NCBI GenBank assembly: GCA_964607655.1
Contig: CAZSKX010000001.1
Location: 6,314 to 70,313 of the forward strand
DNA length: 64,000 bases
Direction: 5' to 3'
DNA from: an uncultured Candidatus Saccharibacteria bacterium
GTDB lineage: Bacteria; Patescibacteriota; Minisyncoccia; Phycocordibacterales; Phycocordibacteraceae
This document shows positions 1-64,000 of this stretch, piece after piece. Positions within the stretch are counted from its first letter, which is position 1. Every line of letters starts with the position of its first letter. The notes under the pieces were generated by a model. It saw nothing but the letters and a program-made list of their open reading frames with translations, was not told the DNA's origin and ran no database searches. Made by a program: the position numbers and the translations under genes.

Positions 1-46
1 CGGGCAGTCATTTACGGCAGCGTCTGTTGGCTGGACAGGGAACTCT

Positions 47-1516
47 GTGGCGATGTCCGGCTCTGGCCAATACCAGGTGGTGGGCCGAACTTCCAGCGGC
101 CACATTTCGTGGTCAGTCGACTATGGTAAGACTTGGTCGGCAAGTGTGAGCTATGGTGGTGGCGGTTCGGTAAACGGGATGGCGATGTCTTCGGATGGGC
201 GCATCGTTGCGGCAGCCCCAGGCTCTAGCACCACTGGGGTATTCATCGGTGCGGCAAATACCTACTACGCGCCGTCTGTCGTGGGCGCCGGATACTTCGG
301 TATCGGCAATACAGCGCCGGATTATCAGCTTCATGTGGGGAACAGTTCCGTTAGTGGCATAGTCGCAAAGTTTCAGAACTCAACAGGGTTTTGTACGATT
401 AGCCCCACCACGACATCGCTCAGCTGTACGTCAGACGAGCGCCTTAAAAGTGATATACAGGCTCTTGCTCCTGCGCTTTCCCAGGTACGCCTGTTGAATC
501 CTGTAACGTATCAGTGGAACACCGAGAGCGCGTCTACTACCGCACACTCAGGGTTTATTGCACAACAGGTTCAGACCCTTATGCCGGATCTCGTCTCTAC
601 AGATGACGCAGGCTACCTGACCCTCAATTACGCAGGATTGACGACGTACCTCACGAGGGCCATCCAAGAACTCGATGCGCGAGAGCTTACATTCGCAAGC
701 ACCACGACCATGCGACTTGATTCGCTCGAGACGCGACTCGCGATGCTTGAGAGTGGTGCGGTCGCGAGTGGGTCGAGCACAGGTAGTCTAAGCGGCTTCT
801 CCACCTCGAGTCTCGTGGCGGCGCTTGGCAGCCTCGGCGTAGAGATCCAGAACGGCATCGCACAGCTCAAGACCCTGATCGCGCATCGGTTCGTCGCGAG
901 CGTAGCGAGCGACGGGACGAGCTCTGCCGCGACGGTGACGATCGACGCGGGTAGCGAGGGAGTGAAGGTGACCAACTCGCTCGTTGCTCCGTCGACGAAG
1001 ATCTTCGTCACCTTCAACTCGCCCGTGGTAGGGAACTGGTGGGTCGCCGAGAAGCAGGCTGGGTCGTTTAAGATTATGCTCTCGTCGGCGCAGACGAGCG
1101 ATGTCTCCTTCGACTACTTCCTCGTCCAGACTGAGGGTCAGCTCACGACGCCAGAGACGGCGACGAGCTCGCCAGCCTATAGCATCGAGCAGATCGGTGG
1201 TGGCCCGGTACAGATCCCGACCGTTGAGCCCGTGAGTACTCCTCCTACGACCGACGCGGGTGGCGATGCGCCTGCGACCTCGACCCCGCCGACGTCCGCC
1301 GATACCGGTAGCGCGACCTCGACACCGATCACCGTGACGGATGTTCCGCCAGCCGACTCTTCGATGACAACGCCAGACACTACGACCGCCACCGACCCTG
1401 CGCCAGTAGAGGAGGCGCCCGCTCCTGATCCGACACCAGAACCAGTACCGGCAAACGATCTTGCGCCAGCACCCGACACGACCACTACTGATACGAATTC
1501 CACACCCGCACAGTGA
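47..1516 (+). CDS. Secreted or surface protein with an internal peptidase S74 (tail-fibre/endosialidase) intramolecular chaperone-like domain and a Pro/Thr-rich C-terminus. The frame is open back to the window start, so the 5' end may be truncated.
   Basis: The segment SDERLKSDIQALAPALSQVRLLNPVTYQWN...GFIAQQVQTLMPDLV...GYLTLNYAGLTTYL matches the S74 chaperone-domain consensus. The 489-aa ORF has a P/T/D-rich tail. Confidence 0.6.
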   Translation: MAMSGSGQYQVVGRTSSGHISWSVDYGKTWSASVSYGGGGSVNGMAMSSDGRIVAAAPGSSTTGVFIGAANTYYAPSVVGAGYFGIGNTAPDYQLHVGNSSVSGIVAKFQNSTGFCTISPTTTSLSCTSDERLKSDIQALAPALSQVRLLNPVTYQWNTESASTTAHSGFIAQQVQTLMPDLVSTDDAGYLTLNYAGLTTYLTRAIQELDARELTFASTTTMRLDSLETRLAMLESGAVASGSSTGSLSGFSTSSLVAALGSLGVEIQNGIAQLKTLIAHRFVASVASDGTSSAATVTIDAGSEGVKVTNSLVAPSTKIFVTFNSPVVGNWWVAEKQAGSFKIMLSSAQTSDVSFDYFLVQTEGQLTTPETATSSPAYSIEQIGGGPVQIPTVEPVSTPPTTDAGGDAPATSTPPTSADTGSATSTPITVTDVPPADSSMTTPDTTTATDPAPVEEAPAPDPTPEPVPANDLAPAPDTTTTDTNSTPAQ

Positions 1517-1556
1517 TATGATGAGGACATATATTATTACTTAGTACCTTCACAAC

Positions 1557-2573
1557 ATGGCTATTCGCGTTGCAATTAACGGATTTGGGAGAATCGGGCG
1601 CGCCTTCGCGCGTCGAAGTGCGGGGCGAGGGGTCGAGATCGTCGCGATCAATGACCTCGGCTCGATCGACAACCTCGCGTACCTCCTTAAGTACGACACG
1701 GTTTATAAGCGTGCGCCCTTTAATGTCGAGGCGAAGGGGGGCGCACTCTATATCGACGACCACGAGGTGAAGTTTCTTCAGGAGAAGGACCCGTCGAAGC
1801 TGCCTTGGGGTGCGCTTAACATCGACGTGGTGATCGAGTCGACAGGCCTCTTTACCGACTACGCGAAGGCGAAGGTACACCTCGACGCGGGGGCGAAGCG
1901 CGTCGTGATCACCGCGCCGAGTAAAGATGATGACCCGATTGGGGCGACGGTACTTATGGGGATCAACGAAGGACAGCTCGCTACCTGTCAGATTTCTTCA
2001 AACGGGTCTTGCACGACAAACGCGGCGAGTCCAGTCATTGCGATCCTCGACGAGGCACTCGGGATCGAGAAGGCGATCCTCTCGACGACCCACGCTTACA
2101 CCGCGAGTCAGGGAATCGTCGACGGTCCCGCGAAGAAAGATATGAAAGAGGGTAGAGCCGCGGCGCAGAACATCGTCCCGACCTCGACAGGCGCTGCCGT
2201 CTCGGTGACGAAGGCCTATGCACCACTCACCGGTAAGTTCGATGGGATCTCGCTGCGTGTGCCGGTGCCGGCTGGCTCGATCGCGGACGTTACCTTTATA
2301 AGTAAACGAGACACAACTCCCGAAGAGGTGAATGACATCTTGCGTAAGGCGGCGAAGGACCCGCGTTGGGAGGGGGTCTTCACGATCACCGACGAAGAGC
2401 TCGTCAGTAGCGACATCGTGGGCGAGCCGCACGCCTCGATCGCCGACCTCGGGATGACGCGCGTCGTAGGGGGCAACCTCGTGAAGGTCCTCGCCTGGTA
2501 TGACAACGAGATGGGCTACACCGAGGCGCTGGTGCGCCACGTGCTGAAGGCGGGAACGCTCACCGGCTCATAA
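1557..2573 (+). CDS. gap: Glyceraldehyde-3-phosphate dehydrogenase
   Basis: N-terminal INGFGRIGR NAD-binding motif and the catalytic SCTTN motif. 338 aa. Confidence 0.9.
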   Translation: MAIRVAINGFGRIGRAFARRSAGRGVEIVAINDLGSIDNLAYLLKYDTVYKRAPFNVEAKGGALYIDDHEVKFLQEKDPSKLPWGALNIDVVIESTGLFTDYAKAKVHLDAGAKRVVITAPSKDDDPIGATVLMGINEGQLATCQISSNGSCTTNAASPVIAILDEALGIEKAILSTTHAYTASQGIVDGPAKKDMKEGRAAAQNIVPTSTGAAVSVTKAYAPLTGKFDGISLRVPVPAGSIADVTFISKRDTTPEEVNDILRKAAKDPRWEGVFTITDEELVSSDIVGEPHASIADLGMTRVVGGNLVKVLAWYDNEMGYTEALVRHVLKAGTLTGS

Positions 2574-2574
2574 T

Positions 2575-2859
2575 ATGCAGTCAAACCATCAATTATATAG
2601 GCTGCTCAGCATACTTGCTGGCGTTACCTTTGTTCTTCGGGCGCTTTTCTTGGTGGTTTTTTCTAATCCAGGGTTCTACGTTGAGAAAGTGCCTAAATCT
2701 GAATTAGTGTGGTGGGGAGGTTTGCTGGCGGTGCAAGGAATCTGCTTTATTTTGGCGCTTCTATTTAGAAGCAAATCACCATCTGATTATCGAAAAGCTT
2801 CGATTGTGATGGCGGTTGCGTTATTGGCGGGAGTTTTACCATTCGTTTACTCGGCTTGA
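2575..2859 (+). CDS. Hypothetical small membrane protein (3 predicted TM helices)
   Basis: 94-aa hydrophobic ORF whose start overlaps the gap stop (TAATATG). AT-richer codon usage than its neighbours. Confidence 0.4.
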   Translation: MQSNHQLYRLLSILAGVTFVLRALFLVVFSNPGFYVEKVPKSELVWWGGLLAVQGICFILALLFRSKSPSDYRKASIVMAVALLAGVLPFVYSA

Positions 2860-2863
2860 TTGT

Positions 2864-3298
2864 ATGAAAATATATTTTGCATCAGACCACGCGGGTTTTG
2901 AGCTGAAGAAGCTGCTTATCGAGCGCGTGCGAGCATTGGGTCACGAGGTTGAAGATGTGGGCGCAACTGAATATAACGCCGAAGACGATTATCCAGACTT
3001 TATCGCTCCCTGTGCGCAGAAGGTTGCGGCAGAGGATGGGTCCCTTGGGATTGTCCTCGGTAAGTCAGGCCAAGGTGAGGCGATGGTCGCCAACCGGGTA
3101 AAGGGTATCCGCGCGGCGGTCTATTATGGCGGGAATACTGAGCTAGTGAGACTTACCCGCGAGCACAATAACGCGAACGTCCTCTCCCTCGGAGCCGGAT
3201 TTCTGACTCCAGAGGAGGCGGGGGAGGTGGTAGACCGATTCCTTAGTGCCTCTTTTTCACATGACGACCGGCACGTACGCCGTCTGGCGAAGTTTTAG
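2864..3298 (+). CDS. rpiB: Ribose-5-phosphate isomerase B (RpiB/LacAB family)
   Basis: MKIYFASDHAGFELKK N-terminus, typical length ~145 aa. The start was chosen at the internal ATG of the listed ORF. Confidence 0.8.
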   Translation: MKIYFASDHAGFELKKLLIERVRALGHEVEDVGATEYNAEDDYPDFIAPCAQKVAAEDGSLGIVLGKSGQGEAMVANRVKGIRAAVYYGGNTELVRLTREHNNANVLSLGAGFLTPEEAGEVVDRFLSASFSHDDRHVRRLAKF

Positions 3299-3313
3299 GG
3301 CTATACTATATAT

Positions 3314-4030
3314 ATGAAGTTTATTGTGCCGGCGATCTTGCCGAGCTCATATCATGACCTGAAGGAGAAGCTCGTCTTTCTCGATCATATTCCTCCGCGG
3401 CGGGTCCAGATCGATGTGGTTGACGGGGAGTTCGCTTGGCCGCCATCGTGGCCCTTCCTCGCGGGCACAGAACTACACACGCTCGTCGCCCAAGGAGAAA
3501 GTCTTCCACATCTCGACCGGATCGAGTACGAAGCAGACTTGATGTGTAAAGACCCTGAGGCGATCGCGACTGACCTGGTTAATTTCGGCGTCACGCGGCT
3601 CACGCTCCACGTCGAAGGTATGGGTGATATTAAGACAATGCTCGACCGCATGCGCCGCACCTACTCAGCTGAGGCGAACTTCTCGCTCTATCTCTTCTCG
3701 ATGGGGCTCGCCGTTAACGTCGACACCGATGCGTCAGTGCTCGACCCTTTTGTTGATGATCTTGAATACGTGCAGATTATGGGTATCGACAAGATCGGGG
3801 TCCAAGGCCAACCGTTTAATCCTAAAGTGATCGAGAAGGTGCGCGACTTCCGCAGGAAACACCCGAAGATTATTATCCAAATCGATGGTGGCGTCTCGCT
3901 CGAGAATGCACGCGAGCTCGTGGCCGCTGGCGCATCGCGTTTTGTCGTCGGTTCAGCACTTCTGAACTCGATCGATGTCGTGAACACTTTTAAGTCACTT
4001 GAAGCACTGCAAAATCCGTACGGTGAATAA
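3314..4030 (+). CDS. Ribulose-phosphate 3-epimerase-like TIM-barrel protein (divergent; canonical metal-binding His residues substituted)
   Basis: Collinear with Rpe across IVPAILPSSY, IDVVDGEF (DGHF in Rpe), LTLHVEG, IQIDGGVSLENARELVAAGASRFVVGSA. Confidence 0.6.
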   Translation: MKFIVPAILPSSYHDLKEKLVFLDHIPPRRVQIDVVDGEFAWPPSWPFLAGTELHTLVAQGESLPHLDRIEYEADLMCKDPEAIATDLVNFGVTRLTLHVEGMGDIKTMLDRMRRTYSAEANFSLYLFSMGLAVNVDTDASVLDPFVDDLEYVQIMGIDKIGVQGQPFNPKVIEKVRDFRRKHPKIIIQIDGGVSLENARELVAAGASRFVVGSALLNSIDVVNTFKSLEALQNPYGE

Positions 4031-4051
4031 TCAGTACGTTATACTAGAGAG

Positions 4052-4909
4052 ATGAGATTGTTCGATTCGGGGACGAAAGATCTTGAAGAACGGGCGCGTG
4101 CGATCCGCGAGACGATCATCAAGATGCTCGTCGCGGCGGGCAGTGGACACACTGCGGGCCCGCTCGGGCTCGCCGACATCTTCGCAGCGTTTTACTTCAA
4201 CATCCTTAAGCACGATCCGAAGCGGCCGAACTGGAGCGAGCGCGACTGGCTGATTCTCTCAAACGGTCACACCGTCCCCGTCCGCTATGCGGCGATGGCA
4301 CACGCCGGCTACTTCTCCCTTGAGGAGGCTATGACGCTGCGCAAGTTTGGGAGCCGTATCCAAGGCCACCCGGAGCGCACTCGTCTGCCGGGCCTCGAGA
4401 CGACCTCGGGTCCGCTCGGTGAGGGGCTCTCCCAAGCATCCGGTATCGCGTATGCGCACCGCATGGACAAGAAGAAGAACCGCATCTACTGCGTGATGAG
4501 CGACGGGGAACAGGAGGAGGGAAACACCTGGGAGGCGGTGATGTTCGCCGGGAAGTACAAGCTCAGTAACCTCACCGCCGTGATGGACCGTAACAATATC
4601 CAGATCGACGGGATGACTGAAGACGTGATGCCGCTCGACTCGCTCGCTGATAAGTACCGGGCCTTCAACTGGCACGTACTTGAAGTAGACGGACACAATA
4701 TTCGCCAGTTTATCGATGCAGTCGAAGAGGCAAAGGCGATCGTCGAGAAGCCGACGCTTATCATCGCGCACACGATCCCTGGGAAGGACGTCCCCGAGAT
4801 CGAGTACGACTTCCGGTGGCACGGTAAGCCACCGACCAAAGAAGAAGGGAAGCAGTTTTTGAAGGAGTTACGCAGCATGAAAGGGCGCTTGAAACACGAG
4901 TATGCTTAA
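4052..4909 (+). CDS. tkt: Transketolase, N-terminal (TPP-binding) subunit of a split enzyme
   Basis: GSGHTAGPLG and DGEQEEGNTWEA motifs. 285 aa. Overlaps the next gene by 8 nt. Confidence 0.85.
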   Translation: MRLFDSGTKDLEERARAIRETIIKMLVAAGSGHTAGPLGLADIFAAFYFNILKHDPKRPNWSERDWLILSNGHTVPVRYAAMAHAGYFSLEEAMTLRKFGSRIQGHPERTRLPGLETTSGPLGEGLSQASGIAYAHRMDKKKNRIYCVMSDGEQEEGNTWEAVMFAGKYKLSNLTAVMDRNNIQIDGMTEDVMPLDSLADKYRAFNWHVLEVDGHNIRQFIDAVEEAKAIVEKPTLIIAHTIPGKDVPEIEYDFRWHGKPPTKEEGKQFLKELRSMKGRLKHEYA

Positions 4910-5894
4910 CAGCGACGCGGTCATCTCAGATAAAGTATTTACCTCGGCGATCGAGAAGAAGCCGACGCGTGACGGCTTTGGCAAAGGGGTCGTGGTCGCC
5001 GGACAACGCGACCCGAACGTGGTCGTGCTCTGTGCTGACCTGAAGGAATCGACCCGCGCAGAAGAATTTGAAAAAGCCTTTCCCGATCGTTTCGTCGAGA
5101 TGGGCGTGGCAGAGCAGAACATGGCCACGGTAGCCGCCGGGATGGCGCTTGCCGGAAAGGTCCCTTTTATCACGAGCTACGCAGCCTTTAATCCCGGGCG
5201 TAATTACGAGCAGATCCGTACGACCATCGCCTTAAACGACGTGCCGGTGAAAGTCTGTGGTATGCACGCAGGAGTTTCCGTCGGCCCAGACGGCGCGACA
5301 CACCAGATGCTCGAAGATATTGCGATGATGCGCGTACTGCCCAACATGACGGTCGTTGTACCTGCCGATGCTGAAGAGGCACGTAAGGCGACGATCGTCG
5401 CTGCAACAACGGGCAAGCCTATGTACCTTCGCTTCGGACGATCGGCAACGCCGGTGTTCACGACCGTAACCTCGCCCTTCACGATCGGCAAGGCGCTCAC
5501 ACTCTGGAACTGTGACGCGCCACGACTCGCGATCCTCTCGACAGGGTCTACGAGCTACGCAGCACTCGTCGCAGCAGAGAAGCTCTCGCGCGGCGGGATC
5601 GGCGTCATGGTCCTTCACTTCGCGACGGTAAAGCCGCTCGATGAGACGGCGGTCCTCACCGCAGCGAAGCGTGCCGGGCAGGTACTTACAGTAGAAGAGC
5701 ACCAGATAGCGGGAGGGTTCGGCTCTGCGGTGGCAGAGTGCCTCGCCGAGCACGCGCCGACGCGTGTCGTGCGAATCGGTATTCGCGATCAGTTTGGACA
5801 ATCAGGAGATCCTGAGGAGCTACTTACGCACTACGGTATCGACGCTGACGCGATCGAGCGCACTGCGCGGCACATGCTCCACGCTCGCTCTTAG
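4902..5894 (+). CDS. tkt: Transketolase, C-terminal (pyrimidine-binding) subunit
   Basis: FVEMGVAEQNMATVAAGMA motif. 330 aa. Confidence 0.85.
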   Translation: MLNSDAVISDKVFTSAIEKKPTRDGFGKGVVVAGQRDPNVVVLCADLKESTRAEEFEKAFPDRFVEMGVAEQNMATVAAGMALAGKVPFITSYAAFNPGRNYEQIRTTIALNDVPVKVCGMHAGVSVGPDGATHQMLEDIAMMRVLPNMTVVVPADAEEARKATIVAATTGKPMYLRFGRSATPVFTTVTSPFTIGKALTLWNCDAPRLAILSTGSTSYAALVAAEKLSRGGIGVMVLHFATVKPLDETAVLTAAKRAGQVLTVEEHQIAGGFGSAVAECLAEHAPTRVVRIGIRDQFGQSGDPEELLTHYGIDADAIERTARHMLHARS

Positions 5895-6874
5895 AGAGGC
5901 GTGACTACGTAGTCAGCAGGTGCTTCAGCAAGAAGCTTCTCAAGCGCTTCTCGAGAGAGAAGGCCTTTTTGTGCGCCGATTTCTTGTACAACGGCCATCG
6001 AGTTCACTGGGCCCCAGAGCAGAGCCTCGTCAAGCGGTTTCCCGAGCGCGAGGGCGGCCACGATAGTCGAGGTGCACGCGTCACCAGCACCGGTGCGCTC
6101 AAAAGGAGGCTTTGGATCAGGGTACATCGGGACCTTAAGTACGCGCGCGCCGTCTGAGGCGTAGGCACCGCGTGGACCGTCGGTGATCACGACCACCTTT
6201 GGTCCAAGCGTGTGCATTTGTTCGAGCAGAGACTTGAGGTCGGTATCGCCAAGGCCGAGAATACGCTCGGCTTCTTGCTTGTTGCAGGCGAGGAGCTCGG
6301 TCACTTGGTAGAGGGGAGCAAGGGTGTCTTTACCCATTTCGATCTGGAAGGTGCCGGGTTGGAAGGCGAGTTTTGTCTCGGGGTGTGCGGCTATCCACGC
6401 GGCTAGATCAAGATGGAATTGTTTCGAATTAACGCTTGCCGATGAGAGGTAGATCCAGCGCGGGGGAGTGAACCCTTCAGGGATTGCATAGGGATACGCC
6501 TCGTGACGGATGAGGATCGTGCGCTCCTCTTCGTACCAGAGCACGTAGTGGTGATTCGTCGGGAGGTCGCTGTTTACGGCGACGTTGGAGACGTCAACCT
6601 TTTCTTCTTTGAAGTGCTCGAGCGTTAGCCTTCCGTAGTCGTCATTGCCGACGTTTGAGATAAAGCCCGAAGAGAGTCCGAGGCGTGCCGCCGCGACAGC
6701 AGCGTTCGCTGCGTTACCAACACCAGCAAGAAGTACGGAGAATTCAAAAGGAATCTTATCGCCCCACTTCATCGAGATGGTGCAGTTGTCGTTATTGATA
6801 TCGCAGGTGACCTTCGCATCTTTCAGTCGGATAAACTCGTCGGTGGCGGTGTCGCCGATTGCAATGAAATCCAT
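5891..6874 (-). CDS. PfkB/ribokinase-family carbohydrate kinase (possible 6-phosphofructokinase or ribokinase)
   Basis: C-terminal TGAGDA anion-hole motif. The GVGNAANAA segment looks like the family's substrate-binding region. Start placed at the internal MDFIAIGD ATG. Confidence 0.7.
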   Translation of the reverse strand: MDFIAIGDTATDEFIRLKDAKVTCDINNDNCTISMKWGDKIPFEFSVLLAGVGNAANAAVAAARLGLSSGFISNVGNDDYGRLTLEHFKEEKVDVSNVAVNSDLPTNHHYVLWYEEERTILIRHEAYPYAIPEGFTPPRWIYLSSASVNSKQFHLDLAAWIAAHPETKLAFQPGTFQIEMGKDTLAPLYQVTELLACNKQEAERILGLGDTDLKSLLEQMHTLGPKVVVITDGPRGAYASDGARVLKVPMYPDPKPPFERTGAGDACTSTIVAALALGKPLDEALLWGPVNSMAVVQEIGAQKGLLSREALEKLLAEAPADYVVTPL

Positions 6875-6987
6875 ATGGAAGGAGTCTACCACACGCACTC
6901 GCCCAATTTTTTGCTCCTTCGGGCCCTGGCGAGGACTGGGGCAGCCAGTCGCAGAAAAATTGGGCGAGTGCGTGTTACGATACACGC

Positions 6988-7986
6988 ATGACTGATCTTG
7001 TTGCAGGTGCGCGATCGCTTTTTCAACCTGGTAAAGGACTGCTTGCTGCTGATGAGAGCGTGGTGAGTGCGACGAAACGTCTCGCGCAGTACGGCATTCC
7101 TACAAGTGAGGAGATGCGCCGTCTCGACCGAGATCTTTTTCTTAATACCGAAGGGATTGAAGAATATCTCACGGGCGTGATCCTCTTCAGCGAGACGCTT
7201 ACCCAAAAGGGAAATGACAAACTTTTCTTTCCTAAGTCGCTTAAAGACCGTTGGATCCAACCCGGCATCAAGGTAGACCTCGGCATCGAGCCATTTCCGG
7301 CCAGCCCGAAAGAGACGATCACCAACGGCCTGCTTGATTTGCCGCAGCGGCTTGAAGAATATAAAAAGTCAGGAGTTACCTTTACTAAGTGGCGTGCGGT
7401 GATCCGTATCGAAGGCGACCTCTTGCCGTCCTCAAGCGCGATCCTCGAGAACGCGAAGCGTCTCGCGACCTATGCTAAAGAGGTGCAGGCCGCAGGGCTC
7501 GTCCCGATCCTCGAGCCCGAGGTGCTTCTGGAAGGGAAGCATTCTCGCGCCCGCGCTCGCGCGGTGATCGAAGAGGTGATGGGAGTGCTGTTCTCGACTC
7601 TCGAAGAAAACGCCGTCGATCGCGCAAGCGTCGTGCTTAAGACGGCGATGGCGCTCACGGGCGAAGGTGCGGGAGTGCTCGATCTCCCCGATGAGGTGGC
7701 GAAGGATACGGTCGACGCCCTCATGGCGACGGTGCCGCGCCAGATCGCGGGGGTAGTATTCCTTTCTGGAGGACAGACACCCGATCAAGCGACCGAGAAT
7801 CTCGCGGCGATTACCCGCTATGCACGGAAGGTGCAGGCGCCGTGGCCGATGACCTTCTCCTACGCGCGCGCGCTTCAAGAAGAGGCGCTCGCGATCTGGA
7901 AAGGGAAGCCCGAGAATGTCCCTCCCGCACGCGCTGCCTTTATAGAACGACTCAAGAAGGTCTCGGCCGCTGCTGCCGAGGGTTAA
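6988..7986 (+). CDS. fba: Fructose-bisphosphate aldolase, class I (eukaryotic-type)
   Basis: LLAADES, TKWRAV and VFLSGGQT motifs. 332 aa. Confidence 0.8.
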   Translation: MTDLVAGARSLFQPGKGLLAADESVVSATKRLAQYGIPTSEEMRRLDRDLFLNTEGIEEYLTGVILFSETLTQKGNDKLFFPKSLKDRWIQPGIKVDLGIEPFPASPKETITNGLLDLPQRLEEYKKSGVTFTKWRAVIRIEGDLLPSSSAILENAKRLATYAKEVQAAGLVPILEPEVLLEGKHSRARARAVIEEVMGVLFSTLEENAVDRASVVLKTAMALTGEGAGVLDLPDEVAKDTVDALMATVPRQIAGVVFLSGGQTPDQATENLAAITRYARKVQAPWPMTFSYARALQEEALAIWKGKPENVPPARAAFIERLKKVSAAAAEG

Positions 7987-8027
7987 AGTTGCAAAAAAGC
8001 CATTAATACGGCATACTCGCTTCTATT

Positions 8028-8660
8028 ATGATTACGTTACCGGTAGAGAAGCGAGAGGCTGGCGATGCAGCAGAACTGCGTCGAACAGGTAAGGTTCCGG
8101 GTGTTGTTTACGGCGCGCACCACGAGTCGACGCCCATCGCGATAGATGCGGTCGCATTTAGTAAGGCGCTTAAGGCGGCTGGCGAAGCGACAGTGGTGTC
8201 CTTGACTGGTCTCGGGGAGGCTGTGCCAACCCTTATCCACCAGGTTGATCTCGACCCGCTCACGAGCCAGCCACAGCACGTCGACTTCTACGCCGTCACG
8301 AAGGGTGAGAAGGTGCAGGTCCACGTACCGCTCGAGTTTATCGGCGAGTCAGCAGCAGTGAAGGCTGGCGCCAACCTCGTGAAGGTGCTTCACGAGATCG
8401 AAGTCGAGGCCGACCCGATGCTCCTTCCGCGCGATCTTAAGGTCGACCTCGCGATGCTTGTGAATTTGAATGACCAGATCCACGTGCGCGATATTACGAT
8501 CCCTGCCAACGTCACGCTCGTGACGGGTGAAGAGGAAGTCATCGCGATCGCCCAGGAAGTCGCTCAAGAGCGCGAGGAAGTCGCACCAGCAGACATCTCA
8601 GCGGTAGAAATCGAGAAGAAAGGCAAAGAGGAGGAAGCGGCTGCCGCAGAAGCAGCATAA
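8028..8660 (+). CDS. rplY: 50S ribosomal protein L25 / general stress protein Ctc
   Basis: N-terminal REAGDAAELRRTGKVPGVVYG. 210-aa Ctc-type length. Confidence 0.8.
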   Translation: MITLPVEKREAGDAAELRRTGKVPGVVYGAHHESTPIAIDAVAFSKALKAAGEATVVSLTGLGEAVPTLIHQVDLDPLTSQPQHVDFYAVTKGEKVQVHVPLEFIGESAAVKAGANLVKVLHEIEVEADPMLLPRDLKVDLAMLVNLNDQIHVRDITIPANVTLVTGEEEVIAIAQEVAQEREEVAPADISAVEIEKKGKEEEAAAAEAA

Positions 8661-8678
8661 CGCAAGGTTTCGTGTGCG

Positions 8679-8710
8679 TAAGACGGCCCCAACGGGGCCG
8701 TCTTCATTTG
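8679..8710 (+). terminator. Rho-independent terminator after rplY
   Basis: Hairpin AAGACGGCCCC-AAC-GGGGCCGTCTT followed by CATTTGTT. Confidence 0.6.
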
Positions 8711-8725
8711 TTATAATAAAGAACA

Positions 8726-10090
8726 ATGTATCGCCGAACTTTTTTTATTGTGCTCATTGCCGGAGTTCTGGGCATGGGGCTCGTGGCGAGCTGGCAGGTG
8801 CCACTTGTCGCCGCGCAGGAGCTCACGCCTGCTGAGCGGGCAGAACTCCAGCGTCAGTATGATCAGCTCCAGAAGGAGATCGAGCAGCAGCAGGAGATCA
8901 TCAGGCAGACCCAGGCGCAGAAAAATACGCTCCAAGGAGATGTGACGAGTCTGAACGCCAAGATTAAGTCTGCCCAGGCGCAGATTGACGCAAAGAATAT
9001 CCAGATCAGACAGCTCGGCACACAGATCGCACAGAAAAACGTCGTGATCGGACAGCTCTCACAACGGATCGAGAAAGGAAAAGAATCACTCGGGGCGATC
9101 TTGCGCCAGACGCAGATGCTCGACGATTATTCGGTGGTGATGATCGCCTTGAGTAGTGATAGCGTATCGAGCTTCTTTGTAGATCTCGACTCCTTCACTT
9201 CGATTAAGAAACAGATGGCGAATCTTTTTTCTGACATTCGTCACGCTAAGGCTCAGACCGAGACCGAGAAGGCCGACCTAGCCAAGAAGCAGAATCAAAC
9301 TACCGATGCGAGGTACGAGATCGAGACTGAGAAGCAGAAGGTCGCGCAGAATAAAACCGAGAAGCAGAAGCTGCTCACTATCACGGCAAATAAGGAAGTT
9401 GAATATCAGAAAGTGCTTGCAGAGAGACAGGCGAAGGCCGCGGCGATTCGTGCAGCACTCTTCCCGCTGCGCGATGCCGCGGCGATCCCGTTCGGCACAG
9501 CGCTTAAGTATGCCCAAGAGGCCAAGCGTGCGACCGGGGTGAATCCTGCACTCGTGCTCGCTATCCTCACGCAAGAGTCGAACCTCGGCGCGAACGTCGG
9601 GCAGTGTTACCTCCAGAACAACACAACAGGCGCGGGTATCGGAAAAAATACGGGCACAGTGTTCGCCAAGGTAATGAGTCCGACGCGTGACGTGCCACCG
9701 TTTCTTGAGATTGCCTCGAAGCTCGGCTTCGATCCACACCGACAAGTCGTGTCTTGTCCGATCGCTGCTGCCGGTGGATGGGGCGGTGCGATGGGTCCCG
9801 CACAGTTTATCCCGTCGACCTGGAAGATCTATGCGGCTCGGGTCGCGAGTGCAAACGGCGTCTCAGTAGCGAGCCCATGGGATGCTAAGCACGCGGTCAC
9901 TGCCATGGGCTACCTCCTCGCAGACAACGGTGCCTCAGCGGGCGGCTATACAGCCGAGTTTAACGCCGCCGCGCGCTACTACGCCGGGTGGAACGGACCT
10001 CAAATGACGGTCGGTCGCCAATACGCGACCCAGGTGATGGCTCGCGTGGCCGCGCTTCAGAAGAATATTGACTTCTTGGCCGATAATTAG
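8726..10090 (+). CDS. Secreted coiled-coil protein with a C-terminal lytic-transglycosylase (SLT)-like domain
   Basis: Signal/TM N-terminus, ~200 aa of Q/E/K-rich heptad coiled coil, then LTQESNLG ... GAMGPAQF ... AMGYL, which resemble SLT family motifs. Confidence 0.5.
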   Translation: MYRRTFFIVLIAGVLGMGLVASWQVPLVAAQELTPAERAELQRQYDQLQKEIEQQQEIIRQTQAQKNTLQGDVTSLNAKIKSAQAQIDAKNIQIRQLGTQIAQKNVVIGQLSQRIEKGKESLGAILRQTQMLDDYSVVMIALSSDSVSSFFVDLDSFTSIKKQMANLFSDIRHAKAQTETEKADLAKKQNQTTDARYEIETEKQKVAQNKTEKQKLLTITANKEVEYQKVLAERQAKAAAIRAALFPLRDAAAIPFGTALKYAQEAKRATGVNPALVLAILTQESNLGANVGQCYLQNNTTGAGIGKNTGTVFAKVMSPTRDVPPFLEIASKLGFDPHRQVVSCPIAAAGGWGGAMGPAQFIPSTWKIYAARVASANGVSVASPWDAKHAVTAMGYLLADNGASAGGYTAEFNAAARYYAGWNGPQMTVGRQYATQVMARVAALQKNIDFLADN

Positions 10091-10195
10091 GCCAGTTGGT
10101 AGGGCTGAGGTTATCCACTCTTCAGAGGGGGCGTCTCTAGGCTAAGCCTCTATACTGTAGGCATAGTCATTAATCTTTAAGTCATTTATCTATTT

Positions 10196-11065
10196 ATGAA
10201 CGCCCGCCGCTTCCTCTCTACCTCTGCAGTAGCCACCGCTGCCGTATTGATCTCTGCAGGGATCCAGGTACTTGCCTACACTCCACCAAGCACAACCCCG
10301 ACAGGAGGGGACGCTGATGCGCCGCTGAACGTGGGATCAGCTACACAAACCAAAACTGGCGCCCTAAGAGTGAATGGTGCGCTTACCGCAGCGGGCGGTT
10401 TTCTTGCTACCACAATTTCAACAACCGGCGATATTGCGTCGCAGGGAAAAATCACAGCGGACATAGGTGCGGGAGAAGGTTTCTGTCTTGGCTCTTCGTG
10501 TATCACCGCGTGGCCGGCAGCAACTGACACTTCAACCTTCCTCGACACCAGCGCGACGGCTCAAACAAAGGCCGGCGCATTGACGGTCCAGGGCAATCTC
10601 ACTTCCAACAACCTCGTGTCGAACACGAGCGGTAAAGTGATCGTTGGTGGAGGATCAGCTTCTGGGGCATCCGATGTGCCACTCACGGTAAACGGAAGGG
10701 TGAGGATTACGGGAGGCGGACCCGCTCAGTATGCCTACCTGACCGCAGACGGCACCGGAGGCGACGCGTCGTGGCGTCCGTCGAAGTGTGGCTCAGCTTC
10801 TGCTACCGCAGCGTGTGTCAAGTTTCCCAATGGGTCGATGATGACCTGGGGTAATACTGGTACGGGTACTGGGGACCGGACACAGTCTTTCCCGAGCGGT
10901 GTTTCGTTCTCGAACACTAACTACTCTGTCACCATGACGCCTAATAACTCTACTTCCCAAAACTGCGTACCGTCCATAACATCAAAATCATCAACTTCCT
11001 TCGGGTTCAGGACTGACGCAGCCTGCGACACGATCACCTTTAATTGGCAGGCAACAGGCTTCTAG
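10196..11065 (+). CDS. Secreted Gly/Thr/Ser-rich beta-repeat protein (tail-fibre-like)
   Basis: Signal peptide MNARRFLSTSAVATAAVLISAG. Repeated TQTKTGAL(R/T)V(N/Q)G motifs. Confidence 0.45.
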   Translation: MNARRFLSTSAVATAAVLISAGIQVLAYTPPSTTPTGGDADAPLNVGSATQTKTGALRVNGALTAAGGFLATTISTTGDIASQGKITADIGAGEGFCLGSSCITAWPAATDTSTFLDTSATAQTKAGALTVQGNLTSNNLVSNTSGKVIVGGGSASGASDVPLTVNGRVRITGGGPAQYAYLTADGTGGDASWRPSKCGSASATAACVKFPNGSMMTWGNTGTGTGDRTQSFPSGVSFSNTNYSVTMTPNNSTSQNCVPSITSKSSTSFGFRTDAACDTITFNWQATGF

Positions 11066-11071
11066 TCTTCC

Positions 11072-14000
11072 ATGGACGCGACCTCGCCGCATTCTCAGAA
11101 GCACGATACGGTGAAGCGCCAGCTACAAGGGGCGCTCTGGCTTCTGCTTGTTACGGTCGTGGCGACTACGGCGGGGGTGTGGATGAGTCTGAAGTATAGC
11201 GAGCTCGCACACTACGGCCGTAGTCAGCTGGCCGCAGTGGCGGCAGCGCCGGCGGGAACAGTTCCCCTTAGCGGCTGGGCCTGGTCGGGAGGAGACGGCA
11301 CCAAGGGCCCCTACATGGGCTGGATCAGTTTCAGTAGCGATAACGACCCCGCGGGCGCTCCCGTCTACGGCGTCTATGAGAATGTGAGCGACGGCCTGCT
11401 CTCAGGCTACGCCTGGTCAAGTAATCTCGGCTGGGTGAGCTTCAACGCAACAGATGTCGCCACCTGCCCCTCGGGTGGTTCTGCGCCCCGGGTCGATCTC
11501 TCCACTGGTAAAGTGAGCGGATGGGCGCGTGCGTGCTCGGCTTTTTCGGGATCGTATTGTAGCGGAACGCTCGATTCAAGGAGTGGTGGTTGGGACGGAT
11601 GTGTCAGTCTCGCCACCCAGAGTAATGAAACGGTCGCCTATGGAATCACGCAAGACCCGGCGACCTGTAATTGGAGCGGCTACGCCTGGGGGTCCACCGC
11701 GATCGGCTGGGTGAATGTTAACGGAGGTACTACATATGGCGTGAAGTGTGCCAAGCCTGATCTTAGGGCGCAGTATGTTGATCAGATCACAGCTCAAGCA
11801 GGTACGTCGCAGGACTTTACGACCACCGTTTCAAATATTGGAAGCCTTCCGGTCAATGCACCATTTTATAATCTGTTACAGCGCGCAGATACCATTGATG
11901 CAAGTGGTAACGGTATAAATCCACAAACGGCGAACGTGTCGAGTTTTGCCGGCCCTTTCCCAATTTCGGTTAATGGTACGGCAAAAGTTTCGGTACCGTA
12001 CGCTTTTAGCGTGCCTCAAGATGTGGGCACGGTCAGGTATGTCCGTATTTGTGTCGACCAGAATCAACCGGGAACAACTGGAGACATTGCTGAATTAAAC
12101 GAACAGAACAACTGCACGGCATGGAAGGGTATCCAAGTGGGTGGACCTAAGCCAAACCTCCGTGCCTGGGAAGTGACCCCTACGACTGCGAGCGTGGGTG
12201 TTGAGCAGACGTACTCGGCTAAGGTGTCAAACAACGGTGTGGCCGATGTGCCGAACCCATACTATGCTTTGTTCCAGCGCGTAGACGCAATTGACGCTAA
12301 CGGTAACGCCGTCGGGACGCCGCTCGACATTAACGTGCTCGGTATGCCGAGCGGGCTGAAGGTTTCGGCGACAACCACCGTCAATGTCGCCTATACTTTT
12401 CCTCAAGCCGATGCGGGAACTACTCGGTATCTCCGCGTGTGTGCGGATGCGAATTCAAACGCAGTTATTGGCGCACAGAACGACGTCCTCGAATCCTCAG
12501 AGACAGATAACTGTGGTGCGTGGACCGCGGTAGTGGTGGAAGGATCTAATCTCCAGGCAGACGCCATTGGTTACAATGGCGGTGCGCCGACTCCAACGGT
12601 CCCGACGGTATTTTTCGGATCAGTCAAAAATATCGGTACGGCAGGGATCAGTGGTGGTGTCCCGAGTATTCTGAGGATTAAGAGCGACGCTCTCGGATCA
12701 AGAGTCTATGCTCGACTCGATGCGGGAAGTATCCCGTCTATTGCTGCGGGAGCTACAAACGTATCGCTACCTAATAGCAATCTCTCCACCTTTAGCTTCG
12801 CGACCTCATCTACGGGGACGTACTATGCAGATGTTTGTGTGAACATGAACACCGGCGGGACCGTGCCGGTAAACACGGCTGAGCCGTATCCTCCTGCTGA
12901 CAACTGCGGCCAGAATCTGACCGTCGTCGTAAGAGCGCCAAACCTTACCGTCATTCCAGGTACGAGCTATACGGTCGTTATCGGGACCCCTCTTACGGTA
13001 TCTGCGTCTGTGAGAAATATAGGAGATCTAACAACAGGGCAGGGATTCACGGTCAACTTCCAGCGGGGTGATGGAGCTCTCGATGCGAATGGTAATCCTA
13101 CTGGCACCATCACGCCAAGTATCGGTACGGGCAGCGCGACGACCCTAGCGGCAGGAGCCACACAGACAGTGACGATGTCTACGACCTACAGCGGCTTTAC
13201 TACGGACGATGTTGGACAGCCACGTTGGATACGCGCCTGTGCTGATAAGTCGGCGACGATGGCAGATGGCCCCGTCAAAGAATTCGATGTGAAAGGTGCT
13301 GCCGAAGGCGACAATTGTGGTCCGTGGACCGCGGTGACGGTAGGAGGGCTGCCTGACGTGCAAGCGAACGCCGTAACCGCCTCGAAGACCAATCCAACGG
13401 TGAATGAAGCAGTGACGTTTAACACTACCGTAAGCAACCTCCCAACGGCGTCTGGGCCTGCAAACGACTTCCCGACCGTTATTCAAATTGCCAGCCCGAC
13501 TGATCCAGCCACTAATATAAGACGCATTGCCGCCAGTCCGGCCACCACGACGTCGCTTGCTGTGGGTGCTACGACCGGTACACTTTCCGCGAGCTTCGCC
13601 ACCAGCACTCCAGGGCAGTACCGGGTTCGTGCTTGTGCAAATATGTATCCTTCAGGGGCATTAGTGATCCCGGAGAGTAATACAGGCAACAACTGCAGTA
13701 CGTCGTGGGTGTTGATCACGGTGGATTCTGGGGTCGCTGCTCCTACAGTCATCAATCCGACCCATACCGCCATTACGACAACGGGTGCAACACTCGGTGC
13801 AACAGTCTCTTCAAATGGCGGCGCAGCACTCACCGCCAGAGGAACCTGCTGGAGCACGGCTATCAACCCGTCGCTAACTAACGGTGCCAATTGTCTTGCC
13901 GAGGGCGGTACGACAGTCTCAACATTCAGTCATGCACGCACGGGGCTCACTTCGGGAGCAACGATTCACTACCGTGGATACGCCACAAACGCAGTGGGTA

Positions 14001-15457
14001 CGGGTTACACAGCGGACACCGTTTTCTCGACTTCACTGCTTGGTATCACGGTCAGCCCTAAAGCATACTTCTCGCCAGTGTGGTCGCGCACCACTACGGT
14101 CACCTATACACTCACAAACGGCGATTCTGCCAACTCTGTCTGCCGCGCGCTTGATTATGCGAAGAAACCCCTGGGTACGGGTAGTTTCTTTGATTGTACG
14201 GGCGCACGCGCGATCGGATCCTCCTTTATACCGAATGCTATTGGCGAGTATGGATACTATATCCAGGCCTCATCAACCACTACGATGGCGCAACCGGTTG
14301 AGGACAGTCTCACGATCTTTACAACCTCGCCTTTCTTGACTGCAAACGGGCTCTCCGGTCTGCCGAGCACAGCGTCTTTGGGCAGTTCGATTGCTCTGAA
14401 TGGTAGTGTCAATAATGCGAGTACCACGATCCCGAATAACGTGGCCGATGCGTCAAATGTGCCAAGTGTATATCGAGTGAAAACATCGTCGGGCGGGACG
14501 CCTGTCGCATATATCGACGGTGGATCAAAGAATCTTCCAAAGGGTGCGACAGGAGCCTCTGCTGTGGCGCTCAGCGCGGGCTCATATACTCCGACTACCG
14601 CGGGCACCTACTACTTCGATGTCTGTGTCAACATGGGCACGGACACGGTGATACCAAAGGTTTCAGAGTCTAACGCGAGCGACAACTGTGGTCCGGAAAG
14701 TTCTGTCACGGTGGCAGGCACTTGTACTGTGGACGCAACCTGCACATCCGGAGCAAATAACTGTGGCACCACGGCAACGGGCCAATATAACGCAAGCTGC
14801 ATCTGTTCAGCCACCACACCGCCGGATGAAGCAACGTGCGACGGTGGAAGCCCGTCTATAACCTGTACGCGCAACCCTAACACTGCGTCCATAAGTGTAG
14901 GCACACCGGTTACCTTCGACGCAGGTCCGCAAGACGGAGCACAAGGGCCGTATATTTTCAAAAATGGAAGCACTCCTCTGTGTTCTACAACTGGTTCTGC
15001 CTCTTCCTGCCAATGGATCGCCACTGCGGGCAGCTATGACGTAAAGGCTGAGACCTCCTCGGCGAGCCCGACGCCAAACTTGGGCCCCATGCCTTGTGGC
15101 ACAATCTTTACTGTGGGCACCGCAGAAACAGCCCCAGTAATAACCTCCTTCACGGCCGATCCTCTTACGGGTGTTCGGTCAGGCTACACGACTACCCTTA
15201 ACTGGACCTCTAGTGACCCAGCGGCTGTATGTAAGATTGCTCGCTTGGCCGATGCTGCGAACAACGACTCATGGAAGACTGGCCTGCCAGCAAATGACAC
15301 CTCGACTGACGCGGTGACCACGACCGACACGGTTACCAGTGAGACCGTGTACACCCTCACTTGTACGAAGGGTAGTCTTACGAGCAGTGCGGAAGTGGTT
15401 GTTGCCGACGTCTTCCCGTGCTCCGTCGAGATAGGACTCGAATGCCCTGCGGAGTAG
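11072..15457 (+). CDS. Giant membrane-anchored surface protein (1461 aa) with ~7 CARDB-like repeats, an FN3/Ig-like region and a Cys-rich C-terminus
   Basis: N-terminal TM helix. Modules recur ending in the NNC(G/T)AW / NCGPW motif preceded by (T/R)RY(L/V)R(I/V)C(A/V)D. This is a single uninterrupted ORF. Confidence 0.65.
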   Translation: MDATSPHSQKHDTVKRQLQGALWLLLVTVVATTAGVWMSLKYSELAHYGRSQLAAVAAAPAGTVPLSGWAWSGGDGTKGPYMGWISFSSDNDPAGAPVYGVYENVSDGLLSGYAWSSNLGWVSFNATDVATCPSGGSAPRVDLSTGKVSGWARACSAFSGSYCSGTLDSRSGGWDGCVSLATQSNETVAYGITQDPATCNWSGYAWGSTAIGWVNVNGGTTYGVKCAKPDLRAQYVDQITAQAGTSQDFTTTVSNIGSLPVNAPFYNLLQRADTIDASGNGINPQTANVSSFAGPFPISVNGTAKVSVPYAFSVPQDVGTVRYVRICVDQNQPGTTGDIAELNEQNNCTAWKGIQVGGPKPNLRAWEVTPTTASVGVEQTYSAKVSNNGVADVPNPYYALFQRVDAIDANGNAVGTPLDINVLGMPSGLKVSATTTVNVAYTFPQADAGTTRYLRVCADANSNAVIGAQNDVLESSETDNCGAWTAVVVEGSNLQADAIGYNGGAPTPTVPTVFFGSVKNIGTAGISGGVPSILRIKSDALGSRVYARLDAGSIPSIAAGATNVSLPNSNLSTFSFATSSTGTYYADVCVNMNTGGTVPVNTAEPYPPADNCGQNLTVVVRAPNLTVIPGTSYTVVIGTPLTVSASVRNIGDLTTGQGFTVNFQRGDGALDANGNPTGTITPSIGTGSATTLAAGATQTVTMSTTYSGFTTDDVGQPRWIRACADKSATMADGPVKEFDVKGAAEGDNCGPWTAVTVGGLPDVQANAVTASKTNPTVNEAVTFNTTVSNLPTASGPANDFPTVIQIASPTDPATNIRRIAASPATTTSLAVGATTGTLSASFATSTPGQYRVRACANMYPSGALVIPESNTGNNCSTSWVLITVDSGVAAPTVINPTHTAITTTGATLGATVSSNGGAALTARGTCWSTAINPSLTNGANCLAEGGTTVSTFSHARTGLTSGATIHYRGYATNAVGTGYTADTVFSTSLLGITVSPKAYFSPVWSRTTTVTYTLTNGDSANSVCRALDYAKKPLGTGSFFDCTGARAIGSSFIPNAIGEYGYYIQASSTTTMAQPVEDSLTIFTTSPFLTANGLSGLPSTASLGSSIALNGSVNNASTTIPNNVADASNVPSVYRVKTSSGGTPVAYIDGGSKNLPKGATGASAVALSAGSYTPTTAGTYYFDVCVNMGTDTVIPKVSESNASDNCGPESSVTVAGTCTVDATCTSGANNCGTTATGQYNASCICSATTPPDEATCDGGSPSITCTRNPNTASISVGTPVTFDAGPQDGAQGPYIFKNGSTPLCSTTGSASSCQWIATAGSYDVKAETSSASPTPNLGPMPCGTIFTVGTAETAPVITSFTADPLTGVRSGYTTTLNWTSSDPAAVCKIARLADAANNDSWKTGLPANDTSTDAVTTTDTVTSETVYTLTCTKGSLTSSAEVVVADVFPCSVEIGLECPAE

Positions 15458-15496
15458 GCTTGGCGAGCGGTTCTGTCTGTGGTAGGGTAGCAGGAT

Positions 15497-15745
15497 ATGA
15501 AGAAGGACCTGCATCCCGCTGACTACCGCATGGTAGTGTTCGAAGACCTCGCCTCCGGCGCGGCATTCTTGATCGGCTCGACCATCAAGACCTCTGAGAC
15601 GACCCGGTACGAGGGGACTGAGTACCCGAAGGTGACGGTAGAAATCTCGAGCAAGTCACACCCTTTCTATACGGGTGAGGACCGCATGCTCGACAAGACC
15701 GGTCGGGTAGAGCGCTTTAAGCAGCGCGCCGCTAAGAAGAAGTAA
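15497..15745 (+). CDS. rpmE: 50S ribosomal protein L31 (type B, non-zinc)
   Basis: MKKDLHPADY...HPFYTG, 82 aa. Confidence 0.85.
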   Translation: MKKDLHPADYRMVVFEDLASGAAFLIGSTIKTSETTRYEGTEYPKVTVEISSKSHPFYTGEDRMLDKTGRVERFKQRAAKKK

Positions 15746-15756
15746 GTCGCTTCGGC

Positions 15757-15832
15757 GCGTATCGCATTTCTCGGCCTCGCTCGGGGCCCTGCAGCCACTC
15801 GGCGAGAAATGCGATACGCGCCTTTGCGCTAT
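15757..15832 (+). terminator. Long perfect inverted repeat (19-bp stem, ~38-nt loop) between rpmE and prfA. Probable terminator or attenuator.
   Basis: GCGCGTATCGCATTTCTCG ... CGAGAAATGCGATACGCGC, followed by CTTTGCGCT. Confidence 0.45.
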
Positions 15833-15844
15833 ATACTAAGCAGC

Positions 15845-16783
15845 ATGGAATACTCGTCTGAATTTAAGAAGAACTTCTCGACGGCCTATTTAGCCGAGGA
15901 GTACGAGCGTCTTGAGAAGGAGGCGTCTGACGCACTCGCCGCGGCGCAGGGCGACTCTGAGCTCCTCGCGATGGCCGAGGAGGACACAACTCGCGTCCGA
16001 GCACGACAGGCCGACATCCTTCGCGAGATTGAGCAGATCCTAAAGAAGGACGAAGAGGAGGCTTCAGCTCCGGTCTCGGTGGTGATGGAGCTGCGGGCGG
16101 GCGCAGGGGGTGACGAAGCGGCGATCTTCGCGGGAGACCTCCGCGAGATGTACCTGAAGTATGCCGACAGCCAGGGGTGGAAGACGCGTCGCATCGACGA
16201 CCTCACCCTCGAGATCGCCGGGAAGGGTGCGTATGATGCACTCCGCTATGAAACAGGAGTCCACCGCGTTCAGCGTGTGCCGCTCACCGAGAAGTCGGGC
16301 CGCATCCACACCTCGACCGCCTCAGTGGCGGTGCTCCCGATCCGTGCCAAGAGCAAGATTCAGATTAACCCTGCTGATATTGAAATGGAGTTCTCGAGAA
16401 GCGGCGGGGCCGGCGGTCAGAACGTAAACAAGGTGGAGACTGCTGTACGCCTCATCCACACTCCGACCAATATCGACGTCCGTTCGAGCTCAGAGCGTAG
16501 CCAGCTCGCTAACCGCGAGAAGGCGATGCAGATCCTAACCGCGAAGCTCGAGCAGCTTCATGAAGAGGAAGAGGCCAAGAAGCATGCCGCAGAGCGCAAG
16601 GAGCAGATCGGCACCGCTGACCGTTCAGAGAAGATCCGGACCTATAACTACCTCCAAGACCGGGTCACCGACCACCGGATCAACGAGTCCTGGCACAATC
16701 TCCCTAAGCGGATGCTGGGCGACATCGGGGATATCGTGGAGGCATTGCAAAATACGGCAGGTTCAGGTACAGTAGCGGGGTAA
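15845..16783 (+). CDS. prfA: Peptide chain release factor 1
   Basis: GGQ motif ([11 protein letters not shown]) and the RF1-type HRVQRVP(L)TE..GRIHTS block (PLT in place of PAT/PVT). Start moved to the MEYSSE ATG, outside the upstream hairpin. Confidence 0.75.
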
Positions 16784-17481
16784 TGACAGTAAAAAACAGC
16801 TCGGGAGAAGTCGAGCGCCTCTTTAACACGGGGGCGCATTTCGCGCAGGTAAAGAGTCGTCGCCACCCCTCGATGCAGGCCTTCGTGGTGGGCACTAAGG
16901 GTCGCCAGGAGATCTTCGACCTTGCTCAGACAGCTACCCAGCTCGAGAAAGCTAAGAGTATCCTCGAGACTCTCGCTAAGGAAGGGAAGACCGTCCTCCT
17001 TGTCGGCGGCAAGGTCGAAGTCGCCTCACTCGTCAAAAAGGCAGGGCTCGATATGGGCGCACCCTACGTCTCGACGCGCTGGCTCGGCGGTACGATCAGC
17101 AACTGGACTGAGATCAAGAAGCGTATCGCACGCCTCGCTGAGCTCACTGAGACGATGGCCGGCGCTGCGCGTTCTAAGCAGCACACCAAGCTCGAGCTCG
17201 TACGTCTTGATCGCGAGAAGAAGAAGCTTGAAGTGCGTCTCGACGGTCTCACTACGCTCGAGAAGCGTCCGAACGCGCTCTTGGTCGTCGACACGAAGCA
17301 CGAGAAGCACGCAGTAAAGGAGGCACGTGACGCTGGTATCCCCGTGATCGCGATCATGAGCTCAGACTGCAATCTCGCCGACGCGACCTACCCGATCGTC
17401 GCGAACGACACCTCACGCGAGACGGTGAAGTTCATCCTCGGCGAGCTCGCTGCTGCCTTTAAGAAGGGCGTACAGAGCTAA
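16783..17481 (+). CDS. rpsB: 30S ribosomal protein S2
   Basis: LFNTGAHFAQVKSRRHPSM resembles the S2 N-terminus. 232 aa. The TAATG start overlaps the prfA stop. Confidence 0.85.
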   Translation: MTVKNSSGEVERLFNTGAHFAQVKSRRHPSMQAFVVGTKGRQEIFDLAQTATQLEKAKSILETLAKEGKTVLLVGGKVEVASLVKKAGLDMGAPYVSTRWLGGTISNWTEIKKRIARLAELTETMAGAARSKQHTKLELVRLDREKKKLEVRLDGLTTLEKRPNALLVVDTKHEKHAVKEARDAGIPVIAIMSSDCNLADATYPIVANDTSRETVKFILGELAAAFKKGVQS

Positions 17482-17493
17482 GTGCGTCTTCGG

Positions 17494-17520
17494 TACCACG
17501 CGCGTGGTACTATATTTTAA
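17494..17520 (+). terminator. Palindromic hairpin between rpsB and tsf (terminator/attenuator)
   Basis: GTACCACGCGCGTGGTAC, followed by TATATTTTA. Confidence 0.45.
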
Positions 17521-17552
17521 TCATATTTAATTGATGTAGATCATTTGTACTT

Positions 17553-18134
17553 ATGGAGATTTCGATGGATGTTATAAAGGCTCTGCGCGACCGCACCAGC
17601 GTGTCCGTGATGCAGTGCAAGAAAGCGCTCGAAGAGGCGGGCGGCGATATTGATAAAGCAGAAGTCATTTTAAAGAAGCGCTCATCTGAAGCGGCTGAGA
17701 AGAAGGCCGATCGATCTCTGGGCGCAGGCGCTATCGGCATCTATGTCCACGAAGGCGCTATTGGCGCGATGGTGCTCCTCTCCTGTGAGACTGATTTCGT
17801 AGCAAAGAATCCAGACTTCTCTACATTTGCGCGTGAGCTCGCGATGCATGTGGCGGCTACGGACCCTAAGTACACTAGTGCTGAGGAGATCCCCGAGGAC
17901 GTGAAGACGGCGGCGGTGGCCGTGTTTGAGAAGGAGATGGAAGGTAAGCCAGCAGATATGAAAGCCAAGATCATGGAAGGGAAGCTCGCGAGCTACTTCA
18001 GTGATCAGGTGTTCCTCGAGCAGGCGTTTATCAAGGATGAAAGTAAGAAGATCAAAGACCTCCTTAACGAAGCGACACAGAAGTTTGGCGAGCGCGTCGA
18101 GGTAAGCCGCTTCGTGCGCATGTCGGCGCGCTAA
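17553..18134 (+). CDS. tsf: Elongation factor Ts
   Basis: N-terminal UBA-like LRDRTSVSVMQCKKALEEAGGDIDKA. 193 aa (short form). Confidence 0.85.
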   Translation: MEISMDVIKALRDRTSVSVMQCKKALEEAGGDIDKAEVILKKRSSEAAEKKADRSLGAGAIGIYVHEGAIGAMVLLSCETDFVAKNPDFSTFARELAMHVAATDPKYTSAEEIPEDVKTAAVAVFEKEMEGKPADMKAKIMEGKLASYFSDQVFLEQAFIKDESKKIKDLLNEATQKFGERVEVSRFVRMSAR

Positions 18135-18137
18135 TCT

Positions 18138-18557
18138 GTGGCCCACCTCGTATTCATCCTCCTGTCGATCGCGCTCCTGGTAGGATTCTTCCTACTCACG
18201 AGGTCAGAGGCTCAGAGGGGCGTGCGATACCTCGCGCCGCGCCGTAGCGCGCTCGACGCGCAGGTGGGTCGGATCGAATTTATTCTCACGCACGTCGACT
18301 TCGCTTCATTCGCGCGCGAGGAGGGTCGCCGCCTGGTGGGGCGCGTGAGCCACGCGCTCGCACACCTCTCGCTCCAGCTCGTACGCGCTGTAGAGCGACT
18401 CCTTACGCGCGCGGTCCGACGTCTCCGCACTAAGCACCAGGTTGCGGCACCGGCCGCTGGCGGAGAGACACGAGAGTTCGTTAAAACGCTTTCGGACTTC
18501 AAAGGGCGTTTAAAAGACACGATGCCCGAGATGGCGCCCGTAGAGAAACAGGATTAG
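18138..18557 (+). CDS. Hypothetical protein with an N-terminal TM helix (GTG start 3 nt after the tsf stop)
   Basis: 139-aa ORF with GC3-rich codon usage. No recognisable family. Confidence 0.35.
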   Translation: MAHLVFILLSIALLVGFFLLTRSEAQRGVRYLAPRRSALDAQVGRIEFILTHVDFASFAREEGRRLVGRVSHALAHLSLQLVRAVERLLTRAVRRLRTKHQVAAPAAGGETREFVKTLSDFKGRLKDTMPEMAPVEKQD

Positions 18558-18577
18558 GTAGGGTATAGTGCGTTAGT

Positions 18578-18599
18578 GCCGGGATAGCTCAGTTGGTGG
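18578..18599 (+). pseudogene. Truncated tRNA fragment: a 22-nt copy of the 5' acceptor/D-arm of the downstream tRNA-Thr
   Basis: GCCGGGATAGCTCAGTTGGTGG is near-identical to the first 22 nt of the tRNA at 18653. No T-arm or 3' acceptor follows. Confidence 0.5.
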
Positions 18600-18652
18600 A
18601 GGACCTCCGGTCGGTTTTGTTATTGACCTGATTACGCTAGAGTAGAGAATAC

Positions 18653-18728
18653 GCCGGGATAGCTCAGTTGGTAGAGCAGCTGTTTTGTAAACAGCAGGTC
18701 GTCGGTTCAAGCCCGACTCCCGGCTCCA
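18653..18728 (+). tRNA. tRNA-Thr (anticodon TGT), CCA encoded
   Basis: GCCGGGA acceptor stem, GCTC..GAGC D-stem, anticodon stem GCTGT/ACAGC with loop TTTGTAA, T-arm GTCGG-TTCAAGC-CCGAC, then TCCCGGC-T-CCA. Confidence 0.85.
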
Positions 18729-18730
18729 AA

Positions 18731-19423
18731 TTATCTCTTTGTGGGAGTAGAAGTTGAAAGGGCGCCCTTGGGGAAGCGCGCCATAAACTCTTTCAGGTCA
18801 GTGAATCCGTGAGAATATTTCCCATTGATCACGAAGGCGGGCAGCTCGTCGGCTTTCACCTTATCTACGGCCACGAGGGTGCGAAGCGCGCCAAGATCGA
18901 GATGGTAGTCAAAGGAGTAGACGCTGAGGTGTGGGTACGTGTCGCGTAGATACGAGAGCGCATAGCCGGCCTTGTCGCAGTCGGGGCACTCACCCTCATT
19001 GCTGTAGAAGTAGAGGACCGTTACCGGCTTTGTGCCACAGACGGCTGCGAGGCGCTTGGTGGCGAGGTAGTGACGAATCTCAAGGAGAGAATACTGCTTT
19101 TTAAGAAGAATGACTTGCTCATTGGTGCTGCCGAGCTGCTCCTCGGTATAGGCGAGACGGGCGCCGAGGTCGCCGAGTTCGGTGATAAACCCGCCGGTTG
19201 AAGTGGCATTATCGCAGGGTGCATTTTCGAGAAGCGAGAACTGTGTCTCGAGAGAGAGCGCGTCGATGGTGAGCTGGTCCTCGAGGCTCTTAAGCTCAGC
19301 GAGGCGCGCGTTGTTTAGGTAGTTCACCGCGTAGGCGATCGTCGCCGTAAGGAGGACCGTGATGCCGAGTGCGATAAGGGCGTTACGAAGGGGTGTAGAC
19401 ATACAGGGATTATTTCCAGCCAC
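18731..19423 (-). CDS. Membrane-anchored thioredoxin-fold protein (DsbA-like, CPDC motif)
   Basis: N-terminal TM helix and a C-x-x-C (CPDC) motif inside FYSNEGECPDCDKAGY. Overlaps the upstream GT2 gene by 14 nt. Confidence 0.5.
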   Translation of the reverse strand: MAGNNPCMSTPLRNALIALGITVLLTATIAYAVNYLNNARLAELKSLEDQLTIDALSLETQFSLLENAPCDNATSTGGFITELGDLGARLAYTEEQLGSTNEQVILLKKQYSLLEIRHYLATKRLAAVCGTKPVTVLYFYSNEGECPDCDKAGYALSYLRDTYPHLSVYSFDYHLDLGALRTLVAVDKVKADELPAFVINGKYSHGFTDLKEFMARFPKGALSTSTPTKR

Positions 19424-20648
19424 GCTCGATACCGAACACTACGTCAGCCGCCGAACGCATTAGCCAGAGCGGGGCGACAAGGCCGTAGAGGAGGTACGAG
19501 GCGAGGCCGACGCGAAGGTTCATCGGTGTCTTTGAGATACGACGACCGTAGGCGATAAGGCCAAAGGACGCGACCAGAGTGGTCACGCCGAGTAGCGTAA
19601 GGATATTGGTTGGGAAGTAGAACCAGTCGAGCACTGGGTAGCTAGGAGTGAAGGTGTAGGAGAGCGGGATACCAAGACGGACCTCGATCGCTTGGGACGA
19701 TTGGAGGATAAACTGTCCGATAGAGAGGAGAAATAGCCCTGCGGTGCTGACGACGGCGAGGAGCGCGACCGGGAGGATAAGCATTCCTAATGCTCCGTGC
19801 TTGCGGTTAAACACCAGGCTGCGATACTCGCCAAACATGTGGCGCAAGAAGCCGCTAGTCCACCGAGTACGCTGCTTGATAAGCGTGGGGATTGTACGCG
19901 GAGCCTTGGTGTAGACGCGGGCACGTGGGGCGTTCTCGATCTCATAGCCAGCCTTCTGGATGCGAAGCGCCATCTCCATGTCTTCGGTCTGGTGCCCATA
20001 GCGGAACCCGCCAAGCTCCGTAAGCACGCTTTTACGATAGAAGGAAAACGGTCCAGGAGTCACATACAGCGCGTTGATCGAGCTCATCGCGTGACGCATC
20101 GTGATGCCGAAGCTGTATTCAGCATTTTGCATGTGTTCGACGATGTTGCGCGGATTATGGATCGACATCGCCGCAGTGACTGCTGCCACACTTGGTTTAT
20201 CAAAACAAGGGATGATCTCATGCAGCGCTTCAGGGTCAACAAACGAGTCGGCGTCGAGGCAGCCGACAAACTCAGCATCACGCGCGGCGGCGATGCCCGC
20301 GTTCACGGCGTTGTGCTTACCTGGCGTCGCTTCATGGAGCACCTTCACCTGAGGGTGATCCTTGTACCGCGCCATGACCTCGGGGGTGTTGTCGGTCGAG
20401 CCGTTGTCTACAAGGACGATCTGGAGCTTGTCAGCAGGGTAGTCGAGCTTTAGAAGCGACTCCGTGGTCGTGGCGACCGTCTCGCCTTCGTTACGACAGG
20501 GGACAACAACCGCGACCTTGGGGGTCTTGCCGTTCTTCGCGCGGGCACGGGCATCCCTCGCGGGCTTCGAGAGGAGTGTCACGAGGACAAACGACTCGAA
20601 GAAGATCGCGAGGAAGATAAAAGGATAGGCCAGGACCTCTGGACTCAT
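19410..20648 (-). CDS. Family 2 glycosyltransferase, processive beta-glycan synthase type (CesA/NodC/HAS-like), multi-TM C-terminus
   Basis: VVVPCRNEGE, DNGSTD, DADSF and QRTRW (QxxRW) motifs. 412 aa. Confidence 0.75.
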   Translation of the reverse strand: MSPEVLAYPFIFLAIFFESFVLVTLLSKPARDARARAKNGKTPKVAVVVPCRNEGETVATTTESLLKLDYPADKLQIVLVDNGSTDNTPEVMARYKDHPQVKVLHEATPGKHNAVNAGIAAARDAEFVGCLDADSFVDPEALHEIIPCFDKPSVAAVTAAMSIHNPRNIVEHMQNAEYSFGITMRHAMSSINALYVTPGPFSFYRKSVLTELGGFRYGHQTEDMEMALRIQKAGYEIENAPRARVYTKAPRTIPTLIKQRTRWTSGFLRHMFGEYRSLVFNRKHGALGMLILPVALLAVVSTAGLFLLSIGQFILQSSQAIEVRLGIPLSYTFTPSYPVLDWFYFPTNILTLLGVTTLVASFGLIAYGRRISKTPMNLRVGLASYLLYGLVAPLWLMRSAADVVFGIERGWK

Positions 20649-20682
20649 GGCGTAAACTATAGCATTTTGCTATGATTTTTCC

Positions 20683-21441
20683 ATGTCTCTAGACGCGAGC
20701 TCTAAGTCAGTACAAAAAGGTCGTCTCCACCCGATGACGATCGCGATCCGCGAGATCGCCGAGATCTTCGGTCGTATGGGCTTCAGCGTCGCCCAAGGGC
20801 CCGAGCTCGAAGACGATTTTCATAACTTCACGGGTCTGAACATTCCCCCAAATCATCCAGCACGCGGGATGCAGGACACCTTTTGGATCAAGGATAAGGT
20901 GGGAGAGCAAGTTCTGCGAACGCACTGCACGGCCACCTCGATCCGGGCACTTGAGAAGTTGGCAAAGGAAGGTGGGACGAGCGCGCGTGTGATCAGTCCG
21001 GGTAAGGCCTTTCGCAATGAAGCTACTGACATGACGCATGAGGCGCAGTTCTACCAGATCGACGGCTTCGCGATCGGCGCTCCGGGCGAAGTGACGCTCG
21101 CACACCTGAAGGGCACGCTATTAAAGTTCTTTCGCGAATACTTCGGCCCTGACGCGCAGGTGCGTCTTCGTCCGAGCTTCTTCGGTTTCACTGAGCCGTC
21201 AGTGGAGGTGGACGTATGGTTTACCCCGCCTGGTAAGGAGGGTCGCTGGCTCGAGGTGATGGGGGCGGGCATGTTCCATCCAAACGTGATCAAGGCCGCG
21301 GGGCTCGATCCAGAGAAGGTGCAGGGCTTCGCCTTTGGTGGGGGGATCGAGCGTCTTTTGATGATTAAGTACGGGGTGCCCGACGTGCGCCTCTTCCACT
21401 CGGGAGACGTGCGCTTTGTCTACGCCTTTGACGACAAATAG
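20683..21441 (+). CDS. pheS: Phenylalanine--tRNA ligase alpha subunit (short form without the N-terminal extension)
   Basis: FHNFTGLNIPPNHPARGMQDTFWI and class II motifs. 252 aa. Confidence 0.85.
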   Translation: MSLDASSKSVQKGRLHPMTIAIREIAEIFGRMGFSVAQGPELEDDFHNFTGLNIPPNHPARGMQDTFWIKDKVGEQVLRTHCTATSIRALEKLAKEGGTSARVISPGKAFRNEATDMTHEAQFYQIDGFAIGAPGEVTLAHLKGTLLKFFREYFGPDAQVRLRPSFFGFTEPSVEVDVWFTPPGKEGRWLEVMGAGMFHPNVIKAAGLDPEKVQGFAFGGGIERLLMIKYGVPDVRLFHSGDVRFVYAFDDK

Positions 21442-21442
21442 T

Positions 21443-22612
21443 ATGAAAGTCGCACACTCAAAGCTCCAGGAATATTTCGCAGCGCCCTTGCCGTCACTCG
21501 AGGCGGTGGCCGACGCGTTTACTTTTCATACCTGGGAGATCGATGGGATCGAAGGGGAAGTGCTCGATATTAAAGTCCTACCCAATCGCGCGAGCGACGC
21601 GAAGACCGAGCTCGGTATTGCGCGTCAGCTATCCGCGATCCTAAATCAGCCGCTTAAGAGCGAGTATGAAAAGGTAGAGCTAGGCACAATACAAGTGCGC
21701 ACCTCGCTCGCGCAGATTAATGGCACCTTGGGCCTCGACTTGAGCGCTGAGGAAGTCGAAGGCGTCTTCCGTCGGCTTCGTTTCGGCGTTGAGAAAGAGG
21801 GAGAGGCGTACGTGATTTCTGCGCCCGCTGACCGTACCGACCTCACCATCCCCGTCGATATCGCAGAAGAAGTCGGGCAGATCATCGGCTATGATCGTGT
21901 GCCTGAGGTCGAGCTGCCTCCGGCCGCAACACCGGGCGACCAAGCGCGCTATCGCGGTATCGAGCGGATGAAAGATCAGCTCGTCGACGCCGGATTCTCT
22001 GAAGTATCAACGCAGTCGTTCGCTACGCACGGCGATATCGAGCTCGCTAACCCTCTCGATAAGACAAAACCATTTTTACGCACCGCCCTCGAGGAGAATC
22101 TCCAGGAGTCGCTCACGAAGGCGAAGCAGTATGCGCCACTCCTCTATGCGCCAGGGGAGAAGCCAAAACTTTTTGAAGTGGGAAGTGTCTTCCCGAAATC
22201 GGGTGAGTATCTCGAGCTGCGCATGACCGAGGCGGCATGGGAGGGGGTGCCGACTTTTGATAACCTTACCGTCGCCAAGCTCGAGGACTACGGCAAGGAC
22301 TACGAGCCGGTAAAGCACACACTCGGACAGTACAAGCCATTTTCTGTGTATCCATTCATTACTCGCGACATCGCGCTCTGGGCGCCCGCGGGCACCGAGG
22401 CGAGCACGATCGAGGGCCTCATCCGCGAGAACGCCGGCGAGCTTCTCGTGCGCCTCGACCAGTTTGATCGATTTGAAAAAGAGGGGAGAATCTCCTACGC
22501 CTTCCGCATGGTCTATCAAGCCTCTGACCGCACTCTTACTGATGACGAGATTAATCCCGTAATGCAAGGAATCTCCACCGCACTCACTACGCACAGTTAC
22601 GAGATCCGCTAA
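21443..22612 (+). CDS. pheT: Phenylalanine--tRNA ligase beta subunit, strongly reduced (~389 aa)
   Basis: B5-domain-like DLTIPVDIAEEVGQIIGYDRVP and a C-terminal FDX-ACB-like FDRFEKEGRISYAFRMVYQA. The ATG 2 nt after the pheS stop was chosen as start. Confidence 0.65.
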   Translation: MKVAHSKLQEYFAAPLPSLEAVADAFTFHTWEIDGIEGEVLDIKVLPNRASDAKTELGIARQLSAILNQPLKSEYEKVELGTIQVRTSLAQINGTLGLDLSAEEVEGVFRRLRFGVEKEGEAYVISAPADRTDLTIPVDIAEEVGQIIGYDRVPEVELPPAATPGDQARYRGIERMKDQLVDAGFSEVSTQSFATHGDIELANPLDKTKPFLRTALEENLQESLTKAKQYAPLLYAPGEKPKLFEVGSVFPKSGEYLELRMTEAAWEGVPTFDNLTVAKLEDYGKDYEPVKHTLGQYKPFSVYPFITRDIALWAPAGTEASTIEGLIRENAGELLVRLDQFDRFEKEGRISYAFRMVYQASDRTLTDDEINPVMQGISTALTTHSYEIR

Positions 22613-22718
22613 GTTGTTTTTCGGTAAGATTAGGATATAGTGCGCTCGGCACTGCCGGGCAGGGGAGTGACTATAAACCATAGCCGATTCCTTGAATGGA
22701 TAGGTGATTGGAGGTTGC

Positions 22719-23234
22719 ATGGGAAGAGTAGAGTTCTTTTCACCAGGAAGTTTGGCGGCGTACGCACGTCGTCGACTCATTGTGCGCGCTCACGTGCGCA
22801 GTGCAGACGTGGGCGACGCGAAGATCCTGGTCGCGTGTTGTAAAGGCGACGAGATGGAGATCGTCGTGTGGGAGGAAAACAAGCACGTCAACGTTCAGAG
22901 ATTCACCCCGGCTGCAGCTGGCGGGGAGGCATGCCTGAGGATTCTCGGCAGCTTCTGTCACTTGGGCTCTTCGAAATGTCGCGAAATGCTGCACTGGCAT
23001 GTCGAGAGTTCAGGCGTGAGGCACGTCTCAGATCCCTTGCCGCGAGAGATTTCCATGTCGGCGCTGTATCTTTTGCCGGTATACGGCCAGATCAAGGAGC
23101 AGCTTCGGATCATGCGCCAGTGTTCCTCACAAGGAGACGACAGCTGCTTGAGCTTGCTCCAAATGCGTCTCGACGCCTTCATCCGCAGCAGAGTAAGCGG
23201 TCCGATCGAGTTCCTTTCTGATCTTGCGGGTTAG
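22719..23234 (+). CDS. Hypothetical Cys-rich protein
   Basis: GGAGG SD 6 nt upstream of the ATG and an intrinsic terminator immediately downstream. Codon usage is atypical and there are overlapping shadow ORFs. Confidence 0.35.
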   Translation: MGRVEFFSPGSLAAYARRRLIVRAHVRSADVGDAKILVACCKGDEMEIVVWEENKHVNVQRFTPAAAGGEACLRILGSFCHLGSSKCREMLHWHVESSGVRHVSDPLPREISMSALYLLPVYGQIKEQLRIMRQCSSQGDDSCLSLLQMRLDAFIRSRVSGPIEFLSDLAG

Positions 23235-23241
23235 TAATAAA

Positions 23242-23270
23242 GCTCGGTGGCTGCCCCCACCGAGCTTTTT
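23242..23270 (+). terminator. Rho-independent terminator (plus strand)
   Basis: GCTCGGTGG-CTGCCC-CCACCGAGC followed by TTTTT. Confidence 0.7.
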
Positions 23271-23303
23271 CTATATAAAAAGAAAAGGAGCTGGTCAGGC
23301 TCC
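23271..23303 (-). terminator. Rho-independent terminator for purC (minus strand)
   Basis: Minus strand reads GGAGCCTGACCAGCTCC followed by TTTTCTTTTT. Confidence 0.6.
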
Positions 23304-23370
23304 TTTCGCACCTCACAGGATGCTCGGATTCTTTATTGCAGCACGCTGGCTGGACCAGCTGAGGTGATCC

Positions 23371-24270
23371 CTACGCTCGAGCTTCATTCTCGAGACGAGA
23401 GCGCACCTTTTCCTTCAGCAGGGGGAACTGGCTCGTGAGATGGGCCGCGAGCTCGTAGAGCTTCTTCACGCTTGTGGGGTCGTCGCCGTCACGATAGCGC
23501 TGTTTGTCGACGTAGTTCTCGGACCGATCGATGAGACGGCCCGAATCGTTGTCGATCACATCAGCGAGTACGATTTTCCCCCGCGGGTTGATTCCGAACT
23601 CCACCTTGTAGTCGACGTATCGATACCCGAGGATATCGAACGCCACTTCGAGCACGTGGAACGCCTTCGTGGCCTGTGCGGCCATCAGCTCGAAGAAACG
23701 ATCCTCGAACGGGTAGGTGAACACGTGCTCGTCGAGCATCACGTGGAAGGGCTTCTGTCCCTCGATCGGCTTGTGAGGGTCGAAGAGCCTGATCACGCCG
23801 TGTGCAGCGTCGCGAATCATGAGCGGATCATCACACGCGAGCTCAACGTCTGGCTGTATCGGCCACCGTCGACCAGAGGTCTTGAGGTCAAATTCGACCA
23901 CGAGTTCATCGAACCGGTGGCCCTTCGTGAGGTCCGGGCGACGCTGCAGGAACGAGCCGTGTGCCTCGCGCCGGACGATCACCTCGTAGGGGAGCATACG
24001 ACATTTCGATGCGATGAAGGTATTGGGCCCTTCGCGCGCGACGAAGGCGAGCGATACCCACTCCCTGAGCAGCTCGAAGATGTCGCAGGTCATCTGGGTG
24101 ACCAGCGCACCCTTCCCCTCGATGATGTCATGTCGAGCGCCGTCTCCAGCGGTGATGTCGTCCTTGGAGAAGATCTTTACGAGACCAGGCAGTCCGTAGC
24201 GGTCGTGGTGATCGAAGATCTTCTTGGTCTTGCCTTCAGCGATTAAGGCGGGTTTCTGAGTAGTTTCCAT
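23371..24270 (-). CDS. purC: Phosphoribosylaminoimidazole-succinocarboxamide synthase (SAICAR synthetase)
   Basis: ALIAEGKTKKIF...LVKIFSKDDITAGDGARHD N-terminus typical of PurC. 299 aa. Confidence 0.8.
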   Translation of the reverse strand: METTQKPALIAEGKTKKIFDHHDRYGLPGLVKIFSKDDITAGDGARHDIIEGKGALVTQMTCDIFELLREWVSLAFVAREGPNTFIASKCRMLPYEVIVRREAHGSFLQRRPDLTKGHRFDELVVEFDLKTSGRRWPIQPDVELACDDPLMIRDAAHGVIRLFDPHKPIEGQKPFHVMLDEHVFTYPFEDRFFELMAAQATKAFHVLEVAFDILGYRYVDYKVEFGINPRGKIVLADVIDNDSGRLIDRSENYVDKQRYRDGDDPTSVKKLYELAAHLTSQFPLLKEKVRSRLENEARA

Positions 24271-24297
24271 CAGGCACGAAGCCTCCTTCTGAAATAG

Positions 24298-26457
<2,160 letters not shown>

Positions 26458-26480
26458 AGAGATCTTCATACAAAAACAGA

Positions 26481-26514
26481 ATGGCCGCGGATCCGAGAAC
26501 GGATCCGCGGCCAT
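26481..26514. terminator. Perfect 14-bp-stem palindromic hairpin between convergent genes
   Basis: ATGGCCGCGGATCC-GAGAAC-GGATCCGCGGCCAT. Confidence 0.55.
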
Positions 26515-26521
26515 TTGACAT

Positions 26522-26722
26522 TCAGGTTCGCCAGACAGACGGGCATGCGGGCGGGAAGGTGCCGTCTTCGTTTGGTATCGGCACTGTGTAGCAGATGTTC
26601 CTTGTCGCCAGGCGACGCGCCAGGCTGTCCTTGACTCCCTCGAAGGCGAGGGCGCCCGCGCACCATTGTCCTGTTGGTGGGACGAGATAGGGCGGGGTGT
26701 GGGCTGAATCGTCTTTTTCCAT
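26522..26722 (-). CDS. Hypothetical small Cys-containing protein (65 aa)
   Basis: AGGAG SD 7 nt upstream of the MEKDD ATG. Lies between two hairpins. Confidence 0.3.
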   Translation of the reverse strand: MEKDDSAHTPPYLVPPTGQWCAGALAFEGVKDSLARRLATRNICYTVPIPNEDGTFPPACPSVWRT

Positions 26723-26789
26723 CGTCAATCTCCTTATGGGGTACTGCCTGCCCGAGATCATTGCATGTAAGTCTGCAACAGGCAAACAG

Positions 26790-26820
26790 AAACCGCCCGG
26801 GCTTTTAGCCCGGGCGGTTT
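26790..26820 (-). terminator. Terminator for the CARDB-protein gene (minus strand)
   Basis: AAACCGCCCGGGC-TTTTA-GCCCGGGCGGTTT. The minus strand continues TTCTGTTTG. Confidence 0.6.
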
Positions 26821-26830
26821 CTGGAAGGCA

Positions 26831-27571
26831 TTACTTGATGTCTAGGCTAAGCGTCAGGGTATTGTTGTCGAAGTTGACTTCAGAGACATTGCGTCCCTTG
26901 TTCACGATTACCGTGAATATTTTGTTGCTGCCGTTGTCTGCGCGATCGAAACCGAGAGTGAAGTCGACGCTGTCACCGGGTTTAAGCGAGCGCTGGCTGT
27001 CAGAAGTGTAGTTGCCGCCGTTGGTCGTAGGAAGGGTAGCGTTGAAATTCCATGTTCCGGTCCACATTGTGCCGACATTTTTTACGCTAAATTTTACCGC
27101 AGGGCGCTTACCGTCCGGTACCGTCGGGCTTACGATGAAGGAGTCTGTCGAGTTGCTGTTGAGGTAGCCGATAGCCATCGCAGACACCGCTAGATCCGGA
27201 TATCCGTAATAGGTAGGTGTTGTGGTAGCCCAGACGCGGTAGGTCGGCGCTGGTGCAGGGCGCTTTGGTGTTGTGGTTGCCGCAGGCTTGGCGACCGTGG
27301 TTGTGGCGGTGGTCGTCGCAGCCTCTGTCCCGAAGTCGATCGTAGCAGGTGTCGGCGGGGTGGTCGTAGCGATAGCCGGACCTTCGGCAGGTGAGAAGAT
27401 AGAGCCGACATAGACGGCGGCAGTGCCGAGCTTGCCCACGACATTAGGTACGTAGCGGCTTGAGTACACAGCGCCCCAGACGCCTATGGCGAGTAGGGCA
27501 ATAAAACCGACAATAGCAAGGCTATTAATGGCCGTTTGGCGGGTAGTTGGGGTAGGGTGTTGTGGCTCCAT
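26831..27571 (-). CDS. Membrane-anchored surface protein with a Thr/Pro-rich stalk and a C-terminal CARDB/Ig-like domain
   Basis: N-terminal TM helix, TTTPPTPAT...TTTATTTVAKPAATTTP linker, and VKFSVKNVGTMWTGTWNFNATLP...SLKPGDSVDFTLGF. Confidence 0.55.
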   Translation of the reverse strand: MEPQHPTPTTRQTAINSLAIVGFIALLAIGVWGAVYSSRYVPNVVGKLGTAAVYVGSIFSPAEGPAIATTTPPTPATIDFGTEAATTTATTTVAKPAATTTPKRPAPAPTYRVWATTTPTYYGYPDLAVSAMAIGYLNSNSTDSFIVSPTVPDGKRPAVKFSVKNVGTMWTGTWNFNATLPTTNGGNYTSDSQRSLKPGDSVDFTLGFDRADNGSNKIFTVIVNKGRNVSEVNFDNNTLTLSLDIK

Positions 27572-27633
27572 ATGACTCTATATACATACCACGGCTCGAT
27601 TTCATTGTCAAGTCCAGGGGGCTTGACAGAAAG

Positions 27634-27662
27634 AAAAGTTTGGTGTATTGATATAGAGGAGC
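27634..27662 (+). promoter_or_regulatory. Putative sigma70-like promoter for the sortase gene, adjacent to a 7-bp inverted repeat
   Basis: TTGACA-17 nt-TATTGA, then GAGGAG SD and ATG at 27665. The upstream inverted repeat is TGTCAAG...CTTGACA. Confidence 0.35.
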
Positions 27663-27664
27663 AT

Positions 27665-28366
27665 ATGGGGACATTAGTCGAATTCACCGCAGAGATGGTG
27701 CGGGCAGTGCGCCGCGCCTACGAAAAGAAGGGGACCTTCTTGGTGTTTTTTGCGTTGGTTTTCTGGGCTATGATCGTGTTTCTCGGCTGGCTTGACCTCT
27801 TGCCAAACGGGGTAGCGCTTACGAGCCCGAAGAGCTGGCTCGCCCTTTCGGCGGAGGATCTCAAGAAGTCGAGCGCGAGCGCTCTGGTAGCTACCACGAC
27901 GCTTGCGCCCGAGGTCGTCCAAGACCCGATCCGGATCGAGGCGAGTACGATCGGACTTAATGCCTTTATAACCAATGCAACGACGACGAATGTCGAGGCC
28001 CTTGATCGCCTTCTTCTGCAGGGAGCGGTACGCTACCCAACGTCGGCCAAGCTTGGCGAAGAAGGGAACCTGGTTCTCTTCGGCCACTCAAGCTACCTGC
28101 CGGTGGTGGGTAACCAAGCCTATAAGGCCTTTAACGATATCCAGAAGCTTAAGACGGGGGATACCGTCACGCTGTACTCATCAGGTAGGGAGTATACCTA
28201 TGCTGTGCGCAGCGTGACTCGGGAAAATGCTGAGAATAACAGTGCGATCGCGCTTGGTGTGTCGGGACGAGTGCTGACCCTTGTCACCTGTAATTCTTTT
28301 GGCAAAAAGAGTGACCGGTTCGTGGTCACCGCTGAGCTTGTTGAAAGTCACTCGATTGGAGCGTAA
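27665..28366 (+). CDS. Sortase (transpeptidase)
   Basis: N-terminal TM anchor, His motif LFGHSSY, catalytic TLVTC and a downstream conserved Arg (RFVVTAELVE). Confidence 0.85.
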   Translation: MGTLVEFTAEMVRAVRRAYEKKGTFLVFFALVFWAMIVFLGWLDLLPNGVALTSPKSWLALSAEDLKKSSASALVATTTLAPEVVQDPIRIEASTIGLNAFITNATTTNVEALDRLLLQGAVRYPTSAKLGEEGNLVLFGHSSYLPVVGNQAYKAFNDIQKLKTGDTVTLYSSGREYTYAVRSVTRENAENNSAIALGVSGRVLTLVTCNSFGKKSDRFVVTAELVESHSIGA

Positions 28367-28421
28367 GCTCTTGTCGAATGACTCTCCGCAAGGGGGGTGG
28401 GGAATTATTTAAACCAAACTT

Positions 28422-31400
28422 ATGATCACCATTACACAAACCACCGCGTATTTCCGTGCACGACCGATCTTGGTCGGTCTCTTGACCGTACTTGTGACTA
28501 CAGGTATCGGCGCTTCGATCGCGATCTCTACGGGATTCGTTGATCCTTCGTCGGTGTTCGCGAGCGGCAACCCCACCTGCACCCTCGCTGTCGATGAAGT
28601 TGACGAAGCGGCGCTCGACTATGATGACGACGGCGAGTTGACCAGCGATGACGCGCAATATCTGCTCAGAGTAGCTGTCGGCTCGGAAACTTGTCCATCA
28701 GGGAAGATCTGTGACATCAATGGTGATGGCGTTGTGCGCACCGAAAATGAGGAGTCATCACTTGATGCACAGATGCTGCTCGTCTACGTGACAAACAAAC
28801 TCCCCACCTCAGGTCTATACACACTCTCGTGGACTTCGAACAACGCTACCGGCATGTCGATCGATAACGGCATTGGCGCGGTGATCCCCATCGTTCTCGG
28901 ACACGTAGGCGTTTCTCCAACAGAAACCACCACCTACACCGGCACCGCAACGGGTCCTGGTGGTAGCGGCACCTGTTCTGCAACCATCACCATCACCCCT
29001 CCAGGAGCTCCCGATCTCCAAGGTGGTTACATTAATGAGATTACTGCACGAGCGGGTACGCCCAAGGATTTCACTAGTACGATCACAAACGTTGGCACCG
29101 AGCCCGCGGTGAGTCTACTTGGTGACATTTATAATCGTTTTCAGATCACCGAGGGCCCTCTCGATTCAAACGGTGACACAACCACAGCGGTTACTGACAT
29201 TCCTAACGATGTTCCCGTCTCTGGACCACTAGCACCCGCAGCGCCCCAGACGGGCCCCGTAGTGACCAAAACATACACCTTCTCACCCTCAGACATTGGC
29301 TCGAGTGTGGTGGTCCGTTATATGCGGGTGTGTGCGGATTCACCCGACTCTGTGGTTGAATCTGATGAAGACAATAACTGTGGAGCCTGGAAGCCGATCC
29401 AGGTGGCACCAGCTGAAACTACAGCCTCTTCTGACCTCGTCGCTTCAGTTGTCTCTCCCACCACCGCAACTGCCGGTGTGGCAAAGACGTTCTCAGCAAC
29501 TATTTCAAACAACGGCGGCGCAGCAACAGGCGCTCCCTTCTACACCCTCGTCCAGCGCACCAACGCGGTTGACGCTGAGGGCAACGCCACGGGTTCGGTC
29601 ATCATGATCGACACCCTTGGCACCAACCCACTTTCAGCAGGGCAGAGCACGGTCAAGAGTGTCTCGTACACCTTCCCGTCAGCTGACAACGGTACCACCC
29701 GCTACCTTCGCTTCTGTGCCGACAAAACACAGCTCGGTCCTGCAGACGGTGACATCGAGGAGTCTGATGAGACCAACAACTGTGGTCCGTGGACGGCGAT
29801 TACGGTGGGGACACCTACCAATCCTGACCTCGTCGCTTCAGTTGTCTCTCCCACCACCGCAACTGCCGGTGTGGCAAAGACGTTCTCAGCAACTATTTCA
29901 AACAACGGCGGCGCAGCAACAGGCGCTCCCTTCTACACCCTCGTCCAGCGCACCAACGCGGTTGACGCTGAGGGCAACGCCACGGGTTCGGTCATCATGA
30001 TCGACACCCTTGGCACCAACCCACTTTCAGCAGGGCAGAGCACGGTCAAGAGTGTCTCGTACACCTTCCCGTCAGCTGACAACGGTACCACCCGCTACCT
30101 TCGCTTCTGTGCCGACAAAACACAGCTCGGTCCTGCAGACGGTGACATCGAGGAGTCTGATGAGACCAACAACTGTGGTCCGTGGACGGCGATTACGGTG
30201 GGGACACCTCCGGTAGCTACCTGTACCTACACGCAAGGGTATTGGAAGACACACAACGCCTCGTTTACAGGCGGCGCACCGGCTAACCCTACTTGGAACA
30301 GCGTCGGCACGCTCAAGGAGCAGACACCGTTTTATCAGAGCGACAATACCTGGTTTGGCGTGTTCTGGACGCAGCCAGCAGGCAATGCCTACTACACGCT
30401 CGCACACCAGTACATGGCAGCGAAGTTGAACGTCCTCCGTGGCGCACCGATGCCAAGCAACGTGACCACGGCCTTTAACACTGCCACGACACTCTTGTCG
30501 AGCACTGCACCCGACGGCAACACCTCAGGCGATCAGTGGACACAGCTTGCTGGTCTTCTCGGTAGCTACAACGAAGGGAATCAGGGTGTGCCGCACTGTA
30601 GCGAGCCACAGCCGCCACAGCCTGTCGCGCCAACCTGTACCCTCACGGTCACTCCAGGCTCGATCACTGCTGGCGGTAGCGCGACGCTCGCGTGGTCAAC
30701 CACGGGTGCTGCAGCATTCTCTATTAATCAAAACATCGGTGCGGTCTCTACGATCCCGGGCTCTCGATCAGTCTCGCCAAACGTGACGACGACCTACACC
30801 GGTACCGTAACGGGCCCAGGCGGCACCGCAAACTGTAACGTGACACTGACTGTTACGCCGACAGACAATCCGGCACCGACCTGCGCGCTGGTAGCGACGC
30901 CGGGGGCTATTGACTCGGGAGAGAGCTCATCGCTCACTTGGTCGACCACTCGCGCTACGTCGTTCTCTATTAATCAGGGCATCGGCGCGGTAGCTACGAC
31001 GAGCGGTACGCGCACGGTCTCACCGACCGCAACCACCACCTACACCGGTACCGTAACTGGTCCTGGGGGCACGGTAAATTGTGCGACGACGATCGATGTC
31101 GCTCCGCCACCACCACCTCCTGCACCGACCTGTACGCTTGCCGCGACACCAAGTCAGGTAGATTCAGGCGGACGCTCAGTCCTTTCATGGACCACGGCTA
31201 ACGGCGCAGCCTTCTCTATCAACCAGGGCATTGGTGGAGTGTCACCGCTCGCAGCGGGCACGACCTCCACTGCCGTCCTGACTCAAGACACGACCTTTAC
31301 GGGCACTATCACAAGCGCATCCGGACAGACGGCGACCTGTAGCACACAGGTGACGATCAAGACGGGCGGTGGTGGTGGTAACAATCCGACCTGTTCGCTT

Positions 31401-32558
31401 ACCGTCTCGCCATCGAGCTACCGAGAAGATTCAGGCGATTCCGCAACGCTCTCATGGAACGGTAGTAACGTAACGGCGGTAGATATCGATAATGGTATCG
31501 CGACAAACGCATCGATACCGGGCTCTGTCCGCGTGAATCCGTCTGGGGAGGGAACCTACACCTACAGGGGAACCTTCCGTGCGGCGAACGGAACGACCGT
31601 TAACTGTTCTGCAACGCTCGAAGTCACACGACGCTCGAGTGGCGGCAGCAGCCGAAGCAGCAGTGGCTCTCGTCCGAACCCGAGTGTACTCGTGAGCTCG
31701 GTCGCTCATGCAGGGCAGGTGGCCGGCGAGTACGTCTACCTCTCTCAGATGCCGTACACCGGTCTTGATCTCGGTCCAGCGGGCAGTCTCGTATACTGGG
31801 TCCTGCTTATCGGCTGGTCAGCGCTCCTCGCGTACATCGTGCTCTTCAATGGTGTGCCAGCATTGCGCCGATCCCTCATAGATTTCGGCGGTCAGGTACA
31901 GATGATCCTGAATACTCCAACCGCGGGTGGCGCCGCAGCTATGCCGCTCCCCAGCGTGCCAATGGCTCCGGTGATGCGTCAGACTATGACCGAACAAGAG
32001 GATACTCGCGGGTACTCAGCATATGAAGGCTTTAAGTCGTTCGCAAAGCAAGAGACACTCTCAATCGAGGACATCGTAAAGGGTCTTGCTCGCACGCATA
32101 AGATTCCGTCAGCTGCACCGCAGCCTGCGGCCATGCAAGCTCATACGGAGCCTATCTATGAAAATGTTGAGCCGATTGAAGCAGTCCCAGCACAGACCAT
32201 CACTGAGCATGTTGCAGAGGCCTCAGGCATCTCGACTGATGTCCGTGGATTTACCTACGCCCTCCTCGAGGGTGATCGTGAAGGAACGTTTGCAGGGCTT
32301 CGCCAATATGCGCGCGGGGGCGGTAAGCCGGAGACGCTCATCTCGCAGGCAGCCTTCCTGATCGACGACGCCTACCGAGCCCGTGTCGAGGGCGCCGAGT
32401 GTGATGCTGACATCGTGCGTCACGCAGCGCGTCTCTCAACGCCTCAGCTCGAGAAGCTTGTGATCTCACTTACGACGGCGATTGACTCAAGCTACTCAGC
32501 AGGGATCGCAGGGGCAAAGCTCGCCCTTACGCGCGCGCTCGCGGTTCTCGGCGCGTAA
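28422..32558 (+). CDS. Giant surface protein (1378 aa) with an N-terminal dockerin-like pair, CARDB-like modules, five ~75-aa Cys-bounded Ig-like repeats, an internal sorting-signal-like motif (MPYTG plus TM plus RR) and a ~230-aa C-terminal intracellular region
   Basis: Signal/TM N-terminus. Dockerin-like DYDDDGELTSDDAQYLL and DINGDGVV...LDAQMLL. NNCG(A/P)W module ends. Repeats CTLTVTPGS...TYTGTVTGPGGT.NC. Then LSQMPYTG-LDLGPAGSLVYWVLLIGWSALLAYIVLF-NGVPALRRS. Confidence 0.7.
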   Translation: MITITQTTAYFRARPILVGLLTVLVTTGIGASIAISTGFVDPSSVFASGNPTCTLAVDEVDEAALDYDDDGELTSDDAQYLLRVAVGSETCPSGKICDINGDGVVRTENEESSLDAQMLLVYVTNKLPTSGLYTLSWTSNNATGMSIDNGIGAVIPIVLGHVGVSPTETTTYTGTATGPGGSGTCSATITITPPGAPDLQGGYINEITARAGTPKDFTSTITNVGTEPAVSLLGDIYNRFQITEGPLDSNGDTTTAVTDIPNDVPVSGPLAPAAPQTGPVVTKTYTFSPSDIGSSVVVRYMRVCADSPDSVVESDEDNNCGAWKPIQVAPAETTASSDLVASVVSPTTATAGVAKTFSATISNNGGAATGAPFYTLVQRTNAVDAEGNATGSVIMIDTLGTNPLSAGQSTVKSVSYTFPSADNGTTRYLRFCADKTQLGPADGDIEESDETNNCGPWTAITVGTPTNPDLVASVVSPTTATAGVAKTFSATISNNGGAATGAPFYTLVQRTNAVDAEGNATGSVIMIDTLGTNPLSAGQSTVKSVSYTFPSADNGTTRYLRFCADKTQLGPADGDIEESDETNNCGPWTAITVGTPPVATCTYTQGYWKTHNASFTGGAPANPTWNSVGTLKEQTPFYQSDNTWFGVFWTQPAGNAYYTLAHQYMAAKLNVLRGAPMPSNVTTAFNTATTLLSSTAPDGNTSGDQWTQLAGLLGSYNEGNQGVPHCSEPQPPQPVAPTCTLTVTPGSITAGGSATLAWSTTGAAAFSINQNIGAVSTIPGSRSVSPNVTTTYTGTVTGPGGTANCNVTLTVTPTDNPAPTCALVATPGAIDSGESSSLTWSTTRATSFSINQGIGAVATTSGTRTVSPTATTTYTGTVTGPGGTVNCATTIDVAPPPPPPAPTCTLAATPSQVDSGGRSVLSWTTANGAAFSINQGIGGVSPLAAGTTSTAVLTQDTTFTGTITSASGQTATCSTQVTIKTGGGGGNNPTCSLTVSPSSYREDSGDSATLSWNGSNVTAVDIDNGIATNASIPGSVRVNPSGEGTYTYRGTFRAANGTTVNCSATLEVTRRSSGGSSRSSSGSRPNPSVLVSSVAHAGQVAGEYVYLSQMPYTGLDLGPAGSLVYWVLLIGWSALLAYIVLFNGVPALRRSLIDFGGQVQMILNTPTAGGAAAMPLPSVPMAPVMRQTMTEQEDTRGYSAYEGFKSFAKQETLSIEDIVKGLARTHKIPSAAPQPAAMQAHTEPIYENVEPIEAVPAQTITEHVAEASGISTDVRGFTYALLEGDREGTFAGLRQYARGGGKPETLISQAAFLIDDAYRARVEGAECDADIVRHAARLSTPQLEKLVISLTTAIDSSYSAGIAGAKLALTRALAVLGA
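29431..30209 (+). repeat. Perfect tandem duplication, 2 x ~386 bp with a 393-bp period (131 aa), inside the giant protein gene
   Basis: 29431–29816 and 29824–30209 read identically (CTGACCTCGTCGCTTCAGTTGTCTCTCCC...GATTACGGTGGGGACACCT). The translated ORF track also shows the duplication. Confidence 0.85.
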
Positions 32559-32562
32559 TACA

Positions 32563-32608
32563 AACTAACAAAACACCCGGCTCTTTAGAGCCGGGTGTTT
32601 TGTTAGTT
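32563..32608. terminator. Bidirectional terminator: ~21-bp-stem palindrome between the giant gene (+) and the small zinc-ribbon gene (-)
   Basis: AACTAACAAAACACCCGGCTC-TTTA-GAGCCGGGTGTTTTGTTAGTT. Confidence 0.7.
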
Positions 32609-32755
32609 CTTCTTCGTTTTCAGTACGGCTTTATAACAGGCTGCGCAGAGATGGTATTTCTTCACGACAGACTGCTTATTGGGAGGAGAGAAGAGAAGGC
32701 CACCAAATGCGATGAGCTCTTTCTTGCAAAAGTCGCACACGGGTTTAATCGCCAT
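32603..32755 (-). CDS. Small zinc-ribbon protein (50 aa, CxxC...CxxC), translationally coupled to thrS. Possibly Trm112/UPF0434-like.
   Basis: ATG 1 nt after the thrS TAA. MAIKPVCDFCKKEL...KKYHLCAACYKAVLKTKKN. Confidence 0.45.
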   Translation of the reverse strand: MAIKPVCDFCKKELIAFGGLLFSPPNKQSVVKKYHLCAACYKAVLKTKKN

Positions 32756-32756
32756 A

Positions 32757-34499
32757 TTACGCGCGTGTACGGACTTCTTCAGCGACGCGGGCAACAAACT
32801 CAGCCATCGGCACCGCATCTTGCTTGCCGTGGTCGCGACTCTCGACCGTGACAGTCTTGGCTTCCATCTCTTTGTCGCCGACGACGAGCAGGTAGGGAAC
32901 CTTCGAGGTCTTGCCCTCGCGGATCTTCTTGCCGAGTGACTCGTTGCCGTCGTCGAGTGTGGCACGCACACCAGCAGTGGTGAGCGCGTCAGTAATCTCC
33001 TTCGCATACGCAGCATGTCTTTCAGAGACAGACAGGACTTTAACCGTAGTGGGCGAGAGCCAGGCAGGGAAGGTGCCCGCTACGTGCTCAATATAGACCG
33101 CGAGAAAGCGCTCAATCGAGCCCATGATTGCGGCGTGGATCATCACGATCCGTTCCTTCTCGCCCTGTTCGTTGGTGCAGGTGAGGTCGAAATTCTCTGG
33201 CTGGTTGAAGTCGAGCTGGATCGTCGCTACTTGGTGAGTTCGGCCGATCGCGTCTTGGGCGATGAAATCGATCTTAGGGCCATAGATCGCGGCCTCGCCC
33301 TTGCCGTCGATGTAGTCAGTGACGCCTCGCTTCTTTATCAGGTCGAGAATCGCCTGTTCGGCCTTCTCCCAGACACTCGCGTCGCCCAAGTATTTCTCAC
33401 GCTTCTCGGGGTCATGGCGAGAAAGGCGAGGGGTGAGGGTGAAGCCGAAGGTGCCGTAGAAGGTGTTGATAATGTCCCAGATGGCAAAGACTTCCTCTTC
33501 GATCTGGCTTTCGCGGCAGAAGACGTGTGCGTCGTCCTGAGTGATCGCGAGTACGCGGGTGAGGCCTGAGAGCTCGCCTGACTGCTCGTCGCGATAGACC
33601 ATCGTGGTCTCGGCGTAGCGTTGGGGCATGTCGCGGTAGCTCTTCGGCTCAGCATCGAAGATCTGTGCGTGGTGGGGGCAGTTCATCGGCTTCACTGCGT
33701 ACTCAGTACCTTCGCGCGTGTTGATGCGGAAGAGGTCCTCGGCGTACTTGCTCCAGTGGCCGCTCTTCTCATAAAGGTTTTTCTTGGTGAGGTGCGGGAT
33801 CGTCACCTTCTGGTAGCCACGTGCCTTTCGCAGCTCCCATACGAAGTCGTTGAGTGCTTCGCGCAAAAGGGTGCCTTTCGGGGTCCAGAGTGGTAGGCCA
33901 GGGCCTACGAGTTCTGAGAATATGAAGAGACCCGTCTCTTTACCAATTTTACGATGATCGCGCTTCTTTGCCTCTTCGCGTTGGGTCAAGTAAGCATCAA
34001 GCTCCTCCTTGGTATCGAAGGCGAGGCCGTAAATACGGGTGAGCATTGGTTTGGTCTCGTCTCCGCGCCAATAGGCGCCAGCGACACGATCGAGTTTGAA
34101 GGAGTCGGGAGCAATCTCGCTTGCGGGGCTCTCAGCGTGGCCGCCGCGACACAGGTCGGTGAAGCCCCCGCAGCTATAGAGTGTGATAGTCTCGCCGCGG
34201 GCCGCGATCTCTTCAATCAACTCCGCTTTATAGATATTGCCGGCAAAACGTTCAGTGACAGTATTTTTGTCTACTTCTTCGGCGGTGAATTCTTTCCATG
34301 CAGGAAGGTGCTTGCGCATGCTCTTCTCAATTTTTGGTAGATCTGTGTCTGAGATCTTTTCAGTACCAAAATCGACATCATAGTAGAACCCATTATCAAT
34401 AGCGGGGCCGAGCGTGAGTTTGGCGTCCGGATGCTGTTCAATCACTGCCTGTGCGAGCAGGTGGGCGAGGGTGTGGCGCTTGTGTTCAAGAGACGTCAT
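32757..34499 (-). CDS. thrS: Threonine--tRNA ligase (short form lacking the N-terminal TGS domain)
   Basis: The N-terminus begins at the HxxxH editing-domain motif (KRHTLAHLLAQAV). 580 aa. Confidence 0.85.
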   Translation of the reverse strand: MTSLEHKRHTLAHLLAQAVIEQHPDAKLTLGPAIDNGFYYDVDFGTEKISDTDLPKIEKSMRKHLPAWKEFTAEEVDKNTVTERFAGNIYKAELIEEIAARGETITLYSCGGFTDLCRGGHAESPASEIAPDSFKLDRVAGAYWRGDETKPMLTRIYGLAFDTKEELDAYLTQREEAKKRDHRKIGKETGLFIFSELVGPGLPLWTPKGTLLREALNDFVWELRKARGYQKVTIPHLTKKNLYEKSGHWSKYAEDLFRINTREGTEYAVKPMNCPHHAQIFDAEPKSYRDMPQRYAETTMVYRDEQSGELSGLTRVLAITQDDAHVFCRESQIEEEVFAIWDIINTFYGTFGFTLTPRLSRHDPEKREKYLGDASVWEKAEQAILDLIKKRGVTDYIDGKGEAAIYGPKIDFIAQDAIGRTHQVATIQLDFNQPENFDLTCTNEQGEKERIVMIHAAIMGSIERFLAVYIEHVAGTFPAWLSPTTVKVLSVSERHAAYAKEITDALTTAGVRATLDDGNESLGKKIREGKTSKVPYLLVVGDKEMEAKTVTVESRDHGKQDAVPMAEFVARVAEEVRTRA

Positions 34500-34520
34500 G
34501 GGCCTCAGAATACCACAATT

Positions 34521-37500
34521 TTAGAGCGGCTTGAGGTCTTCGATCGCGATGGAGGTCTCGCCGTTACGGATGGTGATTTTTCCTTTAATAAGTAGACAGT
34601 TGCCCGGAGCTACCACTGAGGAGTGTTCTTTAAACAGCTTTGGGAAGATCACCGCCTCAATACTGTCAGAAGTGTCTTCGAGTGTCAGGAAGGACATCTT
34701 CTCTCCGGATTTCGTAAGTAGGGTGCGATTTGCGGTGATGAGTATAGGAAGGATAACCGGGAGTCCGGCCTTGGGATCTTCTTTGATTTTTGCGATCGAG
34801 ATGCCGGCCTTTGCGCGCTTCTCGGCATGCGCGTCGAGAGGGTGGCCGCTCACGTAGATGCCCAACAGTTCTTTCTCCCAGGCGAGCTTGTCGAGGAGCG
34901 ACGTGGGCTCGCCCTTAGGGAGCCGCAGTTCGGCTGGCGCAGCCAACGCACCAAAAAGGGAGTCTTGTGGGGCAACGGTGGTTGCTTCGCGGTGATAGGC
35001 GAGTAGGGTCTCAATGTTTTCGAGTAAGGTGCGGCGGCTTACGTCACCGCGTAGTGAGTCGAGCGCGCCACATTTGATCAATGACTCGAGCGATTTACGG
35101 TTCAGGTTTCTCGAACCAACGCGCGAGAGAAAGTCGGCGAGCGAGGTGAAAGGTCCGTGACCAATACGTTTGTCGAGAATGGCTTTCGCGACCGCGTCGC
35201 CAAAGTTTTTGATCGAGTTGAGTCCGAAACGAATTGCTTTTGGTAGTGTGCTGCTCGACGCGTCTCCTTCCGGGTACGCCATTTCCTTGCTAGGAAATGG
35301 CTCAGTCCTCGCCTCGTCAGTCTGCGGGGCCCCTTCAGTAGACACGTCGTCGCGCACAACTGTTCGGATGGCGGTAAAGTCCGTCCCACTTTCGTTTACG
35401 TCAGGCGGGAGGACGGGGACCCCCATGCGCTTGGCTTCAGCAACGAATGTAGAGATTTGTTCGGTGTCGCCCGCGTCAGCAGTGAGGAGTGCGCAGAGAT
35501 ATTCGACCGGATAATTAGCCTTCATATACGCGGTCTGGTAGGCGACGCGACCATAGCTCGCCGAGTGTGCCTTGTTGAAGCCGTACGCCGCAAATGGTTC
35601 GATCCATTCCCACACCTCCTCAGCTTTTTTACGTGGCCACTTCGAGTGCTCAACACAGCCTTCGATAAACTTATCCTTCTGCTTCTGCATTTCTTCGGGA
35701 ATCTTTTTACCGACAGCCTTACGGAACTTGTCGACTTCACCCCAGGAGTAGCCGGCGAGGTCGTGCGCCATGATCAGAAGGTCGTCTTGGTACACGAGGA
35801 TCCCGTAGGTCGGCTTCAAGATCGGTTCCATCGAGGGGTCGAGGTAGCGGATCATGCGGGGATTGTGTTTACGTTCGATGTACTGCGGAATAAATTGCAT
35901 CGGGCCCGGGCGATAGAGTGCGACCATGGCGTTGATGTCGTGGATCGTGTTGGGCTTCAGCTCCTTAAGCCACCGGGTCATTCCTGAGCCGTTTAGTTGG
36001 AATGTCCCTTCGGTCTCGCCTCGGGCGAGCATTGCGAAGGTCTTCTTGTCGTCGAGGGGAATGTTTTCGATATCGACGTCGATGCCACGCGTTTCTTTCA
36101 CTCGTCGGACGGAGTCGGCGAGGATGGTGAGGTTCTTGATGCCCAGGAAGTCAAACTTGGTGAGACCGACGCCGTCTTCGCCGACTGAGTACATGTCGTA
36201 CTGGGTGATAAGTTTGCCGGTGCCCTTAGGGTCGGGCTGGATCGGTGACCACTCGATAAGCGGGGTCGGTGAGATAACGACTCCGGCGGCGTGCACGCCC
36301 ACGTGACGCACGCAGCCTTCAATACGCTGGGAGAGATCGAGGATCTCTTTCGCGTCCTCGTCTTCGTCGTAGAGCGCCTTCAGATCGGGCTCGAGCTCGA
36401 GAGCGCGGTCGATCGTCATCGGGAACCCTTGTGAGCCCATCGGGATCAGCTTAGCGATGCGATCACCGGTGTTGTAGGAGTGGCCGAGGGCTCGCGAGAT
36501 GTCGCGTACAGCGGCGCGCGCCATCATCGTACCGAAGGTGCCGATCTGCGCGACGTGGTCGATACCGTATTTATTACGGGCGTATTCGATCACCTCGTCG
36601 CGGCGGTCGTCGGCGAAGTCCATGTCGATATCGGGCGCCGAAGGGCGTTCTGGGTTCAAGAAGCGTTCGAACGGGATCTTGTATTCAAGCGGATCAATCT
36701 TGGTGATCTGGAGCAGGTAGGTCGTCATGCTTCCGGCCACCGAACCGCGGATGTTTGTGTAGATCCCGTTTTCGCGCGCGAACCGGATCAGGTCTTCCAC
36801 CACGAGGAAGTAGGCAGCGTAGCCCTTAAAGGCGATGATGCCGAGTTCGTAATTGAGGCGTTCGAGCACGTCCTCCCGCCCCTCGAGACCGCGTGCGTGG
36901 AGGCCCTCCATACAGAGCTCGCGTAAGAGTTCATCAGCGGTCTTACCCTCCGGCAGGACGAAGTTGGGGAAGACAAATTTCCCGAGCGTGAGATCGACCG
37001 AACAGCGATCAGCGATTTTTCGGGTGTTATCGATAGCGTCGGGGGTATCTTTAAAAAGTTTCAATGCCTGCGCCTCGTCGATAAAAGAGAAGTCTTCAGT
37101 CTCGTTGCGCCCCCGCTCTCCATGTTGAATACGACGCATGATCTCCGTGGCGCCTCGATCGTCAGGCTCTAGGTAGTACACGTCGTGCTGCGCGACGAGC
37201 TCGGTATTCGTCTTGCGTGCGAGGGTGATTATTGCTTGCATTAATTCTTCGTGGCCGGGCACGCGCGAGTGACGGGTGATCTCGAGGAAGAGATTCTCTG
37301 CTCCAAAGATTTCTTTAAACTCAGCAATCGCTGCGGCCGCGCCTGCCTCGTCTCTAGCGCGTAGGAGCTGAGCTACGTCTCCAGAGAATGAAGGAATGAT
37401 CGCGATGAGACCATTGTGATATTCACGCAAGAGTTCCTTATCGATTCGCGGGCGTTCAAAAAATCCCTCAGTCCATGACTTGGTCACAAGTGCGAGCAAG

Positions 37501-37802
37501 TTTTTATAACCGTCGTTATTTTCAGCCAGGAGCACAATATAGGAACGTTTAGCGTCGAGGGCTTGGTCCTTGTCGTGTCGTGATCGGGGTGCAAGGTAGG
37601 CGTCAACGCCGAGGATGGGCTTAATGCCCGCTTTCGTTGCCGATTGATAAAATTCAATCGCCCCGTGCATATTCCCGCTGTCAGTCAGAGCGAGTGCGTC
37701 CATGCCGAGTTCTTTAGCTGTGGCCACCAGCTCGTCCACCTTCGGCAGGGCCTGCAAGAAGCTGTAATGGCTGTGCGCGTGCAGGTGGATAAATCGACTC
37801 AT
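34521..37802 (-). CDS. dnaE: DNA polymerase III alpha subunit
   Basis: PHP-domain N-terminus FIHLHAHSHYSFL...ALTDSGNMHGA. 1093 aa. Confidence 0.9.
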   Translation of the reverse strand: MSRFIHLHAHSHYSFLQALPKVDELVATAKELGMDALALTDSGNMHGAIEFYQSATKAGIKPILGVDAYLAPRSRHDKDQALDAKRSYIVLLAENNDGYKNLLALVTKSWTEGFFERPRIDKELLREYHNGLIAIIPSFSGDVAQLLRARDEAGAAAAIAEFKEIFGAENLFLEITRHSRVPGHEELMQAIITLARKTNTELVAQHDVYYLEPDDRGATEIMRRIQHGERGRNETEDFSFIDEAQALKLFKDTPDAIDNTRKIADRCSVDLTLGKFVFPNFVLPEGKTADELLRELCMEGLHARGLEGREDVLERLNYELGIIAFKGYAAYFLVVEDLIRFARENGIYTNIRGSVAGSMTTYLLQITKIDPLEYKIPFERFLNPERPSAPDIDMDFADDRRDEVIEYARNKYGIDHVAQIGTFGTMMARAAVRDISRALGHSYNTGDRIAKLIPMGSQGFPMTIDRALELEPDLKALYDEDEDAKEILDLSQRIEGCVRHVGVHAAGVVISPTPLIEWSPIQPDPKGTGKLITQYDMYSVGEDGVGLTKFDFLGIKNLTILADSVRRVKETRGIDVDIENIPLDDKKTFAMLARGETEGTFQLNGSGMTRWLKELKPNTIHDINAMVALYRPGPMQFIPQYIERKHNPRMIRYLDPSMEPILKPTYGILVYQDDLLIMAHDLAGYSWGEVDKFRKAVGKKIPEEMQKQKDKFIEGCVEHSKWPRKKAEEVWEWIEPFAAYGFNKAHSASYGRVAYQTAYMKANYPVEYLCALLTADAGDTEQISTFVAEAKRMGVPVLPPDVNESGTDFTAIRTVVRDDVSTEGAPQTDEARTEPFPSKEMAYPEGDASSSTLPKAIRFGLNSIKNFGDAVAKAILDKRIGHGPFTSLADFLSRVGSRNLNRKSLESLIKCGALDSLRGDVSRRTLLENIETLLAYHREATTVAPQDSLFGALAAPAELRLPKGEPTSLLDKLAWEKELLGIYVSGHPLDAHAEKRAKAGISIAKIKEDPKAGLPVILPILITANRTLLTKSGEKMSFLTLEDTSDSIEAVIFPKLFKEHSSVVAPGNCLLIKGKITIRNGETSIAIEDLKPL

Positions 37803-37808
37803 GTGCTT

Positions 37809-37880
37809 AGTATACCCCGTGAGATATTTTCTCTAATTATCGAAAAACCGCTTCATCCAGCGTGTATCTCACGGGGTATA
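37809..37880. promoter_or_regulatory. 17-nt inverted repeat pair (34-nt spacer) in the divergent dnaE/rnhB intergenic region
   Basis: AGTATACCCCGTGAGATA ... TATCTCACGGGGTATACT. Confidence 0.4.
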
Positions 37881-37888
37881 CTTATTGT

Positions 37889-38470
37889 ATGAGATTCATG
37901 CTCGGGGTTGACGAGGCGGGTAGGGGACCGCTCGCAGGCCCGGTAGCGGTGGGGGTCGTGGCGGTCCCTAAGGGCTTCGACGTGGAAAAAGAGTTTCCCG
38001 GAGTTGCGGACTCCAAGCGGCTCTCCGAGCAGAAGCGCGAGAGGGTGTTCGAGCTTCTCCTTGCTCGCGCCACAGCGGGAGAGGTGCGCTATACGGTCGA
38101 ATTTTCTACCGCCGCCGAGATCGACACGTACGGGATTGGCAAAGCGATCCATGCGGCAGTCGCACGTGGGGTGTATGCGCTCGCCGCATCTCCAGAAGGA
38201 GTCGAGGTCCTGCTCGACGGCTCGTTGAAGGCGCCACTGGAATATGCTCAAGAGACCATTATCCATGGCGATGCGACGGTACCGATCATTTCTCTCGCAT
38301 CGATCGCGGCGAAGGTGACGCGCGATCGGCTCATGCTCGATTTTGCGCGAGAGTATCCCCGATACGGGTTTGAGTCACACAAGGGATACGGTACGAAGCT
38401 CCACTACGAGGCGCTGAAGCTCTATGGCCCCTGCGCTATCCATCGTTCTTCATTTTTACATTTGACTTAA
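37889..38470 (+). CDS. rnhB: Ribonuclease HII
   Basis: MLGVDEAGRGPLAGPV catalytic N-terminal motif. Confidence 0.8.
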   Translation: MRFMLGVDEAGRGPLAGPVAVGVVAVPKGFDVEKEFPGVADSKRLSEQKRERVFELLLARATAGEVRYTVEFSTAAEIDTYGIGKAIHAAVARGVYALAASPEGVEVLLDGSLKAPLEYAQETIIHGDATVPIISLASIAAKVTRDRLMLDFAREYPRYGFESHKGYGTKLHYEALKLYGPCAIHRSSFLHLT

Positions 38471-38550
38471 TGTCTTAAACACAGTATAACTCTACTGGAG
38501 CTGGGCATAGGGCTCGGCTAATGACACGCTGTTGAGGTGGAGGGTACGAG

Positions 38551-38874
38551 GTGGTATTGGCTTCAGCCAAGAGTACGAAAAAAGCCGGAAAGGGATCCAA
38601 AAAAGTTCGAAAAAGGAAGAAAAAGAAGGAGTCTGAAGTAGACGCCCGACCTCATGTCGTTACGGAGTTCAAAGTAAGGACCTTCGTGGAAGGCTTTGAA
38701 GGTTGCTTTCGCTGTTTGCAGGAGTTGACCATTGTCCACGCCCCAAGTGGGTGTTCGGTGGTCTGCCCAAAAGGCATACTGCAAGGCATCTCAAGGCTGA
38801 AGCGAATGTTGGTCCCGGCCGAGCACGCCGCGACCTGTGACGGCAAGCGCCCCAAGGGCTATACGCTTGAGTAA
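38551..38874 (+). CDS. Possible truncated DUF177/YceD-like protein (Lys-rich N-terminus, Cys motifs)
   Basis: FEGCFRCLQEL and GCSVVCPKG resemble DUF177 CxxC motifs, and the position upstream of rpmF fits the conserved yceD–rpmF pairing. GTG start, atypical codon usage. Confidence 0.35.
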   Translation: MVLASAKSTKKAGKGSKKVRKRKKKKESEVDARPHVVTEFKVRTFVEGFEGCFRCLQELTIVHAPSGCSVVCPKGILQGISRLKRMLVPAEHAATCDGKRPKGYTLE

Positions 38875-38886
38875 CCAAGGGCGAAA

Positions 38887-38929
38887 GGGGCCGTTCTGCG
38901 CGTGCGCAGGGCGGCCCTTCCTCTTTTTT
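38887..38929 (+). terminator. Strong rho-independent terminator immediately upstream of rpmF
   Basis: GGGGCCGTTCTGCGCG-T-GCGCAGGGCGGCCC followed by TTCCTCTTTTTT. Confidence 0.65.
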
Positions 38930-38953
38930 AGGGCTCGTGGTAAAGTGGTCCCC

Positions 38954-39208
38954 ATGTCAGTACGAATGCGCCATACCCGCGGGCACACCAATAACCGCCG
39001 CTCACATCATGCCCTCTCGGAAACGAAGGCTATTAAAGATGCCAAGACGGGCACGCTCCGCCTGCCGCACCGTGTCGACGAATCGACCGGCACCTATCGC
39101 GGTAAGCAGATTGTCCAGGTCAAAGCGAAGAAGATTTCTACAAAGGTGAAAGGACCAAGTGTCGAGGTAGACGCGAAAGAAAAAGTAGAGAAGGCAGAGA
39201 AGTTATAA
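38954..39208 (+). CDS. rpmF: 50S ribosomal protein L32 (with a Lys-rich C-terminal extension)
   Basis: MSVRMRHTRGHTNNRRSHHAL resembles the L32 N-terminus. Confidence 0.8.
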   Translation: MSVRMRHTRGHTNNRRSHHALSETKAIKDAKTGTLRLPHRVDESTGTYRGKQIVQVKAKKISTKVKGPSVEVDAKEKVEKAEKL

Positions 39209-39284
39209 TATTTTTCCCCGTAAATCCCGCAGCTGCGCTTGCGTAGCTGCGGGATTTGCTATACTCAGTCTATAAGATCTTTCA

Positions 39285-40205
39285 ATGGCGAATCGACACT
39301 TAGCACGCTCTGTAGTTCTTCAGACACTCTTCGAGTGGGATACGACGCATGCGTCAGATACAGAAGCGCGCGAGATGCTCGAGCGTAACGTCGCAGAATT
39401 TGGCGGCGGCGACATTGATCGTCCGTTTATGGACAACCTCCTCCTGGGAGTCCTGAGTAAGCAAGAAGACCTAAATACCGTGATCACGAAGGCTGCCCCT
39501 GACTGGCCGCTCGATCGCATCGCACCCATCGACCGTAATATTCTGCGTCTCGGGCTCTTCGAGCTCCTCTTCGCCGATCGTGCGCAGGTCCCAGCCAAGG
39601 TGGCGATCAATGAAGCGATCGAACTTGCCAAGACCTTCGGCGGCGAATCATCAGGTCGTTTCGTAAACGGCGTGCTCGGCGCAGTCTATAAGGAGCTCGG
39701 TGAACCGGGCAAGGACGAACAGGGGAAGAAAAAGGTCAAGCGTGAAGATCTCCCGCTCGAGAAATATGGTGGCGGTATCGCCTATGCTAAACACGACGGT
39801 CAGTACTATCTGGCGCTTGTGCACGACGTCTTCGGGCACTGGACGCTCTCAAAAGGCCATATTGAGAAGGATCCGACGCCGCAGGCAGGAGTGGCGCGCG
39901 TCTTGAAAGAAGAGCTCGGGCTCGACGCGGTCGTCGAAGATCAGATCGGTGAAAACGAGTATATCGCCTCTCACCCCGAGAAGGGCAAGGTCGTGAAGCA
40001 CGTATGGTTCTTCTTGGCGTCCTGCAACTTCGACCCGCTCGTGCTAAAGAAGAGCGGCGGGCTCGACGACGCCAAATGGTTCCGTCTCCAGGACATCATT
40101 GACCTCAATTTCTATGATGATATGCTCCCCATCGTGACCCAGGCTGTTCAGAAGCTGCTCGATCACGCGAGCGCAGAGAAGGCGAGGGTCGCCTCACATG
40201 CCTAA
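39285..40205 (+). CDS. nusB: NusB (antitermination factor) fused to a C-terminal Nudix-hydrolase-like domain
   Basis: N-terminus MANRHLARSVVLQTLFEWD...RFVNGVLGAVYKEL matches NusB. The C-terminus GHIEKDPTPQAGVARVLKEELGL is collinear with the MutT Nudix box. Confidence 0.7.
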   Translation: MANRHLARSVVLQTLFEWDTTHASDTEAREMLERNVAEFGGGDIDRPFMDNLLLGVLSKQEDLNTVITKAAPDWPLDRIAPIDRNILRLGLFELLFADRAQVPAKVAINEAIELAKTFGGESSGRFVNGVLGAVYKELGEPGKDEQGKKKVKREDLPLEKYGGGIAYAKHDGQYYLALVHDVFGHWTLSKGHIEKDPTPQAGVARVLKEELGLDAVVEDQIGENEYIASHPEKGKVVKHVWFFLASCNFDPLVLKKSGGLDDAKWFRLQDIIDLNFYDDMLPIVTQAVQKLLDHASAEKARVASHA

Positions 40206-40890
40206 CTTTCAGCAATTTGCACTACAAAACGGCTTTACCATCGCGAATCTCGGCCTCCTCGCCGAGGCATTTACGCACCGCTCCTATCTAAACGAACATC
40301 GCGAGCACGTGGGCAATCATAACGAACGTCTCGAGTTCTTGGGGGACGCTGTCCTAGAACTGGTCATCACCGACTTCCTCTTTAAGAAGTTTCCTGAGAA
40401 GGATGAAGGTGAGCTGACTAATTATCGTGCCGCACTCGTCAATACGGTCTCACTCGCTGAGACGGCGCAGAAGACCGGCATCAACGACTATCTCTTACTC
40501 TCTAAGGGCGAAGCGAGAGACACGGGCCGCGCGCGCGACGTGATCCTTGCCGACACCTTCGAGGCGGTTATAGGGGCGCTCTTTCTCGACGCGGGATACC
40601 CAGCAGCAGAGAAGTTTATCGGGAAGAGCTTGTACGGAAAAATTGATGAGGTGATCGCCAAGCGTGCGTATCAGGACGCGAAGAGTCGGTTCCAAGAGCT
40701 CGCTCAGGAGAAGAAGGGAATCACGCCGACCTATCAGACGCTTGATGAAGTCGGTCCTGATCATGAGCGCATGTTTACCGTCGGCGTATTCCTCGGGGAG
40801 GACGAAGTGGCTCGGGGCGAAGGACGTAGTAAACAGGAGGCCGAACAGTCCGCTGCTCAGGCAGCGCTCGCCAAAAACGGTTGGGCATGA
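40198..40890 (+). CDS. rnc: Ribonuclease III
   Basis: Catalytic signature ERLEFLGDAVLELVITDFLF and a C-terminal dsRBD. Overlaps nusB by 8 nt. Confidence 0.9.
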   Translation: MPNFQQFALQNGFTIANLGLLAEAFTHRSYLNEHREHVGNHNERLEFLGDAVLELVITDFLFKKFPEKDEGELTNYRAALVNTVSLAETAQKTGINDYLLLSKGEARDTGRARDVILADTFEAVIGALFLDAGYPAAEKFIGKSLYGKIDEVIAKRAYQDAKSRFQELAQEKKGITPTYQTLDEVGPDHERMFTVGVFLGEDEVARGEGRSKQEAEQSAAQAALAKNGWA

Positions 40891-41177
40891 ACTGGAGCGT
40901 AATCGTTGCCGCGGGATTGCTGTTACTTCCTCAAGCCGCTTTAGCAGGGCCTATTTTTTCTTGTGAGGGCCTAAAGGGATTCTTGTTTTGCTCTTACGCG
41001 TTATTCGCCATATTTAGTCCATTTATTGCCCTTGCATTGATGCCCGTGTTTGTTGCTATAGTCATCTATTGGTATTATCGCCCCGGCAGAGTTTCGACGG
41101 TTATAACAGCCTGGATCATTCTTCTCTTGGAAATTGCAGCGCTCGGCGTCTTTATCTATACCCAGGTGGGATTCTGA
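40881..41177 (+). CDS. Hypothetical small membrane protein (3 TM helices)
   Basis: 98-aa hydrophobic ORF overlapping the rnc end. Confidence 0.35.
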   Translation: MGMNWSVIVAAGLLLLPQAALAGPIFSCEGLKGFLFCSYALFAIFSPFIALALMPVFVAIVIYWYYRPGRVSTVITAWIILLLEIAALGVFIYTQVGF

Positions 41178-41215
41178 TCGAGGCAGCTCTGGTTCGTTTG
41201 CTACAATAAAGAGCA

Positions 41216-43426
41216 ATGCTGAAGCGGCTTGAAATAGTCGGGTTCAAATCTTTTGTACGCAAGACCGTGCTCGATTTCTCTGCGTCGACCACCGCGATCG
41301 TAGGGCCCAACGGCTCGGGCAAGAGTAACGTGGCCGAGGCCTTCCGCTTCGCGCTTGGCGAGCAGTCGATGAAGAGTATGCGCGGGAAGCGCGCCGAGGA
41401 CCTGATCTGGAACGGCTCACACACGGTCCCACGCGCGAACCGGGCGGCGGTCGGGATCGTCTTCGACAACCCGATGCGTCACGGCAAGCGGGTCTTCAAT
41501 ATCGACTTCGACGAGATCACGATCGAGCGTGCCGTGATGCGCGATGGTTCGAGTGAATACTCGATCAATGGTTCGCGCGTGCGTTTGCGCGATATTGAGG
41601 AATTGCTTGCGGGAGCAAACATTGGCGAGACGGGACACCACATTATCTCCCAGGGCGAGGCAGACCGGATTTTGTTGGCGAATAACCGCGAGCGTCGCAT
41701 CATGCTCGAGGACGCGCTTGGCTTAAAGCTCTTTGAATTTAAAAAGCAGGAGGCAGAGAAGAAGCTAGAGAAGACCGAGACGAATATCCAGCAGGTTAAT
41801 TCGCTCCGTCGCGAGCTGGCACCCCACCTCCGCTTCCTCGAGCGGCAGGTAGAGAAGCTCGAGCGTGCTGAAGGATTCCGCCGGGAGCTTATTGAACTGG
41901 GGCAGACCTACTTCGCTACGGAAGATGCGTATCTCGCTGACGAGAAAGAGAAAACGATCAAGCGGCGCTCTGAGGCCAAGGAGCGGCTCGCTACAGTGAG
42001 CGCCGAGCTCGCGGCGATCGAAGAGCGGACGATGGTCGACGCTGAGGGCGCAAAACGTCTTGAGACCGTGCGTAAACACGAGCAGCGCGCTGACAAGCTC
42101 GCAGCTGAGCGGAGCACCCTCGCGCGCGATATCGGGCGCGTCGAGGGAGCTCTCTATAGTGCCAAGGAGCGCACTAAGCGGATGGTGAACGATGCCTATG
42201 CGCGCGTCGCGCGCGAGGACTTGAGCGCGCTCGCCGAAGAAGCCCAGAAACACTTAAACCGTTCGGCGAGCGGTGAGACAGCGCTTATCGCGCTGAAGGC
42301 GCTCGTCGATACGATAAAAATGTTTGTTGATCGCTTTATCGCGCCAGGCGATGACGTGCTTTCTGAAGAGGAGCGTTCGGTGTATGGGCTCGAGCAGGAA
42401 CACGAGCAGCTGGTGAAGAAGGATAAGCTCCTTGCCGAAGAGCTCGAAGAGACACGTCTCGCCCTCGCACGCGCTCGCGAAGCGCTCACCGCGCACGATG
42501 AGACGGGGAGGGACTTGCGTCGCCACATTCTCGAATATGCGCAGACAAAGGCACGAGAAGAAAGCGAAGTTGTGCGTCTCGAGGCACGCGAACGAGAACT
42601 CGAGCTTCTGTCCCAACATCTCGATACGGAAAAAGCAGAAGTGGGCGTGCTCGTTGGTCTCGCGGTGACCTCGTACGCAGCGCTCACGAGTCCGCCGTCT
42701 GAGCCACGCGAGAAGCAGGAAGAGCGCAAGCATCAGATCGAACGCCTCAAGATTCGTCTTGAAGAGGCGGGGGGCACCGGCGAAGATATTCGTGCCGAAC
42801 ATAAAGAAGTTTCTGAACGCGAAGCCTTTCTCGCTAAAGAGCTTGAAGATCTCGCCAAGAGCGCCGAGAGTCTTGGTGCACTGATTAATGATTTAAATAC
42901 TGAACTCGCCAAGCACTTCAACGAGGGGCTGATCAAGGTGAACACCTCCTTCAACGAATATTTCGCACTCATGTTTGGTGGCGGCTCGGCACGTCTGGTG
43001 CTCGAAGAGCCAGAGAAAGGGGAGTCAGAAGAAGGGGAGATGCTGGAAGAGGATGAAGATGAGAAAGAGAAGATGGGTATCGAGATCGCCGTAAATCTGC
43101 CCAAGAAGAAAGTGCGCTCACTCATGCAGCTCTCGGGCGGCGAGCGCGCCCTCACGAGCATCGCGCTCATCTTCGCGATGAGCCAGGTCAACCCGCCACC
43201 ATTCCTTATCCTCGACGAGACCGATGCTGCCCTCGACGAGGCGAACTCGCGCCGCTACGGCGATATGATCGAGAATCTCGCGAAGCACTCGCAGCTCATC
43301 GTGATCACCCACAACAGAGAGACTATGAGCCGTGCAGGTATTCTCTACGGCGTCACCATGGGTGGCGACGGTGTTTCCAAACTCCTCTCGGTAAAATTTG
43401 ACGAAGCAGTGTCGGTAGCAAAGTAG
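41216..43426 (+). CDS. smc: SMC-like chromosome segregation ATPase, short (736 aa, no recognisable hinge)
   Basis: N-terminal Walker A IVGPNGSGKSNVAEAFRFALGEQS, a long coiled coil, and C-terminal signature LSGGERALTSIALIFAM plus Walker B FLILDETDAALD. Confidence 0.7.
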   Translation: MLKRLEIVGFKSFVRKTVLDFSASTTAIVGPNGSGKSNVAEAFRFALGEQSMKSMRGKRAEDLIWNGSHTVPRANRAAVGIVFDNPMRHGKRVFNIDFDEITIERAVMRDGSSEYSINGSRVRLRDIEELLAGANIGETGHHIISQGEADRILLANNRERRIMLEDALGLKLFEFKKQEAEKKLEKTETNIQQVNSLRRELAPHLRFLERQVEKLERAEGFRRELIELGQTYFATEDAYLADEKEKTIKRRSEAKERLATVSAELAAIEERTMVDAEGAKRLETVRKHEQRADKLAAERSTLARDIGRVEGALYSAKERTKRMVNDAYARVAREDLSALAEEAQKHLNRSASGETALIALKALVDTIKMFVDRFIAPGDDVLSEEERSVYGLEQEHEQLVKKDKLLAEELEETRLALARAREALTAHDETGRDLRRHILEYAQTKAREESEVVRLEARERELELLSQHLDTEKAEVGVLVGLAVTSYAALTSPPSEPREKQEERKHQIERLKIRLEEAGGTGEDIRAEHKEVSEREAFLAKELEDLAKSAESLGALINDLNTELAKHFNEGLIKVNTSFNEYFALMFGGGSARLVLEEPEKGESEEGEMLEEDEDEKEKMGIEIAVNLPKKKVRSLMQLSGGERALTSIALIFAMSQVNPPPFLILDETDAALDEANSRRYGDMIENLAKHSQLIVITHNRETMSRAGILYGVTMGGDGVSKLLSVKFDEAVSVAK

Positions 43427-43484
43427 ATTTGACCGAAGTCACTTCTGTGGTAATGTATGAACGGATCACCAAGGAGGTGAAATA

Positions 43485-43769
43485 ATGAATCTGATTGAAG
43501 AAGTTCAGAGTCGTCTACTAACGAGGGTGCCGAATGTTGTCATTACGATGCCCGACCGTCCTCTCGGTGAAGATCAGGGGTGGTGGTTCCTCGGTGTCGC
43601 GCAAGGCGAGAAGGGGATGCTCGTGGCCTGGCAGAAAGGGCAGGACTTCGCCTTCACGTATCACGATGGTTGGGAAGAGGAGTTCGCAAACCCCAACCAG
43701 TGCGACGAGGTCGTTCCTGCCGCCGACCTCGACCGCGTCATCGAACGAGTCGTTGAGATCCTTTCCTGA
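43485..43769 (+). CDS. Hypothetical protein
   Basis: Strong SD AAGGAGGTG 7 nt upstream of the ATG. 94 aa. Confidence 0.45.
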   Translation: MNLIEEVQSRLLTRVPNVVITMPDRPLGEDQGWWFLGVAQGEKGMLVAWQKGQDFAFTYHDGWEEEFANPNQCDEVVPAADLDRVIERVVEILS

Positions 43770-43840
43770 AGAAGACGGACGAGGGGGCACCAGCCCCCTC
43801 GCCACGGGCGAGCAATTCCTGACGAAACCGTCGGGATTTT

Positions 43841-44137
43841 TTATTGACTATCGCAACTGTTGGGGAAGAATCCGTTTGGCGTACATGTTCTTGATTTGAC
43901 GACACCGATGCAGTAGCTTTTAAATTCTTCTTCTGCGACCGCATTTCCACTCACGAGTTTGCTGATATCGTTCTGTAGCGTTCTTAGTGTCGTTCGGGTC
44001 TCGATACCGACACATGTGCACGAACGCGTTGCCACAGCCATTCCACTGCCAGAGCAAAGAGGGAATGAGTCAGCCTGGGTCCATACCGCAAAAGTCAAAA
44101 CAACAACAAGAGCGAGCCCGATAAAAAAATTTCTCAT
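43841..44137 (-). CDS. Small secreted cysteine-rich protein (signal peptide, 8 Cys)
   Basis: MRNFFIGLALVVVLTFAVWTQA signal peptide, then paired cysteines. Confidence 0.4.
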   Translation of the reverse strand: MRNFFIGLALVVVLTFAVWTQADSFPLCSGSGMAVATRSCTCVGIETRTTLRTLQNDISKLVSGNAVAEEEFKSYCIGVVKSRTCTPNGFFPNSCDSQ

Positions 44138-44175
44138 ATGCGCAGTATAGCCCAGCCCGCCGACGCAATTCTCTT

Positions 44176-46137
44176 TTATGCAGGAACGAAATCTAATTCT
44201 TTTTCAGCGACGCGAGCGGCCATGAGCGTTACCTTGATCGGGTCGCCGAGCTGGTAGACCTTGCCTGTGCGCTTGCCGACAAGACGGTAGTGTTTTTCAT
44301 CGTATTCAAAGAAGTCGTCGCCGACGTTGCGGACAGCGATCATCCCGTCTGAGTGCGTTGACTGCTCCTCGACGTAGAGGCCGCGGTCGGTCACGCCCGA
44401 GATGACCGCATCGAAGGTATCCCCAATGCGTCCCGCGAGGAACTCGACCTGCTTCATCTTCACGCTGTCGCGCTCGGCCTCAGAAGCGCCCACTTCGCGC
44501 TCGCTCGCGTGGCGCGCGAGCGAATCGAATTCCTGCATCTCTTTGATCGAGACGGGCTCGCCACCGGCATGCGACTTAACGAGGCGATGGATCACCAGGT
44601 CGGGGTACCGGCGGATCGGGCTCGTGAAGTGGGTGTAGTAGTCGAAGGCGAGTCCGAAGTGGCCGATGTTACGCGTGGCGTAGACGGCCTTGCTCATCGA
44701 CCGCAGGGTCGCAGTCTTCACGAGATATTCTTCGGGCTTACCCTTTACCTCTTCGAGAAGCCGGTTGAGCTCTGCGCCCGAGATTTTGCTGCCTTTGAAA
44801 TGAAGATTGTAGCCCATGACGCGTAGGAGCTGCGCGAGATTCTCGAGGCGATCGGCGTCAGGCTCGTCGTGGATACGGTAGAGCGAGAAGCAGGTCGGCC
44901 CGCATTCGTCGGTGAGCTTCGAGAGGTACTTCGCAACGGCTTCATTCGCGAGGAGCATGAAGTCCTCGATCATCAGGTTCGTATCCTGACGAAGCTTTAG
45001 CTTGATCGCGATAGGGTGACCCTCGCTGTCGAGCTCGACCTTTACCTCTGGGGTGTCGAACTCGATCGCGCCCTTCGCCTGACGGCGGGTACGAATCTTC
45101 TTAGAGAGCGCGAGCAGGGTAGCGAGCTCGGCGTGCATCGTGCCCTCGCCTTTATCAAGCACGCCCTGGGCCTCTTCGTACGTAAAGCGTTTGTCTGAGT
45201 GGATCACCGTCTCGCCAAACCACTGGTCAACAATGTTTGCCTCTTTATCGAGAGTGAAAACAGCGGAGACAGAAAGACGGTCCTCGTTTGGGCGGAGAGA
45301 ACAGAGGTCGTTACTAAGTACCTCGGGGAGCATCGGGATCGTGCGGTCGACGAGGTAGACGCTCGTGGCGCGCTCGACGGCCTCAGTATTGATAGCTGTG
45401 CCCGGGCGAACGAAGAATGAGACGTCGGCGATGTGTACGCCCACTTCGTAATTACCATCGGGCAGGGTGCGGATCGAGAGCGCGTCGTCGAAGTCCTTTG
45501 CGTCGAAGGGGTCGATGGTGCAGGTCGGCACACCACGGAAGTCTCTACGACGCCCACTCGCGACTCCTTGTTCGGCTTCTTCAACAAGCGTCACACGTCC
45601 GTTTTCTTCTAGTTTTTTCGCTTCAGCGGCGACGCCGGGCGAGAGCGTGGGCGAGAACCCTTGGCCGAGCGCGAGCGCGCGCATCTCGACGTCGTGCATT
45701 CCTGCGCGACCGATCACCTCCTCGACGACGCCCTCGGGATACTCCATGTCAGCCTCCCATCGGGTGAGTCGTACGAGCACTTTATCGCCGATCGTAGCCT
45801 CGCCGAGGTCTGGCACGAGGATCGGCACATGCATCTTCTTATGGTCAGGGGAGAGGTAGGTGTTGTGGTTCTCGGTATTCTCGAGCAGCGTACCGACGAA
45901 GGTTTCGCGAGCGCGCTTTATGATCTCGATGACCTTGCCTGAGGCGCGCGGCGGCATGCGGCCCATCGGGTCGCTATACATCCCTGTCAGGACGACCTTG
46001 ACCGTGTCGCCGTGGAGCGCGTGGAGGGTGGTCTCGGCAGGGATGAGGAGGTCTTCTTTGCCTTCGCCGATGCTAAAAAACCCGAGGCCCTTGCGGGTCA
46101 TCGTGATGGGGCCTTCGAATACCTTAGGATCGGGCAT
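44176..46137 (-). CDS. rnr: Ribonuclease R (RNB-family 3'-5' exoribonuclease)
   Basis: RNB motif DAKDFDDALSIRTLPDGNYEVGVHIADVSFFV and a C-terminal S1-like domain. 653 aa. Confidence 0.85.
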   Translation of the reverse strand: MPDPKVFEGPITMTRKGLGFFSIGEGKEDLLIPAETTLHALHGDTVKVVLTGMYSDPMGRMPPRASGKVIEIIKRARETFVGTLLENTENHNTYLSPDHKKMHVPILVPDLGEATIGDKVLVRLTRWEADMEYPEGVVEEVIGRAGMHDVEMRALALGQGFSPTLSPGVAAEAKKLEENGRVTLVEEAEQGVASGRRRDFRGVPTCTIDPFDAKDFDDALSIRTLPDGNYEVGVHIADVSFFVRPGTAINTEAVERATSVYLVDRTIPMLPEVLSNDLCSLRPNEDRLSVSAVFTLDKEANIVDQWFGETVIHSDKRFTYEEAQGVLDKGEGTMHAELATLLALSKKIRTRRQAKGAIEFDTPEVKVELDSEGHPIAIKLKLRQDTNLMIEDFMLLANEAVAKYLSKLTDECGPTCFSLYRIHDEPDADRLENLAQLLRVMGYNLHFKGSKISGAELNRLLEEVKGKPEEYLVKTATLRSMSKAVYATRNIGHFGLAFDYYTHFTSPIRRYPDLVIHRLVKSHAGGEPVSIKEMQEFDSLARHASEREVGASEAERDSVKMKQVEFLAGRIGDTFDAVISGVTDRGLYVEEQSTHSDGMIAVRNVGDDFFEYDEKHYRLVGKRTGKVYQLGDPIKVTLMAARVAEKELDFVPA

Positions 46138-46195
46138 GGGGGTAGTGTTTATCGCACTCTAGCAATATTTTACGGGTTCTGCTATAGTCACGAGC

Positions 46196-46771
46196 ATGTT
46201 GATGATTCGATTTCAGCGCATCGGCCGGGCCAACGATCCGGCATTTCGCATTTCCGTCCTCGAGAAGGAGCGTGCCGCACAGGCAGGCAATATCGTTGAG
46301 CTGCTCGGTACATACAATCCTAAGAGCAAGGCCGTAACGCTTAACAAAGAGCGCGTCCTTCACTGGATCTCGAAGGGTGCTCAGCCGACCGACTCGATCC
46401 GTAACCTTCTCATTAACCAGAAGGTCCTCGAGGGCAAGAAGGTAAACGCCCTCCCGAAGAAGACGGTCCAGGTAGACGAGGAGGCTGTTGCAGCAGCGAA
46501 GGCCGCAGAAGAGAAGGCGGCAGCAGAGGCAAAGGCTGCGAAGGAGGCTGAAGAGGCAGCGGCCGCGGCTGCAGCAGCACCGGCTCCTGAAGCCGCTCCT
46601 GCCGTTGAGGAGACTCCAGCTCCTGAGGCTGCGCCAGTAGTAGAGGAGGCTCCGATGCCGACCGAGGCAGAGGTAGTCGCAGAGGCAGAGCCAGCTCCAG
46701 CAGAAGAGGCTCCTTTAGAAGCTGCACCCGCAGAGGAGGTCGCTGCGAAAGAAGAGACTCCAGCCGCTTAA
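46196..46771 (+). CDS. rpsP: 30S ribosomal protein S16 with a ~110-aa Ala/Glu/Pro-rich C-terminal extension
   Basis: MIRFQRIGRANDPAFRISV...GTYNP core, then AAAKAAEEKAAAEAKAAKEAEE...PAPEAAP. Confidence 0.8.
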   Translation: MLMIRFQRIGRANDPAFRISVLEKERAAQAGNIVELLGTYNPKSKAVTLNKERVLHWISKGAQPTDSIRNLLINQKVLEGKKVNALPKKTVQVDEEAVAAAKAAEEKAAAEAKAAKEAEEAAAAAAAAPAPEAAPAVEETPAPEAAPVVEEAPMPTEAEVVAEAEPAPAEEAPLEAAPAEEVAAKEETPAA

Positions 46772-46813
46772 GTCTCCGCGCCACGAGGCGCTTTACTGAT
46801 CTAATACGCTGAT

Positions 46814-47107
46814 ATGGAAACCGATCAAGCATTTCTCGAATACGCAGTGAAGGCACTTGTCGACCACCCTGAGTCGGTCGAGACGACCCGCTCTATCGAC
46901 CAGATGGGCGTACTCCTTACTCTCACCGTACACCCCGAAGACATGGGGAAGATCATCGGCAAGAGCGGCAAGACTGCCGAGGCGCTTCGCATTCTCCTAC
47001 GCGTAGTAGGGATGAAGGGCAATGCGCGCGTGAACCTCAAGATCAATGAGCCGGTGGGTGGTAAGCGCGACGCGAGCGCTCCCGCCGACGAGCCCTACAC
47101 CGACTAA
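46814..47107 (+). CDS. KH-domain RNA-binding protein (UPF0109/YlqC family)
   Basis: GKIIGKSGKTAEALRILLRVV KH motif. Conserved position between rpsP and trmD. Confidence 0.75.
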   Translation: METDQAFLEYAVKALVDHPESVETTRSIDQMGVLLTLTVHPEDMGKIIGKSGKTAEALRILLRVVGMKGNARVNLKINEPVGGKRDASAPADEPYTD

Positions 47108-47218
47108 CGCTCGAAGTTGTTGCTCGGCATGAGCGCGATATTTTCTTGCTAGAAAATTCGCTCTGCTCGGGCCGTCGCCCTGCGCAACTCATTTCTCACA
47201 ACAATATTCTCGCTCACT

Positions 47219-47887
47219 ATGAAATTCCATTTAGTCACCCTATTTCAAGAAGCGTGCGATGCGTACTTGAGCGCGTCGATCATTGGGCGTGCACGAGAGG
47301 AGAAGCAGATCAAAGTTGAGTACCAGAACCCGCGGGACTTTGTCGTGATTCCGAAGGACCGACCGAACCAGAGCTACAAGAAAGTAGACGATCGTCCGTA
47401 TGGCGGCGGCCCGGGGATGGTGATGACGGCTCTGCCCGTAGTGAAGGCGGTTGAGAAGGCGCTTAAGGGTAAAAAGCGGCCAGTGGTTATCTGGTTCTCA
47501 CCGAGTGGAAAACAATTTACGAACAAAGACGCAGACACGCTCGCGAAGAAATACACCGACGTAGTGCTCGTTTGTGGTCGTTATGAGGGGATCGATGAGC
47601 GGGCGAAGAAGCTTATTAAGACCCTCGCGCCGATCAAAGAATTTGCCGTGGGCGAGGCAGTCTATACGGGAGGGGAAGTGCCAGCCCTCGCGATCGTGGA
47701 CGCGGTCACGCGTCGCTTGCCGGGCGTGCTGGGCAAAGACGCGTCAGTCGAAGAGCGCCGCGTCGCCTCCTCGGCGGTCTACACGCGTCCCGAAACGATT
47801 TCATACAACAAGAAGAATTACCGCGTACCGAAGGTCCTCCAAACCGGCCATCATGCTGCCATTGACAAATGGCGTAAAGAGAGGTAA
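47219..47887 (+). CDS. trmD: tRNA (guanine37-N1)-methyltransferase
   Basis: Region GRYEGIDERA...VGEAVYTGGEVPALAIVDAVTRRLPGVLG resembles the TrmD core. Confidence 0.85.
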   Translation: MKFHLVTLFQEACDAYLSASIIGRAREEKQIKVEYQNPRDFVVIPKDRPNQSYKKVDDRPYGGGPGMVMTALPVVKAVEKALKGKKRPVVIWFSPSGKQFTNKDADTLAKKYTDVVLVCGRYEGIDERAKKLIKTLAPIKEFAVGEAVYTGGEVPALAIVDAVTRRLPGVLGKDASVEERRVASSAVYTRPETISYNKKNYRVPKVLQTGHHAAIDKWRKER

Positions 47888-47940
47888 TGTTTTAGGGGCC
47901 CTAGGAGACAATCACATTTAACCCTAGGGAGGAGGTCAGA

Positions 47941-48279
47941 ATGATTCTGTACATTGTCCCTCCGATTCGGCACAAACAAACCGGTAAAACGGTTCGGCTT
48001 ATCCTGTGGTGGCTGCGCGATCGCGTGATCATCAAGGACATGGACGCACCGGACTACCAAGGCCTGCATCTCTTTCCCTCGGGTCGTGAGATCGGTGGAG
48101 ATTCGAACCAGCGTCCCACCATCGATCTCGTGAGATTCCTTCCCAAGGGCATGGGATGGGAGATCACGGGTGAAACTGCGGAAGGGAAGGAATTCACGTT
48201 CGAGATTCGACATGACTTCGTCGAACAACACAGCATTTTCGCGGACGATCCTGTCTATGAAAAGCTGGCCGCGGCCTAG
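47941..48279 (+). CDS. Hypothetical protein (it occupies the position where rplS is usually found but is not L19)
   Basis: GGGAGGAGG SD. 112 aa. A terminator follows. Confidence 0.4.
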   Translation: MILYIVPPIRHKQTGKTVRLILWWLRDRVIIKDMDAPDYQGLHLFPSGREIGGDSNQRPTIDLVRFLPKGMGWEITGETAEGKEFTFEIRHDFVEQHSIFADDPVYEKLAAA

Positions 48280-48297
48280 CAGTAGTCGGCACCGACG

Positions 48298-48327
48298 CCG
48301 CCCCGGTATAAGTGGGCGGTTTTTTTA
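48298..48327 (+). terminator. Rho-independent terminator
   Basis: CCGCCC-CGGTATAAGT-GGGCGG followed by TTTTTTT. Confidence 0.7.
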
Positions 48328-48352
48328 TTTATGAATAGGAGTGAATAACTCC

Positions 48353-48450
48353 TTGACCAGAAAAACTTTAGCGCTATAACTAGCGCAGGAGTGCGGGAGA
48401 TGGTCTTTCGCAGTGGGAGTGGCCACTTAACTTTAAGGTGGCGTGGGGTA
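48353..48450 (+). promoter_or_regulatory. Cassette 1: sigma70-like promoter (TTGACC-16-TATAAC) plus conserved structured 5' leader (hairpin GCGGGAG-ATGGT-CTTTCGC, then a second hairpin with a TTTAA loop)
   Basis: The leader AGGAGTGCGGGAGATGGTCTTTCGCAGTGGGAG recurs in cassettes 2 and 3, with compensatory changes in the stem. Confidence 0.55.
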
Positions 48451-48454
48451 CGAT

Positions 48455-48649
48455 ATGCCAGCTAAGGTGCTGATGATGGGGTGTGCCGAAGGCGCGCAGA
48501 CGGTGGAGCTGAGTCCGATCGAGCGCGAGCTCAGGCGGCAGGAAGAGGAGTGCGAACGGCGCGCGGCGCGAAGAGCTGATGTGCCCGACGACTGGCCGAC
48601 CTTTCCGGCGGGCTGTCGCTGGGTCGGCCACGAGATGGAGCAGAACTGA
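48455..48649 (+). CDS. Small hypothetical protein (cassette 1, ~64 aa)
   Basis: AAGGTGG SD upstream (alternative GTG start at 48443). A terminator follows at 48702. Confidence 0.35.
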   Translation: MPAKVLMMGCAEGAQTVELSPIERELRRQEEECERRAARRADVPDDWPTFPAGCRWVGHEMEQN

Positions 48650-48701
48650 TCGGTTATTTCCCTAGCTGGCAGTCGTTCACTACGACGCTAGACCTTTACA
48701 A

Positions 48702-48745
48702 GATCCCGGTCGCACGTTGGTGCAACCGGGATCTCTATTTGTACA
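48702..48745 (+). terminator. Terminator of cassette 1
   Basis: GATCCCGGTCGCAC-GTTG-GTGCAACCGGGATC followed by TCTATTTGT. Confidence 0.6.
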
Positions 48746-48751
48746 GGGGGA

Positions 48752-48855
48752 TTGACGTATTTGAATAGATGAGTATAATATAACCCAGGAGTGCGAGAGA
48801 TGGTCTTTCGCAGCGGGAAGCGACGTCGTGCTTTAACGACGTGTGGGAGAGGAAG
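48752..48855 (+). promoter_or_regulatory. Cassette 2: promoter (TTGACG-16-TATAAT) plus conserved leader (hairpin GCGAGAG-ATGGT-CTTTCGC, second hairpin CGACGTCGTG-CTTTA-ACGACGTG)
   Basis: The leader AGGAGTGCGAGAGATGGTCTTTCGCAGCGGGAAG lies exactly 400 nt from the cassette 1 copy. Confidence 0.55.
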
Positions 48856-48866
48856 TGGCAAACAAA

Positions 48867-49217
48867 ATGTCTGAACTCACGATGAGGTGGATTGCGACGG
48901 AGATTCTTGCCGAGGCACAGCGGATTGGGACGCACTCCGAGAGGGTGCTCGCCAGCCCGATACTTCGTCGAGTGCTTCTCAATCGTCTGAACGAAGAGAA
49001 ACTCGTCACCGACGAGATGCTCGATAGCTCGAAGGATCTCGCGCGAGTCATCGCACGAAGGCGGGGCGTGTCCTTCGGCACGAAAGAAGAGGATGGCCAT
49101 CGCGCGCTGATCGCAGTTCGTCCTGAGAACTGGGAAGCAGGTCGGGGACGGCAGCGGATCGACAGATTCGTTGACGCTCATCTGGGTCTCCTCCCGAACT
49201 CCGGCGGGCGATCCTGA
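48867..49217 (+). CDS. Small hypothetical protein (cassette 2, 116 aa)
   Basis: GGGAGAGGAAGTGG SD before the ATG. A terminator follows. Confidence 0.4.
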   Translation: MSELTMRWIATEILAEAQRIGTHSERVLASPILRRVLLNRLNEEKLVTDEMLDSSKDLARVIARRRGVSFGTKEEDGHRALIAVRPENWEAGRGRQRIDRFVDAHLGLLPNSGGRS

Positions 49218-49220
49218 ACA

Positions 49221-49270
49221 GTGAAGAGGGGTCCCGACGGCGTAAGCCCGAGGGACCTTCACTTTTCTGT
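49221..49270 (+). terminator. Terminator of cassette 2
   Basis: GTGAAG-AGG-GGTCCCG...CGAGGGACC-TTCAC followed by TTTTCTG. Confidence 0.55.
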
Positions 49271-49345
49271 AGACGTCGAATATTCAGTGTGCATAATTAA
49301 CATGGGTGTGCGAAAGGTGGTCTTTCGCTCTTGGAGTTACGCTAC
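49270..49345 (+). promoter_or_regulatory. Cassette 3: promoter (TAGACG-16-CATAAT) plus conserved leader (hairpin GCGAAAG-GTGGT-CTTTCGC)
   Basis: Leader GTGTGCGAAAGGTGGTCTTTCGCTCTTGGAG. The stem is a perfect complement here and carries G-U wobbles in copies 1 and 2, which is covariation. Confidence 0.5.
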
Positions 49346-49370
49346 TTAAAGGCGAGAAAAGGAACACGTC

Positions 49371-49580
49371 GTGGCAGTTCGAAAAAGAGAGATGGGAGAA
49401 TACGTGAATCCGACCCGGGCGGAGATGCTCGCGGACAATGCCAAGCGCTTGGAGGAGCGGCTCAAGCAGCAGGCGAAGGAAGCTTCAGGAGGTCGTCCTC
49501 CTCGCAGCATCGACCGGTCGCCCGAGAGGGTGCGCAGAAGCGGCGTTATGGCCGCGAGCGTGAGAGAGGGTGGCTGCTAG
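49371..49580 (+). CDS. Small hypothetical Arg/Glu-rich protein (cassette 3, 62–69 aa; start ambiguous, GTG 49371 or ATG 49392)
   Basis: The ORF is followed by a terminator at 49600–49640. Confidence 0.3.
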   Translation: MAVRKREMGEYVNPTRAEMLADNAKRLEERLKQQAKEASGGRPPRSIDRSPERVRRSGVMAASVREGGC

Positions 49581-49599
49581 AGCCGCCCCAAGACCGAAG

Positions 49600-49640
49600 A
49601 GGGCCCAGGAGCTGTCATGCTCCCGGGCCCTTTCTTTGTC
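49600..49640 (+). terminator. Terminator of cassette 3
   Basis: AGGGCCCAGGA-GCTGTCATGC-TCCCGGGCCCT followed by TTCTTTG. Confidence 0.5.
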
Positions 49641-49812
49641 CCCAGGGACGCTTGCCTAGCCGAGAGCCCTTTGCTACACTCAGGGCACAAGATACGGGTG
49701 GGTCACGACGTGCGGCGAGTCTATACATAGGGATTTTTTAGAGAAACGTAAGCGGAAACGCCTTTTTCGTGCGTTTATGTGCGTATTATATTAACCACTT
49801 CACGGCAACCAC

Positions 49813-52992
<3,180 letters not shown>

Positions 52993-53022
52993 ATCTAATT
53001 TATTAACTCTCATATCACCTCT

Positions 53023-56000
53023 ATGGCATTCACTCCCCGCAAACTCCCGATGAAAGATACCTGGAATGGACTCCGGCTGACCCTCGCGTCTCCTGAGCGC
53101 ATTCTCCAGTGGTCGACCGGTGAAGTCACCAAGCCTGAGACGATCAACTACCGCACCCAGCGCTCTGAGAAGCACGGCCTCTTCGACGAGAAGATCTTCG
53201 GTCCTGAGAAGGACTACGAGTGTTACTGTGGTAAGTACAAGGGCATCCGCTACAAGGGTATTGTCTGTGACAAGTGTGGCGTCGAGATCACCCGCTCGAT
53301 CGTCCGCCGCGAGCGCATGGGCCACATCGAGCTCTGCTCGCCGGTCGCACACATCTGGTTCCTTCGCTCAGTGCCGAGCCGCATGGCGCTCCTCCTTGGC
53401 GCGTCAGCAGCTGATGTCGAGAAAGTAGTCTACTTCGCCGGCTACATCATCACCAAGGTCACTGAAGACGAGAAGAAGCGTCTCCTTGCTGAGCTCGAGA
53501 GCGAGTACAAGAGCAAGCACAAGGCTACTGAAGACGAGAAGCTCCGTGAAGAGCTTAAGACGAAGATGAGTCTCGCTAAGGCCGAGATCGAAGGCATTGT
53601 TGTCGGTAAGGTGCTCGACGAGCTCGAGTATCACCGCTACTCAGTGAAGTACGGCGGTCTCTTCGAGGCGCGCATCGGCGCTGAAGCGATCTACGACATC
53701 TTCCGTGCGCTCGACCTGAAGGAGCTTGAGAAGAGCCTTTTGGCGCGCTACGAGAAGGCAGGTGCTGCCGAGCGCGAGAAGCTCGCGAAGCGTCTCTCGC
53801 TCATCGCTGGGTTCATCGCGTCAGGACTTCGCCCCGAATGGCTCTTCCTCACACGCATCCCAGTGATCCCACCAGCACTACGCCCGATGGTCGCCCTCGA
53901 AGGTGGTCGTCACGCGACTTCTGACGTCAACGATCTCTATCGCCGCGTCATCAATCGCAATAACCGCTTGAAGAAGCTCCTCGATATTCATGCACCAGAG
54001 GTGATCCTCCGCAACGAGAAGCGTATTCTCCAGGAGGCGGTTGACGCGCTCCTCGACAACTCGATCCGTAAGGGAGGCGGGACTGCGGGCGCTATGACGC
54101 CAGCTCAGCGCCGTCCGCTTAAGAGTCTCGCAGACTACTTGAAGGGTAAGCAGGGTTACTTCCGCCAGAACCTTCTCGGTAAGCGCGTCGACTACTCGGC
54201 TCGATCGGTGATCGTCGTCGGTCCAGATCTCGAGCTCGACGAGTGTGGTCTGCCGAAGCACATGGCTCTCGAGCTCTTCCGTCCGTTTGTGATCGCCGGA
54301 CTGCTCGAACGCGAACTCGCGTTTAACATCCGCGGCGCAGGACGCCTGATCGAAGACGGTGTCTCTGAAGTATGGGAGATCCTCGAAGAGGCGATTCGCG
54401 GCAAGTACGTGCTCCTTAACCGCGCCCCGACGCTCCACCGTCAGGGTATCCAGGCTTTCCGTCCTCGTCTTATCGAAGGCGACGCTATCCAGCTCCACCC
54501 GCTCGTTTGTAACGCCTTCAACGCAGACTTCGACGGCGACCAAATGGCCGTGCACCTTCCGCTCTCTGAAGAGGCGCAGTGGGAGGCGAAGAACGTGATG
54601 AGTGCCAACAAGAACATCTTGAAGCCAGGTTCAGGCGATATCATCGTGCTCACCGGTAAGCCGCTCGATATTATTCTCGGCGTTTACTGGCTCACGAAGG
54701 CGATCGATGGCGCGAAGGGTGAGGGCGAACATTTCGCCTCGCCAAATGCGGCGATCCTTACGAGTGAGTACGGCGCGATCGATATGCGCGCGAAGATTAA
54801 AGTCTTGCCAGTTGAAGGTAAGGCCAAGTATGCCGCCTACGAGGGCAAGGTCTTCGAGACGACGGTCGGCCGACTTCTCTTCAACACCGTGCTTCCGTCG
54901 GACTATCCGTTTATTAATGACACTATCAGTAAGAAGGTTCTCGCGCGCATCATCGACGACTGCATCAAGCAGTACGGTATCGATGCGGTGCCGGCGATCG
55001 TGAACAAGATCAAGCGCTTCGGCTTCGAGTACGCCACGAAGTCAGGTGTGTCGTGGTCAATCGACGACATCTCTGTCCCGGAGGGTAAGAAGAAAGTTAT
55101 CACTGAGGCCACCGAGAAGGTGACTAAGATTGAAGATGATTATAAGGACGGACTTCTCTCAGCAGAAGAGAAGCGCCGCATGGCGATCGAGGTGTGGCAG
55201 GGTGCTAAGCAGGAGGTTGAGCAGCTCGTGGCCGCAAATCTCGACCCGATGGGATCAGTCGCTGACATGGTGCGCTCAGGCGCTCGTGGTTCGATGGGTC
55301 AGGTGACGCAGATGGCCGGCATGAAGGGCCTTATCCAGAACACCGCTGGCGACACGATCGAAGTGCCGATCACCTCATCCTTCGCAGAAGGATTGAATCC
55401 GGTCGAGTACTTCATGAGTACCCACGGTGCTCGTAAGGGGCTCACCGACACTGCGCTCGGTACCGCAAAGGCCGGGTACCTCACGCGCCGTCTCTTCGAC
55501 GTAGCGCAGGACTCGATCGTTACCGAGAAGGACTGTAAGACGAAGCGTGGCGTGTCGATCAATCGCACCAGCTTCTCGGGTATCCAGATCGACTACGCTG
55601 AGGTGCTTCGCGGTCGCGTCCTCGCAGAAGATGTGAAGGATGCCGCAGGCAACACGCTCTTCAAGCGTGGCCAGTATCTCTTGGCTCCCGACGCAGAGGC
55701 TGTCGCTAAGGAAACATCGATCAATACGGTCATGGCACGCTCGCCGATGAGCTGTGAGACGCGCTACGGCATCTGTCAGACCTGCTACGGCATGGACCTC
55801 ACCACACAGGAGATGGTAGACCTCGGTGAAGCCGTCGGTACGGTCGCCGCACAGGCGATCGGTGAGCCGGGCACGCAGCTCACAATGCGTACCTTCCACT
55901 CAGGCGGTGTGGCGTCGATCGGTGGCGACATCACCCAGGGTCTCCCGCGCGTCGAAGAAATCTTCGAGAAGCGCTCGCCAAAGAATCCGGCTGTTATCTC

Positions 56001-56745
56001 TAAGAGCGACGGCATGGTGATGGAGATCAAGGAGGCTGGTCGCGAAAAGGTGATCGTCGTTGCTCCGGCTGCAGGCCAGGGCAAGAAGGATGGTTCAGCC
56101 TACGAGTACCTCGCGCCGTATCCTCGCGTACCGGTAGTGAAGGTGGGTGACGAGCTCAAGCGTGGCCAGATTGTCACCGACGGCTCGGCTGATCTCGATG
56201 AACTCTTCGAGTACGCCGGTCGCTCAGTGGTGCAGGAGTACATCATCGCGGAAGCGTCGAAGATCTACGAGCTTCAGGGTGCCTCGGTGTCGCGCAAGCA
56301 CCTTGAGGTGGTGGTCAAGCAGATGTTCTCACGCGTGAAGATCACGGACGCGGGCGATACCGAATACTCGGTAGGCGACGTGGTAGAAGATTGGGAATTT
56401 GCAAAGGCTGTACGCGAAATGGAGGAGGCAAACAAGATGCCGCCAAAGAGTAACGACATCGTACTCGGCATCAAGGAGTCGGCACTCAGCCGCCGTTCGT
56501 TCCTCTCGGCAGCGTCGTTCGAGCAGACCACGAAGATCCTCATCAACGCGGCGCTTCGCGGCTCGGTAGACCGCCTGCGTGGCCTTAAGGAGAACGTGAT
56601 CCTTGGGCGCCTGATCCCAGCCGGCACCGGCTTCATGGGTAGCGAGAAGTTCGCGAAGATCGCGAAGCTTCAGGCCGAGCGCCCAGCGCCGGCACCTGCA
56701 ACGGAATTCCGCTCGACGACTAATCGTCCACCACGCGTAATCTAA
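53023..56745 (+). CDS. rpoC: DNA-directed RNA polymerase beta' subunit
   Basis: Zinc finger CYCGKYKG...CDKCGVE and catalytic NADFDGDQMAVH. 1240 aa. Confidence 0.9.
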   Translation: MAFTPRKLPMKDTWNGLRLTLASPERILQWSTGEVTKPETINYRTQRSEKHGLFDEKIFGPEKDYECYCGKYKGIRYKGIVCDKCGVEITRSIVRRERMGHIELCSPVAHIWFLRSVPSRMALLLGASAADVEKVVYFAGYIITKVTEDEKKRLLAELESEYKSKHKATEDEKLREELKTKMSLAKAEIEGIVVGKVLDELEYHRYSVKYGGLFEARIGAEAIYDIFRALDLKELEKSLLARYEKAGAAEREKLAKRLSLIAGFIASGLRPEWLFLTRIPVIPPALRPMVALEGGRHATSDVNDLYRRVINRNNRLKKLLDIHAPEVILRNEKRILQEAVDALLDNSIRKGGGTAGAMTPAQRRPLKSLADYLKGKQGYFRQNLLGKRVDYSARSVIVVGPDLELDECGLPKHMALELFRPFVIAGLLERELAFNIRGAGRLIEDGVSEVWEILEEAIRGKYVLLNRAPTLHRQGIQAFRPRLIEGDAIQLHPLVCNAFNADFDGDQMAVHLPLSEEAQWEAKNVMSANKNILKPGSGDIIVLTGKPLDIILGVYWLTKAIDGAKGEGEHFASPNAAILTSEYGAIDMRAKIKVLPVEGKAKYAAYEGKVFETTVGRLLFNTVLPSDYPFINDTISKKVLARIIDDCIKQYGIDAVPAIVNKIKRFGFEYATKSGVSWSIDDISVPEGKKKVITEATEKVTKIEDDYKDGLLSAEEKRRMAIEVWQGAKQEVEQLVAANLDPMGSVADMVRSGARGSMGQVTQMAGMKGLIQNTAGDTIEVPITSSFAEGLNPVEYFMSTHGARKGLTDTALGTAKAGYLTRRLFDVAQDSIVTEKDCKTKRGVSINRTSFSGIQIDYAEVLRGRVLAEDVKDAAGNTLFKRGQYLLAPDAEAVAKETSINTVMARSPMSCETRYGICQTCYGMDLTTQEMVDLGEAVGTVAAQAIGEPGTQLTMRTFHSGGVASIGGDITQGLPRVEEIFEKRSPKNPAVISKSDGMVMEIKEAGREKVIVVAPAAGQGKKDGSAYEYLAPYPRVPVVKVGDELKRGQIVTDGSADLDELFEYAGRSVVQEYIIAEASKIYELQGASVSRKHLEVVVKQMFSRVKITDAGDTEYSVGDVVEDWEFAKAVREMEEANKMPPKSNDIVLGIKESALSRRSFLSAASFEQTTKILINAALRGSVDRLRGLKENVILGRLIPAGTGFMGSEKFAKIAKLQAERPAPAPATEFRSTTNRPPRVI

Positions 56746-56765
56746 AGTATTTAAAAGGGAATAGA

Positions 56766-56803
56766 AAAACGGCGGGGACCCCGAGGGGTTCCCGCCGTTT
56801 TGA
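56766..56803. terminator. Bidirectional palindromic terminator (copy A of a repeated element)
   Basis: AAAACGGCGGGGACC-CCGAG-GGGTTCCCGCCGTTTT. An identical sequence occurs at 58032. Confidence 0.7.
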
Positions 56804-56814
56804 GACACACGCTC

Positions 56815-57009
56815 TCACGATCGGTTTGGCCGCGATCCTCGGCGCTTGCTATATTTGTATTCTTCTACCGCATCAAACGTTAGAGGAATACCCGTGCCTA
56901 GCACAGCACCGATTGCACCGCTAACCGAGTCGTCGACGAAGGCCCCGCCAAGCATGTAGCCAACAATGCCAGCCAGAACCAAAAGTGTAAGACGAATAAC
57001 TAACTGCAT
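56815..57009 (-). CDS. Small membrane protein (64 aa, Gly-zipper-like TM)
   Basis: AGGAGG SD 7 nt before ATG 57009. MQLVIRLTLLVLAGIVGYMLGG... Confidence 0.45.
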   Translation of the reverse strand: MQLVIRLTLLVLAGIVGYMLGGAFVDDSVSGAIGAVLGTGIPLTFDAVEEYKYSKRRGSRPNRS

Positions 57010-57084
57010 AGAACTTCCTCCTAAAGAACGGATTTGCCAGGGCGTGCGAATACTATGGCATATATGGATTGGGCTGGCAAGCTG

Positions 57085-57122
57085 CCTCGGAAAATGCCGA
57101 GAATAGGCTAAAATTGAGGTGA
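57085..57122. repeat. 38-nt repeat element, copy A (CTCGGAAAATGCCGAGAATAGGCTAAAATTGAGGTGAT)
   Basis: The second copy at 58341–58378 has one mismatch. Each copy contains a small hairpin CTCGG-AAAAT-GCCGAG and lies upstream of both a + strand gene (hicB / dnaG) and a - strand small membrane-protein gene. Confidence 0.6.
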
Positions 57123-57159
57123 TATACATCGATATGAGCCAATATGCTATACTGCGCCG

Positions 57160-57390
57160 ATGAAGCGCAACATCCTACAATTTCAAGTCACCGAGAGTGA
57201 TGGCGGCTACGTCGCCGAGGGGGTGAGTGTGCCGGTAGTCACGCAGGGCGACACGCTCGACGAGCTTGCTGCGAATATTCGCGAGGCAGTCGAGTTATTT
57301 GTTGAAGGGGAAGATCTGTCCGAGCTCGGCTTTACACCCGAGCCTTCCGTACTGGTCAACTTCGAGCTCCCCTCAGTGGTGCATGCCTAA
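57160..57390 (+). CDS. hicB: HicB-family antitoxin
   Basis: Match to the HicB family over ILQFQVTESDGGYVAEGVSVPVVTQGDTLDELAANIREAVELFVEG. Extended -10 TGCTATACT just upstream (short or leaderless mRNA). Confidence 0.75.
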   Translation: MKRNILQFQVTESDGGYVAEGVSVPVVTQGDTLDELAANIREAVELFVEGEDLSELGFTPEPSVLVNFELPSVVHA

Positions 57391-57625
57391 GCCGAAACGA
57401 CTCTCAGGATCAGATGTTGTTCACATTCTCGAAAAGTTTGGATTTAGTATTGAGAGCCAACGCGGCAGTCATATGAAGCTTGTGCGTGCGAGCGTAGGAG
57501 GGAAGCAGGTGTTACTGCTTCCTAAGCATAAAGAATTAAAGACGGGTGCCGTAGTCGCTATTTTCAAACAAGCGTCTCGGTACATTTCAGAAGAGGAATT
57601 GCGGGCATATTTTTATACAACGTAA
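57383..57625 (+). CDS. hicA: HicA-family mRNA interferase toxin
   Basis: LEKFGFSIESQRGSHMKL...AIFKQA. The 8-nt overlap with hicB (GCATGCCTAA) is typical of TA pairs. Confidence 0.75.
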   Translation: MPKPKRLSGSDVVHILEKFGFSIESQRGSHMKLVRASVGGKQVLLLPKHKELKTGAVVAIFKQASRYISEEELRAYFYTT

Positions 57626-57626
57626 T

Positions 57627-57938
57627 ATGCCTAAAACACTTGAAGACCTACTTGTTCGAAAAATCGAGCTCAAAGAGGAGATAGCTGAATTGCTTGCGGC
57701 GAGTGATAGTGATTTTGAATTTAGCGACGTGCTCGATGCGATCTACGATGAAGAGGAGACCCAGGATTATCATAATCTTCTTATGATGTTCGACGATGGA
57801 AATCCTGAGAAGCTGAGTAATGCACTTGAGGTGGCGACTGACGCCTGGAATTGCTTCCCGCATCGAAGTCTCGATGGTTTTTCTCCCGCTGAAATGATTT
57901 TCAAATCTCTCCCACATGGGGATGAAACCCCCAAGTGA
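57627..57938 (+). CDS. Hypothetical acidic protein, translationally coupled to hicA (possible third TA-operon component)
   Basis: ATG 1 nt after the hicA TAA. 103 aa, pI acidic. A hairpin GAGCAAGGGGAACCCTTGCTC follows. Confidence 0.4.
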   Translation: MPKTLEDLLVRKIELKEEIAELLAASDSDFEFSDVLDAIYDEEETQDYHNLLMMFDDGNPEKLSNALEVATDAWNCFPHRSLDGFSPAEMIFKSLPHGDETPK

Positions 57939-58031
57939 AAGTTTGAGCAAGGGGAACCCTTGCTCAGTCGTGAGTCGCGCACGCCTGCGATGCGCCCAGC
58001 ACGGACGTTCTAGAGTTTTACAGAAATAAGA

Positions 58032-58066
58032 AAAACGGCGGGGACCCCGAGGGGTTCCCGCCGTTT
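58032..58066. terminator. Palindromic terminator, copy B (identical to 56766–56803)
   Basis: AAAACGGCGGGGACCCCGAGGGGTTCCCGCCGTTT. Confidence 0.65.
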
Positions 58067-58079
58067 CGCGTCGGTCTGT

Positions 58080-58250
58080 TTACGACCCCGGCGCTCTGGG
58101 CATCTTCAGCTTCTGCGTAAGGAGCGCCATCACGAGCATGAACGTAGCGAACAAACCGAAAGCGAGACTGATACCCGTGTGGCCGTTCGCGGCCGCAACG
58201 ATAGCGAGGACGTAGAACAGAGCGACGTACGTGAGTTGAATGTAGATCAT
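58080..58250 (-). CDS. Small membrane protein (56 aa, 2 TM)
   Basis: GGAGG SD 5 nt before ATG 58250. Same context as 56815–57009. Confidence 0.4.
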   Translation of the reverse strand: MIYIQLTYVALFYVLAIVAAANGHTGISLAFGLFATFMLVMALLTQKLKMPRAPGS

Positions 58251-58340
58251 ACGAGCCTCCAAAGTCCTGATTTGAGTCGCCCCGACAATCGGGCGCTCAT
58301 CAAAATAGGATAGCACGCATGAGTACAAAAGTCAAGCTCC

Positions 58341-58378
58341 CTCGGAAAATGCTGAGAATAGGCTAAAATTGAGGTGAT
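58341..58378. repeat. 38-nt repeat element, copy B. It abuts the dnaG start.
   Basis: CTCGGAAAATGCTGAGAATAGGCTAAAATTGAGGTGAT. The ATG of dnaG follows directly. Confidence 0.6.
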
Positions 58379-60068
58379 GGCGAATAGTACGGGAAATGAT
58401 GCAGTAGCAGAGATCAAAGAGCGACTTTCGATCGTCGACGTGGTGGGGCAGCATGTGAAGCTGACCAAAGCAGGGAAGTCGCTGACAGGGCTCTGTCCCT
58501 TTCATAAGGAGAAGACGCCGAGTTTTCATGTGAGCGTCGATCGTGGGACATACCATTGCTTTGGCTGTGGCGAAGGTGGCGATATTTTCGCGTTTATCGA
58601 GAAGGTTGAAGGAGTAGATTTTAAAACGGCGCTTAAGCAGCTTGCCGAGCGAGCGGGGGTCACGCTCGAGCAGTATCGTGGTGTTCCGGCCGAAGACACG
58701 TCAAAAAAAGATCGTCTGCGCGAAGCGATGGCGCGTGCTGCGCAGTTCTACACTAAGCAGCTCACGGGGAGCGAAGCCGAGAAATACGCCAAGTCTCGAG
58801 GACTTAGTGGTGAGACGATCAAGGGCTGGGGCATGGGCTATGCGCCTGAAGGGTGGCGAGGCCTGCTTGAGGCGCTTGCGAGCGAAGGCTTTAAGACCGA
58901 GGAGTTGCTCACGGCGGGATTGGTAAAGGAAGCCGACGGCAAGCCGGGCACGTACTACGATCGATTCCGCAACCGCCTGATGTTCCCGATCAGTGACGTG
59001 ACTGGTCGCGTCGTCGCGTTTACCGGCCGAGCTTTGTCTAAGGAGGAGCTGGCAAAATATTTAAATAGTCCTGAAACGCCGCTCTACCATAAGTCAGAGA
59101 TTTTGTTCGGCATGCATAAGGCTAAGGACGCGATACGGCTCCGCGGCTTCACGATACTCGTCGAGGGGCAGATGGATGCGCTTCTCGCGCATCAGGCTGG
59201 GTTTGAAAACGTCGTAGCGCTCTCGGGTACGGCGCTCACCGAGCGACACGTCGCGCTTATGAAGCGGTACAGTGAGAACCTTATGCTCGTGCTCGACGCT
59301 GACACGGCCGGTCTCTCGGCGACGGCGAAGTCGGCACATTTGGCGCTGCGCGAAGGACTGCGAGTGAAAGCGGTACGTCTCCCTAAGGGGCAGGACCCGG
59401 CAGATCTTATTCTTAGCGATCCAAAAGATTTTGCACTCCGGGTTAAAGAGGCTAAGCCAGTTGTGGATTTCTTCCTCGCGGTATTGGGTGAGAGTGAGAA
59501 GGATCCCCATCGTCTCCTACGAGTGGCGGAGCAGGTGGTCTTGCCGCTTATTGCCGCCGTGAAGAGCCCGATGGAGCGGGACCACTTTGTCCAATCAGCG
59601 GCGCGTACGCTCTCGCTCTCGACCGAGGCGGTGCGGGAGTCACTGGCGCGGTTGAAACAGGAGCCTCTTTCTGACGTCTCAGTGCAGAGGATTGGTCCAA
59701 AGGAGTCCGTGCGGTCATTGCGCACAGTTCGCGAAGAGCAACTCCTCGCCATCCTCAGGGTTTATCCGAATTCTTCACTTGCTAATCATGTAGAAACAGA
59801 GTATAGTCGCATTACTGGAGTCGCGGTGCCCTCGCTTGAGACTATTCCCGAATCCGCCCTATTTGTAGCGGAACAGACGTATGGGAGTGAGCCAAGTACA
59901 GAGGCAGCTCGCGAACTTCTTCACGCCTTTGAAATAGCGGTACTCCGCGAGGCGTATCAAGAAGCAGTAACAAACTTACGACAAGCAGAAGCAGCTGGGG
60001 AGGCGGCTGCCATTCAACACGCACAAGAGCGGTGTTCTGATTTAAGCAAACGACTCGCAATTCTATAA
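58377..60068 (+). CDS. dnaG: DNA primase
   Basis: Zinc-binding [13 protein letters not shown]...[11 protein letters not shown] and [14 protein letters not shown]. 564 aa. Confidence 0.9.
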
Positions 60069-60084
60069 TCTATTTTTAATTCGC

Positions 60085-61314
60085 ATGGCTACTAAAAAGA
60101 CGAAGAAAAAGGCGCCGGTAAAAAAGGTGTCCAAGAAGCCTGTTAAAAAGGCCGTCAAGAAGACGGTGAAGAAGCCTGTGCGTAAGGCGAAGCCGACGAT
60201 GAAGAAGGTCGTTAAGGCCGCGGCCAATAACGCGAAAACAAAAGCATCGTCAGCCAAGGCGGTCACTGCTGAGACTCTTATTGAGAAGGGTAAGGAGCGC
60301 GGGTACGTTACCTACGCAGAGATTCTAAAATCTTTTCCTCACGTCGAGGAGGATGTGAACTTTCTTGAGTCGCTCTACGAACGTTTTGCGACCGCTGGCG
60401 TCGACGTGCTCGAGGGAGGCATGCTCGAGGACAATGCCGACGAGTACCTCGCGACGCGCAATATCAAGGATCGCCACTCGACGAGCTATGACTCGATTCA
60501 GATCTACCTTCGCGAGATCGGTCAGTATCCACTCCTGACCGCGAGCGAAGAGCGTGATCTCGCTAAGCGCATCGAGAAGGGAGACGGCGAAGCTCGCAAT
60601 ATTCTCGCACGCAGCAACCTGCGTCTCGTGGTGTCGATCGCTAAGAAATATGTCGGCCGCTCGGCAGACCTTACACTTCTTGACCTTATCCAGGAGGGTA
60701 ACTTAGGCCTCTTCCGCGCCGTTGACAAGTTTGACTGGAAGAAGGGCTACAAGTTTTCAACCTACGCGACCTGGTGGATCCGTCAGGCTATCACGCGTGC
60801 CTTGGCCGACCAGTCCCGTACGATCCGTATCCCGGTGCACATGGTCGAGACTATCGCTAAGTATAAGCAGGTCTCGCGCCGCCTCGCGCAGGCGCTGGGT
60901 CGTGACCCACAGCCCGAGGAGATCGCCGTTGAGATGGGTGTTGAGCCTGAGAAGATCTACCAGATCGAGAAGATTAATCAGGACACGCTCTCGCTGGAGA
61001 ACCCGGTTGGCAGTGATGACGACGAGAAGAGCACGCTCGGCGACTTTATCCCTGATGATAAGATCCCGTCGCCAGTACAGGAGTCTTCAGAGCGCATTCT
61101 TACCGAGCACGTGCGCTCGATCTTAAACGACCTCTCGAGCAAGGAGCGTAAGATCCTCGAAATGCGTCACGGCCTCGCCGACGGTATCTACCACACGCTC
61201 GAAGAAGTGGGGAAGGAGTTCGGCGTGACCCGCGAGCGTATCCGCCAGATCGAAGCCAAGGCGCTCGAGAAGATCCGTCTGCACGATAAGGCACGACACC
61301 TGAAGAGTTACTAA
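60085..61314 (+). CDS. rpoD: RNA polymerase sigma factor RpoD (primary sigma70) with a Lys-rich N-terminus
   Basis: Region 2.4 [15 protein letters not shown], region 4.2 [24 protein letters not shown]. Conserved dnaG–rpoD order. Confidence 0.9.
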
Positions 61315-61336
61315 AGATTCTATTTATAAAAAGAAA

Positions 61337-61375
61337 CAAGGTGCGGCGTTTCTACGCCGCACCTTGTGCTTTTGC
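61337..61375. terminator. Bidirectional terminator after rpoD
   Basis: CAAGGTGCGGCG-TTTCTA-CGCCGCACCTTG followed by TGCTTTTGCC. Confidence 0.7.
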
Positions 61376-61387
61376 CGTATCGGCGGG

Positions 61388-61663
61388 TTACGAAGACTTC
61401 TGCGTCGTCTGGCGGGCCGATGCAGGCTTGCGCTTTTTCTGTTTCGGCGGTCCGCAGAGGGGCTCGAAAAGAGCATCGATACCCTCATGAGCAGCTGCCT
61501 TGAGGTCCTCCCGCAGACTCTTCGGCGATTTGGCGACCTTGTCGATCGAAGTCAGCACCTTTTTGCGAAGCTTCGGATCGTCCTTGAGCGCCACCTCGAC
61601 CAGGGTTCTGCCAAGTCCCAGGATTCCTCCAAGGATCTTCTCGGCGTCGGTCTGTCCTTTCAT
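61388..61663 (-). CDS. Hypothetical small basic protein
   Basis: ~91 aa from the MKGQTDAEK ATG. Confidence 0.35.
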   Translation of the reverse strand: MKGQTDAEKILGGILGLGRTLVEVALKDDPKLRKKVLTSIDKVAKSPKSLREDLKAAAHEGIDALFEPLCGPPKQKKRKPASARQTTQKSS

Positions 61664-61747
61664 TCCTGTATCTCCCTGTGTGCTTGTACTTCCACGCACT
61701 CGTTCCGTGGTACTCCTACAATACGGTTCGTACGCAGGGTGTCAACC

Positions 61748-63097
61748 TTACGCGGGGAACTCGACGTAGAAGGTGCTGCCGGTTTCAAGCTCAGACTCTA
61801 CCCAGACCCGACCGCCGTAGAGCGTCGCAATCTGCTGCACGTAGCGGAGTCCCAGCCCTGACCCGTCGGTGGTAAAGGCACGAGCATTTTCAGCTCGATA
61901 ATATCCTTCGAAGATACGGTCGAGGTCTTCAGGGGGCACTCCGATACCCTGATCTTTGATCGAGAAGACGACCTTGCCGGGGCTCTGTGTAGCGGAGACA
62001 ATAATGCGACCGCCTGGTTTAGAATATTTAACCGCGTTTGAAATGAGGTTCGCGAACATGCGTTTGAAGCGGTGATCGTCACCGAGAATAGACACCTCGG
62101 AGCTCACTGAAGGGTCGATGGTGAAGTCGAGCGCCTTACTCTGGAACTCTGCTTCGAAGTGAGCCGCAGCTTCTTTGATGGGCTGTAAGGGCGAGAATCG
62201 TTTGGTGACAATAGAGCCGTGTGAAGCCTTGTCGAGAGCGTTGGTATCGAGGAAGTCACTCACGATGAGGGAGAGTTCGCGTGCTTGTTTCTCCACGAGG
62301 GTGATATCGCTCTTAATGCTATCGGAGAGGCCTGTCGGGTTTTTCAAAAGGCCGTCGGCGATCCAGGCGATGCTGTTAAGTGGCGTGCGTATTTCTTGAG
62401 AGATGATCGATACGAGCTCAGCCCTAAAGTCGAGGAACTTCTGTTCGCGCCGACGCAAGACGTACCCCACGAGAAGCATGATGATGATAAATATGGTCAT
62501 GCCGACCGGGAAGCTGGTATAGAAGTACACCGTGTTGAAGTATTCTGAGGCGTCCATGTCCATCCCCATCAGGGCGATGACGTTGCCGGTGGCTGGGTCG
62601 ACGAGAGGGATGATCGCAGTGAGCCATGTACCCCAACGATCCTGGTAGATCGGCTCGACACGCGGCGCGGTGTCATTCTGCGTGAAGGGATCGCGGAAGG
62701 CGCCTGAGCCCTCGTGGTAGACCTGGCCCGGAGGGGAAAGGTCAGGAGAGTCCTCAGGCTCAGAGTCTACGTAGAAGAAGGGCTCGCCGTCGCGATAGCC
62801 GGTGAAGTAGATAAAGCGGATGTCCGGACGAGCAGAACTTATCTTTATAAGTCGTGCCTTAAGGGCGTTGTAGGTGGGGTTAGCAAGGTCGGCTTCTGCT
62901 CCGGCGAGGTTTTGAAGTTGGCTCTGGTCGATGCTGTACGCTACAGCCGTGGCGTTTTCTAGAAGCGAGCGCTCGAGGGTGGTACCAGCGACCCGGTAGG
63001 TGTAATAGGTGGCCGCAGCACCAAAAACAAGTACCACGATAATCGCGACGGTGTAGTACCAGGAGGTATAGTCATGTCGCACTTTCTGCACTTCCAT
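61748..63097 (-). CDS. Sensor histidine kinase-like protein (N-terminal TM, extracytoplasmic domain, HisKA plus HATPase_c). The H-box reads SQEIRTPL, with Gln at the phosphoacceptor position. Orphan: no response regulator is adjacent.
   Basis: G-box DQGIGV, G2 GSGLGL, H-box-like ISQEIRTPLNSI. Start placed at the MEVQKV ATG; the ORF can extend to a TTG at 63151. Confidence 0.7.
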   Translation of the reverse strand: MEVQKVRHDYTSWYYTVAIIVVLVFGAAATYYTYRVAGTTLERSLLENATAVAYSIDQSQLQNLAGAEADLANPTYNALKARLIKISSARPDIRFIYFTGYRDGEPFFYVDSEPEDSPDLSPPGQVYHEGSGAFRDPFTQNDTAPRVEPIYQDRWGTWLTAIIPLVDPATGNVIALMGMDMDASEYFNTVYFYTSFPVGMTIFIIIMLLVGYVLRRREQKFLDFRAELVSIISQEIRTPLNSIAWIADGLLKNPTGLSDSIKSDITLVEKQARELSLIVSDFLDTNALDKASHGSIVTKRFSPLQPIKEAAAHFEAEFQSKALDFTIDPSVSSEVSILGDDHRFKRMFANLISNAVKYSKPGGRIIVSATQSPGKVVFSIKDQGIGVPPEDLDRIFEGYYRAENARAFTTDGSGLGLRYVQQIATLYGGRVWVESELETGSTFYVEFPA

Positions 63098-63140
63098 CTG
63101 GTCATAGTACCGCGTCTTCCTGGGTTTGTATCTTTTCTGA

Positions 63141-63980
63141 GTGACGTACAATGGGGATATGAAAGGCAGAAAAAAGCCGAAAAAGCCGCCTATTGCGCAC
63201 TGGAGCCACTCTTCGCTCGTCTCCTATCTACGGAATCCCCTGGCGTGGCATAAACGCTATGTGCGAAAGATCTACGACACGCCGTCGAGTCCGGCAGGGG
63301 TGATCGGGCGTGCGGGGCACAAAGCTCTCGAGCACTATTACAGCGGCGCGGCGAAGGAGGTGGCTATACGACTAGGTCTTGAGTATCTCCGGAGCGTCCC
63401 CGACTTCGAGATCAACTTTGGAAAGGCCAAGTCGAAGAAGGCCCAGAAGGTCAAGCGTCAGCTGATGGAGAAGGACTATCTTCAGGCGGTCGGCTTCTAT
63501 CTCGCTCGGGCTCCGCGACACAGGGTGATTGGTATAGAATCATCCGGCGTGGTTGAGGTGAGTGGACATGCGCTACCTCTCAAGGCGATTTCAGATCTGG
63601 TCGTTGAATCAAAAGTGTATCCCGGGTATGTCGACATCGTTGACCATAAGTTCGTGGATTCTTTTAGCAAGAGTAAGGAAGCTAAGCCGCTCTTCGCGAT
63701 CCAGGCAATTTTTAATTACTATGTGACCCGTGAGCTTTTCGGGCGACCGGTGGGTCGATTTATTGTGTATGAATGTAAGAAAAAGAAAAATGCGGATGGT
63801 TCTGGGCAGTTAAGACGGTATGTGCTCGACTTCAATCATATTCAAGATCATTTTGAAGTGTTCCGTCGGCTCATCAACGACGCAACGAAGGAGCTCATGA
63901 GCCGTGAGGTATTTCTTCCTAATCCTTCCGACATGTTTGAAGGAGAAGATTCCTTCGATATGTACCGACTGGGGCTCTAG
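63141..63980 (+). CDS. PD-(D/E)xK nuclease superfamily protein (RecB/Cas4-like without Fe-S cysteines)
   Basis: Motifs HWSHSSLVSYLRNPLAWHKRY, GHKALEHYY, SDLVVE...VDIVDHK and QAIFNYY. Divergent from the kinase gene. Confidence 0.5.
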   Translation: MTYNGDMKGRKKPKKPPIAHWSHSSLVSYLRNPLAWHKRYVRKIYDTPSSPAGVIGRAGHKALEHYYSGAAKEVAIRLGLEYLRSVPDFEINFGKAKSKKAQKVKRQLMEKDYLQAVGFYLARAPRHRVIGIESSGVVEVSGHALPLKAISDLVVESKVYPGYVDIVDHKFVDSFSKSKEAKPLFAIQAIFNYYVTRELFGRPVGRFIVYECKKKKNADGSGQLRRYVLDFNHIQDHFEVFRRLINDATKELMSREVFLPNPSDMFEGEDSFDMYRLGL

Positions 63981-64000
63981 GTAGGCCTACTTTCCGAGTG

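What the first reader, a model, noticed from the sequence alone, without database searches (positions are those of the whole stretch)
61748..63151. Orphan sensor kinase with Gln in place of the phosphoacceptor His
The HisKA H-box reads ISQEIRTPL, where the consensus is SHELRTPL. The reverse complement shows codon CAA (Gln) where CAC/CAT (His) is expected. The rest of the kinase (N, G1 DQGIGV, G2 GSGLGL boxes) is intact, and no response regulator is adjacent. This is either a pseudokinase or phosphatase-only sensor, or a single-base sequencing or strain variant.
Basis: sequence.
Basis: seen in the sequence. Interest (0 to 1): 0.5.

Follow-up and report, generated by a model that had tools for sequence, protein, structure and literature searches.

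The report
Histidine kinase without its histidine
A membrane sensor kinase of an uncultivated, small-genome bacterium carries glutamine in place of the histidine that normally takes the phosphate, and this is an old, selectively maintained change and not an error, which makes it a natural member of the known minority class of "pseudo" histidine kinases.

Summary
The minus-strand gene at 61748-63097 (449 aa from the ATG; the mechanical ORF runs to a TTG at 63151) is a TM-sCache-TM-HisKA-HATPase_c sensor kinase. Its H-box reads SIISQEIRTPL. Codon CAA (62396-62398) aligns with the phospho-acceptor His260 of HK853.

It is not a sequencing error. An independent metagenome contig (78% nt and 86% aa identity) has the same CAA. 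All 35 other family members aligned have His, as does every further metagenomic relative with a readable H-box. Between the two Gln-bearing genes dN/dS is about 0.04 (0.017 in the ATP-binding domain), the same as the neighbouring nuclease gene. The N, G1, F and G2 boxes and the ExxT phosphatase motif are intact. The DHp contains no alternative His.

Relatives usually have a single-domain receiver gene next to the kinase. The four closest relatives, two of them still with His, lack it. So loss of the partner from the locus preceded His-to-Gln. No receiver is encoded anywhere in the 64-kb window.

Best reading: a selected pseudo-histidine kinase that cannot phosphotransfer. It most likely works as a ligand-regulated, nucleotide-dependent phosphatase or binder of a receiver encoded elsewhere; that step is inferred. 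This is a new member of a known kind, since about 0.9% of HisKA domains lack the His.

The parts
61748..63097 (-). His-less sensor kinase gene. It is 449 aa from the ATG at 63097. The mechanical ORF extends to a TTG at 63151.
   Evidence: ORF list. Pfam HisKA and HATPase_c. Identical to database protein P0001, which starts at this ATG.
62996..63061 (-). Transmembrane helix 1 (residues 13-34 in 449-aa numbering).
   Evidence: Hydrophobic stretch WYYTVAIIVVLVFGAAATYYTY within the long N-terminal helix of the AF2 model.
62543..62992 (-). Extracytoplasmic single-Cache/PDC-like sensor domain (about residues 36-185) with the family signature DSEP...SPPGQVY.E...DRWGTW.
62456..62527 (-). Transmembrane helix 2 (residues 191-214). 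It continues without a HAMP domain into the DHp helix.
   Evidence: AF2 shows one continuous helix from 183 to 252. Sequence.
62240..62425 (-). DHp / HisKA domain.
   Evidence: Pfam HisKA covers residues 243-304 of the 467-aa ORF. Aligns to the HK853 DHp.
62384..62398 (-). QEIRT. The Gln codon CAA (62396-62398) occupies the phospho-acceptor His position. Glu (H+1) and Thr (H+4) of the E/DxxT/N motif are retained.
   Evidence: Sequence. Alignment to HK853 H260/E261/T264. The same CAA occurs in L001. Motif roles are described in PMC3510030.
61754..62083 (-). Catalytic ATP-binding (HATPase_c) domain with intact N, G1, F and G2 boxes.
   Evidence: Pfam 97.9 bits. Box-by-box match to HK853. Box coordinates. 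dN/dS is 0.017.
63159..63980 (+). Divergent PD-(D/E)XK nuclease gene. Only about 60 bp separate it from the kinase start. This is the place where relatives carry the receiver gene.
   Evidence: Pfam PDDEXK_1. The same neighbour is found in L001, L002, L003, L084 and L126. In L002 a 140-aa receiver lies between the nuclease and the kinase.
61388..61663 (-). Small gene (about 91 aa from the ATG) directly downstream of the kinase. It is conserved only in the two Gln-bearing loci and its function is unknown.
   Evidence: 74% identity to L001 11481-11741 by tblastn. dN/dS is about 0.32. No Pfam match. Not homologous to the small ORF at the same place in L003. A promoter-like site lies at 61745-61718.
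61336..61367 (.). 14-bp-stem hairpin terminator between the small gene and the convergent rpoD gene.
   Evidence: Terminator scan.
58374..61314 (+). dnaG (58374-60068) and rpoD (60085-61314), convergent with the kinase. This is conserved synteny and shows no sign of a functional link.
   Evidence: ORFs. The same neighbours, Sigma70 and DnaG/Toprim, are found in L002 and L003.

Best explanation
This is a genuine, evolutionarily fixed pseudo-histidine kinase. It is a membrane sensor with the layout TM, single Cache-like extracytoplasmic domain, TM, HisKA DHp, HATPase_c. It belongs to a family found mainly in CPR/Patescibacteria (Parcubacteria-type) genomes.

Shown:
1. The phospho-acceptor His is replaced by Gln through a His-to-Gln codon change.
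2. The change is shared by two lineages whose synonymous sites are saturated.
3. The whole protein is under purifying selection as strong as that on its neighbour gene. This includes the sensor, the ExxT motif and every ATP-binding box.
4. The family's usual partner, a single-domain receiver encoded next to the kinase, is absent from the locus in the four closest relatives. Two of those still have His, so the partner gene left the locus before the His was lost.

Inferred:
1. The protein cannot autophosphorylate on the DHp or donate phosphate.
2. It still binds ligand and nucleotide.
3. It most likely acts as a signal-regulated, nucleotide-stimulated phosphatase or binder (a phosphate sink or sequestering partner) for a receiver encoded elsewhere in the genome. 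That receiver would be phosphorylated by another kinase or by a small-molecule donor. In this role Thr238 would activate the hydrolytic water and the Gln amide would take over, less efficiently, the water-positioning role of the His.
For: - **Gln at the His260-equivalent position:**
- **Distribution in the family:** only P0001 and P0002 have Gln and 35 other family members have His. All further metagenomic family loci with a readable H-box have His.
- **Independent confirmation:** contig L001 (Logan SRR30597359) has the same CAA at 78% nt identity.
- **Selection (NG86 dN/dS):** 0.038 overall, 0.064 in the sensor and 0.017 in the CA domain. The neighbouring PDDEXK gene gives 0.035.
- **Catalytic motifs:** the N, G1, F and G2 boxes and E235/T238 are intact. 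Only three family-conserved positions changed in the DHp (A232I, H234Q, G242S) and only conservative ones in the CA domain.
- **Docking helix:** the DHp helix-1 segment that follows the H-box, which is the receiver-docking region in HK853-type kinases (my own knowledge), is nearly identical to that of the His-bearing sister P0003. The two read NSIAWIADGLLKN and NGIAWIAEGLLKN.
- **Partner receiver in relatives:** a receiver lies next to the kinase in L002, L087/L088, L089, L092, L105, L106, L114, L123, L131, L096, L110, L113 and L004. None is found in the window, L001, L003 or L084. The receivers are mutually homologous at 36-45% identity.
- **Order of events:** the NJ tree places (Q,Q) as sister to (P0003,P0004), and that clade as sister to P0005-7.
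- **Literature on the mechanism:** in HisKA kinases the H+4 Thr/Asn is the residue required for phosphatase activity, and the His enhances it but is not required (PMC3510030; 10.1101/2025.06.23.661182). ADP bound to the CA domain stimulates the phosphatase (PMC7005713). NtrB H139N, also a His-to-amide change, acts only as a phosphatase (10.1101/122606).
Against: - No substrate receiver was found. There is none in the 64-kb window. None of the 120 best homologues of the family's partner receiver sits on a 464,554-bp contig, which is the length of the contig carrying this gene.
- HK853 H260A and CrdS H371A have reduced phosphatase activity (PMC5727384; PMC3510030). A His-less phosphatase would therefore be a poorer enzyme.
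- The pseudo-receiver preprint argues from family frequencies that phosphatase activity is probably not the main role of pseudo-HKs in general.
- Only two Gln-bearing sequences exist, so conservation of any single residue (E235, T238) carries little weight.
- dS is saturated, so dN/dS values are approximate.
- The NJ tree has no support values.
Confidence: 0.5

Rival explanations
1. Non-catalytic pseudokinase. The protein signals by protein-protein contacts only, acting as a scaffold or allosteric partner of another signalling protein as DivL does for CckA and PsmA does for DivIVA. There would be no phosphatase chemistry.
For: - Characterised natural His-less HKs work this way: DivL (PMC4211667; description) and PsmA (PMC12963549).
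- No receiver partner was found in the window or in the locus.
- The DHp is somewhat more diverged from outgroups in the Gln clade, at 45-47% identity against 53-57% for the His-bearing sisters.
- A small gene specific to the Gln clade lies directly downstream.
Against: [quoted passage not shown]
- The lowest dN/dS in the gene, 0.017, is in the CA domain. That is hard to explain if nucleotide binding were irrelevant.
- There are no cytoplasmic PAS domains of the DivL type.
Confidence: 0.2
2. Rewired kinase chemistry. The intact ATP-binding domain would phosphorylate something other than the canonical His. Candidates are a Ser, Thr or Tyr of the protein itself or of a partner (for example the small downstream protein), or the His of another kinase in a heterodimer.
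For: - All catalytic CA motifs, and Glu235, which is needed only for the kinase reaction in HisKA enzymes (PMC3510030), are retained under very strong constraint.
- From my own knowledge, there are precedents of HK-fold proteins acting as Ser/Thr kinases, such as plant phytochromes and subfamily-2 ethylene receptors, and the mitochondrial PDK/BCKDK kinases.
Against: - There is no direct evidence.
- No second kinase is encoded in the window.
- Nucleotide binding is equally explained by the known ADP stimulation of phosphatase activity.
- With only two sequences, retention of E235 is not informative.
Confidence: 0.12
3. The canonical function is preserved through another phospho-acceptor His nearby on the DHp helix.
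For: This has been proposed for another kinase that lacks the aligned His, Caulobacter CCNA_03265 (PMC11481889).
Against: - The DHp (residues 223-292) of both Gln-bearing proteins contains no His at all.
- The only His residues shared by both proteins (H313, H342) lie in the CA domain and are not conserved in the family.
Confidence: 0.03
4. Artefact or decay: a sequencing or assembly error, a recent strain-level mutation, or a gene on its way to becoming a pseudogene.
For: A single third-position change (CAA to CAC or CAT) separates Gln from His. The genome is a metagenome-derived assembly.
Against: - The same CAA occurs in an independent assembly from another sample that differs at 22% of nucleotides.
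- Both genes are full length and intact.
- dN/dS of 0.038 equals that of the neighbouring nuclease gene.
Confidence: 0.02

Closest known systems
NtrB (NRII) H139N and EnvZ H243 substitution mutants (engineered kinase-minus, phosphatase-plus HisKA kinases)
   Same: Each has a HisKA DHp in which only the phospho-acceptor His is replaced, by an amide residue in NtrB H139N, while the E/DxxT/N motif and the ATP-binding domain stay intact. NtrB H139N acts only as a phosphatase (10.1101/122606). In EnvZ the His enhances phosphatase activity but is not required for it (PMC3510030).
   Different: Those are laboratory mutants with a known cognate regulator. Here the substitution is natural, old and under selection, the replacement is Gln and not Asn or Val, and no substrate receiver has been identified.
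DivL of Caulobacter crescentus (natural pseudo-histidine kinase, PDB 4q20)
   Same: It is a natural HisKA/HATPase_c protein without the acceptor His that is retained as an essential signalling component. It is a structural neighbour of the model here (Foldseek hits 4q20_A/B; sequence hit).
   Different: DivL has Tyr, not Gln. It has several cytoplasmic PAS domains that act as the output, and it works by binding DivK~P to control CckA. The protein here has one extracytoplasmic Cache-like domain, no PAS array and no known partner.
PsmA of Streptomyces (histidine pseudokinase; Gln at the His position in the S. avermitilis orthologue)
   Same: It lacks the H-box His and is conserved across a lineage (PMC12963549).
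   Different: PsmA also lacks the D/ExxT/N phosphatase motif, has an ATP site judged incompatible with binding, and has a variable residue at the His position. It is a hybrid, cytoplasmic, DivIVA-binding protein. The protein here keeps all other catalytic motifs and the same Gln codon in both known members.
HK853 of Thermotoga maritima (canonical bifunctional HisKA kinase) with its single-domain receiver RR468
   Same: It is the best sequence and structure match for the DHp-CA core (E 4e-30; Foldseek). The family ancestor likewise paired with a stand-alone receiver encoded next to the kinase.
   Different: HK853 has His260, autophosphorylates and phosphotransfers. The protein here has Gln at that position and no adjacent receiver.
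CitA / DctB / KinD / WalK extracytoplasmic PDC (Cache) sensor domains
   Different: Sequence identity is only 7-16%. No Pfam Cache or PAS model matches. The ligand is unknown.

Membership tests
Functional HisKA-type (class I) sensor histidine kinase | DHp dimerisation/phosphotransfer domain of the HisKA type | tested here: met
   Pfam PF00512 scores 34.2 bits against a cut-off of 26.9. The AF2 helical hairpin superposes on HK853, WalK and YycG.
Functional HisKA-type (class I) sensor histidine kinase | Phospho-acceptor His in the H-box | tested here: not met
   Gln (CAA, 62396-62398) aligns with His260 of HK853. There is no other His in the DHp.
Functional HisKA-type (class I) sensor histidine kinase | HATPase_c domain with N, G1, F and G2 nucleotide-binding boxes | tested here: met
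   Pfam PF02518 scores 97.9 bits. All boxes align with HK853.
Functional HisKA-type (class I) sensor histidine kinase | Cognate receiver-domain partner | tested here: inconclusive
   No receiver lies next to the gene or anywhere in the 64-kb window. No close orthologue of the family's receiver is listed on a contig of this gene's contig length. The rest of the genome could not be read.
Functional HisKA-type (class I) sensor histidine kinase | ATP-dependent autophosphorylation and phosphotransfer | not testable with these tools
   This needs a biochemical assay. It is predicted to be absent because the acceptor residue is missing.
Pseudo-histidine kinase (sensu Collins and Childers, as summarised in 10.1101/2025.06.23.661182) | Histidine-kinase fold and domains, but lacking one or more of the canonical functions or residues | tested here: met
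   HisKA and HATPase_c are present and the acceptor His is absent.
Pseudo-histidine kinase (sensu Collins and Childers, as summarised in 10.1101/2025.06.23.661182) | Maintained as a functional gene, not a decaying pseudogene | tested here: met
   Two intact orthologues with dN/dS 0.038, equal to the neighbour gene.
Pseudo-histidine kinase (sensu Collins and Childers, as summarised in 10.1101/2025.06.23.661182) | Integrated into a two-component signalling network | not testable with these tools
   No partner was identified. This needs the complete genome and interaction or biochemical data.
Phosphatase-only HisKA sensor (works like NtrB H139N) | E/DxxT/N motif directly after the His position | tested here: met
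   Q-E-I-R-T, with E235 and T238 retained in both Gln-bearing proteins. The role of the motif is described in PMC3510030.
Phosphatase-only HisKA sensor (works like NtrB H139N) | Nucleotide-binding CA domain, since ADP stimulates the phosphatase | tested here: met
   Motifs are intact and CA dN/dS is 0.017. ADP stimulation is described in PMC7005713. Binding itself was not measured.
Phosphatase-only HisKA sensor (works like NtrB H139N) | A phosphorylatable receiver substrate in the same organism | tested here: inconclusive
   None was found in the 64-kb window or in L001. The genome-wide search was not possible.
DivL-type pseudokinase | Tyr at the His position and a cytoplasmic multi-PAS array used as the output | tested here: not met
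   The residue is Gln, not Tyr. There is no cytoplasmic PAS domain. TM2 runs straight into the DHp.
Single-Cache / PDC extracytoplasmic sensor domain | PDC fold (long N-terminal helix and a five-stranded antiparallel sheet) between two TM helices | tested here: met
   [not shown]
Single-Cache / PDC extracytoplasmic sensor domain | Match to a curated Cache or PAS sequence model | tested here: not met
   No Pfam family matches at E <= 1 for residues 30-190.

The most novel reading that the evidence does not exclude
The His-to-Gln kinase may not be a weakened phosphatase. It could be a rewired enzyme in which a ligand-gated, fully intact ATP-binding domain phosphorylates a different acceptor. Candidates are a Ser, Thr or Tyr of a partner such as the Gln-clade-specific small protein encoded directly downstream, or another kinase in a heterodimer. 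That would be a bacterial, minimal-genome example of a HisKA kinase caught switching to protein-kinase signalling after losing its receiver.
Probability: 0.08. Interest if true: 0.7.

Novelty: new member of a known kind. Interest (0 to 1): 0.3.

Why it matters
Pseudo-histidine kinases are recognised, and about 1% of HisKA domains lack the His, but few natural examples are understood. The studied ones (DivL, PsmA) have also lost other catalytic features. This one is the cleanest possible natural case:
- A single-residue His-to-Gln change sits in an otherwise fully conserved, strongly constrained kinase.
- His-bearing sister genes are available for comparison.
- The order of events is visible: the partner receiver left the locus first and the His was lost afterwards.

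That makes it a convenient natural test of whether His-less HisKA proteins persist as phosphatases or binders or acquire other roles. It also shows how two-component wiring erodes in reduced CPR genomes. The finding does not overturn anything, so its value is as a tidy example and not as a surprise.

Tried and rejected
1. The genome-contig scan with the family alignment chose the generic N-box as one of its patterns.
2. An exact look-up of P0001 in the contig index found nothing, so the 464-kb source contig could not be read beyond the window.
3. Cluster look-up gave no names or accessions for P0001-P0005.
4. The search for a relocated partner receiver used homologues of the L002 receiver. None of the 120 listed hits sits on a contig of 464,554, 20,047, 8,503 or 3,074 bp. 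This is negative but weak, since 518 hits passed and only 120 were shown.
5. An alternative acceptor His was rejected, because there is none in the DHp.
6. A receiver remnant between the nuclease and the kinase was rejected. The gap is only about 60 bp and tblastn finds nothing there.
7. Homology between the small downstream ORF of the Gln clade and the small ORF at the same place in L003 was rejected. It has no Pfam match.
8. A CHASE identity for the sensor was suggested by P0084's annotation. It was rejected, because in P0084 the CHASE domain is a separate downstream segment and the fold is single-Cache/PDC.
9. A functional link to the adjacent rpoD was considered. The genes are convergent and separated by a strong terminator, and dnaG-rpoD is ordinary conserved synteny.
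10. Literature searches for EnvZ H243V found nothing in the held library. PMC5218898 (Willett and Crosson 2017) is not held.
Full report
**1. What is there**

The minus-strand ORF 61748-63151 encodes a two-pass membrane sensor kinase. The mechanical ORF starts at a TTG. The identical database protein P0001 and all orthologues start at the ATG at 63097 and give 449 aa, so I use that numbering here.

Pfam finds HisKA (34.2 bits) and HATPase_c (97.9 bits). NCBIfam gives only sub-threshold matches to many kinase equivalogs such as PnpS, PhoR and WalK. It is therefore a generic HisKA kinase and not a named orthologue.

An AlphaFold2 model built on a 37-sequence family alignment has mean pLDDT 87.5. 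It shows these elements:
- TM helix 1;
- an alpha/beta extracytoplasmic domain (residues about 36-185);
- a second TM helix that runs without a HAMP domain into the DHp hairpin;
- a CA domain.

**2. The observation**

The H-box reads SIISQEIRTPL (62378-62410). Codon CAA at 62396-62398 encodes Gln234, which is Gln252 in the 467-aa numbering. In the HMMER alignment with HK853 it lies exactly under the phospho-acceptor His260 of ISHELRTPL.

The N box (NLISNAVKYS), G1 (DQGIGV), F box (IFEGYYR) and G2 (GSGLGL) are all present and align residue for residue with HK853.

No receiver domain is encoded next to the gene. tblastn with a family receiver, CheY and PhoB finds none anywhere in the 64-kb window. 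There is no second kinase in the window either.

**3. Error, polymorphism or fixed change?**

A search of 5.8 billion proteins found a compact family of about 37 full-length relatives. The few that carry names are labelled Candidatus Wolfebacteria and Kaiserbacteria, and one genomic locus is labelled Paceibacterota. This points to CPR/Patescibacteria; the taxon of the window itself is an inference from these names.

In the alignment only two proteins have Gln at the acceptor position. They are P0001 (identical to the window) and P0002 (86% identical). The other 35 have His. A metagenome scan for the sensor motif DRWGTWL[TS]A brought in 46 more loci, and every family kinase among them with a readable H-box has His.

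P0002 is encoded on an independent contig (L001, Logan SRR30597359). That contig is 78% identical at the nucleotide level and has the same CAA codon and the same gene neighbours. A sequencing error or a recent strain variant is therefore excluded.

Between the two Gln-bearing genes synonymous sites are saturated (pS 0.70) while pN is 0.072. The Nei-Gojobori dN/dS values are as follows.

| Region | dN/dS |
|---|---|
| Whole kinase gene | about 0.04 |
| Sensor domain | 0.064 |
| CA domain | 0.017 |
| Neighbouring PD-(D/E)XK nuclease gene | 0.035 |

These values are rough because dS is saturated. Even so, the gene is clearly maintained by selection in the His-less state.

**4. What else changed, and what did not**

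Eight positions are conserved in at least 80% of the 34 full-length His-bearing members but differ in both Gln proteins:
- Y120L and A130G in the sensor;
- A232I (H-2), H234Q and G242S (H+8) in the DHp;
- T413S (GTGLGL to GSGLGL), H427Y and L447F in the CA domain.

Apart from H234Q none touches a catalytic residue. HK853 itself has Ile at H-2 and Ala at H+8.

Glu235 (H+1) and Thr238 (H+4) are kept. These form the E/DxxT/N motif, in which the H+4 residue is the one required for phosphatase activity (PMC3510030).

The DHp of both proteins contains no His. The only His residues they share (H313, H342) are in the CA domain and are not conserved in the family. An alternative acceptor is therefore ruled out.

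The DHp is modestly more diverged from outgroups in the Gln clade, at 45-47% identity against 53-57% for the His-bearing sisters. The sensor shows no such excess. The stretch after the H-box is almost identical to that of the His-bearing sister P0003: NSIAWIADGLLKN against NGIAWIAEGLLKN. From my own knowledge this stretch forms the receiver-docking face in HK853-type kinases.

**5. The missing partner and the order of events**

Gene neighbourhoods of relatives show that the family normally comes with a stand-alone receiver of 128-140 aa.
- It lies directly upstream and co-directional in L002 (P0005, 2-nt gap), L087/L088 (P0011), L092, L105, L106, L114, L123 and L131.
- It lies directly downstream and convergent in L089 (P0016) and L004.

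These receivers are homologous to one another at 36-45% identity. By eye the L002 receiver has the DD, D, T and K active-site residues, and Pfam recognises it.

The synteny nuclease, [receiver], kinase, rpoD, dnaG is conserved. In L002 the receiver sits exactly between the nuclease and the kinase. In the window, L001 (Gln), L003 (P0004, His) and L084 (P0003, His) the nuclease and kinase are separated by only 43-128 bp with no receiver.

A neighbour-joining tree places the two Gln proteins as sister to P0003 plus P0004, and that clade as sister to P0005-7. The tree has no support values. The most parsimonious order is:
1. an ancestral receiver-kinase operon;
2. loss or relocation of the receiver gene in the ancestor of the four;
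3. His-to-Gln in one branch;
4. continued purifying selection.

I searched for a relocated receiver using homologues of the L002 receiver. None of the 120 listed hits sits on a contig with the length of this gene's source contig. This is a weak negative. The rest of the genome could not be reached.

**6. Mechanism**

*Shown.* The acceptor His is absent. Everything else needed for ligand sensing, nucleotide binding and the HisKA phosphatase reaction is present and constrained.

*From established knowledge.* Without the His there can be no DHp autophosphorylation or phosphotransfer (10.1101/2025.06.23.661182). Several further points come from the literature:
- In HisKA kinases the phosphatase reaction uses the H+4 Thr/Asn to activate water. 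The His helps but is not required (PMC3510030; PMC7005713).
- HK853 H260A and CrdS H371A are weakened but not abolished as phosphatases.
- ADP bound to the CA domain stimulates the phosphatase.
- NtrB H139N, a His-to-amide change, acts only as a phosphatase.

*Inferred.* The protein is a ligand-regulated, nucleotide-dependent phosphatase or binder for a receiver encoded elsewhere. This explains why the CA domain is the most constrained part of a kinase that cannot phosphorylate itself.

The weak point is that no substrate receiver has been found. In addition, the pseudo-receiver preprint argues that phosphatase activity is probably not the general reason pseudo-HKs exist.

The main rival is a purely non-catalytic role as in DivL or PsmA. 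PsmA has lost both the ExxT motif and a working ATP site, whereas this protein has lost neither.

A smaller possibility is that the intact CA domain now phosphorylates another acceptor. The small gene directly downstream (61388-61663) is 74% identical in L001, absent or unrelated in His-bearing loci, and has no Pfam match. It is an untested candidate partner.

**7. Comparison and novelty**

The protein fails the defining test of a functional histidine kinase, since the acceptor His is not met. It passes the tests for a pseudo-histidine kinase: it has the HK fold, lacks a catalytic feature and is maintained by selection.

It works most like the engineered kinase-minus, phosphatase-plus mutants NtrB H139N and EnvZ H243X. 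It is not a DivL-type protein, because it has no Tyr and no PAS array.

About 0.9% of HisKA domains lack the His (722 of 76,471), so the class is known. This is a new member of it. It is notable because the substitution is isolated in an otherwise intact enzyme and because the order of partner loss and His loss is visible.

**8. Caveats**

- Only two Gln-bearing sequences are known. A third lineage, L126, is 77% identical over residues 1-211 with the same nuclease neighbour, but it is truncated before the H-box.
- dS is saturated.
- The tree is a simple NJ tree.
- The absence of a receiver is established only for the 64-kb window and the retrieved flanks.

Noticed in passing
window 61388-61663 (-); L001 11481-11741: A small gene of about 86-91 aa lies directly downstream of the kinase. 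It is conserved only between the two Gln-bearing loci (74% aa identity, dN/dS about 0.32). It has its own promoter-like site at 61745-61718 and a basic C-terminal tail. It has no Pfam match and is not homologous to the small ORF at the same position in the His-bearing locus L003.
   Followed up: partly
[not shown]
   Followed up: partly
L106 559-1857 and 2001-3332; L114 1962-3260 and 3449-3766: Two family kinases lie in tandem behind one receiver gene. The first copy has an unusual H-box context (PIIVHEIRTPLT where the family has SIASHEIRTPLT) but keeps the His.
   Followed up: no
L126 (JACCDP010062369.1) 2-637 (-) and about 700-1500 (+): This is a third lineage close to the window. The kinase N-terminus is 77% identical over residues 1-211 and the same divergent PD-(D/E)XK nuclease lies upstream with no receiver between them. 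The contig ends before the H-box, so whether it has Gln or His is unknown.
   Followed up: partly
L085 2322-3044 (and L086 2511-3233): In the P0010 lineage the position directly upstream of the kinase, where relatives have the receiver, is occupied by a 240-aa protein with no significant Pfam match. A separate OmpR-type regulator plus a 7TM kinase pair lies just downstream.
   Followed up: no
window 61336-61367: A very strong 14-bp-stem hairpin (9 G-C pairs) with T-runs lies between the convergent small gene and rpoD. It is probably a bidirectional terminator.
   Followed up: no
window 63098-63158: The kinase and the divergent PD-(D/E)XK nuclease start codons are only about 60 bp apart, so both promoters must fit in this short shared region. 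The mechanical TTG and GTG starts (63151 and 63141) would make the two ORFs overlap and are probably not the real starts.
   Followed up: partly
window 18653-18728 (+): The only RNA gene detected in the whole 64-kb window is one tRNA-Thr(TGT). There are no riboswitches or other Rfam families at gathering threshold. The window has 56% G+C.
   Followed up: no
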